Assembly: GCA_902778145.1 (NCBI GenBank)
Contig: CACYWW010000005.1
Location: 65,013-129,012 of the forward strand
DNA: 64,000 nt
From: an uncultured Ruminococcus sp.
GTDB lineage: Bacteria > Bacillota > Clostridia > Oscillospirales > CAG-272
Direction of reading: 5' to 3'
Translations under genes and position numbers: made by a program
The notes under the pieces: model-generated
What the model saw: the letters and a program-made list of their open reading frames with translations, nothing else
Database searches by the model: none
What the model was told of the DNA's origin: nothing
Shown: positions 1 through 64,000 of the stretch, one piece after another
Layout: each line of letters begins with the position of its first letter
How positions within the stretch are numbered: position 1 is the stretch's first letter

Positions 1-508
1 CGCGGGCTTCAATACAGCGGATCTGTCCGCGATGAGCGAGCCCGGGAAGATACTTATGATCGCCCTCATGCTGACGGGAGGCTCGCCCGGTTCCACCGCC
101 GGCGGTATGAAAACAACGACGGTCGCCGTACTTTTCCTTGCGGCCATCTCCGTCTTCCGCCGCCGCGACGACGTTGAAGGCTTCCGCCGCAGGATCCCCG
201 AGAACGCCGTCAGGAACGCCGGAGCGATACTCTTCATGTATCTTACGCTGTTTCTGACGTCCGCGGCGGCCATATGTCTCATTGACGGGTATCCGCTGCT
301 CACCTGTATGTTTGAAACGGGATCCGCTGTCGGCACCGTCGGCGTGACGCTCGGCATCACCGCGGCACTCAGCGCGCCGTCAAGGCTGATACTGATGATA
401 CTCATGTTTCTCGGCAGAGTCGGAGTACTGACGCTGATATACGCGGCGCTGCCCTCCGGCGCGAACACGGAATCGAGACTGCCGCAGGAAAAAATCTCAA
501 TAGGTTAA
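1..508 (+). CDS. TrkH/KtrB-family K+ uptake membrane protein, C-terminal part (5' end outside window)
   Basis: The frame of ORF 32..508 stays open to the window edge. It has a 'GGSPGSTAGGMKTTT' pore-loop-like signature and a hydrophobic C-terminus, and is directly followed by trkA. Confidence 0.8.
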   Translation, partial: AGFNTADLSAMSEPGKILMIALMLTGGSPGSTAGGMKTTTVAVLFLAAISVFRRRDDVEGFRRRIPENAVRNAGAILFMYLTLFLTSAAAICLIDGYPLLTCMFETGSAVGTVGVTLGITAALSAPSRLILMILMFLGRVGVLTLIYAALPSGANTESRLPQEKISIG

Positions 509-526
509 GATCCGGGAGGATATTCC

Positions 527-1171
527 ATGAAATCTGTTTTACTGATCGGCGCGGGGCAGTTCGGCTGCCACGTTGCGAAGATCATGAATGAAATGCGCTG
601 TGAGATCATGGCGGTGGACATCGATGAATCGAGTATAAACGATATACTGCCCTTCTGCACGAGCGCACAGATCGGCGACGGGACGAACGAGGAATTTCTC
701 CGCTCGCTCGGCGTCGGCAATTTCGACGTCTGCATCGTCAGCATCGGCGACAATTTTCAATCATCGCTTGAGATCACCGCGCTTCTGAAGGAGCTCGGAG
801 CGCAGGTGGTGATATCCCGCGCGTCAAACGACGTACAGGAAAAATTTCTTCTGCGCAACGGCGCGGACGAGGTCGTGTATCCGGAAAAACAGTCGGCGAG
901 ACGTCTTGCCGTCAAGCTGTCGTCGGACGCCATTCTCGATTTCTTCGAGCTTGACGAGAGCTATTCCATATACGAGATGGCTATGCCGCGCGACTGGGTC
1001 GGAAAGAGCGTCGTTCAGCTCGACGTACGCAGAAAATACAATATAAACGTTATTTCCATCAAAAGGGACGGCAGAGTCATGATCCCCGGAGCGGACACCG
1101 TCATGTCGCAGGACGACAGGCTGTACGTTATCGGAGACATGAAGGATCTGCGCAGATGCTTTAAATTATAA
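527..1171 (+). CDS. trkA: TrkA/KtrA K+ uptake regulatory subunit (RCK, NAD-binding)
   Basis: Rossmann motif 'LLIGAGQFG' at the N-terminus and a TrkA-C-like C-terminal half. RBS GGGAGGA lies upstream, and the gene sits between two TrkH-type genes. Confidence 0.9.
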   Translation: MKSVLLIGAGQFGCHVAKIMNEMRCEIMAVDIDESSINDILPFCTSAQIGDGTNEEFLRSLGVGNFDVCIVSIGDNFQSSLEITALLKELGAQVVISRASNDVQEKFLLRNGADEVVYPEKQSARRLAVKLSSDAILDFFELDESYSIYEMAMPRDWVGKSVVQLDVRRKYNINVISIKRDGRVMIPGADTVMSQDDRLYVIGDMKDLRRCFKL

Positions 1172-1186
1172 ACCGGCGGTCTTATT

Positions 1187-2623
1187 ATGAATTACAGGAT
1201 GTTGTTATATCTGCTTTGCGTGATACTGCTCATAGAAGCGGCGTTTTTGCTGATCCCGCTTCTTGTGGCGCTCGTATACGGTGAGTCTGTCGTTCCGTTC
1301 CTCATAACGGTCGGCGTGCTTGTCGCCGTAGCGGTGCCGGGTGTCCTGCAAAAGCCGAAAAACACGAAGATCTACGCAAAGGAAGGCTTTGTAACCGTCG
1401 CTTTGTCGTGGCTGCTCATGTCGGCCTTCGGAGCGCTCCCGTTCGTTTTATCGGGCGCCATACCGAACTATATAGACGCGTTTTTTGAAACGTGCTCCGG
1501 ATTTTCGACTACCGGAGCCTCCATACTCAGGGTGATCGAAGGATTGCCGAAGGGCGTGCTCTTCTGGCGCAGCTTTACACACTGGATCGGCGGTATGGGC
1601 GTGCTCGTATTCATGCTCGCGATCCTTCCGCAGGGCGGACACGCGATCTATCTGCTCCGCGCGGAGGTACCGGGCCCGACGAAGGGCAAGCTCGTGCCGA
1701 AGCTCCGTCACACGGCGATCATCCTTTACGGTATATATATAGTTCTCACGGTCGCTGAGGTCGTGGCGCTCCTGATCACCGGTATGCCGCTTTACGACTC
1801 ACTTGTAAACGCTTTCGGCACGGCCGGCACCGGCGGCTTCTCCGTTCTCAACGATTCGATCGCCGGGTATAACAACCCCGCCGCCGAATGGGTCATAGCC
1901 GTTTTCATGCTGATATTCGGCATAAACTTCAACCTTTACTTCTTTATACTTATCGGAAAATGGCGTGAGCTTCTGAAAAGCGAGGAGCTGCGGGTGTACC
2001 TCTCGCTCGCCCTCATATCGGTGACGGTGATCTGCATACAGACTTACAACACGTTCGATTCGTTCAGCGACTGCATCAGATCGTCCTTCTTCCAGACGAC
2101 GTCCATAGTGTCTACGAGCGGCTTCTCCACGCGTGACTTCGATCTCTGGCCCGGGCTTACGAAGATGCTACTCGTGTTTCTCATGTTCACGGGCTCCTGC
2201 GCGGGCTCTACCGCGGGCGGAGTAAAGATCTCGAGGCTTCTGATCGTTTTCAAGAACACGATGCGCGAGATAAAGCATATGCTCCATCCGCGCTCCGTGA
2301 ACACCGTGCGCGTCGACGGAGAACCCGTTCCGGAGGAGACGGTCAGATCCGCGGTCAACTACATCACGCTTTATCTCACCGTGTTCATCGTGTCTGCTTT
2401 GGCGATATCCGTAGACGGATTCAGCTTTGAGACCAATTTCACCGGGACTCTCGCGTGTCTCAACAACATAGGGCCGGGTCTCGGCAAGGTCGGGCCTGCC
2501 GGCAACTACGCCGATTTTTCGGTCTTTTCAAAGATCATCCTTTCATTCGACATGCTTTTCGGCAGACTTGAGCTTATGCCGATGATAATACTCTTCTCTC
2601 CCTCGACATGGAGGAAAAAATAA
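1187..2623 (+). CDS. trkH: TrkH/KtrB-family K+ transporter membrane subunit
   Basis: 478 aa and polytopic. Repeated pore-loop motifs ('SGFSTTGAS', 'GTAGTGGFS', 'TSGFST', 'GSCAGSTAGGVK') are typical of TrkH. Confidence 0.9.
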   Translation: MNYRMLLYLLCVILLIEAAFLLIPLLVALVYGESVVPFLITVGVLVAVAVPGVLQKPKNTKIYAKEGFVTVALSWLLMSAFGALPFVLSGAIPNYIDAFFETCSGFSTTGASILRVIEGLPKGVLFWRSFTHWIGGMGVLVFMLAILPQGGHAIYLLRAEVPGPTKGKLVPKLRHTAIILYGIYIVLTVAEVVALLITGMPLYDSLVNAFGTAGTGGFSVLNDSIAGYNNPAAEWVIAVFMLIFGINFNLYFFILIGKWRELLKSEELRVYLSLALISVTVICIQTYNTFDSFSDCIRSSFFQTTSIVSTSGFSTRDFDLWPGLTKMLLVFLMFTGSCAGSTAGGVKISRLLIVFKNTMREIKHMLHPRSVNTVRVDGEPVPEETVRSAVNYITLYLTVFIVSALAISVDGFSFETNFTGTLACLNNIGPGLGKVGPAGNYADFSVFSKIILSFDMLFGRLELMPMIILFSPSTWRKK

Positions 2624-3450
2624 TGTACGAGCTTTGTATCAACACGGGAACGGGCTTCGGCCTCGGGATCCCGGAGATGCTGCCGCATATAAAAGCCGCC
2701 GGTTTCGACGGCTTTTTCACGTCGTGGCACGAAGGCAAAACAAAAGAGATCGCCGCGTTGGCGGATAAACACGGACTTTTGTATCAGTCCGTTCACGCGC
2801 CGTTCAACGAGACGGACGCGCTCTGGGAGCCGGGCGACAAGGGTGAATACGTCAAGGAGACGCTCATCCGCTGTGTAAACGAGTGCAGGGACGCGGGCGT
2901 CCCGCGGATAATCATGCATACAGTGATCGGCATGGACCGTCATACGCCGACGGAGATCGGCTTGCAGAGATTCTGCCGGATAGTCAAACGCGCCGAGAAG
3001 ATCGGCATAGATATAGCGTTTGAGAACACGGAGGGCGCGGAATATCTCGCAGCGGTGATGGAGAGGTTCCGGTCGCTGTACGTCGGCTTCTGCTGGGATA
3101 CCGGGCACGAAATGTGTTACAATTACGGAAACGACATGACGGCGCTGTACGGCGACAGATTGAAATGCACACATCTCAACGACAATTTCGGCATGGCAGA
3201 CAGATCGGTCATGACGTGGCTCGACGACTCACACATGATGCCGTTCGACGGGACGGCTGACTGGCGGTCGATAGCGGACAGGCTCAACAGATGCGGTTAC
3301 CGCGGCGAGCTCACGTTCGAGCTTACGAGAAACAGCAAGCCCGGCAAGAACACGCACGACATATACGCAGGGCTCGACGTGGACGGTTTCCTGTCACTTG
3401 CATACGAAAAAGCCGTCCGATTCAGGAGAATGGCGGCTGCCGGATCATGA
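2623..3450 (+). CDS. sugar phosphate isomerase/epimerase (xylose-isomerase-like TIM barrel) family protein
   Basis: 'SVHAPF', 'IAFENTEG' and 'WDTGH' motifs fit AP-endonuclease-2/xylose-isomerase-like barrels. The start was moved to ATG 2623, which overlaps the trkH stop (taATG) and has GGAGGA 8 nt upstream. Confidence 0.7.
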   Translation: MYELCINTGTGFGLGIPEMLPHIKAAGFDGFFTSWHEGKTKEIAALADKHGLLYQSVHAPFNETDALWEPGDKGEYVKETLIRCVNECRDAGVPRIIMHTVIGMDRHTPTEIGLQRFCRIVKRAEKIGIDIAFENTEGAEYLAAVMERFRSLYVGFCWDTGHEMCYNYGNDMTALYGDRLKCTHLNDNFGMADRSVMTWLDDSHMMPFDGTADWRSIADRLNRCGYRGELTFELTRNSKPGKNTHDIYAGLDVDGFLSLAYEKAVRFRRMAAAGS

Positions 3451-4298
3451 GAAAATACGTTCTTCCGCTTCTTCTCTTTACCGTTTTCTCAGCCGTCGGC
3501 GTAACGCTGTGGCTTACAAAGGATAACTTATTCTATCTGTTCAACTTCGGATACATAGGCGGCGCGATCGCGCTCGGTCTTGTGCTTTTCATAAAAAAAT
3601 ACCGCCACGCGCGGCGCGTCACGCAGCTTCTCGTCGGCGGCTATATGCTTGTATATCTCGGGCTTATCTGTCGTGAGAACATGCAGCTCGAGGGCTTCTT
3701 CTATTACCTTTTCACCGGCGTCTTCGAGGCGGCGACGATCCACTACGCCGTGGCGAAGATACTCGGTCCTCTCCTGTTCGGACGCGGCTGGTGCGGCTAC
3801 GCCTGCTGGACCGCGGCTGTGCTCGATTTATTACCGTATAAGACGCCGCAAAGCCCGCGGAAAAAGCTCGGTTTTCTCAGATACATAATGTTTTCCGCAT
3901 CTCTGTTGTTCGTTTCGGCTCTGTTTCTTGCACATGTCGGAAATTTGGAGAAAATCATGTTCGCCGCTTTCATCTTCGGAAACGTTCTGTATTACGCCTC
4001 GGGCGTGATACTCGCGTTTGTAATGCGAGACAACCGCGCGTTCTGCAAATATCTCTGTCCCGTCACGGTGTTTCTTAAACCGATGAGTTATTTTTCGCTT
4101 TTGCGGGTAAGCTGTGACAAAAGCCGCTGCGTTGAATGCGGAAAATGCCGGAAGATCTGTCCGATGAACGTGGATATGACGGACAACAGCCGCCGCCGTG
4201 AAAACGGCACCGAATGCATCCTGTGCATGGAATGTGTGAAGGTGTGCCCGAAAAACGCGCTCGGCCACGGATCGGGCAAAGAAAAGACCGCACGCTGA
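3447..4298 (+). CDS. membrane 4Fe-4S ferredoxin-type protein (NapH/MauN-like)
   Basis: N-terminal TM helices, then Cys clusters 'CGYACW', 'CKYLCP', 'CVECGKCRKICP' and 'CILCMECVKVCP'. The start was moved to ATG 3447 (MRKYVLPLLL), overlapping the previous stop; the 52 upstream codons of ORF 3291 are Arg-rich overlap. Confidence 0.7.
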   Translation: MRKYVLPLLLFTVFSAVGVTLWLTKDNLFYLFNFGYIGGAIALGLVLFIKKYRHARRVTQLLVGGYMLVYLGLICRENMQLEGFFYYLFTGVFEAATIHYAVAKILGPLLFGRGWCGYACWTAAVLDLLPYKTPQSPRKKLGFLRYIMFSASLLFVSALFLAHVGNLEKIMFAAFIFGNVLYYASGVILAFVMRDNRAFCKYLCPVTVFLKPMSYFSLLRVSCDKSRCVECGKCRKICPMNVDMTDNSRRRENGTECILCMECVKVCPKNALGHGSGKEKTAR

Positions 4299-4311
4299 GG
4301 TGCGGTCCTGA

Positions 4312-5265
4312 TCATATCATTTCATGCGGGATGAGCTCAACCGTGCCGCCGCTCTCTCTGACCTTGAAGATCGAGACGTGCTCGTATGTTTCGTGCGTCG
4401 CGTTCGGCGTGTGGAACGTCATGTAAAGCGTACCGTCGTGCCCGTAGAACATCATCGAATGACCGCCGTCATAAATGAACTCCGGATTCATTTTATAGCT
4501 GTAGATCTCCCTGCTCTGATGCTTCCACTGACCCGTTATAAGACCTGTTTCCGAATATGATACGCCGACGGCGTACGCGTTTTTCTCGTATCCGGGCATG
4601 AAGTTCGACCACGTCATGATCATCCTTCCGCTGTCCGTGATACCTATGAACGGTCCGTCCGTCACTCCGCGATCGGTCCAGTCAGGTTCATTCGCGAGAA
4701 AGAGCTGCACAGGCTCCGATATGAGATGCGTCAGATCCGGCGAGAGCTTTGCCGCCGCCATCGCGCCGACACCGTCCGGCATACAAGTCCACTCGTGTAC
4801 GAAAACGAGCCAGGGCTGACCTTCCGGATCGACGTAAAGCGTACCATCGATGCAATCCCATCCGCTCGGGGAGACGCAGTAACCGGCGATATCCTCAAAC
4901 GGCCCGAGCGGACTGTCCGCGCGGTAGACAGAAATGCTCCTGTGATTTATCATTTTATTGAATGTTGACGTGAAAATATAGAATTTTCCCATATAATAGT
5001 GGCATTCCGGCGCCCAGAAAAAGTCCTTCACCCCGGGATGATCCGCCGGCTTTTCATATACGAGCAAGGGATCCGACCAGTTTTCAAGATCACGGCTGAC
5101 GAGAGCCTCGATACCGCGCTCATGAGCTGATCTGTAAAGGAAGTAGTCGCCGCCGGCGGGCAGGATGAACGGGTCGCGGCAGTAGAGTTTATCAGACAGC
5201 CTGTTCGGGAACTCTTTTATAAACGACGTATCGATCCCCGGTACGTTCATATTTGATATTTTCAT
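4312..5265 (-). CDS. glycoside hydrolase family 43-like (beta-propeller arabinofuranosidase/xylosidase type)
   Basis: 'RDPFILP', 'FWAPECHYY..GKFYIF', 'IDGTLYVD' and 'VHEW' blades are typical of GH43. No signal peptide. Confidence 0.75.
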   Translation of the reverse strand: MKISNMNVPGIDTSFIKEFPNRLSDKLYCRDPFILPAGGDYFLYRSAHERGIEALVSRDLENWSDPLLVYEKPADHPGVKDFFWAPECHYYMGKFYIFTSTFNKMINHRSISVYRADSPLGPFEDIAGYCVSPSGWDCIDGTLYVDPEGQPWLVFVHEWTCMPDGVGAMAAAKLSPDLTHLISEPVQLFLANEPDWTDRGVTDGPFIGITDSGRMIMTWSNFMPGYEKNAYAVGVSYSETGLITGQWKHQSREIYSYKMNPEFIYDGGHSMMFYGHDGTLYMTFHTPNATHETYEHVSIFKVRESGGTVELIPHEMI

Positions 5266-5365
5266 AACATGCTCCTTTTTTTACTGATTGTATCACACCC
5301 GTTCCCGATTGTCAATCATAAAAACTCAACTTCATGTTAAATACGCTTTCAAGCGGAGGTTCGAT

Positions 5366-6544
5366 ATGGTTTTAGCCGGCATAGACAGGATAGACGAGGA
5401 GGACGTCGCGTCAAAGCTCAGAGGCAAACGCCTCGGAGTCATATCATCGACGTCGGGGCTTTCGTCGGATCTCAGATATCCGATGGACGTACTGAATGAA
5501 AAATACAATACAACGGCGCTTTTTGCGCCGGAGCACGGCCCGCGCGGTGTGGCAGGCCCAGGTGAAAAGATCTCGGGCGGTATCGACCGAACGACGGGGC
5601 TTCCCGTTTTCAGTCTTTTCGAGGACTTCCTCACCTCAGCTGACCCCGATGAAAAGGAGCGCGCGTACGCGCCGGCTGACGAGGCCTTATCCCGGATCGA
5701 CATGATGGTGTTCGATATGCAGGACGCGGGCTCCCGCTATTTCACCTACGTTTCAACACTTTTCTACGTCATGCGCGCCTGCGGCAGACGCGGCGTTCCG
5801 CTCACCGTACTCGACCGCCCGAATCCGCTCGGCGGCAAAGTCGAGGGATGCCTGCCGGACGAAAAAAATCTGTCGTTCATAGGTCTGACCCGCGTTCCGA
5901 TCCGCCACGGTATGACGGTCGGGGAGCTCGCGCGCTTTTACAACGGTGAATACGGCCTCGGCTGTGAGCTGACGGTCGTGACGATGCGCGGCTGGGAACG
6001 TGATATGTACTTTGACGATACCGGGCTTCCGTTTATACGTCCGAGTCCCAATCTTCCGACGATGCAGTCCCTTCTCGCCTATAACGGCACTTGCATGCTC
6101 GCCGGGACGAACGTCTCCGAGGGTCGCGGTACGACGGAGCCGTTCACACTCATAGGAGGCGAATTCATAGATCCCGACGCGCTTTGTCAAAGGCTCAGAT
6201 CGAAGGATCTGCCCGGAGTCAGGTTCAGCCCGGCGTATTTCCGTCCGGAATTTTCAAAGCTCGCTCACAGGACGCTGTACGGCGTTCGCCTTCACATATA
6301 CGATAAAAAAGCGCTTGAACCGGTAAGACTCGGAGTCGTCATGATAGACACGATACGGGAGATGTATCCCGATGATTTCGAGTTCACAAAGCCGAAGACA
6401 GAGGGCGGCAGATACCACATAGATCTTTCCACCGGCAATTCCGATCTGCGTGACGGAGTTCTTGACGCCGACGCCATAATGGAAAAGTGGAACGCCGACA
6501 GCGTCAATTTCTATCCGATATACGAAAAATACAGACTTTATTAA
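5366..6544 (+). CDS. DUF1343 family protein (YbbC/NamZ-like exo-muramidase family)
   Basis: 'LFAPEHG', 'MVFDMQDAGSRYFTY' and 'VLDRPNPLGG' match conserved DUF1343 blocks. Start chosen at ATG 5366 (MVLAGIDRI). Confidence 0.75.
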   Translation: MVLAGIDRIDEEDVASKLRGKRLGVISSTSGLSSDLRYPMDVLNEKYNTTALFAPEHGPRGVAGPGEKISGGIDRTTGLPVFSLFEDFLTSADPDEKERAYAPADEALSRIDMMVFDMQDAGSRYFTYVSTLFYVMRACGRRGVPLTVLDRPNPLGGKVEGCLPDEKNLSFIGLTRVPIRHGMTVGELARFYNGEYGLGCELTVVTMRGWERDMYFDDTGLPFIRPSPNLPTMQSLLAYNGTCMLAGTNVSEGRGTTEPFTLIGGEFIDPDALCQRLRSKDLPGVRFSPAYFRPEFSKLAHRTLYGVRLHIYDKKALEPVRLGVVMIDTIREMYPDDFEFTKPKTEGGRYHIDLSTGNSDLRDGVLDADAIMEKWNADSVNFYPIYEKYRLY

Positions 6545-6568
6545 AACGCTTGTTTCAAGCGTTTTTTT
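6544..6568 (+). terminator. intrinsic terminator after the DUF1343 gene
   Basis: Stem acgctt/aagcgt followed by TTTTTTT immediately after the stop codon. Confidence 0.7.
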
Positions 6569-6795
6569 GTATTTTTCCGTGATACCGGCGCATAATACCG
6601 TCGTATGAAGAGAAAAACACTATTATTCGTGCCGGCTCTTTCGGCGCTTTTGTCTGAGCTGTGCCGGGCGTCGTATCTGCCTTATCGGGAGCCGCAAACA
6701 AGGACCGTGCCGGCGTTCGCCGGCACGGTCGATCTGAAATTCATTTGTCTTGCCGCGATCACGGTGATCGCCGCTTCTCTGCCGTTCTTTTCGGG

Positions 6796-7734
6796 TCACG
6801 ACGGGAACGGGAACGCCTGAGACGACGTAATCCGCCGCCACGCTCCTCCGTGAAGCTTGAACGCGCCCGCGTCATTGTAATAGGCGTATGATACCGACCC
6901 GTCGCGGTATACGAGCGCGATTATATACGTCACGCCGGAGGCCGGGTCCGCTGTATCCTCGCCTGTGTTCACGCTTTTGAGAAAATCCGTGATCCTTGTG
7001 ATATCTTCCTCGTCTGTATACTTCACGTTTTTGTCCGCGGTGCTTATGATGATCCTTGAGATATCCGTGTATTTAAGCTCCGATACCGTGACCTTCGCTC
7101 CGCTGTCCGGGCTGAAGACAGGCACGCCTCCGCCGCAGGTCACGACACCGACATTGCCGACGGCGACGCAGCCGAGATCGGCGGGATTGCCGCGGAATTC
7201 GGTGACGGTCACGGCAAGAACGGAATACACGTCCGGCATATTCTCGCCGGCCTGCTGACGCGAAAGATACAGTCTCAGCTCACCATCGCCTCTGAAAACG
7301 GATGTGGAATATCCGAGGATCCCGCTGTAGCAGCCTATACCGTACGTGTCCGTCGCGTCGTCCGCGTACGTAAAAAGTATATCGTCCGTTATGCCGTTGC
7401 CGTCCGCGTCGCACAAAACGGCGCTGATCAGTCCGGGCGTGCCGGAGATATCCACGTACGTATAGCTGTAGCCGGGATAAAGCGCAACGGTGTAGCCCGT
7501 CTCCGACGATTTGAACAACGATATTCCGTTGAAGTCATCCGGCGTCACGTTATATGTCGTCTTTTTCGTGAAGCCGTTTTCCTTGAGCTCCGGGTTCTCC
7601 TTGAGAAGCTCCGCGACGCCGTCCTTTGTGCAATTGTTCGTCATATATCCGCTTCTGTCCGGTTTACAGGAAGAAACGGAAAAAATAAGTACCGCCGTGA
7701 TCAAAAGCACGGCGGTCAACTTGATTTTTTTCAT
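6796..7734 (-). CDS. putative lipoprotein, function unknown
   Basis: Signal peptide with lipobox 'IFSVSSC'. The mature part has no recognisable catalytic motif. Confidence 0.6.
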   Translation of the reverse strand: MKKIKLTAVLLITAVLIFSVSSCKPDRSGYMTNNCTKDGVAELLKENPELKENGFTKKTTYNVTPDDFNGISLFKSSETGYTVALYPGYSYTYVDISGTPGLISAVLCDADGNGITDDILFTYADDATDTYGIGCYSGILGYSTSVFRGDGELRLYLSRQQAGENMPDVYSVLAVTVTEFRGNPADLGCVAVGNVGVVTCGGGVPVFSPDSGAKVTVSELKYTDISRIIISTADKNVKYTDEEDITRITDFLKSVNTGEDTADPASGVTYIIALVYRDGSVSYAYYNDAGAFKLHGGAWRRITSSQAFPFPS

Positions 7735-7792
7735 ATTATCCGCCCTGATCTTTTTTTATAATTATAACAGGGCGCCGGTTGTTTGTCAAGAT

Positions 7793-8413
7793 TCAGTTGA
7801 ATTTATTTTCAAGTCTCTCAAGCACCGGCAAAAGCGCGGAATACGCGAGCACGGCGATCAGCGTCAGAAGCAGTCCCTTTCCGAGGTTGAACGGCGTGTT
7901 GAAAATAAGCAGCGCCTGCGGCAGATCCTTTATCCACGGTAAAAGCTTTACGTACGTATCGACGACGCCCTGCACCGAACCGCCGAAATATATGCGAGTG
8001 TACGCGGGATACACGACAAAGAGGTTTACGGGGTAGGCGATGACCGTCATCGCCAAAGCACCCGCGGCGCCGCCCGCAAGAAGTCCGCCCCTGCTCTTAT
8101 GTTTTTTGAATATGAGCGACGCGACGGCGACGTATGAAGCGCCGATCACGAAATTGGCGATCTCACCGACGCCTCCCGTACTTCCCATCGGGATATGGAT
8201 CAGGTTTTTGATCAGGCAGACGAGCACGCCCCAGAGCGGACCGGCGGTTATCCCCGTGAAAAGTCCCGGGAAGTCCGACAGATCGAGCTTGATGTACGGA
8301 GGCATGAACGGCAGCATGATCTCAAACACCGGAAGCATCAGTATGACCGCAATCGCGGACATTATTGCAGTTATAACGAGCTTGTAAAGGATCTTTTTGT
8401 TTTTGCTTTTCAT
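7793..8413 (-). CDS. ribU: ECF-transporter S component, riboflavin-type (RibU-like)
   Basis: About 206 aa with about 6 TM helices, directly downstream of an FMN riboswitch. Start moved to ATG 8413 (MKSKNKK), because the longer ORF would run through the riboswitch terminator. Confidence 0.8.
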   Translation of the reverse strand: MKSKNKKILYKLVITAIMSAIAVILMLPVFEIMLPFMPPYIKLDLSDFPGLFTGITAGPLWGVLVCLIKNLIHIPMGSTGGVGEIANFVIGASYVAVASLIFKKHKSRGGLLAGGAAGALAMTVIAYPVNLFVVYPAYTRIYFGGSVQGVVDTYVKLLPWIKDLPQALLIFNTPFNLGKGLLLTLIAVLAYSALLPVLERLENKFN

Positions 8414-8606
8414 TATAAAACCAAAGCCCCCGATCGCTCGGGGGCTTTTCAAACCTTTCTTACGGCGCGTGTGACGCGCCATTATTTTCTCTCATCCGGA
8501 CTTTACCGTCGGTGCAGGAGTTTCACCTGCTCGGCAGCTTGCGCTGTTAGTGGACTGTACCACCGGTTTGGAATTTCACCTGAGCCGTAAACGGCTCCCC
8601 CGAAAA
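8414..8606 (-). promoter_or_regulatory. FMN riboswitch (RFN element) with terminator-type expression platform
   Basis: The minus strand reads ...TTCGGGGGAGCCG...GGTGAAATTCCAAACCGGTGGTA.AGTCCAC...GCAGGTGAAACTCCTGCACCGACGGTAAAGTCCGGATGAGAG, which is the conserved RFN core. It is followed by hairpin AGCCCCCG/CGGGGGCT (8425-8446) plus a U-rich tract before ribU. Confidence 0.85.
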
Positions 8607-8637
8607 TAATTATATTCAGTTTTGGAGTTTTTGTGAC

Positions 8638-9843
8638 TTATCCGTCTATTTCGGTAACAACGCCGGAACCGACGGTTCTGCCGCCTTCACGGATAGCGAA
8701 GCGGAGACCTTTTTCGATAGCGATCGGGGTGATGAGCTCAACGTTCATGACAACGTTATCACCCGGGCGGCACATGTCAACGCCTTCGGGAAGGCTGATA
8801 ACGCCGGTAACGTCAGTCGTTCTGAAATAGAACTGGGGTCTGTAGCCGGGGAAGAACGGTTTCTGACGGCCGCCTTCTTTTTCGGTCAGAACGTAGACCT
8901 GGCCTTTGAATTTGGTGTGCGGATGAATGGAACCGGGTTTGCAAATGACCTGGCCTCTTTCGACCTCTTTCTTCTGGACGCCGCGGAGAAGCAGACCGAT
9001 GTTGTCGCCTGCCTGAGCCTGGTCAAGAAGCTTTCTGAACATTTCAACGCCGGTAACGACGGTGGAACGCTTTTCATCGGAAAGACCGACGATCTCAACG
9101 GTATCACCCATTTTAACGGTGCCGCGCTCTACTCTGCCGGTAGCGACCGTGCCGCGGCCGGTGATGGAGAATACGTCCTCAACAGGCATCAGGAAGGGCA
9201 GGTCAGCCTTTCTGTCAGGAGTGGGGATGTAGTTGTCGACAGCATCCATAAGCTCGTATATAGGAGCGTATACGGGGTCGTTCGGGTCGGTGGAAGTGGA
9301 TTCAAGAGCTTCACGAGCTGAGCCTCTGATTATCGGGATCTCGTCGCCCGGGAAATCGTACTCGTTAAGAAGATCTCTGATCTCCATCTCGACGAGTTCG
9401 AGAAGTTCGGGGTCGTCAACGAGGTCGGTCTTGTTCATGAAGACGACTATCGCGGGAACACCGACCTGACGGGCGAGCAGGATGTGCTCACGAGTCTGCT
9501 GAAGAGGACCGTCGTTACCTGCAACGACCAGGATGGCGCCGTCCATCTGAGCAGCACCGGTGATCATGTTCTTGATATAGTCGGCGTGCCCGGGGCAGTC
9601 AACGTGCGCGTAGTGACGCTTGTCAGTCTCATACTCAACGTGTCTGGTGTTGATTGTGATACCTCTGGCCTTCTCTTCGGGAGCGTTGTCTATCTGGTCG
9701 TACGCCATGAATTCAACGTTGCCGTTCTTGAGACCGAGAGCCTTGGTGATAGCGGCGGTAAGGGTGGTCTTACCATGGTCAACATGGCCTATAGTACCAA
9801 TGTTAACGTGATCTTTGGTTCTGTCGAACTTCTGCTTTGCCAT
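8638..9843 (-). CDS. tuf: elongation factor Tu
   Basis: '[10 protein letters not shown]', 'DCPGHADY' and 'NKTD' motifs, with full-length similarity to EF-Tu. Confidence 0.97.
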
Positions 9844-9926
9844 TGTTATTTCCTCCTTAATGTGAAACTTCGTTTCATATTATAAATTTAATAGGTTTTG
9901 TTTTTATTATTCCCTTATAAGAGGAG

Positions 9927-12005
<2,079 letters not shown>

Positions 12006-12025
12006 TTACTAAACAACTCCTGAAA

Positions 12026-12496
12026 TCAAACTCTGTAATGTGCGAAGGCTTTGTTCGCCTCAGCCATTTTATGCGTGTCTTCTCTCTTCTTGACGGCGGA
12101 ACCGGTATTGTTCATGGCGTCAAGAATCTCGCCTGCTAAGCGAGCGGCCATCGTTCTCTCACTGCGTTCTCTCGAATATCTCGTGAGCCAGCGGAGACCG
12201 AGCGTTCTCTGTCTTTCGGGGCGTACGTCCATAGGAACCTGGTACGTGGAGCCGCCTACACGACGAGCCTTTACTTCCAGCTTCGGCATGATATTCTCAA
12301 GTGCCGCCTGGAACGCTTCGAGAGGATTCTTTCCGGATTTTTCTTCAACGATCTCGAACGCGTCGTAAACTATCTTCTGAGCAACGCCTTTTTTGCCGTC
12401 CAGCATTATGTTGTTGATAAGCTTTGTTACGAGCTTGGAATTATAAAGCGGATCCGGCAGAACGTCTCTCTTTGATATTTGACCTCTTCTCGGCAT
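12026..12496 (-). CDS. rpsG: 30S ribosomal protein S7
   Basis: [20 protein letters not shown]... is the canonical S7 N-terminus. Start at ATG 12496 with AGGAGGGAAG upstream. Confidence 0.95.
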
Positions 12497-12652
12497 TATG
12501 CTTCCCTCCTTCATATAGATTTATGATATCATAGGTACTCGAAAAATAAGATCCGTAAATGCGGCGGTCAAACGGTAAAATAAAACATTTCCGTATGATT
12601 TATGCCGTCATATATAGAATACTTTCCTGTACTCTCTCACTTCGGCGTGAGA

Positions 12653-13069
12653 TTATTTGGTTTTGGGTCTCTTTGCTCCGTAGAGCGAGCGGCCCTGCAT
12701 TCTCTTGGCGACGCCCTGAGTATCGAGCGTACCGCGGATGATGTGGTAACGTACACCGGGAAGGTCACGTACTCTGCCGCCGCGTATGAGAACTACGCTG
12801 TGCTCCTGCAGGTTGTGGCCGATACCGGGGATGTAGCACGTTGCCTCAAGACCGTTGACGAGCTTGACTCTCGCGATCTTACGGATAGCGGAGTTCGGCT
12901 TCTTAGGTGTAGCAGTGGTGACTTTGGTGCAGACGCCTCTCTTCTGGGGAGAGCTCTGATCCGTAGCGCGTTTCTTCAGCGAGTTGTAGCTCTTCTGAAG
13001 CACGGGAGCCTTGGATTTGTATACCTTTTGCTGACGGCCGTTTTTAACGAGCTGATTGAATGTCGGCAT
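12653..13069 (-). CDS. rpsL: 30S ribosomal protein S12
   Basis: [12 protein letters not shown]...PKKPNSA.RK..RV.L is canonical S12. Confidence 0.97.
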
Positions 13070-13145
13070 GGATTTCCTCCTTTCATACGGAATATGTTTT
13101 ATACCGAAGGCGGCGGCACCGGAAATACCGCCGCACGCAGTACCG

Positions 13146-13397
13146 TTACTGTTTGCGGCTCACACAAACGGCGCACCCCACGTCTATACCGCAGGCGGCG
13201 CCGAGCTGCGCCATCGTTTTGCTCTCATCGATCACGGCGTCGGACCCGGCGGCGGCTTCCATGACCGCTTGCCTGATATGTCCGGCACAGTCGTTCGCGA
13301 GATACACCGTCTTTGCGTTCCCGCCCCTGATGAGCTTTAAAGAACTGTTGAGACCCACCGTCAACTGCCTTTGCGGGCGGTGTCCGTCAGATTTCAT
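13146..13397 (-). CDS. ribosomal L7Ae/L30e-family protein (YbxF-like)
   Basis: 83 aa with '[22 protein letters not shown]...'. It occupies the usual Firmicute position just upstream of rpsL. Confidence 0.8.
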
Positions 13398-13464
13398 CTC
13401 ATTCCCTTTCTTTGCGCTATATTTTCACCGCCGCAATACGCGGTTTATATACGCAATTGCTGTC

Positions 13465-13493
13465 AGTATACCACAAGATGATCGTTTTGTCAA
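13465..13493 (-). promoter_or_regulatory. sigma-70-type promoter for the L7Ae-rpsL-rpsG-fusA-tuf operon
   Basis: Minus strand: TTGACA, 17 nt, TATACT preceded by TGg (extended -10). Confidence 0.55.
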
Positions 13494-13540
13494 CAGTCAA
13501 ATATAAAAATTTTATTAAAATATATGTGTGCGCACGATGA

Positions 13541-15940
13541 TCAGGCGCTCTCTTTCCTCTTTTTGCGGCTGAGGACGCCGAGCAGAACGAGTCCGCCGGC
13601 TATGACGACCGCGGCGCCCGCTACTATCAGCGCTGCGAGCGTGCCGTCCGAGCCGGGGTCATCGGGTCCGTCTGTCTCCGGCTGACCGGGCTCCTCGGAT
13701 ATACTGAGCAGACGTGAGCAGATATAGTACTTTTCACCGTTCTCCGCGGTCTGCGGACAGATCACGGCGAAGCTGCCGCTTCCCGTCGCCGCGCCGCCGG
13801 AAACGGTGACGTCTCCGGACGATACCGCGGCGGTACAGAGCGCCGTCACGTCGAGCTTCGTCCCGTCGCAGTATACGAGCATCGCGCTGATCCTGCCGTC
13901 GGCGTCGACCGACGCTTCAAGCGACGACGGAAGCTTTGCGGCGGAACGGAAATCGGAGGTCATATATCCATCGTATCCGGAAAACATCGCCGACTCTCCG
14001 TCGTCCGCAGCGGGATACACGCCGATGCCGTGCATCGAAAGCATACGCGGGAACCTTTCCGGCGGAAGCAGCGTGCATACGGAATTGAAGGACGTCAGCG
14101 TGCGGCAAAGCGAATGAAGCGACGCGTCGGCGTCACGCCCGTCAAAAACGTTCCAGAGGCCTGTGTATACAGCTGCTGCTCCGGCTTCGTTCGCCGCCTT
14201 CACCGCGGCGGCGGAATCAGATAAGATCACGCATCTCTCCGTCATATCATAGGAGCGCGCGATACCGTGAACGGCAGATACAGCGGCCTCATCGGCGACG
14301 TTTATATCGAACACGACGTCCGTATGCTCGCGGCTGAAGGTCTCGAAAAGCTCCTCGAGCGAGGTGATCCTGTCGTCGCGGCTCATGCGGCTGTCTGTGT
14401 ACGTCAGCGTCTGAAGCGAGGCGTACGCGGATTCCCGGATCAGCGGATCCGACGACATGCCAGACACCCTGTCGCCGCCCGAAAGAACGGGGACTCCGTC
14501 CTTCGTCAGCCTGACCGTGACCGCGATCGCGCGGGCGCCGGAATCGGCAGCGGACAGAATGCTTTTCAGCGTGTTCGCAGGCGCCGCCGCGGTGTCGCCT
14601 CCGTCGCAGATAACGACCTGCCGTCTTATGACGGAGCGGTCGGTGATGCCTTCAAAAGCCTCGATAACGTCCTCGGGATCAGGCGTGACGACGGCGTCAG
14701 CGCCGCAGACAGCCGCGTCGAACGCGGGCAGCGCTCCGGTCTGGGCGACGACCCATACCGATATGAAACGCTTGTGCAGCTCGTATACCGTATCGGGATC
14801 AGCCGCGGATGACGAGAGCATGACGGTTCGCAGACCGTTCGAATAAAGCATCCTGTAAGTTTCGGCGACGTCAACGCTGTCACGCGAGGAAAGGTCCATA
14901 ACGCGTCTTATATACCCGTTTTCCGCGAACTGCGCCGCAAAGGAGGAACGGGAAAAGATGACGAACGCGTCGTCGATGGTGTTCTCCCGGCAATACGCGG
15001 ACAAAAGCTCCGCGCTCTGCTGATCCGTGACGTAAAGCGCCGGGAGCGCAAGTCCGCCGAGTCCGGATATCCTCTCTCCGAGAGGTCCGAGATCGGTCGT
15101 CCCGTCGTAGCAGCGAAGCTCATTGCCCGCGGCTTTGACGGTCATCATAACGGCGCCGGGGCGTCTGTCGTCGGCGGTATAGACGCGCCTTCCGCTCCTG
15201 TCGCGTTCTATTATCAGCGGAACGGACGACGCGGCGGTCGCGACGGTGTAAAGCTCCGAGCGGAACGAGCCGCCTCCACCGGCGCTTTTCGGCACGGTCA
15301 TCGTCACTCTGACGTTGTCGACCGTGAACGTCACTCCGCGTCCGTTTACGCCGATGTATCCTTTGGCGCCGTTCACCGCCCTGCACTCGCAGACAAGCTC
15401 TCCGTCGACATATCCGTAAGCCGCGCCGCCCGTTACGGCGACCGCGAGTCTGAATTCCGAATCGTCGGCGAGCTCGCCGGAAACGAGCTTCCCGGGGTCG
15501 GTATGCGCGGCCGCGCTCAGCTCCGTCCACGAGGACGCGCCTCTCTTTTCAAGCATCGAGACGGCGCCCGCGCAGTCCACCGTGAACTGAATCAGATGAT
15601 CCTCGCTGCCGGCGCCGAAGCAGAGCGCGAACCACGAATTCGCAGAAAGGTGCGATTCGAGCTTTATATCACATTCGAAGAAAAACGTATCCGTGTCGGG
15701 AGCGAACGGGAACAGCGCCGTCGTGACCGGAGGATAAGTATCGGACGCCTCCACGACCATCACGCCGTCCTCCGCGTAAATGCTGCCGTCATCACCGAAG
15801 GTGACGTCGGTCCCGCGCGGCAGCTCTCCGTTCCGGAAATCAGCCTCGAACAGGACGGTCCCCTCGCCGGGTTCCGCTTTCACGTACAAGCCAGGCAAAA
15901 GCAAAAGTACGAGCAAAAAACACGAGATTTTCTTAAACAT
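13541..15940 (-). CDS. secreted, C-terminally membrane-anchored multidomain protein (LamG/ConA-like N-domain; GDPD-like segment)
   Basis: Signal peptide MFKKISCFLLVLLLLPG. The C-terminus is TM plus 'SRKKRKE'. The central '..ANTLKSILSAADSGARAIAVTVRLTKDGVPVL' resembles glycerophosphodiester phosphodiesterase folds, but the usual HR pair is not evident. Start chosen at ATG 15940 (RBS AAGGAAAG). Confidence 0.55.
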   Translation of the reverse strand: MFKKISCFLLVLLLLPGLYVKAEPGEGTVLFEADFRNGELPRGTDVTFGDDGSIYAEDGVMVVEASDTYPPVTTALFPFAPDTDTFFFECDIKLESHLSANSWFALCFGAGSEDHLIQFTVDCAGAVSMLEKRGASSWTELSAAAHTDPGKLVSGELADDSEFRLAVAVTGGAAYGYVDGELVCECRAVNGAKGYIGVNGRGVTFTVDNVRVTMTVPKSAGGGGSFRSELYTVATAASSVPLIIERDRSGRRVYTADDRRPGAVMMTVKAAGNELRCYDGTTDLGPLGERISGLGGLALPALYVTDQQSAELLSAYCRENTIDDAFVIFSRSSFAAQFAENGYIRRVMDLSSRDSVDVAETYRMLYSNGLRTVMLSSSAADPDTVYELHKRFISVWVVAQTGALPAFDAAVCGADAVVTPDPEDVIEAFEGITDRSVIRRQVVICDGGDTAAAPANTLKSILSAADSGARAIAVTVRLTKDGVPVLSGGDRVSGMSSDPLIRESAYASLQTLTYTDSRMSRDDRITSLEELFETFSREHTDVVFDINVADEAAVSAVHGIARSYDMTERCVILSDSAAAVKAANEAGAAAVYTGLWNVFDGRDADASLHSLCRTLTSFNSVCTLLPPERFPRMLSMHGIGVYPAADDGESAMFSGYDGYMTSDFRSAAKLPSSLEASVDADGRISAMLVYCDGTKLDVTALCTAAVSSGDVTVSGGAATGSGSFAVICPQTAENGEKYYICSRLLSISEEPGQPETDGPDDPGSDGTLAALIVAGAAVVIAGGLVLLGVLSRKKRKESA

Positions 15941-15989
15941 ACACTTTCCTTTACAAAAATTCAACAAACGGAAAACAACAAACAGCCGG

Positions 15990-17117
15990 TCATTGTTGTA
16001 TAATCATACGCGTATAGTCCGCGGTCGCCGCGTTGTGCAGTCTGCGTCTGAAGCGGTAAAGCCCGTCGGACTGGCGCGTATAGTGCACCCTGTTCGTCAG
16101 GAGTATGACGTACATGCCGGTCTCACGGTCAACGTACAGCGACGTTCCGGTGAAGCCGTTGTGACCGTACGAAAGCGGCGAGAAAAGATCGCCCGTGGCG
16201 TTAAGCCCGCCGACGGTCAGCTGGAAGCCCAGCCCGCGGAATTCGGGACCGTACGGCGTATGGTTCGTTATCGCGCGCTCGAACGTTTGGCGCGAAAGGA
16301 ACTGCTTTCCGCCGTACTCTCCGCGGCGGGACAGCATACAGGCAAACCTGATGAGGTCGTCGACGCACGAGAACACGCCCGCGTTGCCCGAGACGCCGCC
16401 GGAAAATCGCGCGTTCTCGTCATGCACCACGCCGTGTATATACCGTCCGAGCCTCGGCGACCACTCCTCCGTCGCTATGTCGGCGCCGTCGAACCTCGCG
16501 TTCTCCTTCGGACAGTAGCCGGTCCGGGTCATACCGAGCGGCGCGAAAACGAGCTCGTCCGCAAGCTTATCAAGTGTTTTGCCGGTGCAGACCTCCGCCA
16601 TCTTCGCGAGGAGGATATATCCCATACAGGTGTATTCCACCTTTGTCTCCGCCTCGTATTTCAGCGGATAATTCAGCACGGCGTGAGGTATATCGTACCC
16701 CTTGCCGCATTCGTTTTCAAGATTGAAGTGCGCCGTTATGCCGCTGCAGTGCGTCATCAGCTGTTTTACGGTTATCCCGCGCTTGTCCTCCGGCGCGTCC
16801 GGGAAATACCGTGAGACCGTGTCGGCAAGGGTCATCTCCCCCTCCTCCACAAGTCTGAGCACGACCATCGTCGTACCTATGAGCTTTGAAAGCGACGCCA
16901 TGTCGTACACGGTATCCGTGCCTGCTTTTATCGCGTTATCGGGAAAAGGGCCCCGGAAAACGCCCTCGGGTCTATCATCGTTCATTATAACGCGCGAATA
17001 ACCGTAAGCCTTTTTGAAATATACTCCGTTCCCGTCACCGACGGCGACGACGGCGGACGGTACGTCATAATTCCCGACCGCTTTTACGCACATATCATCA
17101 ATATTATCAAACCACAT
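15990..17117 (-). CDS. serine hydrolase, beta-lactamase/PBP4*-related family
   Basis: 'ASLSKL' SxxK motif near the N-terminus, with length and pattern of class-C-like beta-lactamase-fold esterases. Confidence 0.8.
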   Translation of the reverse strand: MWFDNIDDMCVKAVGNYDVPSAVVAVGDGNGVYFKKAYGYSRVIMNDDRPEGVFRGPFPDNAIKAGTDTVYDMASLSKLIGTTMVVLRLVEEGEMTLADTVSRYFPDAPEDKRGITVKQLMTHCSGITAHFNLENECGKGYDIPHAVLNYPLKYEAETKVEYTCMGYILLAKMAEVCTGKTLDKLADELVFAPLGMTRTGYCPKENARFDGADIATEEWSPRLGRYIHGVVHDENARFSGGVSGNAGVFSCVDDLIRFACMLSRRGEYGGKQFLSRQTFERAITNHTPYGPEFRGLGFQLTVGGLNATGDLFSPLSYGHNGFTGTSLYVDRETGMYVILLTNRVHYTRQSDGLYRFRRRLHNAATADYTRMIIQQ

Positions 17118-17177
17118 AACGGATACCTCCTTATTATATCATTATATATCATCAAAACGTATTTGTAAAGGTGTATT

Positions 17178-18050
17178 ATGTTAAAATGTTATCTTTGCCC
17201 GAAAAAATGCGGTGCCGACAGGCCCGTCCGCCGCGGTCTGTGCGGTGCGGGAGCGCTTTCCGTCGCCCGCGCGGCGGCGCATTATTATGAGGAACCGCCG
17301 ATATCCGGCAAAAACGGTTCCGGCGCCGTGTTCTTTTCGGGCTGTCCGCTGCGCTGCGTTTTCTGCCAGAACGACCCGGTATCGCACGGCGGAGTCGGCA
17401 AAAGCATCACGGCGGCGGAGCTTGCCGACATTTTCAAAAGGCTGTGCGACGCCGGCTGTCACAACATAAACCTCGTGTCTCCGACGCCGTACGTACCGGA
17501 AATAATAAAGGCGCTCGAGCTTGCGAGGCCGCAGGTGCCGGTCGTTTACAACACGTCGGGCTATGAGCGTGTCGAAACGCTGCGGATGCTCGACGGATAC
17601 GTAGATATATATCTGCCGGATTTCAAATACGTGACGCCCGCCCTCTCCGAAAAATATTCCGGCGCCGCGGATTATCCCGCAGTCGCCGCCGCCGCGCTTC
17701 ACGAAATGCTGAGGCAGCGCGGAAAATGTGAATATTCGGACGACGGCATGATGGAGCGCGGCGTGATCGTCCGCCACCTCGTGCTCCCCTCTCACAAGGA
17801 CGAAAGCGTCGCGGTGCTGAGATTTCTTTCGGAAAATTACGACACAAGCTCTTTTCTGCTCTCTCTCATGGCGCAGTACGTGCCGATGTACGGCGCAAAG
17901 GACTACCCGGAAATAGACCGCCGCCTTACAAAGCTCGAATACAGGCGCGTGAGTGAGGAGGCGCTCCGCCTCGGATTTGAAGGATTCTTTCAGGATCCTT
18001 CGTCTCAGAGCGCGGATTACACTCCTGATTTCGACCTCACGGGAATATAA
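17178..18050 (+). CDS. radical SAM protein, PflX-like (COG1313-type activase homologue)
   Basis: 'CPLRCVFCQN' CxxxCxxC cluster preceded by an N-terminal Cys-rich 'CYLCPKKCGADR...GLCG' segment. Confidence 0.8.
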   Translation: MLKCYLCPKKCGADRPVRRGLCGAGALSVARAAAHYYEEPPISGKNGSGAVFFSGCPLRCVFCQNDPVSHGGVGKSITAAELADIFKRLCDAGCHNINLVSPTPYVPEIIKALELARPQVPVVYNTSGYERVETLRMLDGYVDIYLPDFKYVTPALSEKYSGAADYPAVAAAALHEMLRQRGKCEYSDDGMMERGVIVRHLVLPSHKDESVAVLRFLSENYDTSSFLLSLMAQYVPMYGAKDYPEIDRRLTKLEYRRVSEEALRLGFEGFFQDPSSQSADYTPDFDLTGI

Positions 18051-18098
18051 AAATACCCGGTGCGGGAGACCCGTGCCGGGTATCATATCATTTCAGGC

Positions 18099-19997
18099 TT
18101 ATTTTACTTTTTTCTCTTTCTTTTTCCCGGTCTTCGCCAAAACGAATATACCTATGCCGGCAAGCGCGAGCAGCAGTACCGAGATCACGGCGACAAGCGC
18201 GATGACGAGCACGCCGGGGCCGGTCTTGCCGGTCTTTTCGCCCTGTGTTCCGGGGGCTGTGTCTGCCGCGGTGCTCTGATCGACGCTTTGAACCGGTATC
18301 ACCTCAATGATCTCGACCTTCAGCGGTCCGAGCAGCCGGACATCGCTGTCGTGTTTGCCCTCGACGGTGTTTCTTACGGCGCACAGGCAGTAAATCACGC
18401 CGGTCTTGGACGTGTCGGGAGAGAAGGTATTCTTATCGTTGTTTTCGACGTTGGAAATGAAATTGCCTTTTTCGTCGCATAACGCCCACTGATAATGGAT
18501 CGTACCGCCGTCGTTCACTTCCGCGTTGACGGTGATAGCGAAATCTTCGTCCTTGTGTACCGTATAAGAATCCGGAACAAAGCCGAGGATCGTCGGGATC
18601 TCCGCTTTCTGCAGATCCTCTACGGTGAGCAAGGCGTTTCTTGTTCTGAATTCCCAGCCGTCCGGGGACGCGATCCGGCAGTAAAACGCGCATCCGTCAA
18701 GCCCGGGTATCGCTGTCACGGTGAGCGTATCCGTCGTCGCTCCGCTCACGGTTATACCTGAGGCGCTGTCAAGCGGGACGGGTGTACCGCCGTCCGCCGG
18801 GACAAGATACCAGAGATAGCTCGCCGCGTTCTCCGCCTGTACGCTGAACGTCACCTCATCGCCCGCCTTCGCGATCGTGTTGAAGGGCTCCTTCACTATT
18901 TTGACGGGCTTGACGCCGGTGAATATGACCTTGACGTAAGGCTTGTCGTCGATCGAATTGTCGAACTCGAAATCGTCGCTCGTCTTGTTCGTCACAACGC
19001 AGGTGTAGTACTCGATCCTCGGCGTGTCGTTACCGTTGAGAGTGATATTCTTTCCGTTCTCGCCGGGTATTTTTATGTTGATGTCCGCGGGGTTCCCGCC
19101 CTTATACCACTGATACGAAAGCTCGCCCGTGTCCTTCTCCGGGTCGATTCTGACGTTCATGTTTATCGTCACGTCCTCGTCTTCGAAAACGCGGACCTCA
19201 TTCTGATCGAAGCTGATGATCGTCTGCGGGTCGTATACTCTCATATGCGTCACGCCGGTCTCATAGTAGAAATCGGTGATGCCGTATTTGACATATATCT
19301 GACAGTAGAAGGAATGGGGACCGGGCGTGGTCGCGTACGCGTCAGCCATGAGGACGGGGTCGTGCTCGTCGAGCGCAACACCGCTTTCCTTCGTTCCGTC
19401 CGGAGTCTTATACCAGTTGAATTCAATGTCGTCGAACGTATATCCCGAGGCTTCCGGAACGTACGCAGTAGCGGCGAGCTTTACGAGCTTGAAGCGTCTG
19501 ACCGAGAATTCGGCGATCAGCTCCACAGTCAGCTGTTCGGGAGCGTTGACTGACGTGTAGATCGTCGCGGGATCGCAGTTTTTCGCTCCCGCTTTGTTCG
19601 CCACGGTGCAGGTCGCGACCGCGCCGTAGTTGAATTCACGGATATTATCTATTATGAGCTGATGTTTCACTCTGCCGTTTTCAAGCGTTTCCGTCTTGAA
19701 CGTGACCTTCATCTTGCCGGTGCCGTCAAGCGCCTCGAAGCCCTTGACGCCCGCGTCCTTTGAAAAATCGAAGGTGCGGTCCTCTCCGCCCTCGCTTGTC
19801 TGCATGAGCCAGCTGAAGACGAGATCTTTACCCTCAGCCGTAACGCTGAGAACAGCTCTTTTCCCCGTTCTGACGGTACACGTCATGGGTTCATATATAA
19901 GAGTCGGAAGGTCGTCGTCCGAGACGGCGACGGACGACACGGAAAAGCAGGACATGATCATGACTGCCGCCATCAGCAACACGATGATTTTTTTCAT
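18099..19997 (-). CDS. cell-surface protein with repeated Ig-like beta-sandwich modules, C-terminal TM anchor
   Basis: Signal peptide, about 6 repeated ~90-aa modules (recurring '..Y.W(Y/F)...' and 'Y.C.V.N' patterns), then 'VLVIALVAVISVLLLALAGIGIFVLAKTGKKKEKKVK'. Confidence 0.6.
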   Translation of the reverse strand: MKKIIVLLMAAVMIMSCFSVSSVAVSDDDLPTLIYEPMTCTVRTGKRAVLSVTAEGKDLVFSWLMQTSEGGEDRTFDFSKDAGVKGFEALDGTGKMKVTFKTETLENGRVKHQLIIDNIREFNYGAVATCTVANKAGAKNCDPATIYTSVNAPEQLTVELIAEFSVRRFKLVKLAATAYVPEASGYTFDDIEFNWYKTPDGTKESGVALDEHDPVLMADAYATTPGPHSFYCQIYVKYGITDFYYETGVTHMRVYDPQTIISFDQNEVRVFEDEDVTINMNVRIDPEKDTGELSYQWYKGGNPADINIKIPGENGKNITLNGNDTPRIEYYTCVVTNKTSDDFEFDNSIDDKPYVKVIFTGVKPVKIVKEPFNTIAKAGDEVTFSVQAENAASYLWYLVPADGGTPVPLDSASGITVSGATTDTLTVTAIPGLDGCAFYCRIASPDGWEFRTRNALLTVEDLQKAEIPTILGFVPDSYTVHKDEDFAITVNAEVNDGGTIHYQWALCDEKGNFISNVENNDKNTFSPDTSKTGVIYCLCAVRNTVEGKHDSDVRLLGPLKVEIIEVIPVQSVDQSTAADTAPGTQGEKTGKTGPGVLVIALVAVISVLLLALAGIGIFVLAKTGKKKEKKVK

Positions 19998-20187
19998 TGT
20001 TTACGCACCTTTCTTGACTAAATTATTGTTTATTCAATTTTAACACGGGCAAAAGCTCATTTCAACACTTATTTTATAATGAAATAAGAACGAATTGTAT
20101 CTCATCAAAGACATTATTTATTCGCCGCGGCTATTGACTTGTCGAAAAAAAGGTGATATAATAAGAAAAAAAAGGAGATGCGCTGCC

Positions 20188-20598
20188 ATGAAAATGAGAG
20201 TGATTTATTTTTCCAAAAAGAAAAAAATGATCGATCTTGCGGAGTATCTATCGAAGAACTCCGATGAATACAAGCCGGATATGATCCCGCCGGATTATTC
20301 GCTCGACAAGGAGAAGCTGCTCGTCCTCGGCATGTCTCAGCTCGTGAAGCTGCCGGACGACGTGCGCCGCTTCTGCACCAACTTCAAGCCCGGGATCGTC
20401 AAGAACGTCGCGCTTTACACAGACAGGCCGGAAAGCGAGGCAAAGGCTTTCATCGACATGGTGCGTGAAAACGGCGGGAACATACTTGACGATGTGTACT
20501 ACGTGAAGAGCGAGTTCCTCCCGTTCAAAAAAGCGACCGAAGAGGAGAAAAAGGGCGCGGACGAATGGTTCGAAAGGATCCTGCCGAAGCTCAGATAA
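20188..20598 (+). CDS. hypothetical protein (flavodoxin-like alternation of beta/alpha segments)
   Basis: Start moved to ATG 20188 (MKMRVIYFSKKKK). No diagnostic motif. Confidence 0.45.
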   Translation: MKMRVIYFSKKKKMIDLAEYLSKNSDEYKPDMIPPDYSLDKEKLLVLGMSQLVKLPDDVRRFCTNFKPGIVKNVALYTDRPESEAKAFIDMVRENGGNILDDVYYVKSEFLPFKKATEEEKKGADEWFERILPKLR

Positions 20599-20645
20599 AA
20601 TTCCCTGTCGTCATACATAAAAAAACCGAGAAAGCTCATAATAAG

Positions 20646-20671
20646 ACCGCGGGCGGAAAGTCCGCGGTTTT
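20646..20671 (+). terminator. intrinsic terminator
   Basis: Stem accgcgg/ccgcggt followed by TTT. It lies between the 20188 gene and paralog 1. Confidence 0.55.
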
Positions 20672-20686
20672 AGAAGGAGCTTTTTT

Positions 20687-21310
20687 ATGGTTTTGAAGAA
20701 AATTACCGCGATCGTTTTCACGGCGGTCGCGGCGCTGGCTCTCGCGGTCGGCGTATCCGCGGTGGGTCACACGTCCGCGGATCAGGTCTTCGGCGCCGAC
20801 GGCAGGACGGATCTCGCGTCCGTCGGTCAGAACGACGTGACGGGGACCTCTCTCGGCACGATCACGGATGATAAGCTTACGTTATGGGGCTGGTACGCGG
20901 ACGAGCAGAAGATATCGGAATTCGGCTACCGTTACGGTGACAGCGTCACTCTCGGCTCGCCCAAATACACGGGCGGAGCCGACGATGAGACGATAGCGGG
21001 TCAGGCGGGCGCGCTCGGCTACGCTGACGGTGAATCCGTCCGCTTCAGGATAGAGAACATCCCCGTCGTCAAGGGCGACAACGTAGAGCTTTACGCCGTG
21101 GCGAAGCTTGAGAACGGCGAGACCGTGGACATCTGGCGCATCACGTATTCGAGCGCCGGCGGCATCGACATGCCGGGCGGACAGACGTCCCCGGGTGCGC
21201 ATCCCGCGCCCGAAAATCCGCAGACGGCGGACGCGTCCGTCGTCGCGGTGGCGGTCGTCTCCGCGATCTCTCTCGCCTTCACGGCAATCACAAGGAAGAT
21301 CAGGCTGTAA
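20687..21310 (+). CDS. secreted surface-protein paralog 1 (module B; C-terminal NPQTAD-TM-basic tail)
   Basis: Signal peptide. The 'LWGW...EFGYRYGD..LGSPK...ESVRFRIE' module is shared with paralog 4. The C-terminus is 'ENPQTADASVVAVAVVSAISLAFTAITRKIRL'. Confidence 0.8.
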   Translation: MVLKKITAIVFTAVAALALAVGVSAVGHTSADQVFGADGRTDLASVGQNDVTGTSLGTITDDKLTLWGWYADEQKISEFGYRYGDSVTLGSPKYTGGADDETIAGQAGALGYADGESVRFRIENIPVVKGDNVELYAVAKLENGETVDIWRITYSSAGGIDMPGGQTSPGAHPAPENPQTADASVVAVAVVSAISLAFTAITRKIRL

Positions 21311-21315
21311 GCCGG

Positions 21316-21360
21316 GGCGGGAACGCCGGGAGGTCTTTAGACCTTCCGCGTTCCCGTTTT
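21316..21360 (+). terminator. intrinsic terminator after paralog 1
   Basis: Long imperfect hairpin gcgggaacgc...gcgttcccg followed by TTTT. Confidence 0.6.
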
Positions 21361-21413
21361 CCGACAAACGCGCCGTTTTTATCCGGCGGCGGTCATTTTT
21401 TTATCGAACATTA

Positions 21414-21442
21414 TTGACAAACGCGGTTTCATATGATATAAT
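21414..21442 (+). promoter_or_regulatory. promoter of paralog 2
   Basis: TTGACA, 17 nt, TATAAT with TGa extended -10. Confidence 0.6.
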
Positions 21443-21491
21443 GCGGCTAAAGCTAAAGGCTGAATTTCAATATCATAAAAAGGAGAAAGAA

Positions 21492-22613
21492 ATGAAAAAG
21501 ATCATTGCAGTACTGCTTTCAGTCGTAATGGCGGCAGCTATGTTCACTGCGGCAGTAGTCGTCAACGCTGACGACGTGACCGCGAAGGTCGTTATCGGTT
21601 CCGAAGCAAAGACTTCGACTCCGAACGGCAATCAGGTCGAAATGTCCATGAACGGTTCCAACCTCGTCGTCAAGACGAACGAAGGCGCAAACGACCCGTG
21701 GATCTCCATCCCGCTCGACAGCGTCGACACAAGCGTTTACAACGCTTTCACGGTCAAGTTCAAGGCGGACAAAGCCATCAGCACGAACAACACCTACCTT
21801 ATGGATACCGAGAAGAACCCCGGTTATTCCGCAACGGCCGGCACATGGGTACCCAACGGTATGGGCAGCCTGGCGGACGGTCAGTGGCACGAGCTCACTT
21901 ATGAGATCACCAGCTTCTCCGTCATGGTCGGAACGAAGCTTACCGGCGTCCGTCTCACGATGTGCGTTGAAGGCGGCACGTTCGAGCTCGAATCCGTGAC
22001 CTTCTCCAAGGTCACCCCGAAGGATCCCGATCTGTGGCTCTGCAAAGCGGGCAGCCAGAACGTAGCTCCCGGTTACTGGATGAACGATCCGTATGACAGC
22101 ACCAGAAACATAGACATCACCCTCACCTCCACCTCCGCTTTCAACGGTCTTTGCGCGATGATGTACGCGAATAAGCCCGCCGATCCCGAGCCCTGCGTCG
22201 TACACATCTCTCTGAAGGACGGCGACGGCAAAGAGCTTGAAGCTCAGGATTTCCAGGTCTCTCAGGATGACAAAGGCGACGGTGTTTACAGCGTCTACTT
22301 CAAGAATACCCACAACGCGGGCAAGTACACCATCTCCATCACTCCGGGCGGCAAGGGTAAGTATTTCGTACTCGGCGGCTCCGAGAAGGGCGACATTGAC
22401 GTTACCGTGGAAGGCAACTTCGGTACCGCGGATCAGTACATACATGACGCTCCCTGCGCGTTCCTTATAGGCGCGGCTCCCGTCGATGAGACTCCCGCCG
22501 ACGATCCCACTCCCACCGACAACCCCGGTACCGCTGACGCTTCCGTCATCGCTATCGCCGCTGTCGCCTGCATCGCTCTTGCCGGCGTCGTAGTTGCGAA
22601 GAAGGTCAGATAA
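21492..22613 (+). CDS. secreted surface-protein paralog 2 (modules A + C; NPGTAD-TM-KKVR)
   Basis: ATG 21492 (MKKIIAVLL) has AGGAGAAAG upstream; the longer ORF 21108 is an Arg-rich run-in. Module A is shared with paralog 3 and module C with paralog 6. Confidence 0.85.
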   Translation: MKKIIAVLLSVVMAAAMFTAAVVVNADDVTAKVVIGSEAKTSTPNGNQVEMSMNGSNLVVKTNEGANDPWISIPLDSVDTSVYNAFTVKFKADKAISTNNTYLMDTEKNPGYSATAGTWVPNGMGSLADGQWHELTYEITSFSVMVGTKLTGVRLTMCVEGGTFELESVTFSKVTPKDPDLWLCKAGSQNVAPGYWMNDPYDSTRNIDITLTSTSAFNGLCAMMYANKPADPEPCVVHISLKDGDGKELEAQDFQVSQDDKGDGVYSVYFKNTHNAGKYTISITPGGKGKYFVLGGSEKGDIDVTVEGNFGTADQYIHDAPCAFLIGAAPVDETPADDPTPTDNPGTADASVIAIAAVACIALAGVVVAKKVR

Positions 22614-22628
22614 TTCAATTTGAATTTC

Positions 22629-22655
22629 AAAAAACCGCCGTACGGCGGTTTTTTG
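22629..22655 (+). terminator. intrinsic terminator after paralog 2
   Basis: aaaaaCCGCCGtacGGCGGtttttt. Confidence 0.85.
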
Positions 22656-22718
22656 AAGTTTTCCGGCAGTTATATAGTCATTTTTTCAAAAACAAAAGCA
22701 CAAATTTGAAAAACAGTC

Positions 22719-22747
22719 TTGACATTTTTCGGCGATTATGATAGAAT
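22719..22747 (+). promoter_or_regulatory. promoter of paralog 3
   Basis: TTGACA, 17 nt, TAGAAT with TGa extended -10. Confidence 0.6.
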
Positions 22748-22782
22748 AGCATAGCAGGATTAATTTTATCAGGAGGTAAATT

Positions 22783-23436
22783 ATGAAAAAAATTCTTGCT
22801 ATGGCAGTCGTCATCGTTATGATGTTTGCCGTATGTGCCGCTACGGTATCGGCCGAGTCCGATCACATCAACATCGACATTACCGCCGCTACCGGCAGCA
22901 GTGTTGAGCTTACGGTCGCTGACGGCAAAGTAGTCGCAAAGACGAACGGCGGAGACCCGTGGGTATCCATCCCGCTCAACGAAGTTGACACTTCCGTCTA
23001 CACCTACTTCACCATCCTTTACAGAGCCGACAAAGAGATCGGTTCCAACAACACCTATCTTATGGACACTTCCGTTAACCCGGGTTACTCCGGAACGCAG
23101 GGCACGTGGACAGGTCACGGCATGGCGGGTACCGCCGACGGCGAGCTCCATACCAAACAGTACAACATCGCGGACTTCCCGGCGATGGCCGGCACCAAGC
23201 TTACCGGCGTACGTTTCACCGCCTGCGGTGATGTCGACGGTCAGTTCACCATCGAAGGTCTCGTCTTCTCCTCTGTCCCGTACGATCAGATAAGCGGTGA
23301 TGACGAGCCTGCCACTCCCTCCGACAACCCCACTCCCGCCGACAACCCCGGTACCGCTGACGCTTCCGTCATCGCTATCGCCGCTGTCGCCTGCATCGCT
23401 CTTGCCGGCGTAGTCGTTGCGAAGAAAGTCAGATAA
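22783..23436 (+). CDS. secreted surface-protein paralog 3 (module A; NPGTAD-TM-KKVR)
   Basis: MKKILAMAVV signal peptide. 'DPWVSIPLNEVDTSVY..F...YRADKEIGSNNTYLMDT..NPGYS' parallels paralog 2. Confidence 0.85.
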   Translation: MKKILAMAVVIVMMFAVCAATVSAESDHINIDITAATGSSVELTVADGKVVAKTNGGDPWVSIPLNEVDTSVYTYFTILYRADKEIGSNNTYLMDTSVNPGYSGTQGTWTGHGMAGTADGELHTKQYNIADFPAMAGTKLTGVRFTACGDVDGQFTIEGLVFSSVPYDQISGDDEPATPSDNPTPADNPGTADASVIAIAAVACIALAGVVVAKKVR

Positions 23437-23453
23437 TTCAGACTGAATATCAG

Positions 23454-23477
23454 AAAACCGCCGCAAGGCGGTTTTTT
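23454..23477 (+). terminator. intrinsic terminator after paralog 3
   Basis: aaaaCCGCCGcaaGGCGGtttttt. Confidence 0.85.
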
Positions 23478-23527
23478 GATCTCAATTGGTTTTTTATGGC
23501 GACTCAATATTTTTTATTCAAAAAGTA

Positions 23528-23556
23528 TTGACAATCCTGCAAAAACATGATACAAT
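23528..23556 (+). promoter_or_regulatory. promoter of paralog 4
   Basis: TTGACA, 17 nt, TACAAT with TGa extended -10. Confidence 0.6.
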
Positions 23557-23591
23557 ACAACCGGCATGAATAAAAATATAGGAGGTATACC

Positions 23592-24227
23592 ATGAAAAAA
23601 ATTCTTGCTATCGCAGTCGTAGCTCTTATGACTGTGGCTCTCTGCATCAGCGCAAGCGCTCTGCATCACACCTCTCCCGACCAGATCCTGGCAGGTTCTG
23701 ACGGACACGATCTCGCATCTGTCGGCAACAACAACGCAGCAGGCACCGATCTCGGCGCCATCACCGAAGAGAGCTTCTTCTTCTGGGGCTGGCACTCCAC
23801 CGAAGTTGAAGGCGGCATAACCGAATTCGGTTACCGTTACGGCGACGTTACCGTACTCGGTTCTCCGAAATTCTACCATGACAACTCCAACGATGCCGGC
23901 AAACAAGACAACGATACCATCGCTTCTCAGTGCGGCGGCGTAGGCGAATCCGTTCGTTTCAGAATCGAGGTTCCGGTACTTAAGGGCGAACAGGAAGTCG
24001 TTGCTGTCGTTAAGCTTGCTGACGGCACCGTCGAAGACATGTGGACCGTCAAGTACTCCGCCGAAAACGGCAAGACCCTTGAGGATATCACCCCCAAGGC
24101 TGACGATCCCGCTCCCACCGATCCGACTCCTTCCAACCCCGATACCGCTGACGCTTCCGTCATCGCTATCGCGGCTGTCGCCTGCATCGCTCTTGCCGGC
24201 GTAGTCGTCGCGAAGAAAGTCAAATAA
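23592..24227 (+). CDS. secreted surface-protein paralog 4 (module B; NPDTAD-TM-KKVK)
   Basis: MKKILAIAVV signal peptide. Module B is homologous to paralog 1. Confidence 0.85.
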   Translation: MKKILAIAVVALMTVALCISASALHHTSPDQILAGSDGHDLASVGNNNAAGTDLGAITEESFFFWGWHSTEVEGGITEFGYRYGDVTVLGSPKFYHDNSNDAGKQDNDTIASQCGGVGESVRFRIEVPVLKGEQEVVAVVKLADGTVEDMWTVKYSAENGKTLEDITPKADDPAPTDPTPSNPDTADASVIAIAAVACIALAGVVVAKKVK

Positions 24228-24242
24228 TTCATACTGAATTAC

Positions 24243-24270
24243 AAAAAACCGCCGCAAGGCGGTTTTTTGT
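24243..24270 (+). terminator. intrinsic terminator after paralog 4
   Basis: aaaaaaCCGCCGcaaGGCGGtttttt. Confidence 0.85.
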
Positions 24271-24271
24271 C

Positions 24272-24300
24272 TTGACAAAACTCACTCAACATGATATAAT
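24272..24300 (+). promoter_or_regulatory. promoter of paralog 5
   Basis: TTGACA, 17 nt, TATAAT with TGa extended -10. It abuts the preceding terminator. Confidence 0.6.
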
Positions 24301-24332
24301 TGCTCCAGCATGAATAAAATCAGGAGGTAACT

Positions 24333-24956
24333 ATGAAAAAAATTCTTGCTGTTATTCTCGCAGCGGTATTCTCCGCCGCTCTTTGTGTTGCCGCGTCTGC
24401 TCAGTTCAGTCTCGACAGACTCAACATCAACGCCAACACTCTGACCACCATGCCCGACGATCCGATCAAAACCGCGGACGAAGTCAAGATCGCGGTCGGC
24501 GACAAGCTTTATATCCTCGGCTGGGCGATGAACACCGAGACGAATTCCAACCTCAAGGAAGTCGTTTACACAATCGACGGAGCTGAAAAGAAATGCGCCG
24601 ACAACTACAGAGACAGACCCGGTCTTTGCGAATACTTCGGAATGGCCGATAACTCTCTCAACCGTCACGCCGGTTTCGGCACTGACGAAAGCGCCTTAGA
24701 GCTCACCGGTATCGATAAGCTCGGCGACGGCACATACAAGATGGCGATCATCGCAAAGTATGAAGACGGAACGACCGAAGATCTCAAGCCCGAATTCACA
24801 CTCGTCGTCGGTACCGGTGAAAACAAGGCTGAGGATCCCACTCCCGCCGATCCGACTCCTTCCAACCCCGATACCGCTGACGCTTCCGTCATCGCTATCG
24901 CGGCTGTCGCCTGCATAGCTCTCGCCGGCGTAGTCGTTGCGAAGAAAGTCAGATAA
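24333..24956 (+). CDS. secreted surface-protein paralog 5 (divergent B-like module; NPDTAD-TM-KKVR)
   Basis: MKKILAVILA signal peptide, 'LYILGWA....EVVYTIDG', and the same C-terminal 30 aa. Confidence 0.85.
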   Translation: MKKILAVILAAVFSAALCVAASAQFSLDRLNINANTLTTMPDDPIKTADEVKIAVGDKLYILGWAMNTETNSNLKEVVYTIDGAEKKCADNYRDRPGLCEYFGMADNSLNRHAGFGTDESALELTGIDKLGDGTYKMAIIAKYEDGTTEDLKPEFTLVVGTGENKAEDPTPADPTPSNPDTADASVIAIAAVACIALAGVVVAKKVR

Positions 24957-24973
24957 TTCAGACTGAATATCAG

Positions 24974-24997
24974 AAAACCGCCGCAAGGCGGTTTTTT
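24974..24997 (+). terminator. intrinsic terminator after paralog 5
   Basis: aaaaCCGCCGcaaGGCGGtttttt. Confidence 0.85.
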
Positions 24998-25030
24998 CAA
25001 CTTGCAGACAAAGTTTTTATTCTTTATTCT

Positions 25031-25127
25031 ACTCCTTCCGTCACGACTGAACGTCGTGACACGCAAAACAAGGCTCCTCCCTTGGGGGAGCTGTCATCCG
25101 GGAAGCTTCCCGGATGACTGAGGGAGT
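25031..25127. other. orphan multi-hairpin segment (three hairpins closed by a 5-bp outer helix), function unknown
   Basis: Hairpins are gtcacgac/gtcgtgac (25040-25060), gctcc..ggagc (25073-25091) and a perfect 26-bp palindrome gtcatccgggaagcttcccggatgac (25093-25118). The outer pairing is actcc (25031-35) with ggagt (25123-27). Confidence 0.4.
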
Positions 25128-25142
25128 TTGTCTTCACTCTGA

Positions 25143-25167
25143 GAAAACCGCCGCAAGGCGGTTTTTT
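25143..25167 (+). terminator. extra copy of the family terminator with no gene in front
   Basis: aaaaCCGCCGcaaGGCGGtttttt, identical to those after paralogs 3-6. Confidence 0.7.
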
Positions 25168-25309
25168 GATCAAACGCGCAATGATATACGAAGCGGACGC
25201 CGAAACGGCTCTCTCCCGGCTCTCGCTCAACACCGGTCATTTTCGGTCCGTATCCCGGGAAACACACCGGTTTTGAATAAATAAAAAGCTCAAAAAAATA
25301 AAAAAACTA

Positions 25310-25338
25310 TTGACAATATACAACAACTGTGCTAAAAT
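25310..25338 (+). promoter_or_regulatory. promoter of paralog 6
   Basis: TTGACA, 17 nt, TAAAAT with TGc extended -10. Confidence 0.55.
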
Positions 25339-25378
25339 AAATCAGCATGAATTATACAATATATACAGGAGGTATAAC

Positions 25379-26506
25379 ATGAAGAAAATTCTTGCTATTG
25401 CGATAGCGGTCGTTATGACTGTCGCTCTGTTCGCTGTCACGTCGACAGCTGCTGACGCGAAGTGCCTCATCACGGCTGAACAGCTTTCCGCTGAGACCAA
25501 CACAACGAAAAGCGGCGTAAGCTTTGAGCTCAAGGAAGAAGGCGGAGAGAAATTCGCCAGATTCACAGCCGTGGACCTCGATCCGCACCTTTATCTCTCG
25601 CCCGACGTCACGACGGACGTTGCCAATCACTTCGCGGTCATAAAATACAGAACGACCTCCGAAGCCGCTACGATCGACGCTTATATGGCAGGCGCAGAGC
25701 CGCACACGGTATTCACGAATATCGAAAACGACGGCAACTGGCATATGTGCTACGGCGATCTTGAGCAGTCCGGCGCTAACTGGACCGGCAAGTTCAGCCG
25801 TCTTGACCCGCTGAACAACGGCAGCCTCAAGGAAGGCGACACGATCGACATCGCCTGGATCGCTCTGTTCGCATCCGAGGATGACGCGAAAGCCTACACC
25901 GGCCCCGCTGCCGGCGAGACTCCCGTCGCTCCCGAACCCGAGAAATCCGCAGACCAGTGGCTCGGCGGCAGCGAACCTGCCGGTCACTCTACCGGTTGGT
26001 GGATGAACCCCATCGCCGAGGGCTGCGACAAATACATCAAAATAGGCTTCACGGCTGCCGGCAACTTCAGCGGCATCCACGGCTACTACCTCTGCAACCC
26101 GACCACGTCCAACGAAGGTCCGACCGTAGTTAAGGCTCAGATCCTCAAGGGCGACACCGTTCTTGCGGAAAAAGAGATCCCCGTAGACGGCGACGCCTGG
26201 TACGACACCGATTTCGGCAAGACCATCCCCGCCGGCGACTACACGCTCTCCTTCCTGCCCGTTTCCGGTAACGGCGGCTGGTTCGTTCTCGGTTCTTATG
26301 ACGGCCAGGGCGATTGGACGATAGACACCAACTGCGCGACAAACGACGCCACCAAGACTCATCCCGAGATCATGCTCATCGGCGCCGCTGCTGCAGCCGA
26401 TCCTCAGCCCTCCAACCCCGGTACCGCTGACGCTTCCGTTATAGCCATCGCGGCTGTAGCCTGCGTAGCTCTCGCCGGCGTTGTAGTCGCAAAGAAGATC
26501 AGATAA
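25379..26506 (+). CDS. secreted surface-protein paralog 6 (A-like + C modules; NPGTAD-TM-KKIR)
   Basis: ATG 25379 (MKKILAIAIA) with AGGAGGT upstream. Module C ('GWWMNP', 'FVLGS', 'LIGAAA') parallels paralog 2. Confidence 0.85.
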   Translation: MKKILAIAIAVVMTVALFAVTSTAADAKCLITAEQLSAETNTTKSGVSFELKEEGGEKFARFTAVDLDPHLYLSPDVTTDVANHFAVIKYRTTSEAATIDAYMAGAEPHTVFTNIENDGNWHMCYGDLEQSGANWTGKFSRLDPLNNGSLKEGDTIDIAWIALFASEDDAKAYTGPAAGETPVAPEPEKSADQWLGGSEPAGHSTGWWMNPIAEGCDKYIKIGFTAAGNFSGIHGYYLCNPTTSNEGPTVVKAQILKGDTVLAEKEIPVDGDAWYDTDFGKTIPAGDYTLSFLPVSGNGGWFVLGSYDGQGDWTIDTNCATNDATKTHPEIMLIGAAAAADPQPSNPGTADASVIAIAAVACVALAGVVVAKKIR

Positions 26507-26520
26507 GCTGACTTAATATC

Positions 26521-26546
26521 AAAAAACCGCCGCAAGGCGGTTTTTT
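26521..26546 (+). terminator. intrinsic terminator after paralog 6
   Basis: aaaaaaCCGCCGcaaGGCGGtttttt. Confidence 0.85.
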
Positions 26547-26647
26547 GAATTCATATTCCCGCCCGCAGATCACGAAAATTTACCGCCAATACACCAAATA
26601 AAAGAAAAGATAATATATAATAAGTTAAAACGGGAGCGGAGGTTATT

Positions 26648-28351
26648 ATGGATCTGACATTTTCAAAAAACACAGTACACGTTTTTTCCGCGTGGTTCGG
26701 AAGGAATTCAAACGTACAGAGCTTTGTCGCGGAAGAAAAAAGAAGACCTCCTTACCCGTGCCGCACACCGGACGCTCTTCCCGCGGCCGATCCCGAGGAG
26801 GTCGGTATCGAAAGCGGCAGGATAATGAAGTTTTACAAACGTCTTGCCCGCGAGGATTCGATAAAGATGCAGACCGTGATCATAGCCCGGAACGGGCACG
26901 TCATATCACGCGCTCATTTTTATCCGTACTCGACCGATATCTGGCACGTCTCTCACTCCCTCGCAAAATCGCTGACCGGGCTCGCGGTCGGTCTGTTGTT
27001 TGACGACGGGCTGATCTCGCCTGACGACAAGCTGCTCGACTTTTTCAAGGACGCGCCGCCCGCCGCGAGGATCAATCACAAAAACACGACAATCCACCAC
27101 CTTCTGACGATGCAGACCGGCGTGTTCTTCAACGAAGCCGGCGCCGTCACCGATACAGACTGGGTGCGCGCTTATCTTGAATCCGGCGTGAAATTCCGTC
27201 CGGGAACTCAGTTCGAATACAACAGCATGAACACGTATATCCTCTCCGCTATCGTAAAGAGGATATCCGGAAAAGGTACCCTGCAGCTTTTGAGGGAGCG
27301 TATTTTCGAGCCGCTCGGTATCCGTGACATATTCTGGGAAAAATGTCCGCGCGGCATCGAAAAAGGCGGCTGGGGCATCTATTACTACCCCGACGACATT
27401 CTGAAGATCGGTCAGCTTTACCTGAATGGCGGAGTATGGGAGGGCAAGCGCCTGCTCTCGGAAAAATGGATAAAAGAATCGACGAAGAAGCAGATCGACA
27501 CCCCGGATGAGACCGGTATCTACGGTTACGGCTATCAGGTCTGGTGCAAGGAGGACAGGAGCACGTTCCTGTTCAACGGGATGTTCGGTCAGAACCTGAT
27601 CGTCTTTCCGAGGACGAACATCATGATAGCGACGACGGCGGGCATAGACGAGACGTTCCAGAACAGCGCGCTTTACTCGATCGTCGAGGAATATTTCGGC
27701 ACGCCGTACCGTCCGCGCGCGGGGCTGGCAAAGGATCCCGCGGCGCTTGCGGCGCTTAGGGCGCTCGAGCCGTCTCTTGTGATGCACAACAGCGACGCGT
27801 ACAAATACGGCGGCTCCTCTTCCCTTCCCGCGCTTGACGGCGTTTACGAGATACAGGGGAACGACGGCTTCGGTCTTTCGATCCTGCCGGAGCTATATCA
27901 AGCGGTCCACAACAACTTTGCGGAAGGGCTGAAGCGGGTCACTCTCAGCGTGAACGGCGGTGAGGGCGAGCTCACGACGCTCGAGGGTGAGACCGCGCAC
28001 ACGGTAAAATTCGGCATCGGTCACGAGGTCCCCGGCTGTATCGAATACGGCGGCGAATCCATACTGACGTCCGCGCGCGCGTATGACGCGGGCGGCGGGA
28101 AAATGAAGATAACGATCACGTTCCCGGAGCTGCCGAATATCAGATATATAACGCTTGAAAAGACGGAGGACGGCGTTTCCGCAAAGTGGGAGGAGGCGCC
28201 CGGATACGACTTTTTATATAAAATGATGGACAGATCGTTTCTCGGAAAGCTGATGCTCGGCGACAAAAAGAAGGCGGTCGACGCCGATTTCATCACTCGC
28301 CGCGTCAAATATTTCCTGCAGCCGACTGTCAAAATGAAGAAAGTACGGTAA
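26648..28351 (+). CDS. serine hydrolase, beta-lactamase-fold family with C-terminal extension
   Basis: 'SHSLAKSLTG' SxxK motif, 'YNSMNTY' (YxN-like), and a ~200-aa C-terminal domain. Confidence 0.75.
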   Translation: MDLTFSKNTVHVFSAWFGRNSNVQSFVAEEKRRPPYPCRTPDALPAADPEEVGIESGRIMKFYKRLAREDSIKMQTVIIARNGHVISRAHFYPYSTDIWHVSHSLAKSLTGLAVGLLFDDGLISPDDKLLDFFKDAPPAARINHKNTTIHHLLTMQTGVFFNEAGAVTDTDWVRAYLESGVKFRPGTQFEYNSMNTYILSAIVKRISGKGTLQLLRERIFEPLGIRDIFWEKCPRGIEKGGWGIYYYPDDILKIGQLYLNGGVWEGKRLLSEKWIKESTKKQIDTPDETGIYGYGYQVWCKEDRSTFLFNGMFGQNLIVFPRTNIMIATTAGIDETFQNSALYSIVEEYFGTPYRPRAGLAKDPAALAALRALEPSLVMHNSDAYKYGGSSSLPALDGVYEIQGNDGFGLSILPELYQAVHNNFAEGLKRVTLSVNGGEGELTTLEGETAHTVKFGIGHEVPGCIEYGGESILTSARAYDAGGGKMKITITFPELPNIRYITLEKTEDGVSAKWEEAPGYDFLYKMMDRSFLGKLMLGDKKKAVDADFITRRVKYFLQPTVKMKKVR

Positions 28352-28358
28352 TATTTAT

Positions 28359-29642
28359 TTGCAATACGAAAGCCACAAAATAAAAGACGGCGTTGAGCTT
28401 TGCGTCATCGTCGACAAAAAATTCAAAACAAACACGGTAAGCATTACCTATATCGGAGACACGGGCTCTCGCGCGGCGTCCGATTACGCGCTGCTCTCCG
28501 GCGTTCTGTCGCGCAGCTGCCGGGCTTATCCGAGTCTTAAACAGCTGAATATCGCGCTTGACGGATTATACGACGCGCAGCTGTCGGCGGACACGTCACG
28601 CTGCGGACTTTCCCAGCTCGTAACGTTTTCGATCCGCTCGCTCGACAACAGATATTCGATAGACGGCACCGACATCACGTCAGGCGCCCTTGACGTTCTT
28701 TACAGCATCCTGTTCGATCCGGATGTGAACGGGGAAAGCTTTTCCGCAGAGGTGTTTCAAAGCGAGCGCGAGCAGCTGAAGGATGCGATAAACGGGATAA
28801 GAAACATGCGTCAAAGCTACGCGGTGATGCAGTGCACAAAGGAGCTTATGCGGCGCGAGCCGCGCTTCTCACCGCGTCTCGGCACGGTCGCGGACGCTGA
28901 CTCCGCAACGCCCGCGGAAATTTACGAGGTATACAAAAACATACTTTCCGCGTGTCCCGTGAGGATATGCGCGGTATTGTCCGACGGCGCAGACCGCGTA
29001 AAAGAATTCGCCTGCAAGGTCGCGGAAAGGATAGGAGAACTCAAAAACGGCAACGCCGTAACGCCGGACTTCTCCGCGCCGCCGAAGAGGCTTCGCAGGA
29101 TAACCGAGGATGCTCCGATCAAGCAGGACGTCATATGCGTCGGCTGTGATCTCGACTGTGACGAGAGCGACGGCAAGGAAGCCGAAAGAGCGCTGTTCAA
29201 CGAGATATTCTTCCAGAATCCGACGTCGCGGCTGTTTGAAAACGTGCGCGAAAAGCTTTCTCTGTGTTACTACGTTTCCGCGTCTCCAATGACGGATCTG
29301 AAGAAATACGTGATCTACGCGGGTGTTGACGGAAAAAACGCGAAAAAAGCGGAGAGCGAGATACGTTCGCAGCTCGAGCTGATGAAGCGCGGAGTAAGCG
29401 CGGAAGAGCTTAAAAGATGCAGACTGACGCTTAAAAACGATCTTCTGTCGATAAAGGACTCGCCGTCGCGGCTGTCGAGATGGTATCTGATAAGAGCCTT
29501 ACGAGGTCTTCCCGCGGAGTCCGTCGACGAATATATTTCAAGGCTTGACCGCGTTACGGCGGATGACGCGGCGCGCGCCGCCTTCTCCGTTCTGCCGGAT
29601 ATGGTATACCACCTGAAGGGAGGCGCCGCAAATGAAATATGA
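28359..29642 (+). CDS. M16-family peptidase-like protein lacking the HxxEH zinc motif (non-catalytic partner)
   Basis: Pitrilysin-like length and pattern but no HxxEH. It overlaps the next M16 gene by 11 nt. The start is uncertain (TTG in the ORF track). Confidence 0.65.
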   Translation: MQYESHKIKDGVELCVIVDKKFKTNTVSITYIGDTGSRAASDYALLSGVLSRSCRAYPSLKQLNIALDGLYDAQLSADTSRCGLSQLVTFSIRSLDNRYSIDGTDITSGALDVLYSILFDPDVNGESFSAEVFQSEREQLKDAINGIRNMRQSYAVMQCTKELMRREPRFSPRLGTVADADSATPAEIYEVYKNILSACPVRICAVLSDGADRVKEFACKVAERIGELKNGNAVTPDFSAPPKRLRRITEDAPIKQDVICVGCDLDCDESDGKEAERALFNEIFFQNPTSRLFENVREKLSLCYYVSASPMTDLKKYVIYAGVDGKNAKKAESEIRSQLELMKRGVSAEELKRCRLTLKNDLLSIKDSPSRLSRWYLIRALRGLPAESVDEYISRLDRVTADDAARAAFSVLPDMVYHLKGGAANEI

Positions 29643-30921
29643 ACTGACCCGGCACGTACACGAGCCGTCCGGCGAAAGCTACGTCTCCTTCCGCCACAAA
29701 AGCGGCGTAAAGGTGCTCGTTTCACCGAACGGATACACGTCCGCGTGCGCCGTCTATTCCTCTGATTTCGGCGGCGCCGATATGCGCTTCTCGGTCGACG
29801 GCAAAGTCGTCGAAACGCCTGCCGGCGTGGCGCATTTTCTCGAACACAAGCTGTTTGAGACAGAGGACGGAGGCGACGCGTTCCGCCTGTTTTCCGAACT
29901 CGGAGCCGATTCAAACGCCTTCACGTCACATACGTCGACTTCGTTTACGTTCAGCTCGCCCATGGACGTGTTCTACGAATCGCTTTCGATACTGCTCCAT
30001 TTCGTCCACACGCCGCATTTCAGCCGTGAATCGGTAGAGCGCGAGCGCGGGATCATAGCCGAGGAGCTGAACATGTACGAGGACGACCCGGACAGCCGCT
30101 CCTTCAACGAGCTGATGAAGTGCATGTACCGCAAAAACGGCGTCAGATACGACGTCGGCGGCACGGTCGAGTCGATCGGCAGGATCACACCCGAGCTTTT
30201 GTACTTATGCCATACGGCGTTTTACCGTCCGGAAAACATGACGCTCGTCATAGCGGGCGACGCCGATCCGGAAAGGATCGCCGGGATCATGGACGAGCAG
30301 ATACCGGAGGGCAGATACCCGTCGGTCATAAAGCTTCCGCCGAAGGAGCCTGAAAAGGTCTGCCGCAGACTGAGCCGGATACAAATGGATATATCCGAGC
30401 CTCTGTTCTCGTTCGGTATTAAGGATTCTCCGTCGTCCGATCCCGCCGGTATGAGGCGGCGCGGCGCGGCGCTGTCCATACTTTGCAGTATGCTTTTCGG
30501 CGCAAGCTCCGCGTTTTACTGCGACTGCTATGAAAAAGGCCTTATTTCGGGTGACACAAACGCCTATTACAACTACGGCGGCGACACCGCATATCTGACG
30601 GTCACGGGCGAAAGCAGACACCCGTTCACCGTCAAAAAAAGAATAATCAAGGTCATCGAGGACGCACTGAAAAACGGCGTTGACGAATCGGAATTCGAGC
30701 GGACGAAAAAAGTGTTCTATGCAAATTTCATCTATTCGCTGCAAAGCAGCAGCTCCGTCGCCTATTCTCTGCTTTCGTTTGAGCTGCTTCACGACGATAT
30801 GCTCGCTTATCCCGATCTCTTATCGTCGCTTGACTGCGCCTCGGCGCTCGGATATCTCAGATCTCTGTACAGCAAGGACCGCTGCGCGTTCACCGTAGCG
30901 GAACAATATAAGGAGGAATAA
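29632..30921 (+). CDS. M16-family zinc peptidase (insulinase/pitrilysin type)
   Basis: 'GVAHFLEHKLF' contains the inverted zinc motif HxxEH, and a downstream 'E' region 'RERGIIAEELNMYED' is present. Confidence 0.8.
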   Translation: MKYELTRHVHEPSGESYVSFRHKSGVKVLVSPNGYTSACAVYSSDFGGADMRFSVDGKVVETPAGVAHFLEHKLFETEDGGDAFRLFSELGADSNAFTSHTSTSFTFSSPMDVFYESLSILLHFVHTPHFSRESVERERGIIAEELNMYEDDPDSRSFNELMKCMYRKNGVRYDVGGTVESIGRITPELLYLCHTAFYRPENMTLVIAGDADPERIAGIMDEQIPEGRYPSVIKLPPKEPEKVCRRLSRIQMDISEPLFSFGIKDSPSSDPAGMRRRGAALSILCSMLFGASSAFYCDCYEKGLISGDTNAYYNYGGDTAYLTVTGESRHPFTVKKRIIKVIEDALKNGVDESEFERTKKVFYANFIYSLQSSSSVAYSLLSFELLHDDMLAYPDLLSSLDCASALGYLRSLYSKDRCAFTVAEQYKEE

Positions 30922-30922
30922 A

Positions 30923-32038
30923 ATGTATCACGTAACGTTCAAAGGGCTTGAGAACGTATCGTTCGAATTTTCGCCCGTCGCCTTCACGGTATTCGGAAAG
31001 CCGATATACTGGTACGGCATCGTTATCACCATAGGTATCATCCTCTCCGCGCTTTACGCGTTCTGGCGTGCAAAAAAGCTCGGTATCAAGATCGACGACA
31101 TGTATGATTACGCAATATTCATAGTGATATTCGGCGTCATCGGAGCGCGGCTCTATTACGTTCTGACGAATTTGTCCGATTACCGGACCTTTAAGGACGT
31201 TATAGCCATTTGGAACGGCGGACTTGCGATATACGGCGGCATAATTGCCGGCGTGATAACCGTGATCGTCGTATCAAAGGTAAAGAAGATAAAGGTACTG
31301 CGCGTCCTTGACGCGATTGCGCCGTCCGTGATGATCGGTCAGATCCTCGGCAGATGGGGCAATTACTTCAATCAGGAGGCGTTCGGCTGCAATACGACGC
31401 TTCCGTGGGGCATGAGATCGTACGTCGTCCAGGGCACCGGCATCGGCGAGAACCTTCAGGGTACTGTTGAATACCTCGGTGAATACGTACAGAAAAAATC
31501 GGACGAGATACAGGCGCTCGGCATGAAGATAGATCCGCAGGGCTTCGTCCACCCAACGTTCTTATACGAGGGCATCTGGAACCTTATCGGGTTTATCATA
31601 ATAAATATATTCTATAAAAAGCGCAAATTCGACGGGCAGATGTTTCTCATGTATATCACCTGGTACGGACTCGGACGCGGTTTCATTGAAATGCTGCGTA
31701 CGGATTCGCTTTTCATCCCGGAAACGCATATAAGGATCTCGATGGCGGTCGGCTTCCTCTGCTTTATCGCGGGGACCGCGCTTCTGATCGCGCTTGCCGT
31801 AAGAGCCGGAAAGGATCCCGAGGCTGTTTCGTCCTGTGCGTACTACGACGAAAAAGCCGAGAAAATGAAGGCTGAAGCCGAAGCCAAGGCAAAAGCGGAA
31901 GCAGAAGCCGAAGCTGAAGCAGAAACAGAAACAGAAACGAAAACAGAAACAGAAGCCGAGCCCGAAGCGGAAGCGGAAGAAGAAACCAAGCCCGAAGCCG
32001 AGAAAACACCGGAGGACGATCATGGCAATGATAATTGA
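30923..32038 (+). CDS. lgt: prolipoprotein diacylglyceryl transferase with acidic low-complexity C-terminal tail
   Basis: 'YGIVITIG', 'GARLYYV', 'GGLAIYGG' and 'GRWGNYFNQEAFG' are hallmark Lgt blocks. The last ~70 aa are an (A/E/K/T/P) repeat. Confidence 0.9.
   Translation: MYHVTFKGLENVSFEFSPVAFTVFGKPIYWYGIVITIGIILSALYAFWRAKKLGIKIDDMYDYAIFIVIFGVIGARLYYVLTNLSDYRTFKDVIAIWNGGLAIYGGIIAGVITVIVVSKVKKIKVLRVLDAIAPSVMIGQILGRWGNYFNQEAFGCNTTLPWGMRSYVVQGTGIGENLQGTVEYLGEYVQKKSDEIQALGMKIDPQGFVHPTFLYEGIWNLIGFIIINIFYKKRKFDGQMFLMYITWYGLGRGFIEMLRTDSLFIPETHIRISMAVGFLCFIAGTALLIALAVRAGKDPEAVSSCAYYDEKAEKMKAEAEAKAKAEAEAEAEAETETETKTETEAEPEAEAEEETKPEAEKTPEDDHGNDN
31858..31995 (+). repeat. GAA/GCC-rich hexanucleotide-type low-complexity repeat encoding the Lgt tail
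   Basis: gaagccgaagccaaggcaaaagcggaagcagaagccgaagctgaagcagaaacagaaacagaaacgaaaacagaaacagaagccgag... Confidence 0.8.
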
Positions 32039-32870
32039 CGGAAAAGCGATCTCCGGACAGATCCGAGAGGAAATAAAAGAGAAAGTCACCGGCTTTATAT
32101 CGAAGTACGGCAAAGCGCCGTCTCTGACGGTCATCATCGTCGGCGAGGATCCCGCGTCGCAGGTCTACGTCAGAAACAAGGCGCGCGCGTGTGAGCAGGT
32201 CGGGATAAGATCCGAGGTAATAAGGCTTCCGGAAGATACGGATGAATCGTCTCTCGTTTCGCTGATAGAAAAGCTGAACGGCGAAAGCGGCGTGAACGGA
32301 ATACTCGTGCAGCTGCCGCTCCCGCGCGGGATCGACGAGAAAAAGATCATACTGGCGATCGACCCGAAAAAGGACGTGGACGCGTTCTGTTACGAAAACG
32401 TCGGCAGGATACTGACGGGAGATTACGATCTTCTTCCCTGCACGCCCGCCGGCGTGATGGAGCTTCTGAGGCGCTCCGGTATAGAAGTTTGCGGAAAGGA
32501 CTGCGTAGTTGTCGGCAGGAGCAATATCGTCGGCAAGCCGATGGCGGCGCTTCTGATGCACAAAAACGGCACGGTCACCGTCTGCCACTCGAAGACCGCG
32601 GATCTCGCCTCACATACAAGGAGAGCGGACATAATCGTCGCGGCGGTCGGCAAGCCCGGTTTTATCACGGCGGATATGATAAAGGAAGGCGCGGTTCTGA
32701 TAGACGTCGGCATCAACCGCACGGCGGACGGGAAGCTGAAGGGCGATATTGACTTCGACGGCTGCTTTGAAAAGGCGGCGGCGATCACCCCGGTACCCGG
32801 CGGAGTCGGCCCGATGACGGTCACGATGCTGCTTCAGAACACTCTGAAGGCGGCTGAAAAGCAGATTTAA
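32022..32870 (+). CDS. folD: bifunctional methylenetetrahydrofolate dehydrogenase/methenyl-THF cyclohydrolase
   Basis: 'IIDGKAI', 'VGEDPASQVYVRNK', 'GILVQLPLP', 'VVVGRSNIVGKP' and 'PVPGGVGPMT' motifs. Confidence 0.95.
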   Translation: MAMIIDGKAISGQIREEIKEKVTGFISKYGKAPSLTVIIVGEDPASQVYVRNKARACEQVGIRSEVIRLPEDTDESSLVSLIEKLNGESGVNGILVQLPLPRGIDEKKIILAIDPKKDVDAFCYENVGRILTGDYDLLPCTPAGVMELLRRSGIEVCGKDCVVVGRSNIVGKPMAALLMHKNGTVTVCHSKTADLASHTRRADIIVAAVGKPGFITADMIKEGAVLIDVGINRTADGKLKGDIDFDGCFEKAAAITPVPGGVGPMTVTMLLQNTLKAAEKQI

Positions 32871-32902
32871 CATATTGTTTACAAATACATTTCCTGCCGG
32901 GA

Positions 32903-32931
32903 TTGACAAATCCGGCGGAATGGGTTATAAT
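32903..32931 (+). promoter_or_regulatory. promoter of rplU-prp-rpmA
   Basis: TTGACA, 17 nt, TATAAT. The ~85-nt leader that follows may correspond to an L21-type ribosomal leader (not verified). Confidence 0.6.
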
Positions 32932-33014
32932 GTTTTGCCGCATGAAATCAGGTCATAAATATCCGGAACGGATTACCTGCGACAGCGAGTCTTATGGAAA
33001 GTGAGGATACAATC

Positions 33015-33326
33015 GTGTTTGCTATTATCGAAACAGGCGGAAAGCAGTACAAGGTAGCCGAGGGTGATTCCATCTTCGTTGAAAAGCTCGAGGTCGAGGC
33101 AGGCGACAGCTATACCTTTGACCGTGTACTTGCCGTATCTACAGATGCCGGATTCGTAGCCGGAGCTCCCACGGTGGAAGGCGCAACCGTCACCGCTACC
33201 GTTGAGAAGAACGGAAAATCGAAGAAGATCTACGTCATCAGATACAAATCCAAGAAAAACGAGAAGAAGAAACAAGGCCACAGACAGCCTTACACCAAGC
33301 TCAAAATAGAAAAGATCAACGCGTAA
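33015..33326 (+). CDS. rplU: 50S ribosomal protein L21
   Basis: (V)[13 protein letters not shown] is the canonical L21 start. GTG 33015 has GTGAGGA 7 nt upstream. Confidence 0.93.
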
Positions 33327-33685
33327 TGACCAAAATTACCTTCTATAAAACGGAGGACGGGATCTATTACGGCTTCCGCGAAACGGGTCATTCCGGTTAC
33401 GAGGACGCGGGCAAGGATATTGTCTGCGCCGCGATATCGGCGATGACGATGCTTATCATCAACACTGTTGAAGTAGCGCTCGCTTCCCCGATCGATTATA
33501 CGATCGACGAGGAAAGCACGGATATAGAGGTCGTGGCGAAGGGCGCTCTCCCGAAATACGAGAGCGACAAAAAGAAAAACTACGCCATAGCGTCTCTGTT
33601 TCTCGGTTACTATCATCAGCTGCATGATATGCTTGAGGATTATTACGAGTACCTTGATGTAGACGAGCAGGTGAAGCAAATCTGA
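33326..33685 (+). CDS. prp: ribosomal-processing cysteine protease Prp
   Basis: '[20 protein letters not shown]' His/Cys dyad context. It sits between rplU and rpmA. Confidence 0.9.
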
Positions 33686-33705
33686 ATGCAGGAGGAAAAA
33701 AAGCA

Positions 33706-33984
33706 ATGTTAAAACTCAGCTTGCAGTTTTTCGCGCATAAAAAAGGCGTCGGTTCTACCAAGAACGGCCGTGACAGCCGCGCTCAGAGACTCGGCGTCAA
33801 AAAGAGTGACGGACAGTCTGTCCTTGCCGGCAACATAATAGTTCGCCAGCGCGGAACACACATCCATCCCGGCCTGAACGTCGGCCGCGGTTCCGATGAT
33901 ACGCTGTTCGCATTGATAGACGGCACCGTCAAGTTTGACATAGCCGTCGGCGGCAAGAAGCGCGTAAACGTATACGCAGAATAA
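33706..33984 (+). CDS. rpmA: 50S ribosomal protein L27 with N-terminal propeptide
   Basis: '[24 protein letters not shown]': a Prp cleavage-type extension ahead of AHKKG. Confidence 0.95.
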
Positions 33985-33993
33985 AAGAGATCA

Positions 33994-34025
33994 CGCACCG
34001 CTTTCGCGGTGCGTTTTCTTTTTTC
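33994..34025. terminator. bidirectional intrinsic terminator (rpmA / SGNH gene)
   Basis: Stem cgcaccgc/gcggtgcg, flanked by an A-rich 5' side and TTTTCTTTTTT 3' side. Confidence 0.75.
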
Positions 34026-34740
34026 AGTTTTGCACGGTCAGCGCCGGATAATTCTGCATTATGAAGCGGTAGAACGACGCGGCGATCAGCGTCTGTCCTT
34101 TTTTTGTCGGATGGATCCCGTCGTCGCACATCAGCCTGCCGTAGTTCTTTTTGCCGAGGAACGGTATGCGGCAATCGCATACGCGGCAGCCGGTCTTTCT
34201 CGCGACAGCCTCGTTCACGCTCGAATAAAGCTCCTGCCAGCGTGCGATGAGCTGCGGATCGCCTCCCATCCAGCGCACGATATTTTCCCTGCTCAGTCCG
34301 TTTTTTACAATATGGTTCAGGTATTTTTCCGCGTCGATCGGCGGTATCGTCGCTATTATCGGCGTTATTCCCCGCTCTTTTATGAATTTGATGAGCGAAG
34401 TGAGCTTCTCCTCGTACTCATATATCCCGATCTTCGGCAGGTGTCTGCCGTCAGGATCCGCGGAGATCTTCGCCCAGTCGTAATCGCAGTCGTTTCCGCC
34501 TGTCTCAAGCACTATGATATCACAGCCGTAGCCCTTGTTGAGATCCGATATGATCAGCCGTCTTATGTCGTCGACCGTAGCGCCGAATTTTGAGAAATTT
34601 CTGATATCGAGCGAAAACCGATCCTTTATCGCGTTGAGCGCCGTCCCGTGTCCGGGGACGTATTTGCCCTTTTCTGGATCGTAAAGCACACCTTTCAGAA
34701 CAGAATCGCCGTAAACGTTAACAGTATATTTCTTTCCCAT
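34024..34740 (-). CDS. SGNH/GDSL-type hydrolase
   Basis: 'VYGDSV' block I (GDS), 'ETGGND' block III and 'DDGIHPT' block V. Start at ATG 34740. Confidence 0.8.
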
Positions 34741-34889
34741 ATCACTACACCTCACAATACTATTTATATCATCTGGTTTTCGATACCATTATAACACATA
34801 GTTTTGATTATGTCAAGGCTTTTTTCGCTATTGACAAATGAATTTTTTTATGATATAATGGGGCATGATAAAAAAAGAGAGGCAGTAAA

Positions 34890-35420
34890 ATGGAAGATAT
34901 AGAAAAATTCAGATCGTTCAGTTGCCCGCGCTGGGAGGCGCTGCCGGAGATCGAGCTTTATATGGATCAGGTGCTGACGCTCGTATCAAAGCATTTCGGC
35001 ATCTTCATGAGCGCCGACGGGATGACGGCGTCGATGATAAACAACTACGTGAAAGCGTCGGTCGTGCCCTCTCCGAAAAAGAAAAGATACGGCAAGGAGC
35101 ATATTTCCCGTATCTTCATCATATGCGTACTTAAGCGCGTGCTTTCGATATCACAGATCGGCGCGCTCCTTGAGCTCCTTCAGAGCGATATGGACGCGGA
35201 AGCGTTATACACTCTTTTCTGTGAGAAGCTTGACAGATCAGTCAGGTATATAAGCACGATCCTGTCGGGCGCTGAAGGCAGTTATCCCGTGGAATCGGAC
35301 AAGACAGGCGCGGAGCTTGCGCTTCAATGCGCCGTCGACGCCTTCTCCAACTGCGTCCTCGCCGACGTTGTCCTCGGCAGTACGCCGAAGCGTGAGGAAG
35401 TCCCCGAGGAAAAGCAATAA
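34890..35420 (+). CDS. DUF1836-like protein
   Basis: 'LPEIELYMDQV...MTASMINNYVK...PSPKKKRY' is a pattern I recognise from DUF1836 proteins. Function unknown. Confidence 0.6.
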   Translation: MEDIEKFRSFSCPRWEALPEIELYMDQVLTLVSKHFGIFMSADGMTASMINNYVKASVVPSPKKKRYGKEHISRIFIICVLKRVLSISQIGALLELLQSDMDAEALYTLFCEKLDRSVRYISTILSGAEGSYPVESDKTGAELALQCAVDAFSNCVLADVVLGSTPKREEVPEEKQ

Positions 35421-35435
35421 AATCATGGTATTATA

Positions 35436-35485
35436 AAAACACGGCTGATACGGAGGAGCCGATCCCCGTTTCAGCCGTGTTTTTA
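35436..35485. terminator. bidirectional terminator-like long hairpin
   Basis: aaaacacggctga ... tcagccgtgtttt stem, sitting between convergent genes. Confidence 0.55.
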
Positions 35486-35491
35486 TATCAT

Positions 35492-36628
35492 TTATCTTTT
35501 TTCAAATACTCCCGCGACATCCCGCAAAAGATCGCGGATCCCGAGATGCTGAGGGCAAACGTGCTCACAGCCGCCGCAGCCGATACAGTCGGACGCTTTT
35601 CCGTGATCCTTCGTCAGCGTGCTGTGATAATACATCTTCGTATTCCAGCTGTGGAAGACGCTGTAAGCGTTGTAAGCCGAGAAAAGCTCCGGTATCACTA
35701 TATCAACAGGACACTGATTTTCTTCTATGCAGTACCTGCACGACGTACATGGGATACCGCCCATCTGTCTGAATATGGCGCAGACCCGGCCGACGGCTTC
35801 GAGCTCGCTCTCGTCAAGCGGTCTGAAGTCGCACATCGACGACAGATTGTCCTCCATCTGTTCCATACTGCTCATGCCGGAAAGCACCATCGCGACGTTG
35901 TCGAAGCTTCCGGCGAAGCGCAGAGCGTAAGAGGCGTTGGAGCCGCCGCCGAGCGCTCTCAGCACGTCGTCAGCCTCCTTCGGCAGATTAACGAGGTTTC
36001 CGCCCTTTACCGGCTCCATGACGATGACCGGCTTGCCGTGCTTTGCGCAGACCTCGCGGCAGAGGCGGCTCTGCACCGAAGGATCCTCGTAGTCGACGTA
36101 ATTGAGCTGTATCTGGACGATCTCGATCTCCGGATGCTCCGTGAGTATCATGTCGAGCACGTCGGCGCTGTCATGGAATGAGATTCCGAGATGGCGGATA
36201 AGACCTTCCTTTTTCAGCTCCGAGCAGATCTCGTACGCGCGGCAGGCTTTGAACTTCTTATAGTTTTCCCTGTTCTGGGCGTGCATGAGATAGAAGTCGA
36301 AATAATCGACTCCGCAAAGTCTGAGCTGTTCGTTGAAAAACGGTCTTATGTCCTCTTCGCTGTTGAAATACGGCTCGGTGAGCTTGTCTGTCAGCAAAAA
36401 CTCTTCTCTTTTATGTCGTTTTGAAACGCAGTCGCGTATCGCAGTCTCGCTCTTGCCGTTTATGTATCCGTGCGCCGTATCGAAATAATTGAGTCCGGAG
36501 TTGATGAAGGCGTCAGCCATACGGCAGAACTGCTCATAATCGACCTCGTCCTCCTTCATCGGCAGGCGCATGCATCCGAAGCCGAAATTACCGTTGATTT
36601 CGGGAAAGAATCTGCTTTTTTCCATCAT
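35492..36628 (-). CDS. aldo/keto reductase fused to a C-terminal 4Fe-4S ferredoxin-type domain
   Basis: AKR blocks 'GFGCMRLP', 'FDTAHGY' and 'LGISFHD', then 'CTSCRYC...C' and 'CIGCGGCEHVCP'. Confidence 0.8.
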   Translation of the reverse strand: MMEKSRFFPEINGNFGFGCMRLPMKEDEVDYEQFCRMADAFINSGLNYFDTAHGYINGKSETAIRDCVSKRHKREEFLLTDKLTEPYFNSEEDIRPFFNEQLRLCGVDYFDFYLMHAQNRENYKKFKACRAYEICSELKKEGLIRHLGISFHDSADVLDMILTEHPEIEIVQIQLNYVDYEDPSVQSRLCREVCAKHGKPVIVMEPVKGGNLVNLPKEADDVLRALGGGSNASYALRFAGSFDNVAMVLSGMSSMEQMEDNLSSMCDFRPLDESELEAVGRVCAIFRQMGGIPCTSCRYCIEENQCPVDIVIPELFSAYNAYSVFHSWNTKMYYHSTLTKDHGKASDCIGCGGCEHVCPQHLGIRDLLRDVAGVFEKR

Positions 36629-36819
36629 ATGATCTCCGTTCTTTGTACTGCATGATCATTATAATACATCTTTTTTAACTTTTCAAGTACATGATACGAT
36701 AAAAGCCGGCTGAAAGGCTGGTTATCATAAAGATGATAGAGAACCAGCCGATTGGGAGAAAAACGACAAAAACCGAACCACCCATAAGAGAACAGCCATA
36801 ATTATCTGGCTGGTTTTAA

Positions 36820-37644
36820 TCAAATTGTTTTTAACGGTATAAAATCAATATTGCGTTCATTCATGTTTTTTATAACTGAACGAACTTTTTGTGATACAAT
36901 AAAAACTTGTTGACCGTGTTCGCAAAATTTGTCTTCAGTCATAAACGCATCGACGTTTTTAGGCAATTTATCTTCAATAACTCCCATCATATACCATAAC
37001 GTTGTAGGCATATTAAGATGTGTCAATTCTTCTCCGCAGATTCTGCAGCAGGGATGTACAAATCCTCTTGGGAAATACAGCGCTTCTCTGATTAATTTTT
37101 CTGTAAAAAGCATTTGATAGACGTCGTCACGTGCCGTACCGTCTTTTCGATTGACAACTCCGAAATCAATTCCAATGATATTGTTTTGCTTAAACTGACT
37201 TACGGCTTCAGGGCTGCAAAAGATATCGTCACCCCCGCCAAATGCAGAATAAAAATTATTTTTAGGCTTCCACTTTACCCTGCTTGTAAAAACATACGGA
37301 TTAATTTGTCTTTTGTAGTGATATATGTTTTCGCTTTTGGGGCACATATCGAATTCAAATGTATCAACATCCTCATTGATATCAAATTTTTTGCATTTGC
37401 TGTCCATATATAGCCATTTTGCAGAATCAAGCTCTTCATTGGAAAACCCATATCTTGTCATTCCGATCATACAATTTTTCAGTTCAAATGCTCTTTCAAA
37501 ATACTCATTATCGCTTGATACTTCAAAGCTTAAATATTCTTTATTGTCATACCCGGTGAAAAACTTATAATCGATTGAAAAATGGTCTAAATCTTTCTTA
37601 TTTTCAGGTATATTGTCACAATATAACGTAGATAATATTTGCAT
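36820..37644 (-). CDS. hypothetical protein in an AT-rich islet (single CxxCG motif; immunity-protein-like guess only)
   Basis: The 274-aa ORF has strikingly lower G+C than all neighbours. It has RBS GGAGGATAA upstream and a 'CCRICGEE' motif. No signal peptide or TM. Confidence 0.6.
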   Translation of the reverse strand: MQILSTLYCDNIPENKKDLDHFSIDYKFFTGYDNKEYLSFEVSSDNEYFERAFELKNCMIGMTRYGFSNEELDSAKWLYMDSKCKKFDINEDVDTFEFDMCPKSENIYHYKRQINPYVFTSRVKWKPKNNFYSAFGGGDDIFCSPEAVSQFKQNNIIGIDFGVVNRKDGTARDDVYQMLFTEKLIREALYFPRGFVHPCCRICGEELTHLNMPTTLWYMMGVIEDKLPKNVDAFMTEDKFCEHGQQVFIVSQKVRSVIKNMNERNIDFIPLKTI

Positions 37645-37838
37645 AAAAATTATCCTCCAAACAGTGTTTTTCGAGCAGCTTCAAGCAAATCGGGAAAACA
37701 CCCTTATGGGAACCAGCGTAATACCGGCTTTTTCTGTTTATGTCCCGTATTTTGTGAGCGTACGCGCGGCGTCCTCACCGAGCGCTTGAAGCTCTTTTGC
37801 CCGGAGCGTTTTTTGACGCATGATCTCATGCGCCGGTT

Positions 37839-38933
37839 TCATTTCACGAGCAGCGTCTTTACGTTTTTGCCGGCGAGCGCATCTTCAAACGCACGGTTCA
37901 CGTCGCTTACCTTGTAATATGTCCCGAGTGAAAGGATCGTTTCATAAAGCTCTTCATGAGCGCAGAGAAAATCGAGATAATCACGCACGTCGATCATGGA
38001 ATACTGCGACGATCCGATCATCTGCAATGCCTTGAACGTGATCAGCTGCGGCTCGACGTGTACTCCGCCGTTGTTGCTGTATTGTCCGGGGATGAGATAC
38101 GCTCCGCGGTTCCTGAGCATGTTCATGCCCTGCGGGACGGCTGAGGGCGCGCCGGAGGCTTCAAAGCATAGATCCGCGCCGAGACCGCCGTTTTCGGACC
38201 GTATCTTTTCGGTGACGCGATCCTTGCCGTCACGGTCGAGATTCAGGACTTCGTCGGCACCGAGTCTGTAAGCGAGCTCTTCTCTGCTTTTATTGTCACC
38301 CGCGGTTATCGCGTACAGCTTTTTGACGCCGAGCGTTTTCAGATACATGACGGCGAAGGTGCCGACCGGACCGAGCCCCTGAACGACCGCGGTAGTATCC
38401 CCGTCTATGCGTATATTCGCCTGTTTCGCAAGCCTGACGGCGTGTATCGCGGTAGGCCCGGGACACGCGAACATGGCGGCGATCTTCGGGTCGAGCCCGT
38501 CCGGGATCTTCACTAGATTTGTAAGCGGCGTGTAATTCACCTCGGCGTAGCCGCCAAAGAGATACGGAGGCTCATATATGCTTCCGCCGTTCGTCACGGA
38601 CATATTGACGCAGTTGGCGTCGTCTCCGTTTCTGCAGAGCAGACATTTTCCGCACGGGACGGCGATATCGGCGATCACGTTGTCGCCCGCCTTCAGTCCG
38701 TACGCCGCCGCCTCGTCCGGATCACAGTCGACAAGACGTCCTACGAATTCATGGCCTATGACGGTGGGAGTGCCGACGGAGAGCGTGCCTCTGTAAAAAT
38801 GAAGATCGGTCCCGCAGACTCCGCTTGCGATAAGCTCTGATCTGCCGTAGCCGGACGGCGTTTCCGTCACCTCGAATTCCCTGACCTCGAACGGTACGCC
38901 CGCTCCGTTGAAAACCGCAGCTTTTGCTTTCAT
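37839..38933 (-). CDS. zinc-dependent medium-chain alcohol/polyol dehydrogenase
   Basis: 'GVCGTDLH', 'GHEFVG', structural-Zn Cys cluster 'CGKCLLCRNGDDANC', and 'VVQGLGPVG' Rossmann motif. Confidence 0.85.
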   Translation of the reverse strand: MKAKAAVFNGAGVPFEVREFEVTETPSGYGRSELIASGVCGTDLHFYRGTLSVGTPTVIGHEFVGRLVDCDPDEAAAYGLKAGDNVIADIAVPCGKCLLCRNGDDANCVNMSVTNGGSIYEPPYLFGGYAEVNYTPLTNLVKIPDGLDPKIAAMFACPGPTAIHAVRLAKQANIRIDGDTTAVVQGLGPVGTFAVMYLKTLGVKKLYAITAGDNKSREELAYRLGADEVLNLDRDGKDRVTEKIRSENGGLGADLCFEASGAPSAVPQGMNMLRNRGAYLIPGQYSNNGGVHVEPQLITFKALQMIGSSQYSMIDVRDYLDFLCAHEELYETILSLGTYYKVSDVNRAFEDALAGKNVKTLLVK

Positions 38934-38942
38934 ATGATCCTC

Positions 38943-39707
38943 CTATTCAATGTTTGTTTCCAGATATTCATTGTATATTTCCGCCGCGTGCGCCATCGTA
39001 TCCTTTGACGGCGGCTTTACGTCTTTATACGCGTATTTGAGTCCGAGCGCAGTGTACTTTGAGCTTCCGAGCCTGTGGAACGGCAGAAGATCCGCTCTGC
39101 GGGCGCCCGCCCGCACAAGCAGGCGGCAGATCTCGCGGCAATCATCATCCGAAGAGTTGAAGCCGGGTATGAAAGGTATCCTGACCCTGACGTCGGCGCC
39201 GGACGATAAAAGCTTTTGAAGATTCTCCGCAATGAGCGTAATGTCGCCGCCGATCGACGCGTATTTAACGGGATCCGCGGTCTTTATATCGAAATAGTAC
39301 AGTTCTATGAACGGCAGAACGGACTGAAACGCCCGCCACGGCACGCATCCGGCGGTATCGGCGAGCACGTCTATCCCGCGCCCGCGCAAAAGCGACGAAA
39401 GCTCCGCGGCGCCCTCGTACTGCAGAAGCGGCTCACCGCCGCTCAGAGTCACGCCTCCGCCGCCCGCGCGGTAGAATTCGATGTCCTCGGATACGTCGTC
39501 CGCGATCTCACCGGGCGTCATCATCCTGCCGTACGAAACAGAGACGCCGCCGGGATAGCTGAGCGTCTGAGGCTTAGGCGACAGCGTCTCCGGATTGTGA
39601 CACCACGGACAGCGCAGGACGCAGCCCTTGAAGAAAACCGTTGTGCGGATGCCGGGACCGTCACCCGTTGAAAAGCGCTGGATATTGCTTACGTTGATCT
39701 TCGTCAT
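38943..39707 (-). CDS. glycyl-radical enzyme activating enzyme (radical SAM)
   Basis: 'DGPGIRTTVFFKGCVLRCPWCHNPE' is the canonical PflA-type N-terminus. It overlaps the GRE stop by 4 nt. Confidence 0.9.
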   Translation of the reverse strand: MTKINVSNIQRFSTGDGPGIRTTVFFKGCVLRCPWCHNPETLSPKPQTLSYPGGVSVSYGRMMTPGEIADDVSEDIEFYRAGGGGVTLSGGEPLLQYEGAAELSSLLRGRGIDVLADTAGCVPWRAFQSVLPFIELYYFDIKTADPVKYASIGGDITLIAENLQKLLSSGADVRVRIPFIPGFNSSDDDCREICRLLVRAGARRADLLPFHRLGSSKYTALGLKYAYKDVKPPSKDTMAHAAEIYNEYLETNIE

Positions 39708-41806
39708 AGCTCGTCGTGCTGGGTGCGGCTCAGGATATCCTCCTGTACCTCGGGCGAGAGCGTGACGTAATAAGCCGAAAAGCCCGACACGCGGACGACG
39801 AGCGACCGATACTGTTCGGGATGGACTCTCGCGTCCTCGAGCACCTTTCTTGAGGTTGAGTTTATCTGTATCTCCTGACCGCCGCGGCTGAAATAAACGC
39901 GTATCAGCTGCGCCAGCTTCTCACGCTTGCCGTCTTTGAAGGCGGACGGGGAGAATTTCTGATTTACGACGGTGCCGCAGGCGCAGCGCGTGTAATCCGG
40001 CTTCGATACGCTCAGAAGCGTAGACGTGACGCCGCGGACGTCGCAGCCGTACGTGGGGGACGCGGCGTCGGATAACGGTTTGTTCGCAAGTCTGCCGTCC
40101 GGCGTGGCGCCGAGCTCATGGCCCGCGTATATATTTGAAATGTTTGCCGCCATAGCGGTATAGACCGCGCCGCCGTCGTTCGTCCTGTATCCGTCGAAGA
40201 TATCCGAAAGATGCGACGTGTACCATACGGCGTACTTATCCGCGTATTCGTCATTGTTGCCGTATTTCGGAGCGGCGAGCACGAGCGCTCTCAGTTCATC
40301 ATATCCTTCGAAATCCGCCCTGAGCGCATCAGCAAGCTCCGACAGCGTAACCGCGCGGCGGTCGAAAACGACGTCCTCGATCGCTGAAAGCGAATCGCTC
40401 ACGGTTCCGATGCCCATGAGGACCGCGCCGTGTACCGACGGATATTTCGCTCCGCCCATATTTATATCGAGCCCGCGCTCTATGCAGCAGTCGCAGAAGC
40501 AGGACATGAACGGAGACGTCATTGACGAAGGATCTTCAACGTATGAAACAGCGTGCATCCACGCGGCGTACTGCGCGGCGCCCTCCTCAAGCTTTTTCTC
40601 GTACAGCCGCATGAATTCATCCATGGATCCTATCGAATCGAGCGTTTCCGCGTCGGAATCGCGCAGGATGGATTCGAGATATCTGATCGGATCGAATCTG
40701 CCGTCTACCCACGGCGGCTGTTTTCCCGTTATGAAATTCTCGATGCAGCCGACCATGCAGTAATTGCGTACGTCCTTTATATCGTATCCTTTGCGGGAAA
40801 GCGCCGCCATATTGACGGTATCGTTCATGAGCGCCGGATATCCGAGACCGGTGCCGATGACCTTCAGACACTCGTCAAGAAAGCTGTCGGGACAGTCGGG
40901 CGTTATGCGGGCTGAGAGGTTAGGTCCGGGCATATTTACGTCTCGCACAGCGTGCAGCGTGCAGTACGACAGCCCGTTCACTGAGCAGTTCCCGTCCTCG
41001 TCAACGCCGCCTATGCAGATGTTCACAACGTCGTCGCCGCCTTTGTATCTGCTCTCGCAGATCTTGACGAACGCGTTTGAAAGAAGCGATTCCGCGAATT
41101 CATCCGTAAGCGTGCCGTTTTCAACGTCGCGCCTGTACAGCGGGTAAAGATACATGTCAATCCTGCCGAGAGCCATCGCATATCTGCCCTCAAGCACGAA
41201 GCAGCTGTGTATCATCCAGACGAGCTGCAGTCCCTCGGCAAACGTAGCAGGCGCCCTTTCGGTCAGGGCACGGCAGTTATTTTCTATAAACGACAGCTTT
41301 TCCGTGTCGTATCCGTCTTTTCCGATCAGGGAATGAGCGGCGTCTGCGTAATTTGAAAGTCTCTTTGAGAGGGCGCGGACGGTCTTTTCCATACTGTGCA
41401 GAAAAGACAGCTTTTCGGGCTCTTCCGCGTGCGCCCCGATCGATTCATTTATCTTTGCAAGAAGTCCCGGCACTCCCTCTTTAACGGCTGTGAAATAATC
41501 CGCCGCAAAGTGGTCGCCGTTGCGGCCGAAACCGCGTTCGGGATATTTCGATACCGTCTCCGCGGCGCTCTGCCTTCCTTCCGGCGAAGCCTCCGCGAAA
41601 ACGTCCCGGATGCTTCCGGCGATCAGGTCATTTTTATAAATGAACGGCGACGGAAGGCTGAAAAGCGCGGCGATACCGTCGGCACGCGCGCCGTGGTCAG
41701 ACTCGCTTTCGCTTTCCGCGTATCCGCGCGCCCGGAAAAGCTCCGGTGAAAAAACGCCCGCCGGTCTGTTCTTCATCTCGTTTTTAAGATCGTTTATGAC
41801 GCTCAT
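39704..41806 (-). CDS. glycyl radical enzyme, PFL2/dehydratase-like, about 700 aa
   Basis: The C-terminal 'LVVRVSGFSAYYVTLSPEVQEDILSRTQH' is the glycyl-radical motif, and a Cys loop 'MVGCIENF' is present. Start moved to ATG 41806 (MSVINDL, RBS AAGGAGCC); the 60 upstream codons of the ORF cross the divergent promoter region. Confidence 0.85.
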   Translation of the reverse strand: MSVINDLKNEMKNRPAGVFSPELFRARGYAESESESDHGARADGIAALFSLPSPFIYKNDLIAGSIRDVFAEASPEGRQSAAETVSKYPERGFGRNGDHFAADYFTAVKEGVPGLLAKINESIGAHAEEPEKLSFLHSMEKTVRALSKRLSNYADAAHSLIGKDGYDTEKLSFIENNCRALTERAPATFAEGLQLVWMIHSCFVLEGRYAMALGRIDMYLYPLYRRDVENGTLTDEFAESLLSNAFVKICESRYKGGDDVVNICIGGVDEDGNCSVNGLSYCTLHAVRDVNMPGPNLSARITPDCPDSFLDECLKVIGTGLGYPALMNDTVNMAALSRKGYDIKDVRNYCMVGCIENFITGKQPPWVDGRFDPIRYLESILRDSDAETLDSIGSMDEFMRLYEKKLEEGAAQYAAWMHAVSYVEDPSSMTSPFMSCFCDCCIERGLDINMGGAKYPSVHGAVLMGIGTVSDSLSAIEDVVFDRRAVTLSELADALRADFEGYDELRALVLAAPKYGNNDEYADKYAVWYTSHLSDIFDGYRTNDGGAVYTAMAANISNIYAGHELGATPDGRLANKPLSDAASPTYGCDVRGVTSTLLSVSKPDYTRCACGTVVNQKFSPSAFKDGKREKLAQLIRVYFSRGGQEIQINSTSRKVLEDARVHPEQYRSLVVRVSGFSAYYVTLSPEVQEDILSRTQHDEL

Positions 41807-41891
41807 ATATAAGGCTCCTTCATAAAACTCATTACATCGTAAGTATACCACGTACAGCGCCGCTTTTACAATGGATAATATAGAAATAATC

Positions 41892-41920
41892 TTGACATTT
41901 TTAAGATATTGTTGTACAAT
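41892..41920 (+). promoter_or_regulatory. promoter of the AraC-family regulator
   Basis: TTGACA, 17 nt, TACAAT. Confidence 0.5.
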
Positions 41921-41938
41921 AGATCCGGAGGTGACGAT

Positions 41939-42715
41939 ATGGACGACAATAGACTTCCCGATCTTCCGAGGATACTTTTCGCTCACAGGTTCGCATCCGA
42001 CAGATACGCGGCAGCGCTTCCCTGCGCGGACGGCAGGATCGAGATAACATGTATAACAAAGGGCTCGTTTTCCGTGCGTCAGGGCGACGTTTCGGGAAAC
42101 GCCGCGGCGGGGGACATGGTATGCAATTTCTTCGGCTCGCCGCTTAAGATCGACGCGCCGTTACCTCATGAGCATCACACGGTATGTTTTTATTCTCCGG
42201 AGGGGTTTTCATATCTGCACAAAATTCCGCTGATCGTCAGATCTCAAAGGATCTTTCAGAGATGCCGCCGGCTGATAGACGAAACGATACGCGTCCATAC
42301 CATGTACCCGACGGACACGCTGCGCGTCGCCGGGCTGTTTTTCCAGATCGCGGGGGAGCTTTTGTCGGATAACCCGGCGGAAGGCGCGGCACCCTCCGAC
42401 CGGCTCTACGCCGAAAGGGCGAAAAACTATGTTTACGAGCATATTTACGAGATGCAGGACCAGCGCGCGGCGGCAAAGAGCCTCGGTATAACTCCGGAAT
42501 ATCTTTGCGCCGTATTCAGAAAATCGGAGGGGAGATCGCTCATCAGATTCACGAACGAGCTGAAGCTCGAAAACATTCTCGAGCTGATGCGGTCAAAGGG
42601 CGTGACTCTCGCTGAGGCTTCGGCGCAGTACGGCTTCTCCGATCCGAATTACGTCAGCCGTCTTTTTAAAAAATATTTCGGTGAAAACATAACTGAAACA
42701 CTCAAAAAGCCGTGA
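41939..42715 (+). CDS. AraC-family transcriptional regulator (cupin-like N-domain + HTH)
   Basis: C-terminal 'AAAKSLGITPEYLCAVFRK...FSDPNYVSRLFKKYFG'. It is divergent from the GRE operon. Start at ATG 41939 with GGAGGTG upstream. Confidence 0.85.
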   Translation: MDDNRLPDLPRILFAHRFASDRYAAALPCADGRIEITCITKGSFSVRQGDVSGNAAAGDMVCNFFGSPLKIDAPLPHEHHTVCFYSPEGFSYLHKIPLIVRSQRIFQRCRRLIDETIRVHTMYPTDTLRVAGLFFQIAGELLSDNPAEGAAPSDRLYAERAKNYVYEHIYEMQDQRAAAKSLGITPEYLCAVFRKSEGRSLIRFTNELKLENILELMRSKGVTLAEASAQYGFSDPNYVSRLFKKYFGENITETLKKP

Positions 42716-42743
42716 TTTATTTACATTTTTTGTGTATTTTATA

Positions 42744-42772
42744 TTGACTTTTCGACGCAGTTGAATTATAAT
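42744..42772 (+). promoter_or_regulatory. promoter of the 174-aa ORF / RT module
   Basis: TTGACT, 17 nt, TATAAT. Confidence 0.6.
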
Positions 42773-42813
42773 GGAAAAAAGGTTCCTATATAAAAAAACA
42801 AGGAGATTGGGAA

Positions 42814-43338
42814 ATGGGATTTTTATCTAAACTGTTCGGCGGCAGCAAAGACGCCGAAAAAACAGCTCTCGATCTGCTCAAGAATCTTATGAATTCCGAT
42901 AAAAAGGAAGATCGTAAAGAGGAAAAGAAGCAGGAAGAAGCGCCCGCGCCGGCGCAGGACCCGAGCCCCGTTTATGACAGCACCGATTCCGGCCCCTCCG
43001 GTTTTTCATGGGGTGAAAGAATGCCCGCGGAAGAAAACCAGTACAACTACAACGGCACCTACAGAGAATACTTTGAGCATATCTTCCGCGACGACTTTTC
43101 ACAGTATCAGCTCAAAGCCGAGCCTCAGCCCGGCGGCAAGCGCATAGTGTACACGCTGTTCGACCTCGGGCGTACCGTTTGCGTCGTGGAGGTCATGCAT
43201 CAGGGCAGCGACTCAAAGAAGCTGCGCGAGAAGTGCCGGAGAAACGGTATAGGCTACTGCCGTTTCTACCACAACCATGACGGCTGGTGGAACACGCGTG
43301 AATACGTAGTCACCCGTATCAAAGAAGCCATAGGCTGA
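42814..43338 (+). CDS. hypothetical protein: disordered K/E/P-rich N-half, compact C-terminal domain (weak PD-(D/E)xK-like pattern)
   Basis: RBS AAGGAGA. The C-terminus is 'YFEHIF..F..Y.L....IVYTLFDLGRTVCVVEVMHQ.....KLREKCRRNGIGYCRFY'. Confidence 0.6.
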   Translation: MGFLSKLFGGSKDAEKTALDLLKNLMNSDKKEDRKEEKKQEEAPAPAQDPSPVYDSTDSGPSGFSWGERMPAEENQYNYNGTYREYFEHIFRDDFSQYQLKAEPQPGGKRIVYTLFDLGRTVCVVEVMHQGSDSKKLREKCRRNGIGYCRFYHNHDGWWNTREYVVTRIKEAIG

Positions 43339-43347
43339 CAAAACACA

Positions 43348-43489
43348 GAAAAAAGCGGAAAGAGAACGCCACGTGCGCCTGCGGAGGACCAGGCACGGAC
43401 GATAACGGAGCTTCGCAGGCAGCCCGTCCGTGTACGGCCCGGTACATCCCGTAATTATACGGGCTTTAAAGTCTTCTCTTTCCGTTTTT
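43348..43489 (+). other. inverted-repeat-bracketed structured spacer immediately upstream of the RT (candidate ncRNA)
   Basis: gAAAAAAGCGGAAAGAGAA (43348-43366) pairs with TTCTCTTTCCGTTTTT (43474-43489), 16 pairs with one bulge. The 107 nt between are GC-rich and contain hairpins, for example cccgta-atta-tacggg (43448-43463) and cacggacg/cgtccgtg (43394-43401 / 43425-43432). Confidence 0.35.
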
Positions 43490-43501
43490 ATATTTTTGAA
43501 A

Positions 43502-44689
43502 ATGTCACTGCTCGACAAGCTGAGAGATCCCGCAGTATGGGAAAAATTCTACGAATATAAATCCGGGCTCTCATGCCCCGGATCATACCTGAAGGAGCTG
43601 CGCGGCTTCATCGACCGGGCGGGTTATCTGCCCGTCTGCGATACGATCGATTCGGGCGGCGTTTTTCCGCTGCCGAAAAAAAGCGTTATAAGCAAGGTCG
43701 GCTCCGAAAAAAAGCGCACGGTCTACACGTACCCGGACGACGAGAACACGACCCTGAAGCTGCTCACGCATCTTCTCCTCCGCAGGTACGACGGACTTTT
43801 CTCCCCCGGCCTCTACTCCTTCCGTCCCGGAAGGACGGCAAAGGACGCGGTGCGGCGGCTGAGAAGGATTTCCCGCGGGATGTACAGCTATAAGACCGAC
43901 ATACACGATTATTTCAACTCAATACCGCTTGACAGATTTATCCCGCTTCTCCGCTCGGTGACCGGGGAAGACCCGCGTTTGTTCTCTTTCCTCTCTTCTC
44001 TTTTGCTTGAAAGCCGCGTGACAGACCGCGGCAGGGTGACGGAGGAACAAAAGGGGATCATGGCGGGAACGCCGCTGTCCGCGTTTTACGCGAATCTTTA
44101 CCTTTCGGAGCTCGACCGTCATTTCGACGGCGTACCGTACGCGCGGTATTCAGACGACATCATAGTCTTCGCAAAGGACAGGAACGAGCTTGACGGACAC
44201 GTTGAATACATAAATTCCGCGCTCTCCCGCGCGGGTCTCACGGTCAACCCGAAAAAGGAGACGTACGGGGAGCCGGACGAGGGCTTCGTTTTTCTCGGCT
44301 TCATCTGCTCGGACGGCGTGACGGACATCGCGCCGGTGACCGTTGTCAAGCTGAAGAAGAAAATGCGGCGCAAGGCGCGTTCGCTCGTCCGCTGGTACAA
44401 CAGGACGGACTCCGATCCGGAGCGAGCCGCCGCCGCTTTCATCCGTGTCTTCAACCGCAAGCTCCTCGACGACCCGCAGGGCAACGAGCTCTCCTGGAGC
44501 CGCTGGTTCTTCTCAGTCATAAACACGGACAAAAGCCTGCACGAGATCGACCTTTACGCTCAGGACTGTATACGGTACATAATATCCGGTTCGCGTAAAA
44601 AAACGCGCTTCCGTGTGACGTACGACGACATGAAGGCGCTTGGGTACAGAAGCCTTGTGCACGAATACCATAAGGATTCAAAATCATGA
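43502..44689 (+). CDS. stand-alone reverse transcriptase (RNA-directed DNA polymerase), class unresolved
   Basis: RT motifs are 'YSFRPGRTAKDA', 'TDIHDYFNSIP', 'GIMAGTPLSAFYANLYL', catalytic 'YSDDIIVFA', 'GLTVNPKKE' and 'GFVFLGF', followed by a ~130-aa basic thumb-like tail. The start is uncertain: ATG 43502 has no obvious SD, and GTG 43430 is the alternative. Confidence 0.85.
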   Translation: MSLLDKLRDPAVWEKFYEYKSGLSCPGSYLKELRGFIDRAGYLPVCDTIDSGGVFPLPKKSVISKVGSEKKRTVYTYPDDENTTLKLLTHLLLRRYDGLFSPGLYSFRPGRTAKDAVRRLRRISRGMYSYKTDIHDYFNSIPLDRFIPLLRSVTGEDPRLFSFLSSLLLESRVTDRGRVTEEQKGIMAGTPLSAFYANLYLSELDRHFDGVPYARYSDDIIVFAKDRNELDGHVEYINSALSRAGLTVNPKKETYGEPDEGFVFLGFICSDGVTDIAPVTVVKLKKKMRRKARSLVRWYNRTDSDPERAAAAFIRVFNRKLLDDPQGNELSWSRWFFSVINTDKSLHEIDLYAQDCIRYIISGSRKKTRFRVTYDDMKALGYRSLVHEYHKDSKS

Positions 44690-44729
44690 ATGATGAATTC
44701 AGAATTCTTCATTAATGTCCGGTATTGTG

Positions 44730-44758
44730 TTGACAAAACGCGTTTTCGGGGTTATAAT
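44730..44758 (+). promoter_or_regulatory. promoter of the alpha/beta hydrolase gene
   Basis: TTGACA, 17 nt, TATAAT (perfect consensus). Confidence 0.65.
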
Positions 44759-44783
44759 TATAAAAAATCAGCGGGAGAAAGTC

Positions 44784-45638
44784 ATGAGATCATTTGACGG
44801 AAAAGAGCTTTACACATACCTTTGGGACGACGTGAAGGATCCGGTCGGAGTCGTACAGCTCTGCCACGGCATGTGCGAACATCTGGGCAGATACGACGGC
44901 TTTGCGCGGTTCCTCAATAAAAACGGATACATAGTTTTCGGTGACGACCACAGAAGCTACGGCAAAACGGACAACAACTCGGGCTACTGCGACGGCGAAT
45001 ACGTGGGCGACACGGTCAGAGACCTCGTATTCATAAACGAATACCTCAAGAAGGAATACGGTCTTCCTATCACGTTCATAGGCCACAGCTACGGAAGCGT
45101 ACTGGGTCAGAGGTTCGTACAGCTCAACACGGGGATAAAGAACGCCGTGCTTACCGGAACGCTGACGATACCGCACGCGCTCTGCCGTCTCGGACAGGGC
45201 GTCATGGCGCCGGTAAAGGCGATAGCGCCGCATGCGGGCGTCGCGCTTTCGAGCGCGAAATTCCCGGACGAGGACGAGGCACCGGATTCGTTCCTCACAA
45301 AGGATACGGAGATCAGACGTCAGTACGCCGAGGATCCGCTCTGCGGCGGAAAATCGTCGATGAGATATTACTACGGCTTTATAAAGCTGATGGGTGACGC
45401 GACAAAAAAGGCGAACGTCAAGGCGATCCCGGACAGTCTTCCGATAGGGATATTCAGCGGCAAAGACGACGGTATCGGGCATTTCGGCAAGGACCCGCGA
45501 AAGGTGTATGAGACGTACAAAAAGTACGGCAAGAACGCGTATCTGAAGCTCTACGAAAACGACCGGCACGAGATCCTGAACGAGACTGACAAGGATCGCG
45601 TGATGAACGACATCCTCGAATTCATAAAAAACAACTGA
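44784..45638 (+). CDS. alpha/beta hydrolase (lysophospholipase / monoacylglycerol-lipase-like)
   Basis: 'CHGMCEH' oxyanion region, nucleophile elbow 'GHSYGS', and C-terminal 'DRHEILNE' His. Start at ATG 44784 with GGGAGAAAG upstream. Confidence 0.8.
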   Translation: MRSFDGKELYTYLWDDVKDPVGVVQLCHGMCEHLGRYDGFARFLNKNGYIVFGDDHRSYGKTDNNSGYCDGEYVGDTVRDLVFINEYLKKEYGLPITFIGHSYGSVLGQRFVQLNTGIKNAVLTGTLTIPHALCRLGQGVMAPVKAIAPHAGVALSSAKFPDEDEAPDSFLTKDTEIRRQYAEDPLCGGKSSMRYYYGFIKLMGDATKKANVKAIPDSLPIGIFSGKDDGIGHFGKDPRKVYETYKKYGKNAYLKLYENDRHEILNETDKDRVMNDILEFIKNN

Positions 45639-46012
45639 AAAAAACGCGGTCTTGCGGTGTACTTCGTAAGGAAGTACACCGCAGCTAAATTCGCTTCGCG
45701 AGCTAAATTATGCTTCGCATAGCTAAATTCGCCTTGCGGCGAGCTAAATTGGGCTTCGCCCAGCTAAATTTGCTTCGCAAGCTAAATTCGGCTTTGCCGA
45801 GCTGAAAAAGGCGAATTTAGGGACAATTTAGCTATCGAACGCAGTGAGATAATTTAGCTGCGAGCAACTGCGAGCAATTTAGCTGTTTTCAAAATCATTC
45901 TTAATATCAAAGCGATTAGAACAAGCTGAAAGAGAATAACCCACTATAACACTTTCAATAATAGAAAGATGTCAGAGTGGGTTTGTTTCTTCCTTACGCA
46001 GCCTCTCCCTTG
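45638..46012 (+). repeat. composite structured repeat element, copy 1 (GNRA hairpin + opposed AGCTAAATT/mini-hairpin arrays + AT-rich tail + terminal hairpin)
   Basis: 12-bp hairpin gcggtgtacttc-GTAA-gaagtacaccgc (45654-45682). Six exact AGCTAAATT at 45683, 45701, 45721, 45742, 45762 and 45780. Three exact AATTTAGCT at 45825, 45851 and 45876. Terminal hairpin aacccact.../...agtgggtt plus a T-rich tract (45938-45993). Confidence 0.9.
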
Positions 46013-46022
46013 CCGCGTTTTT

Positions 46023-47699
<1,677 letters not shown>

Positions 47700-47733
47700 T
47701 CATTATGCGGACGCTTTTTCACCTGACGGGGTG

Positions 47734-47762
47734 ATTATACACCATAAAATGCAATTTGTCAA
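47734..47762 (-). promoter_or_regulatory. pyrG promoter
   Basis: Minus strand: TTGACA, 17 nt, TATAAT (perfect consensus). Confidence 0.6.
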
Positions 47763-48095
47763 TACAGTATCCTGCATTTTTTGAAAAAATTCGTCGTACC
47801 GGGCATCGGAGCTCTCCGCCTACGCGCAGACTCTCCGCTTACGCGCAGAAAGGACAAAAGCTTTTTTTCAACGGGGCAAAAGCATGTATAATTTTTCAAT
47901 GTGTATTCGTGAAAGCATACATTTGTTTTTTTTTGCACAGTATTAACATTATGATCATATTTATTCAACAAATTCCGTGTTCGATCAATGTATAATAATT
48001 ACCGCGGGAGTCTCCGCAAGCCGGAATCGGATCCGATCCGATCGCTTCGATCCGGCGTTCGGATCAAAAATACAAACGATCAAGGATGTCAAAAA

Positions 48096-49211
48096 ATGAA
48101 AAGAACAGTCGTTTTACTGATCATCGCAGTTTTCATACTCACTTCATGCGTCACAAATGATCCACGGCACAGCGGATCCGATATTACGACGACGGCAAAT
48201 ATCACAACGTCCGAAGATCCGTCACTTCAGGGCGATCTCACGGACGGTAAAGCCGCCGGGACTTCGGAAAGCACGAACGCCGCAGACGATATAACGGACG
48301 ATCCGATCAGAAATCCTGATCAGATCGACGTCACCTCTCTTTCGGGATATAAAGCCTTCATCACCGGGTTTGAAGGTACACTCGGAACAAAGTTTCCGTT
48401 CAACCTGATATCCGAATTTGAATATCCGGTCGGTATAAAAAGCGAAAGAGTCGTACTCGACGGCGATGACATCGAAAAGGAAAAGACCATAGAATATAAC
48501 GGTAAGGTCATCGATCTGCGGTATCAGAATTCTTTTATCGGCGATAACGGTCATCAGTACCATTATTATACATATATAGATTACGATTACGTCAATCAGG
48601 TTTTCGGACACGAAAGATCCGCACCGTGTGAATGCAGCGTATGCTTTGATGAAAACCAAAACATCTGCTATTTTCAGGGATCAGCGATCGGGCGCGTCGA
48701 AGTCGATAATTTCGAAGACGGCGAGGCGCTCAAAAAAGCCGTGACGGATTATCTCGGCGACAGGCTCTGCTTTGATAAATTCAACGGATTCAAATGCTCT
48801 TATCCGATCGGGATCGGGCGCTGCGACCTCAGATGGTTTTATGAACCGACCGAGGGGATAGCGTTCAACGACAACTGGATCCAGGTATCCGTATTCGATA
48901 CCGGATATATAGGCTACTACACATATAGATATGAAGAAGAAAATGATCATTCAGGAATTGATTATCCGTTTACGTATGAAGAGACCGTGGCAATAGCACA
49001 GAACAGGATATTCAAAGCGGTGGAAGAAGCGGGATGGTCCGTCAGAGGATGGTACACAGGCCATATGGTCAATACGGTCCTCGCGTTTATGCACGAGGGA
49101 AAGCCGGCTGTATACGTCGGGCTTTCGCTCAAACTCACGGATCCGGACGGCGCTGCGCTGCCATACGCGGTAGGTATCGGCGCGGTCGTGATGCCGGATG
49201 ACGGCAAATAA
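48096..49211 (+). CDS. putative lipoprotein, function unknown
   Basis: MKRTVVLLIIAVFILTSC lipobox, followed by a T/S/D-rich linker. Start moved to ATG 48096. Confidence 0.6.
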   Translation: MKRTVVLLIIAVFILTSCVTNDPRHSGSDITTTANITTSEDPSLQGDLTDGKAAGTSESTNAADDITDDPIRNPDQIDVTSLSGYKAFITGFEGTLGTKFPFNLISEFEYPVGIKSERVVLDGDDIEKEKTIEYNGKVIDLRYQNSFIGDNGHQYHYYTYIDYDYVNQVFGHERSAPCECSVCFDENQNICYFQGSAIGRVEVDNFEDGEALKKAVTDYLGDRLCFDKFNGFKCSYPIGIGRCDLRWFYEPTEGIAFNDNWIQVSVFDTGYIGYYTYRYEEENDHSGIDYPFTYEETVAIAQNRIFKAVEEAGWSVRGWYTGHMVNTVLAFMHEGKPAVYVGLSLKLTDPDGAALPYAVGIGAVVMPDDGK

Positions 49212-49247
49212 AAGCAAAACAGAGCGGCAAAAACCGCTCTTGTTTTA
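49212..49247. terminator. bidirectional intrinsic terminator
   Basis: agagcgg-caaaaa-ccgctct, flanked by A-rich and T-rich tracts between convergent genes. Confidence 0.7.
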
Positions 49248-49252
49248 TGCCG

Positions 49253-49954
49253 TCACGCTTTCGCCGCTTCGATGAACGACGCGAACAGCGCGTCGGATAC
49301 GGGGTCCGACGAGTGCGTGAATTCGGGATGCCACTGTACAAGGAGTATGAAGCGGTCGTCAACGCTTTCAAGCGCCTCGATCATGCCGTCCGCCGCGAGC
49401 GCGGCGACGCGCAGTCCCGGCGCCGGATCCTTCACTCCCTGATGATGGAACGAATTCGTCATAAAACGCTCGCCCGAGACCGAGCGCAGGAACGTGCCTT
49501 CAAGCGTGCGCACCTCGTGCGTCGGCTCGGTCGCCGGCGCCGACTGCCTGTGACAGACGTCCGACGGGCGCTGGGACGGTATATCCTGGTACAGCGTTCC
49601 GCCCATGCCGACGTTCACGCTCTGTATCCCGCGGCAGATGCCCATGATCGGCTTGTTCGTTTTCAGAACGATCCCGAGTCCGGTCATCTCGAGCGCGTCG
49701 CGCACGGGGTCGACCTCCACGGTGTCGTTCAGTTTCTCCTCTCCGTAAAGCGACGGGTCGAGATCGACGCCGCCGGAAAACAGAAATCCGTCCGCCTTCT
49801 CGCACATCGCCTCAAGCGTTTCCGCGTCCGTGTTCATAGGTATCAGGAGCGGGATCCCGCCGTGGCAGCGCACGGCGTCCGTATATCTGACGCTCATCGC
49901 CGTCAGATCGTCTTTTCTTGTAGGGAATATAAGTATAACGGGTCTTTTCATCAT
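49253..49954 (-). CDS. class I glutamine amidotransferase, peptidase C26 / gamma-glutamyl-GABA hydrolase-like
   Basis: 'GICRGIQ' nucleophile Cys and 'VQWHPE' His/Glu. Start at ATG 49954 (MMKRPVILIF). Confidence 0.8.
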   Translation of the reverse strand: MMKRPVILIFPTRKDDLTAMSVRYTDAVRCHGGIPLLIPMNTDAETLEAMCEKADGFLFSGGVDLDPSLYGEEKLNDTVEVDPVRDALEMTGLGIVLKTNKPIMGICRGIQSVNVGMGGTLYQDIPSQRPSDVCHRQSAPATEPTHEVRTLEGTFLRSVSGERFMTNSFHHQGVKDPAPGLRVAALAADGMIEALESVDDRFILLVQWHPEFTHSSDPVSDALFASFIEAAKA

Positions 49955-50102
49955 GTTCTCCCGGTTTTTTTGATATATTCTATCACCTGCCGCGGTAAAT
50001 TTCAAGTCTTTACACGCAAATTATGATAAATGTTACACCGCCGTAATATACCCTTGCTTTTTATGCGTTACAATGGTATCGGAAAGAATGTGAGGCCGTT
50101 TG

Positions 50103-51383
50103 ATGTTTGAGTTGCCTTTTGAAATAGATCAGGTCCTCGAAAAGCTCTGTCATTCGGGATACGAAGCGTATCTCGTCGGCGGCGCCGTGCGCGACATGCT
50201 CATGGATAAGCCGGCGCACGATTACGACGTTACGACGTCGGCAACGCCCGAGGAGACGGAGCGCGTATTCGAGGGATACAAAGTGATAAAAACGGGGATC
50301 CGCCACGGCACCGTGACGGTGCTTGTCGGAAACTACCCCGTAGAGATAACGACGTTTCGCCGCGAGGGATCGTATACCGACGGCAGGCATCCGGACGCCG
50401 TGTTTTTCTCACGCAGACTTGAAGACGATCTGAGCCGCAGGGATCTCACCGTGAACGCGGTGGCGTATTCGCCCGTAAAAGGACTTTCGGATCCGTTCGG
50501 CGGAGTCGACGATATAAAAAACAGGATCATAAGATGCGTGGGCAACCCGGACGAGAGGTTTTCTGAGGATCATCTCCGTCTTCTGCGTGCGCTGCGCTTC
50601 TCCGCCGTGCTCGGTTTCGCGATCGAGCGCGGCACCGCGGAGTCGATACATAAAAACGCGGAGCTTATCAGAACGGTCTCCGCCGAGCGCGTCTTCTCCG
50701 AGCTTTGCCGCCTCGTATGCGGCGACGGCGCGAGGATGATACTCGAAGAATACCGCGACGTGATAACCGCGGTGATACCGGAGCTTTCCGCGCTCGACGG
50801 CGACGCGTACGCTCATACCGTCGGCAGTCTGTCGTACACGGAGCCGTTCCTGCATCTCAGGCTCGCCGCGCTTCTGCACGACACGGTCGCCGCACCCTCC
50901 GGGCGTGACGACGTCTGCGTGATACGCGACACGGCGGCGAAAAACGCGCTCGTATGTCTGCGCTGCCCCACAGCGCTGTGCGACAACGTCTGCCGCATCA
51001 TCCGTTACTGCGGCTCAGACGTCGACCCGTCAGACAAGATCAGCCTCAAGCGGCTGGCCTCGAAGACCGGCATAAAGATCCTGAAGGACGTCATAAAGCT
51101 CAAGCGTGCGGACGTCCTCGCCGGAGATCCGCGGCTGTATCACAGGCTGACCGATCTGAACACGGCGTACGACACGCTCTGCGAGACAGAGGAGAACGGC
51201 ACCGCGCTCGACGTGCGCGACCTGGCGATCAACGGCAACGACGTGAAGGGGCTCGGGGTCCGTCCCGGTCCCGCTGTCGGCGAGCTTCTGAGATACGCGC
51301 TCGACGGCGTGATATCGGATCGCGTGGAGAACGAAAAGGCGCCTCTTTTGGCCTATGTGGCTGAAAAAATCAGCGGAGTTTGA
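50103..51383 (+). CDS. cca: CCA tRNA nucleotidyltransferase
   Basis: 'GYEAYLVGGAVRD..........DYDV' head-domain motif and 'RD.T.NA'. Confidence 0.9.
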   Translation: MFELPFEIDQVLEKLCHSGYEAYLVGGAVRDMLMDKPAHDYDVTTSATPEETERVFEGYKVIKTGIRHGTVTVLVGNYPVEITTFRREGSYTDGRHPDAVFFSRRLEDDLSRRDLTVNAVAYSPVKGLSDPFGGVDDIKNRIIRCVGNPDERFSEDHLRLLRALRFSAVLGFAIERGTAESIHKNAELIRTVSAERVFSELCRLVCGDGARMILEEYRDVITAVIPELSALDGDAYAHTVGSLSYTEPFLHLRLAALLHDTVAAPSGRDDVCVIRDTAAKNALVCLRCPTALCDNVCRIIRYCGSDVDPSDKISLKRLASKTGIKILKDVIKLKRADVLAGDPRLYHRLTDLNTAYDTLCETEENGTALDVRDLAINGNDVKGLGVRPGPAVGELLRYALDGVISDRVENEKAPLLAYVAEKISGV

Positions 51384-51532
51384 GGCTTTTAAAAAATTTC
51401 AGATTTTTTTTGATTTTGTATTGCTTTTTTCAAACGTTTGTGATATAATAACTCTGCTTATCCGGTTGCGGGGCTTTTTTAAGTCCGCTTTCGGCTTGAT
51501 ATTTTACGAAGATATTACCTTGGAGGAGAATA

Positions 51533-51952
51533 ATGGAGATCTTAAATATCATACTTGCAATACTTCTTATCGTTCTTGCGATAGCGCTTATCGTTTTCGT
51601 CCTTTTCCAGACCGGCGGAAGATCCAATAAGCTTTCTCAGGCTATTTCCGGCGGAAGCCCCGAAAACTACACGGGAAAGAACAAGCAGCGTTCCAAGGAC
51701 AAAAAACTCGCCAAGATCACTACGGTCATCGCGATCGCGTTTGCCATCGTAGTCATCGTTTTCTGGCTGCTCATGACGTATCAGAGCAAGCATCCGAAGA
51801 CGAGCACCGACACGACTCCCGAAACGACCGCGGCGGAAGTGACCGACACCGATACCGACTCTGCCACAGCCGCAGACGTCACGACGGAAGCCGATGCCAC
51901 AACGGAGGCTGACGCAACGACCGCAGCGGACGTTACGGCCGAGGCTGAATAA
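51533..51952 (+). CDS. secG: preprotein translocase subunit SecG with T/A/D/E-rich C-terminal extension
   Basis: Two TM helices flank 'LFQTGGRSNKLSQAISGG'. The tail is 'TTEADATTEADATTAADVTAEAE'. Confidence 0.85.
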   Translation: MEILNIILAILLIVLAIALIVFVLFQTGGRSNKLSQAISGGSPENYTGKNKQRSKDKKLAKITTVIAIAFAIVVIVFWLLMTYQSKHPKTSTDTTPETTAAEVTDTDTDSATAADVTTEADATTEADATTAADVTAEAE

Positions 51953-51969
51953 AAGAAAACATACAAGAC

Positions 51970-51990
51970 CGGCGCCGAGGCGCCGTTTTT
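51970..51990 (+). terminator. intrinsic terminator after secG
   Basis: cggcgcc-ga-ggcgccg followed by TTTTT. Confidence 0.75.
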
Positions 51991-52008
51991 GTATATACGG
52001 GATAAAAT

Positions 52009-54024
52009 ATGAAAAAAAACCGCAATAAAAGAATACTGAAAAAATTCGATTCAAAGAACAGAGAAAAGAAAAAACGCGGCGGGAAGGTCTACACGGGCGT
52101 CTTCTCCGCTTCGCGTGACGGGTACGGATTCATAACCGCGGATCCGGATCAGGGTGATTTCACGGCGGACGTTTTCGTTCCTGCGAGATTCGTGAAGGAC
52201 GCCGTCTCGGGCGACCGCGTCAGGTTCACGACCGAGACGCACGACGGAAAGCTTGAAGCGCACGTCACCTCTGTCGCCGCACGCTCCACCGTCACGTTCA
52301 CCGGGACGTACAGATATATAAGCCGCCGTGAGGGCAACAGGCTGACGGTGAAGCACCTCGTCATCCCGGACGACAAAAAGCTCAGCTTCGACACGCTGAT
52401 CTCACCGAAGCATCTCTCGGGCGCAGTCGACGGCGACAAGGTGTTGTGCGAGATAGTGACTTATCCCGACACGACGAATCAGAAGCCGGCGTACGGGAAC
52501 ATAATCCGTACGTACGGCAGCGCGGAGGAGCTTTATCCGAACGTTTTCGCCGCGCTTGACGGCGCCGGGATCAGGACCCGGTTTCCCGACGAGGTCACGG
52601 CGGAGGCGGAGACGCTTTCGAAGCGGCGCGTACTGAAGCGCGACAGGCTCGATCTGCGTGAGGAAAAGATCTTCACGATAGACGGCGCGGGATCAAAGGA
52701 TATGGACGACGCGATCTCCGTAAAGCGCAAGGGTGACGGATTCGAGCTCGGCGTCCACATCGCGGACGTTTCCGAATACGTGAAGCACGGCTCTCTGCTC
52801 GACGATGAGGCGTTTCTGCGCGGCACGAGCGTTTATTTCGCCGACCGCGTGATACCGATGCTCCCGCAGTCGCTTTCAAACGGCGCCTGTTCTCTCAATC
52901 CCGGCGTCGGCAGATACACGCTGTCCGCGTTCATCGACGTTGACCGCAGCGGCGAGATCACCGGGTGCACCGTACGTGAAACCGTGATCAGATCGCGCGT
53001 AAGGGGCGTTTACTCCGAGGTGAACGACGTGATCGAAAACGGCGAAAAGAGCCGGTTTTACAAAAAATACAAGCCCGTGTTCGAAAACGGCGGGCTTGAG
53101 GATCTTATATCGCTTTACGAAGTGCTCGATTCAAAATCGAGACGCCGTCACGCGCTGCAGCTCGATTCCGCGGAGACCGGCTTCACAGTCGCGCCGGACG
53201 GGACGGTGACGGACGCTTTCATTGAGGAGCGCGGCGTGAGCGAGCGTATGATCGAGCAGTTCATGCTCGCCGCGAACGAGGGCGTTGCGACGCTTCTGAA
53301 GGGGCGCGGGCTGCCGTGCGTTTACCGCATACACGAGGCGCCGGATCCCGAGAAGATAAAGTCGCTCAGATCGTTTGCCGAATCGATCGGCGTTGACGCG
53401 TCGGCGCTCGACCGCGATGAGATCACGCTTCAGGCGACCGAGAAATTTCTCGAAGCGGCAAGAGACGCGGGCAAGGGCGAGGTTATGTCGTATATGGTCC
53501 TCAGATGTATGATGAAGGCGAGATACGAAAGCACACAGTCGCCGCATTACGGGCTCGGCGCCGAATGCTACTGCCACTTCACCTCACCGATCAGGCGTTA
53601 TCCCGACCTTGTTGTCCACAGGATCATAAAGACCCTGCTCCTGCACGGTGAGAACGACCGCGAGCGCGCGCTCAGGTCGTATACGCAGAAGGCGGCGGAA
53701 CGGTCCACCGAATGCGAGGATACGGCGACGAAGCTCGAGCGCGACATGGACAGCCTTTATATGGCGGCTTATATGAAGGACAAGATAGGATCTGTACACG
53801 ACGCCGTGATAACCGGCGTCACGCAGTACGGCTTCTTCGCGCGTATCGGCTGCGGCGCGGAAGGCTTTGTCCGGCTCGGCGCTGTCAACGTCGAGTTCAT
53901 CCCGTCGATATACGCTCTCATAACGCCGAAAAAAACGTACCGCATGGGCGACCCCGTCACCGTCCGCGTGACCGACGTCAGTCTTCCCGACAGACGGATC
54001 GATTTCGAACTTGTCAGGGATTGA
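52009..54024 (+). CDS. rnr: ribonuclease R
   Basis: Cold-shock-like N-domains, RNB core ('DGAGSKDMDDA', 'HYGL....YCHFTSPIRRYPDL') and a C-terminal S1 domain. Confidence 0.93.
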   Translation: MKKNRNKRILKKFDSKNREKKKRGGKVYTGVFSASRDGYGFITADPDQGDFTADVFVPARFVKDAVSGDRVRFTTETHDGKLEAHVTSVAARSTVTFTGTYRYISRREGNRLTVKHLVIPDDKKLSFDTLISPKHLSGAVDGDKVLCEIVTYPDTTNQKPAYGNIIRTYGSAEELYPNVFAALDGAGIRTRFPDEVTAEAETLSKRRVLKRDRLDLREEKIFTIDGAGSKDMDDAISVKRKGDGFELGVHIADVSEYVKHGSLLDDEAFLRGTSVYFADRVIPMLPQSLSNGACSLNPGVGRYTLSAFIDVDRSGEITGCTVRETVIRSRVRGVYSEVNDVIENGEKSRFYKKYKPVFENGGLEDLISLYEVLDSKSRRRHALQLDSAETGFTVAPDGTVTDAFIEERGVSERMIEQFMLAANEGVATLLKGRGLPCVYRIHEAPDPEKIKSLRSFAESIGVDASALDRDEITLQATEKFLEAARDAGKGEVMSYMVLRCMMKARYESTQSPHYGLGAECYCHFTSPIRRYPDLVVHRIIKTLLLHGENDRERALRSYTQKAAERSTECEDTATKLERDMDSLYMAAYMKDKIGSVHDAVITGVTQYGFFARIGCGAEGFVRLGAVNVEFIPSIYALITPKKTYRMGDPVTVRVTDVSLPDRRIDFELVRD

Positions 54025-54044
54025 CGATGTTTATTCAACTGAAA

Positions 54045-54090
54045 AAAACGGTCGGAGAAGGAATACGATCCTTGCTTCGACCGGTTTTTC
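54045..54090. terminator. bidirectional terminator between rnr and yigZ
   Basis: aaaacggtcg...cgaccggtttt long hairpin. Confidence 0.6.
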
Positions 54091-54122
54091 TTGCTTTTAA
54101 GGCGTTTTTCGGTTATGCTGTT

Positions 54123-54752
54123 TTACGCGTGCATTTCGGTGCCGGCGCGGATGATATCCGCTTTACCGGCGGTGAGCTCGGTGAGGCGGGCGATCAGGTG
54201 ATCCGTTTTTTCCTCCGGTACGAGGAGGCGGAAGGTGACGCTTTCCGAGTAGTCGACGTCATATTCGGGCAAGCCGTGCTTCGACAGCTCGTATCTGACG
54301 CGCTCCGCGTCGGAAAACGACACGTTCACGTTTATCCGGCTGTACGGTCTTACAGTAACGACGCCCGCCGCCTCAACGCCGTCCGCCGCCGCCTTCGTAT
54401 ATGCGCGTAAAAGTCCCGCGGCGCCGAGCAGGACGCCGCCGAAGTACCGCGTCACAACAACGGCGACGCCGTAAAGCTCCTGCTTTTGCAGGACTCCGAG
54501 CACCGGCAGGCCTGCCGTGCCCTTCGGTTCCCCGTCGTCGCTGTAGCGCGTCATGCCGTCGAGCGTAAGATACGCGTAGACGTTATGCCTCGCGTCGGGG
54601 TATTTTTTCTTTACCGCCGCGACGAACTCACGCGCCCGGTCATCGTCGTCCACAGGCGACACCGTCGCTATGAAGCGCGATCTTTTTTCAACGTACTCCG
54701 CCGCGGCGCCGTGCGCGACGGTCTTATACGGTTTATTATCCATTTCAGGCAC
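54123..54752 (-). CDS. yigZ: YigZ/IMPACT-family protein
   Basis: 'KRSRFIA', 'ARHNVYAY', 'DDGEPKGTAG.P' and 'VVTRYFGGVLLG' motifs. Confidence 0.88.
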   Translation of the reverse strand: MPEMDNKPYKTVAHGAAAEYVEKRSRFIATVSPVDDDDRAREFVAAVKKKYPDARHNVYAYLTLDGMTRYSDDGEPKGTAGLPVLGVLQKQELYGVAVVVTRYFGGVLLGAAGLLRAYTKAAADGVEAAGVVTVRPYSRINVNVSFSDAERVRYELSKHGLPEYDVDYSESVTFRLLVPEEKTDHLIARLTELTAGKADIIRAGTEMHA

Positions 54753-56016
54753 CGAGCATCTTCCTCACGGCGCCGAGCGTCTTCTTATCGAGTGTGGCGC
54801 TGACGGTCGTGTCCGCGTCCCCGTATTCGACCGAAAGGACGGTTGCATTCGCGTACAGATAGCTGAGTACGGCGCCCTTTGTCTGCGGGATCTTCAGTGT
54901 TTCGGTCGTTTTGCCGTCGTTTGCGGTGCGGTCGAGCAGCGCGGCGAGCCCTTCCATCCCCTGCCCCGTGAGCGCGGATATGCAGACTCCCTCTCTGTTC
55001 CTCATCCCCGCTGGCATGGTGAAGCCGTCTTCGCGCGCGTCACATTTGTTGAACGCGTAGATCACGGGCTTGTCAGAGGCGCCGAGCTCGTTTATCAGCT
55101 GCTCCGTGACGGCGAGCTGCGCCGCATATTCGGGATCCGAAATATCGGCGACGACGAGTATCGCGTCGCAGTATATCACCTCTTCGAGTGTGGATCTGAA
55201 CGCTTTGATCAGCTGCGTCGGCAGATTTCTGATAAATCCGACGGTATCCGTGAGGAGCACCTCGGTACCGGACGGGAGCTCGAATTTGCGTGTAGTCGGG
55301 TCGAGGGTGGCGAAAAGCTTGTCCTCCGCGAGTATCCCGGCGCCGGTCAGATAATTCAGAAGCGTTGATTTCCCCGCGTTTGTATATCCCGCCACGGCTA
55401 TGCGGAAAATTCCGCTTTTATCACGTTTCTCACGTTGGGTCTTTCGGTTTTTCTCCATCTCGAGGATCTGCTCCTCAAGCGCGGCGATACGGCGTCTGAC
55501 ATGGCGGCGGTCGCTTTCGAGCTTTGATTCACCCGGGCCTCTCGTACCGATGCCGCCGCCGAGACGCGACATCTCCGTGCCGTGTCCGGAGAGCCTCGGT
55601 ATCGTGTATTTGAGCTGTGCGAGCTCGACCTGAAGTTTTCCCTCGCCTGTTCTTGCGTGCAGGGCGAATATGTCGAGTATCAGCATCGGACGGTCGATGA
55701 CGGTAACGTCGCCGATCGCGTCCTCCGCGTTTTTGATCTGCGCCGGAGACAGCTCGCCGTCGAAAATGACGAGCCCGGCTCCTGTGCTCTCACAGATATC
55801 TCTTATCTCGGCGAGCTTGCCCGAGCCTATATACGTCCTCGGATCAGGGGACTCCCTCAGCTGCACGACCTCCGCGCAAAGCTCTCCGCCCGCCGTTTCA
55901 AGCAGTCTTCCGAGTTCCTCAAGGCTCGCCTCGCACTCATGCTCGTCATCCTTTGAGGTACGGACCGAAACGAGCACCGCTTTTGTTATTTTCTCTTTTT
56001 CAAAAAGTTTTTCCAT
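54745..56016 (-). CDS. hflX: GTPase HflX
   Basis: HflX N-domain 'DRPMLILDIFALHA', 'GGIGTRGPGE', G1 'GYTNAGKST' and G3 'DTVGF'. It overlaps yigZ by 8 nt. Confidence 0.93.
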   Translation of the reverse strand: MEKLFEKEKITKAVLVSVRTSKDDEHECEASLEELGRLLETAGGELCAEVVQLRESPDPRTYIGSGKLAEIRDICESTGAGLVIFDGELSPAQIKNAEDAIGDVTVIDRPMLILDIFALHARTGEGKLQVELAQLKYTIPRLSGHGTEMSRLGGGIGTRGPGESKLESDRRHVRRRIAALEEQILEMEKNRKTQREKRDKSGIFRIAVAGYTNAGKSTLLNYLTGAGILAEDKLFATLDPTTRKFELPSGTEVLLTDTVGFIRNLPTQLIKAFRSTLEEVIYCDAILVVADISDPEYAAQLAVTEQLINELGASDKPVIYAFNKCDAREDGFTMPAGMRNREGVCISALTGQGMEGLAALLDRTANDGKTTETLKIPQTKGAVLSYLYANATVLSVEYGDADTTVSATLDKKTLGAVRKMLGA

Positions 56017-56086
56017 ACAGTCTCCCGAAGATAAAACAAAAAGGACAAAACGATACCCGATCGTCCTGTCCCGTTTGCCTCTGTGC

Positions 56087-56293
56087 TTATTTGACTTTTG
56101 CGTTCAGACGGTTCTTGAACTTATCAACGCGTCCGCCGCTGTCAACAAACTTCTGCTTGCCCGTGAAAAACGGGTGGCACTTGGAGCAGATCTCAACACG
56201 CAGATTGCCCTTGGTCGATCTGGTCTTGACAACTTCTCCGCAAGCACAGGTGATCGTGCATTCCTGATAGTTAGGATGGATTCCTTCCTTCAT
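56087..56293 (-). CDS. rpmE: 50S ribosomal protein L31 (Zn-ribbon type)
   Basis: MKEGIHPNY...C.CG...CSKCHPF.TG. Confidence 0.95.
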
Positions 56294-56406
56294 TTTTATG
56301 ACCGTTCCTTTCTTTCGGTACCCGTATCCCGTGGTCGGGGCATTCAGACTGCCTTATACACGAAACTTCCGGTATACCTCTGAACTGATTTAAAATCGTA
56401 CAGTAA

Positions 56407-56435
56407 AGTATATCACAAAACTTCCGTTTTTGCAA
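56407..56435 (-). promoter_or_regulatory. rpmE promoter
   Basis: Minus strand: TTGCAA, 17 nt, TATACT with TGa extended -10. About 110 nt of leader follow. Confidence 0.5.
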
Positions 56436-56474
56436 GGCATTTTCGGAGATTTTTTTAAATTATTTGTAAACAAC

Positions 56475-57188
56475 TCAAAGACTGTTCTCTATCCGCTCCT
56501 TCAAGCGCTCGATTATCTTCTTTTCGAGGCGTGAAATATACGACTGTGAGATCCCGAGCATATCCGCGACTTCCTTCTGCGTCAGCTCCTGTCCGCCGCG
56601 CAGTCCGAAGCGAAGCTCTATTATCTGCCTCTCCCTCTCCGGCAGCTCGCCCACAAGACGCTTGACCATCGTCCTCTCCTCGTTTTCCTCTATGTCCTTT
56701 GAAACGCTGTCCGGATCTGACCCGAGCACGTCCCCGACGAGCAGCTCGTTCCCGTCCCAGTCGACGTTTATCGGCTCATCGAGCGAGACCTCGGCTTTCA
56801 GATATGTGTTTTTCCTTATATACATGAGTATCTCGTTCTCGATACAGCGCGAGCAGTACGTTGCAAGCTTTATGTTTTTTTCGCCGTCATACGTGTTCAC
56901 ACCCTTGATCAGGCCGATGGTACCGATAGAGATGAGGTCCTCGAGTCCGACGCCCGTGTTTTCAAATCTTTTCGCGATATATACGACGAGCCTGAGATTA
57001 TGCTCGATCAAAAGCTTTCGCTTTTCCGGGTCGCCGTGCATCAGTCTTATCGCCTCCGCCTCCTCATCCGCCGGAAGCGGCGGCGGCAGCGTCTGCGGGC
57101 CGTTTATGTAAAAGATGAGCTTATCGGCGTCAAGCTCCGCGATCTTATCTGCGCGGAAGAGCTTTTTAATGAAAATCAGAAGCTTCAT
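56475..57188 (-). CDS. sigE: sporulation sigma factor SigE (pro-sigma-E)
   Basis: Near-colinear with Bacillus SigE: 'LPPPL', '[16 protein letters not shown]', '[10 protein letters not shown]', '[14 protein letters not shown]' and '[12 protein letters not shown]'. It has an N-terminal pro-sequence and sits directly after spoIIGA. Confidence 0.92.
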
Positions 57189-57204
57189 ATGTATCCTTTC
57201 CTGA

Positions 57205-58047
57205 TCAGCAAAGCGACGACGGGACTATGCCGTCATAATTTCCGTAATCCGTATTCTCCGTGACGGCGATGACCGCCGTGCGGCTGACTCCGTCGATCTC
57301 AACGCGAAGCGGCAGAAACCCGGGCAGCACAGAGCTGCCGTTCACACCGCCGCACGGTATCAGGCGCATACCGTCCGCCGCCTTTGAAAGATCCGCACAG
57401 GCGAGCGCGGAATAAAGCTCCGGGTCAAGACAGTCTCTCACCGCGGAAAGCTCCGCGAATATCACGGGCGAGCCCGAGAGCGGTTCCCGCGCGAGCGCGC
57501 CGCTGTCGGACAGGCATGTGAGCGTCACGGCGCCGGCCGCGCCCGTGATCTTCACCTTCACCTCGTGTTTTCCGCTCTGACGTCCGAAGATCCTGCCGGT
57601 GACGTAAGCGAGCGCCATGCTTACCGCGCCGAGTATCAGAAATGTGCCGAGCGGTATATCAGACATGAGCGGATACGCGTACGAGTCCGACGCTATACCG
57701 TGCCCGAGCTTCGACAAAAGCAGATACGAGGCGACGATACCGCCTCCCAGAAGGACGGAAAGCCCATAGAAAAGCGCCGTACACTTGAGCAGGATTAGCC
57801 TGCCGGCGCGCGGGAACGCCAGAAAGCACAAAAGATAAGCCGCCGCGGCGTTACAGACGAGCGTCAGCACGGTATTGCCGATAAACAGCGCCGCCACGCC
57901 GTACGCTCCGCCGAGCGCCGCCGATATCAGAAGACGCTTTGCCGACGCTCTCAGATGCATAATTTTCGACGTACTGAAAAGCAGCAGGAAATCCATTGAA
58001 AAGTTTATGAGAAACAGCACGTCGCCGTATACAGTCACACCGTTCAT
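57205..58047 (-). CDS. spoIIGA: sigma-E processing peptidase SpoIIGA
   Basis: Polytopic N-half beginning '[18 protein letters not shown]', and a C-terminal 'LSDSGA' aspartic-protease-like motif. Start at ATG 58047. Confidence 0.85.
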
Positions 58048-58139
58048 CCCCTCACCCCGGTATATGATATCACGGACAGTCTGCATAAAAGCGCGAAAAA
58101 AAGACCCGGCTGAGCCGGATCTGTGTATGCCGCATGAGT

Positions 58140-60032
58140 CTATTCAGACACGATGCGGAAAAGCGTTGTGATGTCCTTGTTGTTCACGGTCCCGTCTCCG
58201 TTCACGTCAGCGGCGGAAACGTCGAATCCTTCATACGCCTCGCCCGAGAGATAACGGAAGAGGACGACAACGTCGCGGTTGTTGAGCGCGCCGTCGCCGT
58301 TCACGTCGCCCTTGAGGGGCTCGTCCTCCTGCGGGACAGCCTCCCACAGCGCGTACAGCGTTACGTTCCCGCTCCCGTGAGCCTCACGCAGCGCCCCGAT
58401 CGTTACGGGCGCGCCGTCCGGAGTCTCCGACCAGCCTTTGAATTCCATGCCGGAAAACTTCAGTCCGAGATCGTCGTGGTCGAGCAGGGACGAGTCGCCG
58501 TCTATTATCTGCTCGAGCCGCTCGCCGGTCGACGTGACGTATATATCCGATCCGTTGCCGCCGAGGCAGTAAACTCCGCCGTTTATCTGTTCAACGATGC
58601 TGCAGAAGTCCGACACCGCCGACCACCCGGTGTATTCGCCGAATTTTACCTTCGCCCAGGTATATCCGCCCTTTTCCACTTTCGCGGTACTGTCGTAAAC
58701 GTCGAAAAGACTGTCCGCCTTCATCGTTACGATCTTTTTGTTTTCCGTGCCCGGCGCCTCGCGGATTATCAGTCCGTCGTACGCCGTTACCTTATATCTG
58801 TCTCCGAGCCTGCCGCTTTCGGTATATCCGCCGTTGGCGTTATAGCTGACAGTCAGTCTTTCGGGATCGGGATCTGCTCCCGTATCGCTCCCCTGCTCTT
58901 CCGGCGGATCCTTTTCCTTTACCGCATAGAGCACGACGCTCTTTCCCGAGTACGAGTTGAAAAGCTCCTCGGTCGAAACGGGATCTCCGTCCGGCGATAG
59001 CGACCATCCGACAGCGTCCTTATCATCGAAATGAAGTCCCATGGACGCGGGATCGTCGGGCGCCGCACCGTTTTCAAGCGTGCGTATCAAAAGTTCGCCG
59101 TCGGATGACGTACGTATCAGCGACGTTTCCGAATCGACGAAACGATCCGTGTCGTAAAGCGGGCATTTTACCCGGCAGAAATCGGGATCGGAGACGGCGG
59201 ACCAGCCCTCGTACTCTCCGAAGACGACCTTTGCCCACGTATATCCGCCGACCTCCGGGCGCTCGTATCCGTCCGGTGCGTGGAATATCGAGCCGTATCT
59301 CATCGTCGTTATCTTGTTCGCCTGAGTACCGGGTGCGTCCCTTATTATGAGTCCCTCGGCCGTCACGACCGAGTAGACGTCTCCGGTGCGTACGCAGTCA
59401 ATCCGTGCTCCGTTCGCGTTGTACGACACGGATACGGTGTCATCCGGTATCTGCTCCGGCTCGTCGTCCCAGTATTTATAGTGTGCGACAAAGCCTATAT
59501 AGTTCGAATCGCTTTCGAGCGCGCGGTCTATCCTGTCCGTCAGCTTTTCCCAAGTCATCTGAGCGTTGTGGCGGACGGTGTTCCGATGATCGTTGTTCGC
59601 GTCCGAGAAATAAACGTATCTGTCATCCATACCGGTGATGAAGATCGAATGATCGGCAGCGGCGGAGCTTCTGTATCTGACGACATCCCCGATATGAAGA
59701 CTTGCGAGCGCCTCAGATCCGCGGTTTATCTCCCAGTTGTTCGAATACAGCTTTTTACCTGACCCGTACGCCGTAGGGAACGACCCGAATATGTATTTTG
59801 AGATCTGATTTGCAAAGCCGAAGCACTGTGAGCCGCGGTACTCGGGTACATTGTCCACGTACGTCGACCCGTTCGCGTAGACGTTTTCACGAAATGACGC
59901 AAGCCTTTCTTCAAAGAGAGACTTCGTCATATCGGATGACGCGGCAAAAACGCCGTAAGGCAGCGCCGTCATGACGAGCAGGACAGCGGCGAAAACGGCT
60001 GTTATCCTTATTCCGAATTTTTTGTTTTTCAT
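58140..60032 (-). CDS. secreted dockerin-containing protein with papain-like (Cys/His) N-domain and two SH3b-like-containing repeats
   Basis: Signal peptide, then 'GSQCFGFANQ' ... 'DHSIFITG'. 'GGYTWAKV(V/K)FGEY(E/T)GWSAVSD' is duplicated. The C-terminal dockerin pair is 'DVNGDGALNNRDVVVL' and 'DVNGDGTVNNKDITTL'. Confidence 0.8.
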   Translation of the reverse strand: MKNKKFGIRITAVFAAVLLVMTALPYGVFAASSDMTKSLFEERLASFRENVYANGSTYVDNVPEYRGSQCFGFANQISKYIFGSFPTAYGSGKKLYSNNWEINRGSEALASLHIGDVVRYRSSAAADHSIFITGMDDRYVYFSDANNDHRNTVRHNAQMTWEKLTDRIDRALESDSNYIGFVAHYKYWDDEPEQIPDDTVSVSYNANGARIDCVRTGDVYSVVTAEGLIIRDAPGTQANKITTMRYGSIFHAPDGYERPEVGGYTWAKVVFGEYEGWSAVSDPDFCRVKCPLYDTDRFVDSETSLIRTSSDGELLIRTLENGAAPDDPASMGLHFDDKDAVGWSLSPDGDPVSTEELFNSYSGKSVVLYAVKEKDPPEEQGSDTGADPDPERLTVSYNANGGYTESGRLGDRYKVTAYDGLIIREAPGTENKKIVTMKADSLFDVYDSTAKVEKGGYTWAKVKFGEYTGWSAVSDFCSIVEQINGGVYCLGGNGSDIYVTSTGERLEQIIDGDSSLLDHDDLGLKFSGMEFKGWSETPDGAPVTIGALREAHGSGNVTLYALWEAVPQEDEPLKGDVNGDGALNNRDVVVLFRYLSGEAYEGFDVSAADVNGDGTVNNKDITTLFRIVSE

Positions 60033-60183
60033 ATCCCCATCTGTTTTTCCGCGTACTTTTCGCGGTGCGAGAGCTTGTCGGTTTTTGTCGCTATATTACA
60101 TTTATAACATATTTTTTACGAATTGTCAACCTTTTCCGGGGTAAAAAGACGCGCGTGAGGGCAAAAAACGGCGGTATTTTTTC

Positions 60184-60604
60184 AAAAAACGCCGACTTGC
60201 GGTGTACTTCGTAAGGAAGTACACCGCAGCTAAATTCGCTTCGCGAGCTAAATTATGCTTCGCATAGCTAAATTCGCTCCGCGAGCTGAATTCGGCTTCG
60301 CCGAGCTTGCAGGCAAATTTAATTTAGCTGAAGCCGTGAGGCTTCAATTTAGCTATACGCCGACAGGCGTATAATTTAGCTGCCGCAAAGCGGCAATTTA
60401 GCTGCCGCAAAGCGGCAATTTAGCTATCGATGGCAGTGAGATAATTTAGCTGCGAGCGACTGCGAGCAATTTAGCTGTTTTCAAATTCATTCTTAATATC
60501 AAAGCGGTTAGAACAAGCTGAAAGAAAATAACCCACTATGACACTTTCTCTATTCGAAAGATGTCAAAGTGGGTTTGTTTCTTCTTTACGTCGCCTCTCC
60601 CTTC
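60184..60604 (+). repeat. composite structured repeat element, copy 2
   Basis: Same 12-bp GNRA hairpin (60199-60227). Three exact and one 1-mismatch AGCTAAATT (60228, 60246, 60266, 60284). Seven exact AATTTAGCT (60321, 60346, 60373, 60395, 60417, 60443, 60468). Same AT-rich tail and terminal hairpin plus T-tract (60530-60588). Confidence 0.9.
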
Positions 60605-60671
60605 CGGCAAATTTTTGCGCCGGACGTATGATAAATATTTTCAATACGGGCAAGTTTTTTTTGAAATACTA

Positions 60672-60700
60672 TTGATTTTTTTCATTTTATGTGATATAAT
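60672..60700 (+). promoter_or_regulatory. promoter of rimP-nusA-ylxR-ylxQ-infB
   Basis: TTGATT, 17 nt, TATAAT with TGa extended -10. The leader contains hairpin gggtgtgg/ccacaccc. Confidence 0.6.
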
Positions 60701-60763
60701 ACATTGACAGTATGATAGAAGGAGGGTGTGGTTCGGTGCCACACCCTATTATAATGGAGGAGC

Positions 60764-61252
60764 ATGAAAAAGAACATCACACAGATCTGTGAGGAGCTTG
60801 CGGAGCCTGTTGCGGAAAAGCTCGGCTATGTCATATGGGACACGGAATACGTAAAGGAAGGCGGCAGATACATTCTCCGCTACACGATAGACCGTGACGG
60901 CGGCGTCGGCATAGATGACTGCGAAAGGTTCCACCGCGAGATAGATCCTCTGCTCGATGAGGCGGATCCGATCGAGGAGAGCTACACGCTTGAGGTATCC
61001 TCCCCGGGTATCGAGCGCGAGCTGAAATACGAATGGCATTACGAATGCTGCACGGGTGACACGGTCGAGGTCCACCTTTACAAGCCGTACGAGGGCAGCA
61101 AGCTTTATATCGGCGAGCTTTTGCCGCTCGACGAAAACGTGAATATAGAAGCCGACGGAAAGAAATACTCTTTTCCGAGAAGCTCCGTCTCAAAAGTAAA
61201 CATATATTTTGATATCAAATCGATAAACCAGGAGGAAAACGGAAAAAAATGA
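60764..61252 (+). CDS. rimP: ribosome maturation factor RimP
   Basis: 'LEVSSPGIEREL' hallmark and its position upstream of nusA. Confidence 0.9.
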   Translation: MKKNITQICEELAEPVAEKLGYVIWDTEYVKEGGRYILRYTIDRDGGVGIDDCERFHREIDPLLDEADPIEESYTLEVSSPGIERELKYEWHYECCTGDTVEVHLYKPYEGSKLYIGELLPLDENVNIEADGKKYSFPRSSVSKVNIYFDIKSINQEENGKK

Positions 61253-62271
61253 ACGCGGAATTATTCAGCGCGCTTGACGCTTTGGAAAAAGAAAAGGGCA
61301 TATCGAAGGAATATATGCTCGATAAGGTAGAAACGGCGCTCATCAACGCATTCACGAAGGCGTTCCCCGGCGGAGACATCAGAGTCCTGCTCGATCCGGA
61401 AAAGAAGGAATGCAAGGTCTTTCGCGTAAAGACGGTCGTCGCCGAGGTCGAGGATCCCGAAAAAGAGATCAGCCTTGAGGAAGCCAAGAAGATCAGCCGC
61501 AAGCACGTGCTGGGCAGCCTCGTCAAGGAAGAGATAAAGACGAAGAACTTCAGCCGCACGGTCGCACAGTCCGCAAAGCAGGTCATAATCCAGGGCATAC
61601 GCGAGGCGGAGCGCGGCAAGCTGTTCGACGAGTACGAAAAGAAGCGTGAGGAGATAATCAACGCCACGGTCGAGCTCGTAGACCCGGATACCGGTTCCAT
61701 CATCGTGAACCTCGGCAACAGCAACGCCGTACTGATCAAAAACGAGCAGATCCCCGGCGAAACCTACGAGCCCGGCGATCACATCAAGGTCTTCGTCACC
61801 GAAGTAAGCAAAGAGGCGAAGGGCAGGCTCGTAACGATATCCCGCGTACACCCCGGTCTCGTCAGACGCCTGTTCGAACTCAACGTGCCCGAGATCGCGG
61901 ACGGCACGGTAATAATCAAGAACATCACCCGCGAGGCGGGTTCAAGGACAAAAATGTCCGTATATTCACGTGATGAATCGGTCGATCCGATCGGCGCCTG
62001 CATAGGCAACAAGGGCGCGCGTATCGCGGAGATAGTGAATGAGCTCCACGGCGAAAAGATAGATATAATCAAATACTCGGAGGATCCCGCCGAATACATT
62101 TCCGCGGCGCTCTCCCCCGCCACCGTCAAGAGCATAGTGTTCGACGGTGAACGTTCGGCTAAGATAACGGTCGCTCCCGATCAGCTTTCGCTTGCGATAG
62201 GCAAGGAAGGACAGAACGCGCGTCTCGCCGCCAGGCTCACCGGCTGCAAGATAGACATAAAGGCGGAATAA
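61249..62271 (+). CDS. nusA: transcription termination/antitermination factor NusA
   Basis: NTD, S1 ('GD.I...V') and KH1/KH2 ('DPIGACIG.KGARI', 'LAIGKEGQNARLA'). Confidence 0.95.
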   Translation: MNAELFSALDALEKEKGISKEYMLDKVETALINAFTKAFPGGDIRVLLDPEKKECKVFRVKTVVAEVEDPEKEISLEEAKKISRKHVLGSLVKEEIKTKNFSRTVAQSAKQVIIQGIREAERGKLFDEYEKKREEIINATVELVDPDTGSIIVNLGNSNAVLIKNEQIPGETYEPGDHIKVFVTEVSKEAKGRLVTISRVHPGLVRRLFELNVPEIADGTVIIKNITREAGSRTKMSVYSRDESVDPIGACIGNKGARIAEIVNELHGEKIDIIKYSEDPAEYISAALSPATVKSIVFDGERSAKITVAPDQLSLAIGKEGQNARLAARLTGCKIDIKAE

Positions 62272-62272
62272 C

Positions 62273-62542
62273 ATGGAACCGAAAAAGCCTCCCATGAGGC
62301 ACTGCACCGGATGCGGCGCGGAGCTGCCGAAAAAGGAGCTCATCCGCATCGTCCGCTCGCCGGACGGCGTGATATCGGTCGACGGCAACGGAAAAAGCTC
62401 CGGTCGCGGCGCGTACATCTGCAAAAAGGCGTCGTGTCTTTCGAAGGCGGCGAAGACTGGCAGGCTCGGCAGATCGCTCGGGGTACAGATCCCGGACAAC
62501 GTTTACGCGCTTCTCTCACAGGAGATCGGCGGAAATGAGTGA
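62273..62542 (+). CDS. ylxR: YlxR/RnpM family protein (DUF448)
   Basis: 'R.C.GC....K.ELIRIV', 'GRGAY.C' and its position after nusA. Confidence 0.88.
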   Translation: MEPKKPPMRHCTGCGAELPKKELIRIVRSPDGVISVDGNGKSSGRGAYICKKASCLSKAAKTGRLGRSLGVQIPDNVYALLSQEIGGNE

Positions 62543-62846
62543 CAGGATACTCTCCTGCGTCGGCCTCTGCAGGAAAGCCGGGAAGCTGATCGCCGGGACG
62601 GAGCTGACGGTCGAGGCGATAAGGGGCGGAAAAATAAAGCTTGCCCTGCTCTCGTCCGACGCGTCGCGCAACACCGAAAAGCGGATCGGCGACTGCTGCT
62701 CGTACAGGCAGACAGAGCTTATCAGGCTTCCGTATACGTCGGAGGCGCTCGGCGCCGCGGTCGGCAAAGCAAGCACGGCGTCAGCCGGAATCACCGACGT
62801 CGGTTTCGCTGAAATGATAAAGAAAGCACTTCAAGAACAGCACTAA
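62535..62846 (+). CDS. ylxQ: L7Ae-family RNA-binding protein YlxQ
   Basis: 'GLCRKAGKL..G' and its position between ylxR and infB. Confidence 0.85.
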   Translation: MSDRILSCVGLCRKAGKLIAGTELTVEAIRGGKIKLALLSSDASRNTEKRIGDCCSYRQTELIRLPYTSEALGAAVGKASTASAGITDVGFAEMIKKALQEQH

Positions 62847-62901
62847 TTCATATGAAAGGAGCCGCATGCGGTCAGGACCGCGGCGCGGCAAGGGGACATA
62901 T

Positions 62902-64000
62902 ATGATCGCAAACGCAAAATACAAGATCAACGCAATAGCCAAGGATCTCGGGCTCAAGGCAAACGATCTGATAAACATACTGAAGGCTCATCCGGGTGAG
63001 GGCGCGGTACACACCTCGGCGATAGACGAGGAGGATTTTGCCGTTATCTTCTCCGCTCTGACCGAGGAAAATCAGATCACCGGTCTTGAGGACTATCTCG
63101 CCGGCCGCGTAGACGTCGCGCCGGAGCACCGTCCGGCGCCGAAAAAGAAGCCGGAGCCTCCGAAGAAGGAGGAGGTCGCGGAAACGAAGCCCGAGGAGCA
63201 TAAGAAGCAGCCCGAAAAGGCGGCGGAGCCCGTAAAAACGGAAAAAGAGGAGAAAAAGCCTCAGCAGAACAACGCTCCGAAGAAAGAAGAACAAAAGCCG
63301 CAGAACCGTGTGGATCAGTTCCGCAATCAGCAGCAGAAGCAGCAGCAGAAACAGCAGCAGAAGCAACCCGACAAAAAGCGCGAGAACAGACCGAACGAGA
63401 AGGAGCGTCAGTCGAAGATCATCACGCAGAGCGGCGGCGGTCACGGTGAGAGCACTCCCGTAAAGCAGAAGACGAGGATAATCGACACGAGGTCCGCGAA
63501 CGTCGAGCTCGGCAAATATGACGAGCATCTGGACACGTTCGTATCCGAGCGCGACAGCAGCAATTACAGCAAGGACCGTCAGAAGATAAAGAAGAAGAAC
63601 GAAAAAGGTCCGGAAAAGGGCACCAAAGCGAAGACCGAGCGCGATAAAGAGCTTGAGCGCAAGGAGAAGAAGAAGCGCGAGGTGTTCGAGAACGCGAAGC
63701 ACGCGCAGCTCCACGTACAGATCCCGGACGCCATCACCGTAGGCGAGCTTGCGTCCCGTCTGAAGGTAACGGCGGCGGAGGTCGTGAAGCGTCTTATGAT
63801 GATGGGCTCCATGCTCACCGTCAACGACGTCGTCGACTACGACACCGCTTATCTCATAGCGGACGATCTCGGCGTCGCGGTATCGAAGGAGGTCGTCGTC
63901 ACGATCGAGGAGAAGCTCTTCGACGAGACGGAGGACAAACCGGAGGATCTCAAGGAACGCGCTCCCGTCGTCTGCGTCATGGGTCACGTCGACCACGGCA
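62902..64000 (+). CDS. infB: translation initiation factor IF-2, N-terminal part (3' end outside window)
   Basis: It is not in the ORF track because no stop occurs before the edge. ATG 62902 follows AAGGGGA. A K/E/Q/P-rich linker leads to 'ITVGELA..L', and the sequence ends at the G1 motif '...VVCVMGHVDHG'. Confidence 0.92.
   Translation, partial: MIANAKYKINAIAKDLGLKANDLINILKAHPGEGAVHTSAIDEEDFAVIFSALTEENQITGLEDYLAGRVDVAPEHRPAPKKKPEPPKKEEVAETKPEEHKKQPEKAAEPVKTEKEEKKPQQNNAPKKEEQKPQNRVDQFRNQQQKQQQKQQQKQPDKKRENRPNEKERQSKIITQSGGGHGESTPVKQKTRIIDTRSANVELGKYDEHLDTFVSERDSSNYSKDRQKIKKKNEKGPEKGTKAKTERDKELERKEKKKREVFENAKHAQLHVQIPDAITVGELASRLKVTAAEVVKRLMMMGSMLTVNDVVDYDTAYLIADDLGVAVSKEVVVTIEEKLFDETEDKPEDLKERAPVVCVMGHVDHG

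Follow-up and report, generated by a model that had tools for sequence, protein, structure and literature searches.

A pseudoknotted RT-5 RNA and its predicted partnership with a UG26 reverse transcriptase

In the DRT2, DRT9, DRT10 and UG27 systems the reverse transcriptase (RT) uses a cognate noncoding RNA (ncRNA) as its template (PMC9226505; PMC12483538; 10.1101/2025.10.16.682844; 10.64898/2026.09.22.753630). Such ncRNA-templated systems have repeatedly yielded unexpected biochemistry (de novo genes, poly-dA, telomerase-like repeats) and attract interest as DNA-writing tools. The UG26 group of UG/Abi RTs is among those still lacking a reported partner RNA, product or function. Mestre et al. 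(2022; PMC9226505) predicted no ncRNA for this group, reported a COG2852 companion in 9/35 UG26 members and graded its association with defence as inconclusive; beyond that study, the literature searched gave only one cold-seep virome preprint, by its title. RT-5 was described as a motif in the vicinity of RT genes (Weinberg et al. 2017; PMC5737381), with no RT group, accessory gene or function assigned to it there, and has had the status of an orphan in Rfam since 2017. A literature search for 'RT-5 RNA', 'RT-5 motif' and RF03026 found no mention of it.

Here, RT-5 RNA is tied to the UG26 RT through a locus in a 64,000-nucleotide stretch of DNA (the window, to which all coordinates refer). 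From comparative sequence analysis we define the full RNA, with its closing stem, pseudoknot and predicted 5' and 3' ends, and find that RT-5 RNA can be an independent gene. The RT-5/UG26 pair is a directly testable candidate for a further ncRNA-templated RT system.

Family membership and fold of the RNA

The RNA lies between an accessory gene and the RT gene (Table 1). It matches the Rfam family RF03026 (RT-5 RNA) at 43373-43477 with 87.7 bits, against a gathering score of 45.7 (E 2e-17), and the model is covered in full (positions 1-104 of 104). Judged by this match, the window feature is an ordinary instance of an already catalogued family and not a new one. The RT-5 Rfam model agrees with the window RNA in its P1-P2-P2b and P3 helices and in the conserved nucleotides. 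Unlike the RNA described here, it is without the closing stem P0 and the U-tail, because it spans only 43373 to 43477, and in the cmscan structure line both pseudoknot strands are left unpaired. Our own covariance model (R1) scores 136.7 bits at 43346-43494.

Table 1. Features of the RT-5/UG26 locus in window coordinates.
Feature	Coordinates	Strand	Remarks
Sigma-70-like promoter, TTGACT-17-TATAAT, 11/12	42744..42772	+	Upstream of accessory gene
Accessory gene, 174 aa, 'RTasCOG2852' (COG2852/Vsr-like)	42814..43338	+	PADLOC 1.5e-59
ncRNA, RF03026 member extended by closing stem	43351..43489	+	~139-148 nt with U-tail; Rfam match and own covariance model
P0 5' arm, purine-rich (AAAAGCGGAAAGAGAA)	43351..43366	+	Pairs with 43474-43489; RNAalifold
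Junction J0 with conserved ACGC	43367..43376	+	Alignment A2 columns; C43369 invariant, G43368 at least 90% conserved
Pseudoknot 5' strand, GCCUGCG	43377..43383	+	Pairs with 43414-43420
P1 5' strand	43385..43390	+	Pairs with 43436-43441; Rfam consensus structure; 5/6 pairs covary, 81.9% of cells
P2 5' strand	43393..43400	+	Pairs with 43426-43433
Variable internal loop (hinge) between P2 and P2b	43401..43408	+	Sequence-variable in alignments
P2b hairpin	43409..43424	+	43409-12 with 43421-24
Pseudoknot 3' strand, CGCAGGC	43414-43420	+	Within the 8-nt loop of P2b
3' strands of P2 (43426-33) and P1 (43436-41)	43426..43441	+	Invariant GUAC at 43432-35
Junction J1/3, GUACAU	43442..43447	+	G43442 and U43443 invariant
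P3 hairpin, CCCGUA-AUUA-UACGGG	43448..43463	+	6/6 pairs covary, 95.3% of cells
Junction J3/0 with conserved UUYAA (43465-69)	43464..43473	+	Near-invariant T120, T121, A123 and A124 of A2
P0 3' arm (43474-89, pyrimidine-rich; TTCTCTTTCCGTTTTT) and U-rich tract UUUUUAUAUUUUU	43474..43498	+	Probable termination signal, ncRNA 3' end
Reverse transcriptase, 395 aa, UG26 (class 2 UG/Abi)	43502..44689	+	PADLOC RT_UG26; Pfam RVT_1

Attention had been drawn to this region by a sequence-only reading, which described a long inverted repeat around a GC-rich interior just before the RT gene. The two arms are 16 nt each, 94% complementary and spaced by 107 nt. That reading let the 5' arm begin at 43348 and counted one bulged G/C. 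The 16-nt pairing arms stand, but nucleotides 43348-50 have no partner inside 43474-43489, and the supposed bulge is a G43355.U43485 wobble, the sole non-Watson-Crick position between the arms. Its other local observations are borne out: the 107-nt interior is richer in G+C (62.6%) than the window (54%), a U-rich tract continues the 3' arm, 12 nt separate this arm from the RT ATG at 43502, and a Shine-Dalgarno sequence is absent, with no GGAG, GAGG or AGGA in the 20 nt before the ATG.

The minimum free energy of the fold is -62.6 kcal/mol, compared with -42.7 +/- 3.9 kcal/mol for 200 dinucleotide shuffles (z = -5.1), none of which was as good. Covariation among homologous loci, the check that had been suggested for the repeat, is seen in every helix across 45 genomic and 80 metagenomic homologues. 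In the 45 distinct homologues 92.2% of cells are paired, against 74.1% with shuffled columns and 42-50% with slid partners, and compensatory changes occur in 42 of the 47 pairs. A MAFFT alignment that was not fitted to the structure still gives 88.6% paired cells against 75.4%, with the pseudoknot at 100%. RNAalifold independently predicts P0 and also recovers P1, P2 and P2b.

The outer inverted repeat does form a closing helix, as had been proposed. All 16 pairs of P0 have changed on both sides, with 92.2% of cells paired (13/16 pairs and 85.5% of cells on the MAFFT-only alignment), and the 5' arm is 85% purine across homologues. The pseudoknot pairing holds in 98.7% of cells on alignment A3 and 100% on A2, with compensatory changes in five of seven pairs; this support is not a product of fitting, since the pseudoknot was excluded from the aligning model. 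The G43393.U43433 wobble at the base of P2 is invariant (45/45 and 43/43 sequences), and the hinge loop is longer, at 18-25 nt, in three homologues (L004, L017 and L039). In sequence the RNA has 14 invariant and 20 near-invariant positions.

Taken from these alignments, the flagged region is a real, conserved, pseudoknotted ncRNA of ~145 nt. In this architecture the closing stem P0 joins the 5' and 3' ends around a three-way junction. P1-P2-P2b is a long bent hairpin, the apical loop of which pairs with a strand just 5' of the hairpin base to form the pseudoknot. The short hairpin P3 and the conserved single-stranded junctions ACGC, GUAC, GUACAU and UUYAA round off the fold. Two of the hairpins picked out earlier are real and conserved, namely cccgta-ATTA-tacggg (43448-53/43458-63) and the cacggacg/cgtccgtg helix (43393/4-43400/1 with 43425/6-43432/3). 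The helix said to compete with the latter (43372-75/43394-97 and 43378-81/43390-93) is present here without conservation: 63.1% of its cells pair, as in shuffled columns. The idea of alternative folds therefore fails, since one helix is not conserved and the other coexists with the pseudoknot. The true competitor for those bases is the conserved pseudoknot itself, formed by GCCUGCG and CGCAGGC.

The reverse transcriptase, its neighbours and the linkage of the RNA

The RT matches the PADLOC RT_UG26 profile over positions 1-397 of 398 with 543 bits (7e-164). The next-best group is UG4 with 107 bits, followed by UG17 (DRT10; 89 bits), UG27 (88 bits) and Drt9. The active-site motif YSDD is intact, and the protein ends in the conserved motif GYRSLVHEYH; in every homologue the C-terminal [YF][YH] motif contains one Tyr or more. 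The AF2 model has a pLDDT of 91, and its best folds are the group II intron RT GsI-IIC, G2L4 and DRT9. Group II intron RTs align with a TMq of 0.69-0.73, DRT9 with 0.57-0.61 and retron RTs with 0.43-0.46, while the DRT2 structure ranks 36th among the structural matches.

The accessory protein has a disordered N-terminal segment of ~65 amino acids and a C-terminal domain with an alpha-beta-beta-beta-alpha-beta-alpha core, for which AF2 gives a pLDDT above 90 (residues 70-174). No match was obtained against Pfam and PDB sequences. The best Foldseek match is the restriction endonuclease EcoT38I (E 0.027). An active Vsr/PD-(D/E)XK nuclease was considered as a candidate identity: the nuclease likeness of the fold is weak, and the family has no conserved acidic or Lys triad. 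In 39 of 45 genomic loci a homologue of this protein is encoded directly upstream of the RNA.

Linkage between RNA and RT is found from either side. The RNA is present in 45 of the 46 loci that were found via the RT (L001-L046, all RT matches of full or near-full length), and 42 of the 45 genomic RNA homologues lie directly upstream of an RT. All 80 metagenomic loci found through the RNA sequence pattern are true matches, and where enough DNA is available the RT follows directly downstream in 58 of 65. The exceptions in gene order are informative. Two archaeal loci have the RNA downstream of the RT, one locus (L014) has it on the opposite strand 2.6 kb from the RT, and in four (L066, L087, L095 and L121) it lies 4-7 kb upstream of the RT with unrelated genes between. 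The stand-alone RNA genes, together with L022 (Ruminococcaceae bacterium YAD3003, a rumen isolate) and L045, carry a TTGAT-like -35 element and an extended -10 element, TGTATAAT, that ends 8-9 nt before P0; transcription of the stand-alone genes is predicted to start 1-3 nt before P0.

These comparisons point to the RNA as a dedicated partner of the adjacent UG26 RT. Because it also occurs downstream of the RT or as a stand-alone gene with its own promoter, the RNA is assigned as a trans-acting partner and not merely a leader or terminator. The earlier proposal of a conserved structured RNA that belongs to the adjacent RT, in the manner of DRT2 and DRT9, is thus upheld: a class 2 UG/Abi RT occurs with a cognate ncRNA.

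In the window the sigma-70-like promoter upstream of the accessory gene is likely to serve the whole accessory gene-ncRNA-RT transcription unit. No second promoter-like site was found on the + strand between it and the RNA. A weak site (9/12) lies within the RNA at 43465-43494, and its equivalents in homologues are explained by the UUYAA motif and the U-tail. The RT stop codon is followed by a promoter 41 nt on and after that by the next gene.

A run of at least four U residues abuts P0 in 91 of 121 scored RNAs and is absent in the other 30. Compact hairpin-plus-U terminators follow 6/30 RNAs without the run and 5/91 with it, a modest difference (Fisher p = 0.026). The calls come from a strict stem-loop rule, checked against an internal control, in place of an RNAfold-based classifier with a false-positive rate as high as its signal. 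Outer stem and U-run probably also end the ncRNA transcript, as a secondary role. A standard terminator scan did not call P0 with its U-tract, and P0 encloses 107 structured nucleotides, unlike a canonical intrinsic terminator. The suggestion that the element could equally be a large terminator or attenuator thus survives in part. The stem and U-run probably terminate, but the two readings are not equally likely, since archaeal loci place the RNA downstream of the RT and other loci have it as a free-standing promoter-to-terminator gene kilobases away.

The 16 neighbouring ORFs of the window are housekeeping genes without meaningful PADLOC matches, and no defence genes were found near the RT. 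A peptide scan of IMG/VR found no relatives of the RT, the 15 DNA-pattern matches in IMG/VR all failed the covariance model, and tblastn at 1e-20 gave no match in phage and plasmid collections. Rumen and gut Clostridia, Bacteroidales and methanogenic archaea share the system. Its role may lie outside phage defence, given the housekeeping neighbours, the absence from phage and plasmid collections and the spread across Clostridia, Bacteroidales and archaea.

Proposed function and alternatives

The explanation that we favour, with a probability of about 0.7, combines a partner RNA, a ribonucleoprotein, internal templating of cDNA, tyrosine priming and termination. In the window, transcription from the accessory-gene promoter would produce the RNA as the 3' portion of the accessory transcript, which would end at P0 and its U-run; where the run is missing, a separate hairpin with U residues would take over. 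The RNA is predicted to extend from about 43349-43351 to 43489-43498, and cotranscription with the accessory gene makes a processed 5' end likely here. The RT open reading frame would be reached by read-through only, so that RNA would be plentiful and RT scarce. On the pattern of DRT2, DRT9, DRT10 and UG27, the RT would bind the RNA as a ribonucleoprotein and copy a defined internal segment of it into cDNA. Priming would most likely be from the conserved C-terminal Tyr, Y389 of ...LVHEYH, and the small accessory protein with its nuclease fold would serve as cofactor or effector. On this analogy the RNA most likely both scaffolds and templates cDNA synthesis, and the C-terminal Tyr may prime it.

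An RNA that partners the RT without ever being copied would account for part of these observations. It could hold the RT or accessory protein inactive, respond to a trigger or direct the complex towards a target nucleic acid, and any DNA synthesis would be untemplated or templated elsewhere. The strong conservation of structure and sequence (14 invariant and 20 near-invariant positions) is in line with such a scaffold-only role; it suits a scaffold for protein binding no less than a template. No template signature of the known class 2 systems was found in RT-5 RNA, and class 1 UG/Abi RTs make DNA without a template (PMC12483538). UG26 belongs to class 2, however, and all class 2 UG/Abi systems studied to date (DRT2, DRT9, DRT10, UG27 and the class 2 half of DRT3) copy their ncRNA; we regard the uncopied RNA as unlikely. 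It is very unlikely that the RNA is purely a cis-acting leader, terminator or attenuator tuning RT expression. Its position between both ORFs, its end 12 nt before the ATG, the entry of the 3' arm into the U-tract and the U-run or separate terminator after the RNA in most loci would all suit such a role. The RNA is nevertheless found elsewhere downstream, on the opposite strand, or kilobases off with its own promoter and terminator, and a pseudoknotted, sequence-conserved structure of 47 pairs far exceeds the needs of termination. There is also no conserved antiterminator pairing, since the lone candidate helix fails the conservation test.

The comparison with retrons made in the sequence-only reading is not supported, as the RT is UG26 and a pseudoknotted three-way junction takes the place of msr and msd hairpins in the interior. 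A retron would have P0 as its a1/a2 repeat, the conserved G as its branching G and 2'-5' branched msDNA as its product; a closing inverted repeat does adjoin the RT gene, G43368 (at least 90% conserved) lies 2 nt past the 5' arm, and Weinberg et al. (PMC5737381) speculated that many RT motifs are retrons. Yet the RT scores 543 bits as UG26 with no retron RT model among its best 25 PADLOC matches, retron RT structures fit it more poorly than group II intron RTs or DRT9, the interior has the sequence-conserved pseudoknot in place of a long msd hairpin, and the RNA can be downstream of or far from the RT, which leaves a retron highly improbable. A group II intron relic, such as a DIVa-like RT-binding stem where the RT ORF begins, is scarcely plausible, even though the closest solved folds of the RT are group II intron RTs, some homologues are named 'group II intron reverse transcriptase domain-containing protein' by NCBI and the RNA abuts the RT start codon. 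No Rfam group II intron family matches at E up to 10 between 42500 and 45000, no structured RNA follows the RT, stand-alone RNA genes exist, and Weinberg et al. (PMC5737381) rejected this reading for RT motifs.

Within the favoured reading of a templating partner RNA, a further combination is possible and is put forward tentatively: UG26 RT, RT-5 RNA and the nuclease-fold protein could make up a ribonucleoprotein DNA-synthesis system of an uncharacterised type, with a novel output and possibly a non-defence role. Its product would then differ from a gene-encoding concatemer, poly-dA, a tandem repeat or a short hairpin cDNA, and the catalytically degenerate Vsr-like protein would be a cofactor of cDNA synthesis and not a nuclease.

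Comparison with characterised systems

The locus shares with the class 2 templated systems a conserved structured ncRNA that is genetically linked to the RT. The resemblance to retron msr-msd RNAs lies in the inverted repeat that closes the RNA beside the RT gene, P0 (16 bp, covarying) being the formal equivalent of a1/a2, and the differences lie in RT family, interior architecture and flexibility of gene order.

In DRT2 (UG2; PMC12596737; 10.1101/2024.05.08.593200) the ncRNA, which contains pseudoknots, likewise immediately precedes the RT. [quoted passage not shown] As for an endless ORF of the DRT2 type, a frame stays open on concatenation in 21-37 of 126 RNAs (17-30%) on either strand, a weak test since the RNA boundaries were chosen arbitrarily, and the candidate was rejected.

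DRT9 (UG28; PMC12483538) likewise has an ncRNA upstream of the RT that is both scaffold and template. Its priming by paired C-terminal tyrosines is matched by the C-terminal Tyr of UG26, and DRT9 is among the better structural matches of the RT. DRT9 RNAs carry a universally conserved poly-U template that yields poly-dA, whereas RT-5 is without a universal U-tract. In the search for such a template the sole U-run was the tail after P0, missing in 30/121 RNAs, and J3/0 is UUYAA.

DRT10 (UG17; 10.1101/2025.10.16.682844; 10.64898/2026.04.29.721553) has a class 2 RT in a tripartite locus, as here, and its ncRNA resembles RT-5 in being independently expressed, structured and stabilised by a basal stem. 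It primes from a C-terminal Ser/Tyr of the RT, and UG26 has a conserved C-terminal Tyr. DRT10 is nevertheless a different UG group from the window RT (89 versus 543 bits), and unlike in DRT10 no SLATT model is among the PADLOC matches of the 16 ORFs around the RT. A covarying A-B-A' repeat like that of DRT10 was not found in a scan for direct repeats of 3-4 nt, at most 13 consensus columns apart at fixed alignment positions, a length above the 2-nt repeats that DRT10 RNAs in part use; only an invariant GUA..GUA and GCAGGCAG appeared.

UG27 (Li et al. 2026 preprint, 10.64898/2026.09.22.753630) has a related class 2 RT with the same YSDD motif. Its ncRNA units are akin to RT-5, being ~150 nt long and pseudoknotted, with a basal hairpin and short conserved motifs that include UUYA. 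In prophages, UG27 RNAs occur as arrays of units that differ in sequence, while RT-5 is single-copy, sequence-conserved and chromosomal, and UG27 has two accessory proteins where the RT-5 locus has one, unrelated to them. The central hairpin of UG27 is copied into a cDNA of 50-100 nt; in RT-5 the UUYAA motif sits 3' of P3. The UG27 start motif AUCN7UANAG has a partial counterpart in the window (AUC-N7-UAUAC, 43446-60), which we treat as chance because the other homologues inspected by eye lack it.

With the UG26 group itself (PMC9226505) the locus agrees in two respects: the RT fits the UG26 profile end to end and the reported COG2852 companion is present, although the companion is more frequent in our set (39/45 loci by iterated HMM) than in that of Mestre et al. 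(9/35).

Family assignment and genomic neighbourhood

The structured region ahead of the reverse transcriptase (RT) gene matches the RT-5 RNA family (Rfam RF03026) over all 104 model positions, with a score of 87.7 bits (gathering score 45.7, E = 2e-17). This family belongs to a set of 19 'RT' motifs detected close to reverse transcriptase genes; they were speculated to be retron or DGR parts, with no function assigned (Weinberg et al. 2017, PMC5737381). The neighbouring RT belongs to UG26, a class-2 UG/Abi group, with UG4, UG17 (DRT10), UG27 and Drt9 as the next-best PADLOC profiles. The accessory protein encoded upstream, RTasCOG2852, adjoins 9 of 35 UG26 RTs in the survey of Mestre et al. 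(2022, PMC9226505), where ncRNAs are predicted for UG2, UG3+UG8, UG28 and UG27, not for UG26, and where the defence association of UG26 is inconclusive. Our literature search found no mention of RT-5 RNA by name. Both the RNA family to which the feature belongs and the adjacent RT group were already catalogued; the general guess of the sequence-only reading, a structured RNA belonging to the RT, was correct. Our analysis adds the link between RT-5 and UG26, the closing stem, a pseudoknot, predicted transcript ends and evidence for the RNA as a gene in its own right.

The neighbour genes are all housekeeping genes (pyruvate-formate-lyase-like enzyme and activase, alcohol dehydrogenase, AraC regulator, CTP synthase, CCA-adding enzyme, RNase R and HflX) and none of the genes around the locus has a meaningful PADLOC match. 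Relatives were found neither in phage or plasmid collections nor in IMG/VR. The longest hydrolase ORF contains a perfect promoter, 41 nt beyond the RT stop, and gene calls on identical contigs start the hydrolase about 95 nt after that stop, so this gene is a separate transcription unit, with its true start probably near 44784.

Features of the locus (window positions)
Feature	Position	Strand	Remarks
Promoter TTGACT-17-TATAAT	42744–42772		likely the one for the RNA
preQ1-I riboswitch match	42773–42807		15.8 bits, E 6.8, gathering score 39
Accessory ORF	42814–43338	+	174 aa; PADLOC RTasCOG2852, 1.5e-59
Accessory residues 1–65	42814–43008		low-complexity
P0 arms	43351–43366/43474–43489	+	closing stem
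ACGC	43366–43369	+	conserved single strand
Rfam RF03026 match	43373–43477	+	RT-5 RNA
Pseudoknot	43377–43383/43414–43420		5' tail GCCUGCG with P2b loop CGCAGGC
P2-base G·U wobble	43393/43433
GUA copies	43432–43434, 43442–43444		10 nt apart
GUAC	43432–43435	+	conserved single strand
GUACAU	43442–43447	+	conserved single strand
UUYAA	43465–43469	+	conserved single strand
RT ORF	43502–44689	+	395 aa; PADLOC RT_UG26 end to end, 7e-164
Alpha/beta-hydrolase ORF (longest)	44715–45638
Sigma-70 promoter TTGACA-17-TATAAT	44730–44758		12/12

Fold and covariation

The inverted repeat reported by the sequence-only reading was recovered by a repeat search as 16 nt arms, 94% complementary and 107 nt apart. 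Their sole non-Watson–Crick position is a wobble, G43355·U43485, so the bulged G/C that had been proposed is not required. The GC-rich interior (62.6% G+C versus 54% for the window), the 12 nt gap between the 3' arm and the RT ATG and the lack of a Shine–Dalgarno-like hexamer before this ATG in the window all stand as described; GGAG is present before the RT start in most homologues. Folded as RNA, 43340–43502 has a minimum free energy of −62.6 kcal/mol versus −42.7 ± 3.9 for 200 dinucleotide shuffles (z = −5.1), none of which reached the native value.

Scanning a single genome for each species with peptide seeds yielded 49 loci (RT identities 38–62%) in rumen and gut Clostridia, Bacteroidales and Methanomassiliicoccales archaea. 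A covariance model (R1; 148 positions, 40 pairs), based on 43 upstream regions aligned with MAFFT and supplemented with the outer stem, matches the window once. Of the 46 loci whose RT matched over its full or nearly full length, 45 gave an RNA hit with R1. Standard pairs fill 92.2% of the pair cells in the resulting 45-locus alignment, versus 74.1% for shuffled columns and 42–50% when partners are slid by 1–3 columns. The covariation that had been proposed as a check is present, with two-sided changes in 42 of 47 pairs and at 16/16 pairs of P0. Arm pairs of P0 include GCGGAAAGAGAA/UUCUCUUUCCGU in the window, GCAGACUGAGAA/UUCUCAGUCUGC and GGGAGGGGGGA/UUCCCCCCUCCC in two homologous loci (L003 and L028) and CACGAGAGG/CCCUCUCGUG in the archaeal locus L042. 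For the pseudoknot, 98.7% of cells are paired and 5/7 pairs show compensatory changes; as R1 does not include this element, the alignment was made without reference to it. Two further checks against fitting were made: a MAFFT-only alignment gives 88.6% pairing versus 75.4% shuffled (pseudoknot 100%), and RNAalifold independently recovers P0, P1, P2 and P2b. The second helix from which alternative folds had been proposed pairs at 63.1% versus 62.7% by chance and was rejected.

These results give an architecture in which a junction closed by P0 holds the bent hairpin P1–P2–P2b, hairpin P3 and conserved single strands, the apical loop of the bent hairpin folding back on the strand at its own base. 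The Rfam model spans the interior of this RNA only.

Several smaller regularities were seen. In all homologues P0 is strictly asymmetric despite its covarying sequence (85% purine in the 5' arm, 12% in the 3' arm), and terminator U-richness accounts for only the distal few pairs. The wobble at the base of P2 is unvarying (45/45), and two GUA copies, the GU of each invariant, flank the 3' strand of P1. The wobble and the GUA repeats are possible protein-recognition or alignment sites.

Position, predicted promoter and probable 3' end of the RNA

In both archaeal loci the RNA follows the RT stop at a distance of about 150 nt. A DNA pattern derived from the RNA alone gave at least 120 metagenomic matches; among those listed, 80/80 loci were confirmed by the covariance model and 65 have at least 400 nt of downstream sequence. 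A UG26 RT directly follows the RNA in 58 of these 65, lies 4–7 kb beyond it in four, with unrelated genes (GH43, LytTR, DUF7010, HD-domain protein) intervening, and is absent from the contig DNA examined in three. The stand-alone RNAs, together with loci L022 and L045, carry a TTGAT-like −35 and an extended −10 (TGTATAAT) that ends 8–9 nt before the first P0 base, which places the predicted transcription start at the foot of this stem. At the other end, a U-run of at least four abuts P0 in 91 of 121 RNAs. Compact hairpin+U terminators occur in the next 110 nt of 6/30 RNAs without this run versus 5/91 with it (about fourfold; Fisher p = 0.026; control windows 6/107), and RNAfold gives further imperfect hairpin+U elements in longer spacers. 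From these sequence features we infer a promoter-to-terminator unit with its ends clamped by P0.

No promoter was found between the accessory gene and the RNA in the window, and the likely one precedes the accessory gene; the RNA would then form the 3' portion of a transcript shared with that gene, and the RT would be reached by read-through only. Such expression agrees with reports on UG2 and UG28, in which ncRNA greatly outnumbers RT mRNA (Mestre et al. 2022, PMC9226505). The sub-threshold preQ1-I match in the 5' UTR is probably due to chance.

Individual loci depart from this layout. In the archaeal MAGs (L042, 5338–5496; L044, 5342–5500) the RNA is diverged, the RT is UG26-like and a COG2852-like gene is missing, which suggests transfer between rumen bacteria and methanogens. 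Locus L014 has the accessory gene and RNA (757–1418, −) and the RT (3992–5215, +) on opposite strands, 2.6 kb apart; the module is split or rearranged with both parts intact. In the stand-alone lineage (L066, 2427–4811, −; L121, 8922–11306, +; L087) no COG2852-like gene was found, and the RT start codon abuts the stop of a 794-residue HD-domain (HD_5) protein, which might be an alternative partner or reflect synteny alone. Strongly structured GC-rich inserts of 250–276 nt separate RNA and RT in L006 (3757–4000, with two ∼45 nt direct repeats) and L016 (947–1217); they resemble small repeat elements inserted beyond the terminator of the RNA.

Proteins of the locus and comparison with class-2 systems

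An iterated HMM places the accessory protein immediately upstream of the RNA in 39 of 45 loci. Searches of Pfam and of PDB sequences gave no match for it, and 183/183 relatives are annotated 'hypothetical'. Only the C-terminal ∼110 residues of the protein are conserved; residues 1–65 are predicted to be disordered (pLDDT 46–61) and vary in length. The C-terminal domain is predicted as α-β-β-β-α-β-α (pLDDT > 90), and its sole notable structural match is a restriction endonuclease (E 0.027). Nuclease activity is doubtful, since Glu126, the one acidic residue invariant among close relatives, is lost in distant subfamilies. [quoted passage not shown]

We take the RNA to be a trans-acting partner of the RT, with a probability of about 0.9. 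The sequence-only reading held that it could equally be a terminator or attenuator, and a U-run does commonly follow P0; RNAs downstream of the RT, on the opposite strand or 4–7 kb away with a predicted promoter of their own argue against this, and a pure leader or terminator is very improbable. The RT model (pLDDT 91), which retains the YSDD active-site motif, resembles the group II intron RT GsI-IIC (TMq 0.69–0.73), G2L4 and DRT9 (0.57–0.61) more than DRT2 or retron RTs (0.43–0.46). A retron, as once speculated for these motifs, is still less probable, and a group II intron relic, for all the likeness to GsI-IIC, the least probable of these readings.

In all characterised class-2 UG/Abi systems the ncRNA is both scaffold and template. 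DRT2 uses the 3' end of the RNA as primer to give a concatemeric gene (PMC12596737; 10.1101/2024.05.08.593200), DRT9 makes Tyr-primed poly-dA from a poly-U tract (PMC12483538), DRT10 makes Ser/Tyr-primed tandem repeats via an A-B-A' loop (10.1101/2025.10.16.682844) and UG27 makes a 50–100 nt cDNA of the central hairpin in ∼150 nt pseudoknotted units (10.64898/2026.09.22.753630). The RT-5 RNAs have no conserved concatemer frame and no universal U-tract, no covarying A-B-A' repeat of 3–4 nt was found in their alignments and inspection by eye did not show the UG27 start motif; the class is clear, and none of these four signatures places the template segment. An RNA that served as scaffold only is unlikely. 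By analogy with these systems, the RT-5 RNA would form an RNP with the RT in trans and, rather probably, be copied in part into DNA by it; the function of the RT-5/UG26 pair is experimentally tractable. Priming would probably be from the RT C-terminal tyrosine: the tail motif G[YF]xSLVxx[YF][YH] is conserved and always holds at least one tyrosine, archaea included. DNA synthesis starts from two C-terminal tyrosines in DRT9 (PMC12483538) and from a C-terminal serine or tyrosine in DRT10 (10.1101/2025.10.16.682844; 10.64898/2026.04.29.721553), a parallel to UG26 that is suggestive only.

Follow-up and report, generated by a model that had tools for sequence, protein, structure and literature searches.

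The window, i.e. the whole 64-kb stretch of DNA that was analysed, contains 19 exact copies of a 9-mer, present as AGCTAAATT or inverted as AATTTAGCT, all of which fall into two clusters; this count was reached in 0 of 100 shuffles. The first cluster belongs to element A, which lies between a hydrolase gene and pyrG (CTP synthase; 46023–47633, minus strand), and the second to element B, which is located between the genes for a dockerin protein and for RimP (Table 1). No open reading frame covers the arrays, and no promoter was predicted within either copy. The original prediction had singled out the first cluster as a non-coding, structured and non-random region with six forward and three reverse exact copies of the 9-mer and self-complementary left-arm spacers, all of which was confirmed at the coordinates given. 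Its end coordinate of 46012 was likewise essentially right, with the exact element spanning 45654–46011 (358 nt). The second copy, the dispersed presence/absence polymorphism and the location in terminator loops had escaped it.

Table 1. Features of elements A and B and of their target sites (positions refer to the window).
Feature	Position	Strand	Description
Left half of split target terminator, site A	45639..45653	+	A-tract, stem CGCGG, loop bases TCTT
5' terminal hairpin of element A	45654..45682	+	GCGGTGTACTTC-GTAAG-GAAGTACACCGC
Left arm of element A	45683..45799	+	Six units of a AGCTAAATT linker and a 9-12-nt mini-hairpin (loops TTC, TTG(C), TTT)
Centre of element A	45800..45824	+	AGCTgaaaaaGGCGAATTT, then aGGGAC, the remnant of the first right-arm unit
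Right arm of element A	45825..45884	+	Three AATTTAGCT linkers and two conserved special spacers
3' module of element A	45885..46011	+	127 nt; imperfect hairpin 45938-45983; 91% identical to copy B
Right half of split target terminator, site A	46012..46023	+	Loop base g, stem CCGCG, T-tract
Left half of target hairpin, site B	60184..60198	+	A-tract, stem GCCG, loop ACTT
Element B, 405 nt	60199..60603	+	5' hairpin 60199-60227; left arm 60228-60312; right arm 60321-60476; 3' module 60477-60603
Right half of target hairpin, site B	60604..60616	+	c, stem CGGC, aaattttt

Element A opens with a 5' hairpin (I3) that has the perfect 12-bp stem expected from the original prediction (13 bp with the flanking T/A); the GNRA-type GTAA tetraloop assigned to it did not stand, since a perfect stem leaves a 5-nt loop, GTAAG. 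This hairpin contains the subterminal repeat CGTAAGGAAG at 45665–45674 and is 100% identical in element B and in 27 metagenome loci. A solo copy of the hairpin was observed inside a terminator stem in locus L154. In the left arm, exact AGCTAAATT copies begin at 45683, 45701, 45721, 45742, 45762 and 45780, i.e. 18–21 nt apart. Judged by its units, the first two of which match the subtype of element B and the last four the canonical four-unit subtype (L143, L152, L161), this arm looks like a hybrid generated by unequal recombination. What had been taken for a degenerate centre is a motif conserved throughout the family, AGCT-N4-6-GGCGAATTT-AATTTAGCT (canonical copies: GGCGAATTTAATTTAGCTgtccctatgggacAATTTAGCT), next to which most of the first right-arm unit is missing owing to a 16-nt deletion relative to canonical copies. 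The right arm harbors exact AATTTAGCT copies at 45825, 45851 and 45876 as well as the special spacers atcgaacgcagtgagat, a hairpin with tandem G.A/A.G and a GCA loop, and gcgagcaactgcgagc. The 3' module, which is kept in 20 unique variants, carries the subterminal repeat CTTCCTTACG at 45989–45998 and ends in CCTCTCCC followed by TT (46010–46011), the second copy of a 2-nt direct repeat whose first copy is the TT at 45652–45653. At the target site, positions 45639–45649 and 46013–46023 form a perfect 11-nt inverted repeat (I11), and the right terminator half overlaps the minus-strand pyrG stop codon. Element B carries an array of different size, with three exact, one near and one degenerate linker in the left arm and seven exact AATTTAGCT copies with spacer loops GTGA, GACA and AAA in the right arm, including an exact tandem duplication at 60373–60425. 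The region flagged in the original prediction represents one member of a multi-copy, non-coding element whose parts follow each other in a set order, namely a terminal hairpin, units of AGCTAAATT and a mini-hairpin, a conserved centre, inverted units of AATTTAGCT and a spacer, and the 127-nt 3' module.

The same 9-mer array was found in more than 118 stretches, nearly all of them from rumen or gut Clostridia MAGs, with many copies per genome, some of which follow tRNA or tmRNA genes. Exactly four forward and four reverse units (4+4) make up 26 of the 49 complete arrays. The 9-mer is invariant across species, and the variants AGCTGAATT and AATTCAGCT occur in L145, L158 and L146. Contigs often end inside the element, and the flanking genes are unrelated between loci with the exception of a single family (see below). 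A BLAST search for distant matches of the element in 72,556 plasmids and 50,697 phages returned none. Scanning IMG/VR for the pattern gave 12 matches, of which only three, at tRNA-adjacent edges, belong to the family; the remainder are coding tandem repeats devoid of hairpin spacers and served as a negative control. Literature searches for the 9-mer retrieved only unrelated papers on primers and similar matters, and those for MITEs, terminator loops and Ruminococcus or for PF05635/TIGR02436 retrieved nothing on such arrays. The family is large and almost undescribed in rumen and gut Clostridia.

Both elements in the window are lodged in the loop of a small terminator hairpin and flanked by a 2-nt direct repeat, and for both sites empty alleles exist in near-identical strains. 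Site A has two of them, one in L124 and L125 (...AAAAAACGCGGtcttgCCGCGTTTTTT) and one with the loop ttcgg in L119, L122 and L126, in addition to a second filled allele (L121) that carries a different array. At site B, all ten other strains with an identical RimP protein lack the insert, so that aaaaaacGCCGaCTT directly adjoins cCGGCaaattttt. The hairpins of the empty sites are CGCGGtcttgCCGCG and GCCGacttcCGGC; empty site A is a predicted intrinsic terminator, and empty site B is predicted to be terminator-like on the minus strand. Since these empty sites are precise and occur in strains with identical flanking proteins, gain or loss of the element is a very recent event, insertion being formally inseparable from precise deletion. 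Each of the 19 distinct insertion sites compared has an A-run to its left and a T-run to its right (19/19), and at 13 of them the flanks pair over at least 8 bp across the element. The unpaired flanks at the other six could be due to recombination between copies or to chimeric metagenome assembly. In 18 of the 19 copies, the last two nucleotides of the left flank equal the last two of the element (TT, TC, TA, TG or GC), the sole mismatch being L141 (TT vs GC). The endings of the left flank vary (CTT, CTC, TTT, GTT, ATA, TTG, CGC), and the sequence of the target stem differs at every one of the 19 sites. The target is therefore the loop of a small GC-rich hairpin between an A-tract and a T-tract, i.e. 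a bidirectional intrinsic terminator. Arrays differ by whole units, both between copies and between alleles of one site.

Genes that could account for mobility were also sought. Neither a circle junction nor an excision product was seen, and the sampled DNA contained no copy with the same ends that bears an open reading frame. An autonomous copy, in which the 5' hairpin and the 3' tail would be more than 450 nt apart, was likewise absent from the sampled DNA; apparent cases were contig ends, except for the solo hairpin of L154. Upon clustering of flanking proteins, no transposase, integrase or other enzyme gene recurred within 2.5 kb of the arrays, the only recurrent family being a four-helix-bundle protein. 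A neighbouring reverse transcriptase was rejected as the mobilising agent: it is of the UG26 defence type, lies equally beside the empty allele L119 and shows no link to the element. Across the whole family, orientation is biased relative to GC skew and coding strand (59:30), which is probably due to a sister class that is co-directional with neighbouring tRNA and other genes. Copies of the window type are unbiased relative to GC skew (15:12) and thus lend no support to lagging-strand-specific transposition.

The spacers are mostly hairpins. Among unique spacers, 76% in the left arm and 70% in the right arm form at least three Watson–Crick pairs from both ends, compared with 2–3% after shuffling. 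Their loops read TNC or TNNC on the AGCTAAATT strand and GNA, GNNA or GNRA on the opposite strand, and their stems covary, with compensatory changes in 16 of 59 consensus pairs. Family-wide, mismatches in right-arm stems are purine–purine in 81 cases vs pyrimidine–pyrimidine in three, G.T occurs 15 times vs five times for A.C, and the inner pairs covary; the right arm appears to fold on the top (+) strand. In the minimum-free-energy fold, which coincides with the RNAalifold consensus, the 9-mers would pair 1:8, 2:7, 3:6 and 4:5 with side hairpins, and the outer terminator stem is predicted to close around the element. This modelled ladder agrees with the comb-like helix with protruding hairpins envisaged in the original prediction. 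It is a thermodynamic prediction only, because the invariant 9-mers provide no covariation for pairing between the arms and the AGCTGAATT/AATTCAGCT variants do not fall at positions that the nested ladder would pair. Folding z-scores range from −7.6 to −8.9, and the two strands do not differ in how well they fold.

In the sister class, a gene of the PF05635/TIGR02436 family starts 8–26 nt past the array on the same strand in nine loci, and tblastn placed a four-helix-bundle gene within about 210 nt of the array in 12 loci. Two loci that were reached from the protein side both contain an array and predicted extended −10 promoters upstream. Judging from this arrangement, the sister-class array may lie close to the promoter, with its top strand serving as mRNA leader for a four-helix-bundle gene of the 23S-rRNA-IVS type, the promoters being predictions. 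The arrays of this class adjoin complete hairpins and were not seen inside loops. The window itself holds no four-helix-bundle gene, and the 3' module was rejected as a relic of one, as tblastn detected no similarity. PADLOC gave no match for the protein. Among conceivable cognate binding partners, this protein is presumably the strongest candidate.

In our view, the element is probably mobile but non-autonomous, with terminator loops as its target, and resembles both MITEs or REPs and Gut-1. A recombinase or transposase acting in trans would probably move it, recognising hairpin-shaped DNA, either extruded or single-stranded, instead of a specific sequence. Strand exchange could then take place across a 2-nt stagger or core, with a likely circular intermediate containing the junction ...CCTCTCCC-NN-GCGGTG.... 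The 9-mers, typically 4+4 and convergent, could be reiterated binding sites of a partner protein or, alternatively, the rungs of a ladder-like fold that joins both ends. In a transcript, such a fold might allow the split terminator stem to re-form around the insert, which would thus cause little harm. The identical 9-mers may allow slippage or unequal recombination, through which units are gained and lost, and the stems could be kept paired by selection on structure or by intrastrand template correction.

Several other explanations deserve consideration. The element might mainly function as a structured RNA similar to Gut-1, i.e. a multi-hairpin transcript serving as leader, sponge or antitoxin-like partner of, for example, the four-helix-bundle protein. 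Its spread would then be secondary, and elements A and B could be regarded as 3'-UTR modules or as RNA genes of the orphan kind. The covarying stems and the folding z-scores fit this proposal, as do the strand-specific purine-rich internal loops of the right arm with their excess of G.T over A.C and the end-to-end match of the left arm to Gut-1, which was classed as a likely RNA (PMC2864571). In the sister class, moreover, the array would be transcribed from predicted promoters as a leader to the four-helix-bundle gene. Against it, the left-arm loops on the would-be RNA strand are the complement of GNA/GNRA, which is unexpected for an RNA optimised on one strand, and folding is equal on both strands. 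Elements A and B also lack a predicted promoter, the number of units varies freely and element B is dispensable, as it is absent in all ten sister strains. We regard this as an unlikely main role, albeit one that is compatible with mobility, as the two are not mutually exclusive. Descent from a known palindrome-targeting transposon, be it IS1111/IS110-like or a single-strand element of the IS200/IS605 or RAYT type, appears rather unlikely. Hairpin-forming targets, the 2-nt repeat, precise empty sites, tips without inverted repeats and the subterminal 10-nt inverted repeat CGTAAGGAAG/CTTCCTTACG, located 11–13 nt from the tips, are all in keeping with such an origin. Yet, the neighbourhoods of the copies revealed neither a DEDD nor an HUH transposase gene, and the variable target stems argue against RNA-guided targeting of a fixed sequence as in IS110. 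The two end hairpins of the element differ from each other, unlike those of IS200/IS605, a conserved GTAG as in REP/RAYT systems is missing and no orientation bias relative to GC skew is evident.

It is highly improbable that the 9-mers form an array of protein sites on double-stranded DNA (iterons, a centromere, or nucleoid or gyrase sites as in BIMEs) that serves chromosome organisation, replication or partition. Such a role could account for the exact reiteration of the 9-mer in two opposed sets, their common convergent 4+4 symmetry and the invariance of the 9-mer across species, but not for spacers that are constrained as hairpins and not as sequences or for an irregular spacing of 18–26 nt that is unphased with the helix. 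Furthermore, the copies are dispensable, genomes contain many of them, which reside in terminators or follow tRNA or tmRNA genes with none beside rep or par, and plasmids and phages gave no match. The least credible option, a neutral and strain-specific product of replication slippage or local duplication as allowed for in the original prediction, would explain the variation by whole units and the tandem duplication in element B. It is practically excluded and was refuted by the recurrence of the architecture, the centre motif and the position-specific special units in more than 100 loci of many species, along with the spacer-hairpin statistics, the compensatory stem changes and the conserved terminal modules.

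Assignment to a mobile element that resides in terminator loops gives an identity to abundant, unannotated repeats of rumen and gut Clostridia as mobile DNA with defined ends, a defined target and alleles, and likewise to the orphan Rfam motif Gut-1, which has been without function or context since 2010. The probable choice of terminator loops by shape and not by sequence would be an uncommon instance of structure-directed integration that lends itself to experiments, and it raises the question of whether the inserts alter termination or mRNA 3'-end stability at many genes. The link to PF05635/TIGR02436 suggests a testable route to the nature of the 23S rRNA IVS and the role of its conserved open reading frame. 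On the practical side, metagenome assemblies are interrupted at the elements, flanks can become shuffled from one copy to another, and the elements provide strain-level markers.

The closest described RNA is Gut-1 (RF01706), which was detected only in human-gut sequences and classed as a likely noncoding RNA (Weinberg et al. 2010, PMC2864571). With its three tandem hairpins and constant linker, it corrects the earlier view that no described RNA class has such a layout, even though the match is below threshold. In the Rfam search, which had been proposed with the original prediction, no family reached its threshold in the window, and the 18 related loci contained only true Gut-1 arrays above it (L074, a contig that holds these together with a AGCTAAATT array). 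Gut-1 aligned to the left arm at 33.8 bits (E = 6e-5; gathering threshold, 50 bits), covering the full model (1–77) at window positions 45682–45754 with all three Gut-1 stems formed. Shared features are an occurrence in gut metagenomes, tandem short GC-rich hairpins, CUUCG/UUC-type loops and a constant A/U-rich linker, although the Gut-1 linker GUGAAAU is absent and replaced by AGCUAAAUU, so that only the AAAU core coincides. In contrast to the element, the Gut-1 model comprises three hairpins only, without an inverted second arm, terminal modules, mobility or a target site.

As for MITEs, the element is shorter than 600 bp (358 and 405 nt), lacks an open reading frame and is present in two copies in 64 kb, in 27 metagenome loci and in many MAG loci, and the 2-nt repeat co-varies with the flank at 19 sites, with precise empty alleles at both sites in the window. 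The tips (GCGGTGTAC... and ...CCTCTCCC), however, are not inverted copies of each other; only the subterminal 10-mer is inverted, and a classical MITE was hence rejected. REP/BIME elements and REPINs of Proteobacteria are non-autonomous, multi-copy extragenic palindromes at gene ends that alternate in orientation, can fold into larger hairpins and are often located at terminators or act as such. The resemblance to REP/BIME clusters noted in the original prediction is apt, as the element is dispersed, probably non-autonomous, situated at gene ends, associated with terminators and composed of alternating units. It differs by the lack of a GTAG-type 5' motif, by units that consist of a 9-mer and a 7–20-nt hairpin instead of 20–40-nt imperfect palindromes, by its host phylum (Clostridia) and by its documented terminator-loop insertion with a 2-nt repeat. 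No RAYT gene was found near the arrays, where the sole recurrent neighbour is the four-helix-bundle protein and not a Y1 transposase. BOX of Streptococcus pneumoniae (boxA-boxB(n)-boxC) is modular, with conserved ends, variable internal tandem subunits and a predicted stable fold. Conserved end modules, a variable number of units and a predicted stable fold are also seen here, but the internal unit is about 20 nt long (linker and hairpin) and arranged in two opposed sets, sequence similarity is lacking and the target is a terminator loop.

Insertion sequences that target hairpins include IS1397, which enters REP loops, the IS1111-attC group, which enters attC, and IS110 family members, which enter REPs; IS1111-type elements have subterminal repeats, and a 2-nt core is found in IS1111/IS110-like ones. 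They share with the element the structure-directed insertion into palindromes and very short duplications or cores, but are autonomous with a transposase gene, whereas the element has no gene and the stem sequences of its targets vary. IS200/IS605 elements possess subterminal hairpins that are alike at both ends and insert 3' of a short motif without duplication; here, the end hairpins are unrelated (45654–45682 vs 45938–45983), the left flank is variable and a 2-nt repeat is present. The sister class, with its promoter, tandem-repeat array and small protein gene, is reminiscent of type III toxin–antitoxin (ToxI-like) systems, from which it is set apart by repeats of about 20 nt with variable hairpins, an inverted second arm, the absence of a terminator between array and gene and a four-helix-bundle protein without known nuclease activity. 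Iterons and centromeres fit poorly in view of the 18–26-nt spacing, the chromosomal housekeeping context and the missing plasmid or phage matches.

A further parallel is offered by the 23S rRNA IVS, which are selfish, sporadic elements with long terminal complementarity that swap a small hairpin loop for an extended stem-loop and some of which encode the S23p four-helix-bundle protein (PMC4990558). The same protein family, PF05635/TIGR02436, is carried by the sister class, but the copies studied here occupy terminator hairpins and not rRNA helices (helix 9, 25 or 45), and elements A and B have no open reading frame. Loop replacement is seen in window-type copies, and the PF05635 gene only in the sister class, which was itself not seen inside loops. 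To our knowledge, IVS elements do not hold linker–hairpin arrays. As a speculation that we consider doubtful, linker–hairpin arrays, i.e. the present AGCTAAATT family, Gut-1 and sibling arrays with other linkers, might be the cis-acting partners of 23S-IVS-type four-helix-bundle proteins and together form a hairpin-loop-seeking mobile system of a previously unrecognised kind. Binding of the pentameric four-helix-bundle protein to the repeated linker/hairpin units would then serve assembly or targeting of the element, and rRNA IVS and terminator-loop inserts would be two outcomes of one mechanism.

The repeat element between the convergent hydrolase and pyrG genes (copy A, 358 nt) is real and non-random. 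The exact 9-mer occurs 19 times in the 64-kb window, confined to two clusters; with up to one mismatch it is found at 23 sites versus 11.6 ± 3.5 in shuffled sequence, and 23 was reached in 0 of 100 shuffles. The arrangement described in the original prediction, i. e. a hairpin, six forward and three reverse 9-mers in non-coding DNA, is borne out at the sequence level, and an ORF scan revealed no ORF of at least 40 amino acids covering the arrays. Downstream of the hydrolase TGA, an A-run is followed by CGCGG and TCTT, which form the left flank. The 5' hairpin (13 bp counting the flanking T/A) had been credited with a GNRA tetraloop, but its actual loop is the 5-nt GTAAG. Similarly, the supposed degenerate centre is actually a conserved motif combined with a small deletion: the loss of 16 nt from the first right-arm unit of copy A accounts for the stretch read as "aatttaggg".

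The second 9-mer cluster is a second copy (copy B, 405 nt), located between the divergently transcribed gene for a dockerin/SH3 protein and the rimP-nusA operon. The 5' hairpin and the first two units are the same in copies A and B, whose 3' modules of 127 nt are 91% identical. The middle of copy A comprises six linkers and a degenerate one (AGCTGAAAA) on the left, and three linkers and a remnant (AATTTAGgg) on the right. Copy B harbors three linkers, a near one (AGCTGAATT) and a degenerate one (AGCTTGCAG) on the left, followed by seven on the right. A defence-type reverse-transcriptase module lies upstream of the hydrolase (42814-44689, +); since the reverse transcriptase also adjoins an empty allele (sister strain L119), it is unlinked to the repeat element. 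Elsewhere in the window, the hexanucleotide repeat presumably represents a coding Glu/Ala/Ser-rich low-complexity stretch.

Features of the window and of comparison loci (L-numbers: sister-strain contigs, MAG or metagenome stretches)
Feature	Location	Strand	Details
FMN riboswitch	8480-8596	-	RF00050, 80.8 bits; upstream of ORF 7793-8482 (-)
Tandem repeat (GAAGCA) x 18.5	31874-31984		77% match; inside ORF 30923-32038
ORF of reverse-transcriptase module	42814-43338	+	PADLOC RTasCOG2852, E = 1.5e-59
RT-5 RNA	43373-43477	+	Rfam RF03026, 87.7 bits
Reverse transcriptase	43430-44689	+	RT_UG26, E = 9e-164
Alpha/beta-hydrolase ORF	44715-45638		Pfam Hydrolase_4; ends TGA
Copy A	45654-46011		358 nt
5' hairpin of copy A	45654-45682		perfect stem, GCGGTGTACTTC-GTAAG-GAAGTACACCGC
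Left linkers of copy A	45683-45788		six exact AGCTAAATT, each followed by a 9-12-nt self-complementary spacer
Right linkers of copy A	45825-45884		three exact AATTTAGCT
Copy B	60199-60603		405 nt
Nested GGGGAACCCC-type palindrome	L072 ~2720-2790
Nested GGGGAACCCC-type palindrome	L088 ~2330-2390	-
Nested GGGGAACCCC-type palindrome	L063 ~5040-5100 and ~5330-5390
Nested GGGGAACCCC-type palindrome	L101 ~2370-2440
True Gut-1 arrays	L074 1439-1526 and 2057-2137		GTGAAAT linker
Right-end motif GCATCTAAAYYATTC(GG)	L047, L054, L049, L031, L040, L100, L186, L177		sister-class boundary

Recent gain or loss of the element is seen in sister strains, found via contigs encoding exactly the same hydrolase or exactly the same RimP and nearly identical in their flanks. 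At the hydrolase/pyrG site, L119, L122 and L126 are empty (tgaAAAAAAACGCGGttcggCCGCGTTTTTTcat), as are L124 and L125 (...CGCGGtcttgCCGCG...). The window is filled (CGCGGtctt / GCGGTG...CCTCTCCCTT / gCCGCG, slashes marking the junctions), and L121 is filled with a different array variant. The site near rimP is empty in all ten other strains (aaaaaacGCCGactt / cCGGCaaattttt), and the 405-nt insert of the window sits precisely at the slash. Both empty sites are predicted to form intrinsic-terminator-like hairpins.

Such terminator loops are the target of insertion. In 19 distinct two-flank sites, compiled from metagenome matches to the 5' hairpin and from genome loci, a left A-run and a right T-run, each of at least four nucleotides, are always present. 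In 13 of the 19, the flanks pair across the insert via at least eight consecutive Watson-Crick pairs, leaving 2-5 loop bases. The target stems all differ (CGCGG, GCCG, GAGCC, CTTCC, GGGCTC, CACC, GGCGAT, GGACCGC and others), and recognition therefore cannot rest on stem sequence. The final two nucleotides of the left flank (TT, TC, TA, TG or GC) recur as the last two of the apparent element in 18 of the 19, with L141 as sole exception (TT vs GC), and C occupies the third-last position in 17 of the 19, independent of the flank. Such a pattern is characteristic of a 2-nt target duplication or crossover core, and the element proper terminates with ...CCTCTCCC. Two individual junctions deserve mention. 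In L158 (minus strand), the left flank and the 3' end of the element share the 11-nt direct repeat ACCTCCCCGTC. Here the 3' end matches the flank instead of the consensus CCTCTCCCTC, a hint of homology-assisted target choice or of junction conversion. L154 (minus strand, ~148-195) harbors a solo 29-nt 5' hairpin GCGGTGTACTTCGTAAGGAAGTACACCGC between the terminator stem halves GACCCGGTC and GACCGGGT, which could be a deletion footprint or could mark the 5' hairpin as a separable module.

The element is widely dispersed. Contigs from GTDB (one genome per species) were searched for three AGCTAAATT with gaps of 7-22 nt; among the matches listed, more than 118 stretches fit the pattern, nearly all from rumen or gut Clostridia MAGs (Oscillospiraceae, Ruminococcus, Acutalibacteraceae and relatives), and the few from other phyla are simple tandem repeats whose spacers are not hairpins. 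All 127 arrays are convergent, with AGCTAAATT units preceding AATTTAGCT units; an exact 4+4 layout is seen in 26 of 49 clean complete arrays, and 36 deviate from it by at most one unit. The spacers are constrained to form hairpins: at least three Watson-Crick pairs from both ends are found in 76% of unique left-arm and 70% of right-arm spacers, compared with 2-3% after shuffling. Their loops read TNC/TNNC (TTC, TGC, TAC, TTAC and others) on the AGCTAAATT strand and GNA/GNNA (GAA, GCA, GTAA, GGA and others) plus AAA on the AATTTAGCT strand. The units of both arms are therefore true inverted copies of one kind. In L072, L088, L063 and L101, one mini-hairpin of the array carries a different palindromic element of ~45-55 nt (GGGGAACCCC...GGGGAACCCC type) nested in its loop; small inserts of at least two kinds thus target hairpin loops in these genomes.

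For 16 cores of the sister class, in which the same array can accompany a four-helix-bundle gene, RNAalifold predicts a ladder (9-mers 1:8, 2:7, 3:6, 4:5) with side hairpins. Compensatory changes occur at 16 of 59 consensus pairs, every one in a hairpin; being invariant, the rungs speak neither for nor against the ladder. A position-specific right-arm unit (atcgaacgcagtgagat in the window, atggagcgaagcggaat in the sister class) forms a hairpin whose internal loop is rich in purines and whose terminal loop is GNA, and its inner pairs covary (AC/GT, AT/AT, GC/GC). Right-arm mismatches are biased toward purine-purine (81 vs 3 pyrimidine-pyrimidine) and G.T (15 vs 5 A.C); the left arm is Watson-Crick paired essentially throughout. 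The mismatch bias and covariation suggest that the right arm folds as the top strand (window +), either as RNA or as single-stranded DNA.

The arrays change unit by unit. Canonical terminator-loop elements of the window type (L143, L152, L161 and others) carry the four left units cgccttgcggcg, gggcttcgccc, tgcttcgca and cggctttgccg, and the right units gtccctatgggac, atcgaacgcagtgagat and gcgagcgactgcgagc. Besides its 16-nt loss, copy A has two units of the copy B subtype ahead of the canonical four; copy B contains an exact tandem duplication of AATTTAGCTgccgcaaagcggc, and in L121 a two-unit block is duplicated. The simplest reading would be that the identical 9-mers allow whole units to be gained, lost and exchanged. 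Contig ends often fall within the element, and L147 shares left flank and element with L160/L103 while the right flanks are unrelated, reflecting either copy-to-copy recombination or chimeric metagenome assembly; broken contigs and one-flank sharing are expected of a multi-copy repeat in both cases.

Clustering of ORFs within 2.5 kb of oriented arrays yielded a single recurrent family and no other, a four-helix-bundle protein of 114-124 aa (PF05635, 23S rRNA intervening sequence protein; TIGR02436), whose nearest solved structures, 2RLD and 2GSC, are both uncharacterised. It is encoded in nine loci on the strand of the array, mostly starting 8-26 nt past the last AATTTAGCT (~205 nt downstream in L047), and tblastn places the gene within ~210 nt of an array in twelve loci. 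Homologues number in the thousands; every one of the best 120 clusters reaches 88% identity or more, and most lie on contigs shorter than 2 kb. Two loci reached via the protein, in unrelated contexts (glnA/acetyltransferase and EF-G/glycerate kinase), both have a 4+4 array immediately upstream of the gene and a predicted extended -10 promoter just ahead of the first hairpin, which makes the sister-class array very probably the gene's 5' leader. The motif GCATCTAAAYYATTC directly follows the array if the gene is absent and follows the gene if present; thus, the gene looks like cargo between array and right-end motif. Often preceding CCA(G/A)AAAA-hairpin-TTTT, GCATCTAAAYYATTC(GG) flanks the array on either side as a direct repeat in L054 and L049, and these boundaries resemble att sites or tRNA 3' ends. 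Many sister-class elements directly follow the terminator of a tRNA or tmRNA gene. In the window, tblastn detected no four-helix-bundle gene, and no window-type copy carrying an ORF was found in the sampled DNA.

Most likely, the element is moved by a trans-acting enzyme that would recognise DNA in hairpin shape and perform strand exchange across 2 nt. Its likely binding or synapsis sites are the reiterated 9-mers and two subterminal 10-mers, CGTAAGGAAG and CTTCCTTACG, located 11-13 nt from the tips. Owing to the strongly self-complementary architecture, whose predicted outermost helix is AAAAAACGCGG:CCGCGUUUUUU, the split terminator stem could still close with the insert in its loop, which would make terminator loops safe havens. 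Single-strand transposition on the lagging strand is unsupported because the orientation of window-type copies relative to GC skew is unbiased (15:12), and RNA-guided targeting of the IS110 type is disfavoured by the varying target stems. The array RNA may also serve as leader or sponge for the four-helix-bundle protein. This role fits the strand asymmetry, and it and mobility are not mutually exclusive.

A possible parallel is offered by the intervening sequences (IVS) of 23S rRNA, which replace a small tetraloop in helices 9, 25 or 45 by an extended stem-loop, are sporadically distributed and in some cases carry an ORF for the S23p four-helix-bundle protein, proposed by Ralph and McClelland to be a mobility factor (PMC4990558). 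Both are self-complementary inserts in hairpin loops, and relatives of the present element carry the same protein family. The present family also provides clean filled and empty alleles. The parallel is a lead rather than demonstrated homology.

At Rfam gathering thresholds, the element is unmatched in the window and in 18 related loci. In a permissive search, the left arm aligns over the entire Gut-1 model (RF01706) with 33.8 bits (E = 6e-5; threshold 50). Hence, the expectation that no described RNA class has such a layout does not hold: the Gut-1 consensus, with three hairpins, CUUCG-type loops and GUGAAAU linkers, has the same layout but another linker. Gut-1 was described as confined to human-gut sequences and as a likely noncoding RNA (Weinberg et al. 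2010, PMC2864571). One locus, L074, contains two true Gut-1 arrays (52 bits) and one AGCTAAATT array (31 bits). Further GC-rich mini-hairpin arrays with constant linkers (CATGAATTG, TCGATATG, AGTTATAT, TTGAAATG, AAGTGATGTT, CATAACT) occur in the flanks of L034, L037, L049, L111, L012, L152 and L157, often adjoining AGCTAAATT elements or terminators. This places the window element in a superfamily of linker-hairpin arrays that is represented in catalogues by Gut-1 alone. Outside every curated family, it is in kind a bacterial non-autonomous repeat and a sibling of Gut-1, distinguished by structure-directed insertion into terminator loops, a convergent 4+4 linker-hairpin core and the link to an IVS-type four-helix-bundle gene.

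Follow-up and report, generated by a model that had tools for sequence, protein, structure and literature searches.

We asked what maintains a series of small palindromes lying between the ends of a hydrolase gene and pyrG in an uncultured Ruminococcus sp., within a 64,000-nucleotide stretch of contig CACYWW010000005.1 (hereafter the window). A sequence-only reading had marked these palindromes at 45692-45799, and had proposed that the hairpin rather than its sequence is selected or generated, possibly as single-stranded DNA. The marked interval falls in the forward array of a non-coding element 358 nt long (copy 1, 45654-46011), and the window holds a second copy at 60199-60603. The repeat unit is a 9-nt linker, AGCTAAATT, followed by a mini-hairpin of 3-6 bp, and the parts of the element follow the order 5' hairpin, forward array of AGCTAAATT linkers with mini-hairpins, centre, reverse array of AATTTAGCT linkers with mini-hairpins, and 3' hairpin module.

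On the plus strand, the left flank of copy 1 (45638..45653) begins with the A-run and 5' arm of the terminator that hosts the element, AAAAAAACGCGG, after which come t and CTT; the hydrolase stop codon occupies 45636-45638, and the CTT at 45651-45653 is the left copy of a 3-nt direct repeat. The left end of the element is a conserved 5' hairpin, hp0 (gcggtgtacttc-gtaa-ggaagtacaccgc, 45654..45682), which also occurs in loci L027, L029, L075 and L117 and, in a covarying version, in L001. The forward array (45683..45799) contains six AGCTAAATT linkers spanning 45683-45788, each followed by a mini-hairpin, and is joined to the reverse arm by a turn, the centre AGCT-gaaaaa-GGCGAATTT with a degenerate reverse linker (45800..45824). 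The reverse array (45825..45884) has three AATTTAGCT linkers and two tandem-G.A hairpins, atcgaacgcagtgagat and gcgagcaactgcgagc. The 3' module (45885..46011) includes a long hairpin with a T-rich tail, terminator-like both ways (45938-45983), and ends in gcctctccCTT, whose final CTT is the right-hand repeat copy. The right flank (46012..46023) is g plus the host terminator's 3' arm with its T-run, CCGCGTTTTTT, adjoining the pyrG stop codon on the minus strand (46023-46025).

Copy 2, likewise read on the plus strand, follows a left flank (60184..60198) of A-run, terminator arm and left direct repeat, AAAAAACGCCG-a-CTT, and begins with an hp0 of the same sequence as in copy 1 (60199..60227). 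Its forward array (60228..60303) has four linkers, the fourth being AGCTGAATT, and four mini-hairpins; the centre, AGCT-tgca-GGCAAATTT, lies at 60304..60320, and the reverse array (60321..60476; z of -5.35 for its DNA fold) carries seven AATTTAGCT linkers and six hairpins. The 3' module (60477..60603), with its long hairpin at 60530-60575, ends in cgcctctccCTT and is followed by cCGGC-aaaTTTTT, in which the host hairpin is completed by its 3' arm and T-run (60604..60616).

The spacer sequences listed in the sequence-only reading match the letters of the window. On the plus strand, the forward spacers of copy 1 are cgcttcgcg, atgcttcgcat, cgccttgcggcg, gggcttcgccc, tgcttcgca and cggctttgccg; those of copy 2 are cgcttcgcg, atgcttcgcat, cgctccgcg and cggcttcgccg, and its reverse spacers are gaagccgtgaggcttc, atacgccgacaggcgtat, gccgcaaagcggc (twice), atcgatggcagtgagat and gcgagcgactgcgagc. 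As had been noted, GCGAAGC on the minus strand (GCTTCGC on the plus strand) is present in four of the six copy 1 and three of the four copy 2 forward spacers. At least three consecutive Watson-Crick pairs form inward from the ends in 16 of the 18 window spacers, compared with a mean of 0.43 and a maximum of 4 in 2000 shuffles. The observation of small palindromic stems is confirmed. The accompanying statement that every spacer differs is not correct: gccgcaaagcggc is an exact tandem duplicate and the first two spacers are common to both copies. The two seemingly non-palindromic reverse spacers per copy are in fact hairpins with tandem G.A appositions (gc-GA-gc-loop-gc-GA-gc).

The spacer differences in the window are differences between paralogous units; orthologous covariation was taken from 27 related elements in rumen and gut Clostridia MAGs. 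In this set, 206 compensatory (double-sided) cells were counted versus 59 expected, and none of 500 shuffles reached 206. Paired cells made up 93.1% of hairpin cells, compared with 68.2% after shuffling and 31-46% in slid controls, double-sided change occurred in 26 of 34 pairs, and G.U was rare in the stems (11 of 842 cells). Among distinct spacers, 79% and 62% folded, versus 2-3% in shuffles. This family-wide covariation gives strong support to the proposal that selection or generation acts on the hairpin rather than on its sequence: compensatory substitutions maintain the mini-hairpins, and the 9-mer is maintained as sequence. An energy test of 45683-45803 with DNA parameters was not significant (z of -0.9 and -0.8), nearest-neighbour models omitting the mini-hairpin bonuses; support for the hairpins comes from positional regularity and covariation rather than predicted stability. 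For whole elements the folding z was -7.4 (-7.8 in L087), and the antisense strand folded comparably (-6.6).

Hairpin types are specific to position across many MAG species, with cgc..gcg at position 1 and gaac/gagc-aa-gttc/gctc at position 2, and a tandem-G.A hairpin is kept at reverse position 2 across many MAG species. Array growth proceeds through tandem duplication of whole units, each a linker with its hairpin: an exact unit duplication lies at 60373-60425 in the copy 2 reverse array, and tandem duplications were also found in L014, L078 and L109. Inspection showed no consistent complementarity that would let the loops of the two arms kiss, or that would make reverse hairpins copies of forward ones.

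Long-range forward:reverse helices are 95% paired through conservation alone, and no covariation links the linkers of the two arms; we rejected these helices as a covarying structure, since compensatory changes were zero and every variant cell breaks pairing. The 9-mer, which consists of two palindromic tetranucleotides, thus appears to be read as a sequence and not merely paired. Locally, a T-to-G change of the last linker base covaries with A-to-C of the next linker (UA 20/GC 6 and UA 16/GC 10). Linkers occur in several flavours (AGCTAAATT, AGTGATATT, AGCGATATT and AGTTATATT), with both arms matched, and linker sites recur at a period of 16-26 bp that is variable both inside single elements and between elements. 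A likeness of the linkers to primase trinucleotides (CTA, TTA) or RCR nick sites fails across the flavours, and a literature search returned no paper with the 9-mer in a relevant context. We also dismissed a CRISPR array, since the repeat is just 9 nt (versus 23-50 nt) and the spacers are 7-18 nt long and self-complementary.

The loops obey a strand rule. On the strand reading AATTTAGCT, loops of the G..A type outnumber T..C by 119 to 2, and GCGAAGC occurs 15 times versus none; the rule is valid on both strands, so that G..A loops lie on the minus strand in forward arrays and on the plus strand in reverse arrays. The same polarity is found in reverse-then-forward arrangements. The earlier remark about GCGAAGC on the minus strand consequently generalises, except that the strand is whichever reads AATTTAGCT and not always the minus strand. 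Loops on this strand are c-GNA-g or c-GNNA-g with a C:G closing pair in 85 of 94 cases (90%); triloops include all four GNA (GAA 27, GCA 13, GTA 8, GGA 6), and tetraloops are GNNA with any middle bases, GNRA being about as common as GNYA (a GACA loop labelled GNRA in the sequence-only reading is GNNA). Which strand is the more stable changes from one arm to the other (34 vs 1 and 34 vs 4), with small nearest-neighbour energy differences of 0.15-0.67 kcal/mol. Dominance of triloops, and GNYA equal to GNRA, are unusual for RNA.

Extra-stable DNA mini-hairpins have reportedly been described as d(GCGNAGC) by Hirao and Yoshizawa, and as d(cGNNAg) by Nakano et al. in 2002. The loop motif and closing pair of the element match d(GCGAAGC), d(cGNAg) and d(cGNNAg) exactly; unlike the element, these mini-hairpins are a chemical property and no biological system, and the element's DNA hairpins are predicted. 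Example array units are TGCGAAGCA, ACGAAGT and GCGAGCGTAAGCGAGC. The DNA-versus-RNA reading of the loops leans on this literature, and tandem G.A, GNRA, GAA and CUUG loops are good RNA motifs as well.

Both window copies lie in the loop of an intrinsic terminator, with CTT duplicated at the junctions. Across four loci, locus-specific complementary arms lie between an A-run and a T-run, and the junctions carry direct repeats (CTT/CTT for each window copy, TC/TC in L029 and TA/TA in L075). These repeats are what target-site duplications would leave at the four loci, and they may alternatively reflect an IS200/IS605-like mode in which the target equals the right cleavage site. At three orthologous loci plain terminators stand without the element, which makes it look mobile. 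The two window copies are near-identical in different contexts; presence/absence polymorphism together with near-identical copies elsewhere is what a MITE or non-autonomous transposable element would show. Terminal inverted repeats are absent, the ends GCGGTGTAC... and ...GCCTCTCCC not being complementary. The terminators at the orthologous loci have diverged from those of the filled sites, and a pattern scan of metagenomes recovered no exact empty site, its three matches being unrelated hairpins.

Near the elements, where genes are mostly housekeeping, neither a transposase nor an HUH enzyme nor any other partner that processes DNA turned up, and tblastn with IS200 and IS608 TnpA queries, a weak test, gave no Y1/HUH transposase match in the window or analysed loci. 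The window does contain an adjacent reverse transcriptase, of the UG26 class with RT-5 RNA; a link between the element and this enzyme was rejected, because the syntenic locus L227 has the reverse transcriptase without the element. Phage and plasmid collections gave no element match, and IMG/VR contained only two real copies, both behind tRNA genes. No tRNA or tmRNA was detected inside the element.

The family is large: its members, present in many copies that differ in their number of units, come from Oscillospirales-type MAGs of rumen and gut Clostridia. Its canonical 4+4 form lies either between a promoter and a multi-copy gene for a four-helix-bundle protein (23S-rRNA-IVS protein) or directly behind tRNA/tmRNA terminators. 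Directly behind tRNA or tmRNA genes are 12 of 46 loci (ten different tRNA genes, two tmRNA genes), and the element is co-oriented with every adjacent tRNA or tmRNA and with upstream genes by 30 to 8. The four-helix-bundle protein (PF05635/TIGR02436) is a recurrent neighbour, found at 8 element loci; both loci fetched via the protein carry the element, and the window copies have no such ORF. A promoter-hp0-element-RBS-ATG layout was seen in the protein-fetched loci and in L074, L063, L041, L095 and L096, with strong promoters just upstream and RBS and ATG ~22-27 nt downstream of the element. These surroundings leave no doubt that the element is positioned for transcription. In promoter-type loci hp0 overlaps the -10 box. 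A promoter scan gave no support for promoters inside the window copies. The mini-hairpins were discounted as intrinsic terminators, since scans found no T-run; terminator-like features are confined to the host stems outside the element and to its long 3' hairpin.

Among known RNA families, the only match in the element was a sub-threshold one to Gut-1 (RF01706), whose covariance model scored 33.8 bits at 45682-45754 and 31.1 bits at 60227-60297 (E-values of 4.7e-05 and 3.1e-04 from small searches), below the gathering score of 50; no gathering-level match was obtained in 14 related loci. The element aligns end to end with the model, with at least three hairpins, a conserved 7-nt A/U-rich linker and stem covariation. 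Gut-1 was described in 2010 as three hairpins from human-gut metagenomes and rated as RNA by its discoverers, and its Rfam type is sRNA (Weinberg et al. 2010, PMC2864571); a literature search found no Gut-1 text other than the discovery paper. Both share short hairpins with C-UUC-G-type loops, a conserved A/U-rich linker between them, covariation and an origin in gut Clostridia-type metagenomes, and differ in the linker (GUGAAAU or GUGAUAU in Gut-1, GCUAAAU in the element; 3 of 9 positions). With their flanks, Gut-1 seeds resemble the element further: a tRNA or gene end, a hairpin or terminator, four forward units, the centre GCGAAUAU and four reverse units AAUAUCAC. The Rfam model, in contrast, holds three forward hairpins only, and the Gut-1 description includes no reverse arm, strand polarity, terminator association or gene association. 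The element is a below-threshold, previously unrecognised sister of this orphan motif, with another linker. Gut-1, an orphan Rfam family since 2010, is thereby shown to be one flavour of a much larger modular rumen/gut Clostridia family, whose full architecture is now defined and whose members obey a strict strand polarity, associate with terminators and tRNA trailers and look mobile.

Other known systems share parts of this design. Like REP/BIME/REPIN sequences, the element is extragenic and multi-copy, with palindromic hairpin units on both strands in inverted pairs that could snap back into a long hairpin; several flavours per genome, intergenic and terminator locations, passive transcription and presumed single-strand recognition of a hairpin with an adjoining conserved short sequence are also common to both. 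In REPs, however, the palindrome is conserved, whereas here it drifts within arrays and between loci and the linker is invariant; the 4+4 arrays are built from units of 16-26 nt, compared with 35-nt doublets in REPs, and, unlike REPINs with their RAYT transposases, the analysed element loci gave no RAYT or Y1 transposase match. BOX elements of Streptococcus pneumoniae (boxA-boxBn-boxC) are similarly modular and intergenic, with conserved ends, a variable number of internal units, strong secondary structure and MITE-like spread, but their 45-nt unit is unrelated and lacks both the linker-plus-variable-hairpin design and opposed arrays. Insertion into palindrome loops or behind hairpins recalls IS1397/ISKpn1 (REP loops), bacterial class C group II introns (behind terminator hairpins) and IS200/IS605 (single-strand transposition), the last also having short or no target duplication and no terminal inverted repeats; an orientation bias is a further common feature. 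Unlike these, the element has no transposase or RT/ribozyme parts, and its mechanism is deduced from the junctions of four loci. 23S rRNA intervening sequences share the PF05635/TIGR02436 four-helix-bundle ORF and a location in hairpin loops of structured-RNA genes; there, however, the inverted arms flank the ORF instead of lying together upstream of it, and the sites are rRNA helices rather than terminators and tRNA flanks.

Our tentatively preferred reading, to which we give a probability of about 0.4, takes the element for a mobile one of REP/REPIN type that is non-autonomous and is selected as single-stranded DNA. The single-stranded form is favoured by the loops (every GNA triloop occurs, GNRA and GNYA are similarly frequent, and closure is C:G in 90%), the use of both strands, the overlap of hairpins with the -10 box, the insertion signature without terminal inverted repeats and the rarity of G.U in stems. 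Single-stranded DNA as the sole answer is weakened by the transcription-ready placement and the failure to find a DNA-processing enzyme. Sense-oriented forward-only arrays also put the stable hairpins on the template strand, which would not be the lagging-strand template if genes run with the replication fork, and this counts against single-stranded DNA; in the window, GC skew is flat and gene orientation mixed.

A structured sense-strand RNA, as assumed for Gut-1, is a serious contender that we rate only slightly below the single-stranded DNA reading; it would form the 5' leader of the four-helix-bundle gene, or trail genes and tRNAs on their 3' side. Mini-hairpins and 9-bp forward:reverse helices would form a rod with side hairpins that stabilises or insulates transcripts or provides a multivalent binding platform, for example for a pentameric four-helix-bundle protein encoded downstream (autoregulation), PDB relatives of which are deposited with five chains. 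The promoter-to-ATG layout, the 3' terminator-like hairpin with a U-rich tail in the window subfamily, the co-orientation with upstream genes and adjacent tRNA/tmRNA, the strongly negative whole-element fold z and the weak match to a family rated RNA by discoverers and Rfam curators all agree with such a transcript, as does the reverse arm, where the sense strand has 47 G.A versus 1 C.T and 8 G.U versus 1 A.C. An RNA, however, would need two separate selective reasons, one for the U..C loops of its 5' arm and another for the G..A loops of its 3' arm, and forward-only arrays give sense RNA just the less stable version. RNA would hardly be stable with stems as short as 2-3 bp (acgaagt) or with loops of two bases, the loop repertoire is unusual for it, and G.U is very rare; the overlap of hp0 with the -10 box would leave hp0 incomplete in a transcript started there, the long-range helices lack covariation, and the antisense strand folds equally. 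If the element does act as RNA, it represents a new multivalent leader or trailer design.

That the hairpins are generated, their stems restored by intrastrand templated repair of extruded hairpins or by snap-back synthesis as units duplicate, and compensation being a functionless by-product of array growth, would fit the tandem unit duplications and the nearly perfect Watson-Crick stems with few intermediates, but we regard it as quite unlikely: position-specific types recur in many MAG species, the conserved loop identity and C:G closure would not result from stem repair, and tandem G.A appositions persist without being 'repaired'. We hold it very unlikely that the 9-mers are iteron-like sites in a duplex-DNA binding array (for a regulator, a partition or replication protein, or transposase subterminal binding), with the palindromic spacers incidental. 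An identical 9-mer conserved in both orientations without covariation, its two palindromic tetranucleotides, flavours with matched arms, the 4+4 symmetry and adjacency to promoters would suit this, whereas 16-26 bp spacing gives no helical phasing as in iterons, the 206 compensatory spacer changes and strand-polar loops go unexplained, copies are many per genome in unrelated contexts, and plasmid and phage collections lack them.

Under the preferred single-stranded DNA reading, the functional unit would be a single-stranded 9-mer beside an extra-stable c-GNA-g or c-GNNA-g mini-hairpin on the strand spelling AATTTAGCT, the hairpins holding the linkers exposed and in register. Given the opposed arrays, either strand could snap back into a rod with the 9-mers paired and the hairpins protruding. 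A putative enzyme, specific for each linker flavour, may recognise these units in order to duplicate or transfer the element, with exposed hairpin loops or sites beside terminator hairpins as targets. Element-containing transcripts (gene leaders, trailers) would be structured by-products usable by host or cassette, the element supplying its own terminator-like hairpin and forming the leader of the four-helix-bundle gene. Action as a DNA mini-hairpin, if true, would mean that nature employs the d(GCGAAGC)-type motif on a large scale, and would add a new case of hairpin-loop targeting by a mobile element.

A more specific version, which we judge unlikely, is that the arrays are single-stranded DNA recognition modules of an undescribed gut-Clostridia mobile cassette that targets hairpin loops (terminators, tRNA/tmRNA trailers and, elsewhere, rRNA helices) with an Avd-like 23S rRNA IVS protein as partner, possibly via cDNA of the sense transcript, which would place the c-GNA-g hairpins on the product strand. 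The recurrent partner gene is itself an orphan outside diversity-generating retroelements; such a cassette would give a function to two orphans (Gut-1, and PF05635 outside DGRs) and explain the origin of rRNA intervening sequences. Whichever reading applies, the elements adjoin strongly expressed genes and break assemblies, which makes them relevant for MAG quality and genome annotation; contigs were indeed seen to break inside elements.

Copy 1 of the element occupies 45654-46011 and copy 2 60199-60603 of the window, both on the + strand. From 45683 (+), copy 1 carries six exact AGCTAAATT 9-mers, each followed by a self-complementary spacer of 9-12 nt, then a short centre, AGCT-gaaaaa-GGCGAATTT, and past this a reverse arm in which the reverse complement of the forward 9-mer, AATTTAGCT, occurs three times; in copy 2, at ~60.2 kb, the 9-mer occurs four times in forward and seven times in reverse orientation. 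Alignment of the two copies indicated that the 5' hairpin (gcggtgtacttc-gtaa-ggaagtacaccgc) and a ~125-nt 3' module, which contains a long hairpin with a T-rich tail, are conserved, with unit number being the main difference. The linker (45683-45691 and all other linkers) consists of two palindromic tetranucleotides, AGCT-A-AATT. The spacers listed in an earlier sequence-only reading were all found in the window, and its counts of GCGAAGC on the minus strand were reproduced, but its statement that every spacer differs was incorrect, as copy 2 contains exact spacer duplicates (60373-60425). That the arrays enlarge through unit duplication is firmly shown.

The same reading held that the hairpin, rather than the spacer sequence, is selected or generated. 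Counting Watson-Crick pairs inward from the spacer ends, 16 of the 18 window spacers had at least three, compared to a shuffle mean of 0.43. The plain folding energy of the forward arm alone (45683-45803) was not significant on either strand (z ~-0.9), so the case rests on regularity and comparison rather than on predicted stability. After 45 elements were oriented by their asymmetric centre (hairpin 4, A/CGCT, 4-6 nt, GCGAATTT) and parsed, 62 of 78 distinct forward spacers and 53 of 85 distinct reverse spacers folded from their ends, compared to 2-3% of shuffled ones, such that self-complementarity extends to the additional copies. Most non-folding reverse spacers were gc-GA-gc-loop-gc-GA-gc hairpins with tandem G.A (G.A 47 vs. 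C.T 1). In a covariation alignment of 27 canonical elements with shuffled and slid controls, local hairpins were 93.1% paired (shuffled, 68.2%; slid, 31-46%), double-sided changes occurred at 26 of 34 hairpin pairs, and 206 compensatory cells were observed against 59 expected, a level reached by 0 of 500 shuffles, which bears out the claim. Adjacent linkers also pair with each other, the final T of one with the first A of the following one, and G-C replaces this pair in some elements (UA 20/GC 6; UA 16/GC 10). Energy folding also predicted 9-bp forward:reverse helices that were 95% paired, solely through conservation of the 9-mer; the alignment held no compensatory change in these helices, with each variant breaking a pair. 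Since the hairpins covary while the long-range helices do not, selection acts on the structure of the mini-hairpins and on the sequence of the linker, a distinction that is firmly shown.

On the + strand, loops read T-N(1-2)-C in the forward arm and G-N(1-2)-A in the reverse arm. When every unit was oriented so that its linker reads AATTTAGCT, across all arrangements, among them arrays in reverse-then-forward order and arrays with as many as 13 forward units and no reverse ones, 119 loops were of the G..A type vs. 2 of the T..C type. The triloops of these oriented units were GAA (27), GCA (13), AAA (10), GTA (8) and GGA (6), GNRA tetraloops were about as frequent as GNYA, with CTTG occurring nine times, and GCGAAGC was present in 15 spacers and GCTTCGC in 0; the loop-closing pair was C:G in 85 of 94 cases. 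The more stable strand switches between the arms using either DNA parameters (34 vs. 1 and 34 vs. 4) or RNA parameters (29 vs. 5 and 36 vs. 6). Because loop polarity follows the linker in all arrangements, the earlier remark that the bottom strand repeatedly spells GCGAAGC is one instance of a wider rule: it is true for the forward array, but the strand is set by the linker reading AATTTAGCT, not by its being the bottom strand as such. GNRA loops are strongly preferred in functional RNAs. In DNA, c-GNA-g and c-GNNA-g loops with any middle bases are reportedly extra-stable families, according to work by Hirao, by Yoshizawa and others in 1997 and by Nakano and others in 2002.

In the window subfamily, the element lies between locus-specific complementary arms, themselves between an A-run and a T-run. 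The arms at four loci were CGCGG/CCGCG, GCCG/CGGC, CCCG/CGGG and CCTCGC/GCGAGG, and direct repeats of 2-3 nt surrounded the element at four loci (CTT/CTT twice, TC/TC and TA/TA). Subtracting the element from one related locus, L075, leaves AAAAAAA-CCTCGC-GTAA-GCGAGG-TTTTTT, a textbook bidirectional terminator. The arms of copy 1 abut the stop codons of a convergent hydrolase gene and pyrG, and three orthologous hydrolase loci (81-87% identity) have plain terminators without the element, one of which shares the window's RT-hydrolase-pyrG order, with an intergenic distance of just 107 nt. MAG contigs frequently terminate inside elements, and four of the loci come from the rumen Ruminococcus MAG RUG14256, one of them almost the same as the window copies. 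That the element is polymorphic in presence or absence, with junction repeats, is firmly shown, and these observations together indicate that it is multi-copy and recently mobile, inserting into terminator loops and bringing its own terminator-like hairpin. A pattern scan found no exact empty site. Metagenome contigs returned by the empty-site pattern (L224, 11000-11450; also L225 and L226) carry a different repeat, ggagaggaggagtaacggagcgatacgcagctttcgcggctcttacggtaaccgcg..., on the flanks of small hairpins that resemble terminators; this repeat has no relation to the window.

The adjoining genes are mostly unrelated housekeeping genes. The first linker is always preceded by a hairpin, which at 12 of 46 loci serves as terminator to an intact tRNA or tmRNA gene of the same orientation, with ten different tRNAs represented, and the upstream protein gene is co-oriented with the element in 30 cases and opposite in 8. 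Fragments resembling tRNA 3' ends, where ARAGORN calls no tRNA, were seen at L065, L076 and L114, where they lie 70 nt before the element, and at L100, L106 and L112, in the order ..ggttcgagtcc..cca, gaaaaaa, terminator; "gccagaaaaaa + terminator" modules are repeated between tandem elements. These fragments and modules may have been left by repeated insertion or duplication events at tRNA trailers. Arrays with forward units only, 10-13 in number, come immediately after gene stops and ahead of the next gene's RBS (L078, 3627-3876; L045, 4014-4231; L022, 6046-6242), and since the linker contains TAA (AGC-TAA-ATT) and spacer lengths vary, they hold stop codons in all frames.

The only recurrent neighbour encodes a PF05635/TIGR02436 four-helix-bundle protein ("23S rRNA IVS protein"); its gene is the downstream ORF at 6 of 32 loci, and a tblastn search located it at 8 element loci, with the ATG 22-50 nt past the last reverse linker. 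Its homologues (among them L087, 2225-2581; L233, 1501-1872; L241, 1501-1869; proteins P0121-P0240) number in the thousands, >90% identical and mostly on contigs <1.5 kb, pointing to a cassette with many copies that has recently been spreading. These genes have a 4+4 element upstream and a conserved "gcatctaaa...ttataat" module downstream, and in gene-less copies this module directly follows the element. Two loci fetched via the protein rather than the DNA pattern both have a promoter (TTGAAT-17-TATAAT and TTGGTA-18-TAGAAT), hairpin, canonical 4+4 element, RBS and ATG, and similar promoters lie upstream of the element at six other loci. Judged from this order, the element is certainly positioned such that it could be transcribed. 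In promoter-type loci the first hairpin and the -10 box share sequence, so a transcript from that promoter cannot hold the whole hairpin.

We infer that the selected form of the element is single-stranded and favour DNA as that form, with a probability of roughly 0.4. A single rule, AATTTAGCT beside a c-GNA-g or c-GNNA-g hairpin, accounts for the units of either strand; the very short stems agree with DNA mini-hairpins, as does the loop repertoire; G.U pairs are infrequent, at 11 of 842 cells; in promoter-type loci the first hairpin extends over a -10 box; and the insertion signature, at hairpin loops and without terminal inverted repeats, is as for elements that act as single strands. The RNA reading, under which the array would be a multivalent leader, perhaps bound by the pentameric four-helix-bundle protein, draws strong positional support from promoter, RBS, orientation and terminator placement, yet the opposite loop types of the two arms would each need an explanation of their own and sense arrays made up only of forward units would be left with the less stable hairpins; we consider it slightly less probable than DNA.

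The closest working analogy to the element is REP/REPIN sequences with their RAYT enzyme, although it lacks the conserved palindrome that is a criterion for REP/REPIN, and no RAYT-like enzyme was found when the window and related loci were searched by tblastn with IS200/IS608 TnpA queries, a weak test. A hairpin-loop-targeting cassette with an Avd-like partner protein, possibly acting via cDNA, is unlikely. Mechanical generation of the perfect stems would leave the conserved loop identity and persistent G.A pairs unexplained and seems quite unlikely, and duplex-binding iterons, a model that fails on the variable spacing and hairpin covariation, are very improbable.

Scanning one genome per species with the pattern gave many matches in rumen and gut Clostridia MAGs (Ruminococcus, Oscillospiraceae, Acutalibacteraceae, Faecousia and others) and scattered chance matches elsewhere, the most frequent layout being four forward and four reverse 9-mers. 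The Rfam motif Gut-1 (RF01706) scored 33.8 and 31.1 bits against the window copies, below its gathering score of 50; no Rfam match at threshold and no description in the searchable literature were found for the element. The Gut-1 alignment has the same design with a different linker (GUGAAAU or GUGAUAU), and its discovery paper reports occurrence in human-gut sequences and nothing further (PMC2864571). In the Gut-1 Stockholm file with flanks, the entire architecture of the window element is visible: one example has a tRNA 3' end, terminator, four AGUUAUAUU/AGUGAUAUU linkers each with a hairpin, GCGAAUAU, and four AAUAUCAC linkers each with a hairpin, and a second has a gene stop and a covarying form of the 5' hairpin seen in the window before the arrays. 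The window element is, as judged from this shared design and architecture with another linker, a sister family of Gut-1, and the Rfam model represents just three forward hairpins out of a unit that is much larger. That the element is a modular hairpin array of the Gut-1 kind is firmly shown. Its design is already known from this orphan motif and from REP-like repeats; as far as could be checked, the polarity rule, terminator-loop insertions and PF05635 gene link are apparently new.

Related loci hold further flavours with matched arms, AGCGATATT/AATATCGCT and AGTGATATT/AATATCACT; AGTTATATT/AATATAACT and TATATCGCA share the design. Sites of these four flavours are at L106, 1820-2230; L100, 1240-1460; L001, 7730-8000; L028, 6650-6760; and L054, 2940-3040. 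In some intergenic regions, one of the other flavours and the AGCTAAATT flavour are arranged in tandem. Across linker flavours, positions 1-2 (AG), 5 and 7 (A) and 8-9 (TT) are constant, and positions 3, 4 and 6 vary; within the 3' hexamer, the second base is invariably A and the sixth T, like a -10 box.

Elsewhere in the window, an RT-5 RNA motif (RF03026, 43373-43477, 87.7 bits) lies within 42814-44689 (+) between a COG2852-type RT-associated protein (42814-43338, +; PADLOC RTasCOG2852, 1.5e-59) and a UG26-class reverse transcriptase (43430-44689, +; PADLOC RT_UG26, 8.8e-164), together a candidate DRT-type defence module. A link between this module and the hairpin element was rejected, as another locus (L227) has the same gene order without the element. 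The window also contains an FMN riboswitch (RF00050, 8480-8596, - strand, 80.8 bits) and, inside an ORF at 30923-32038 (+), an imperfect GAAGCA hexanucleotide repeat of 18.5 copies (31874-31984).
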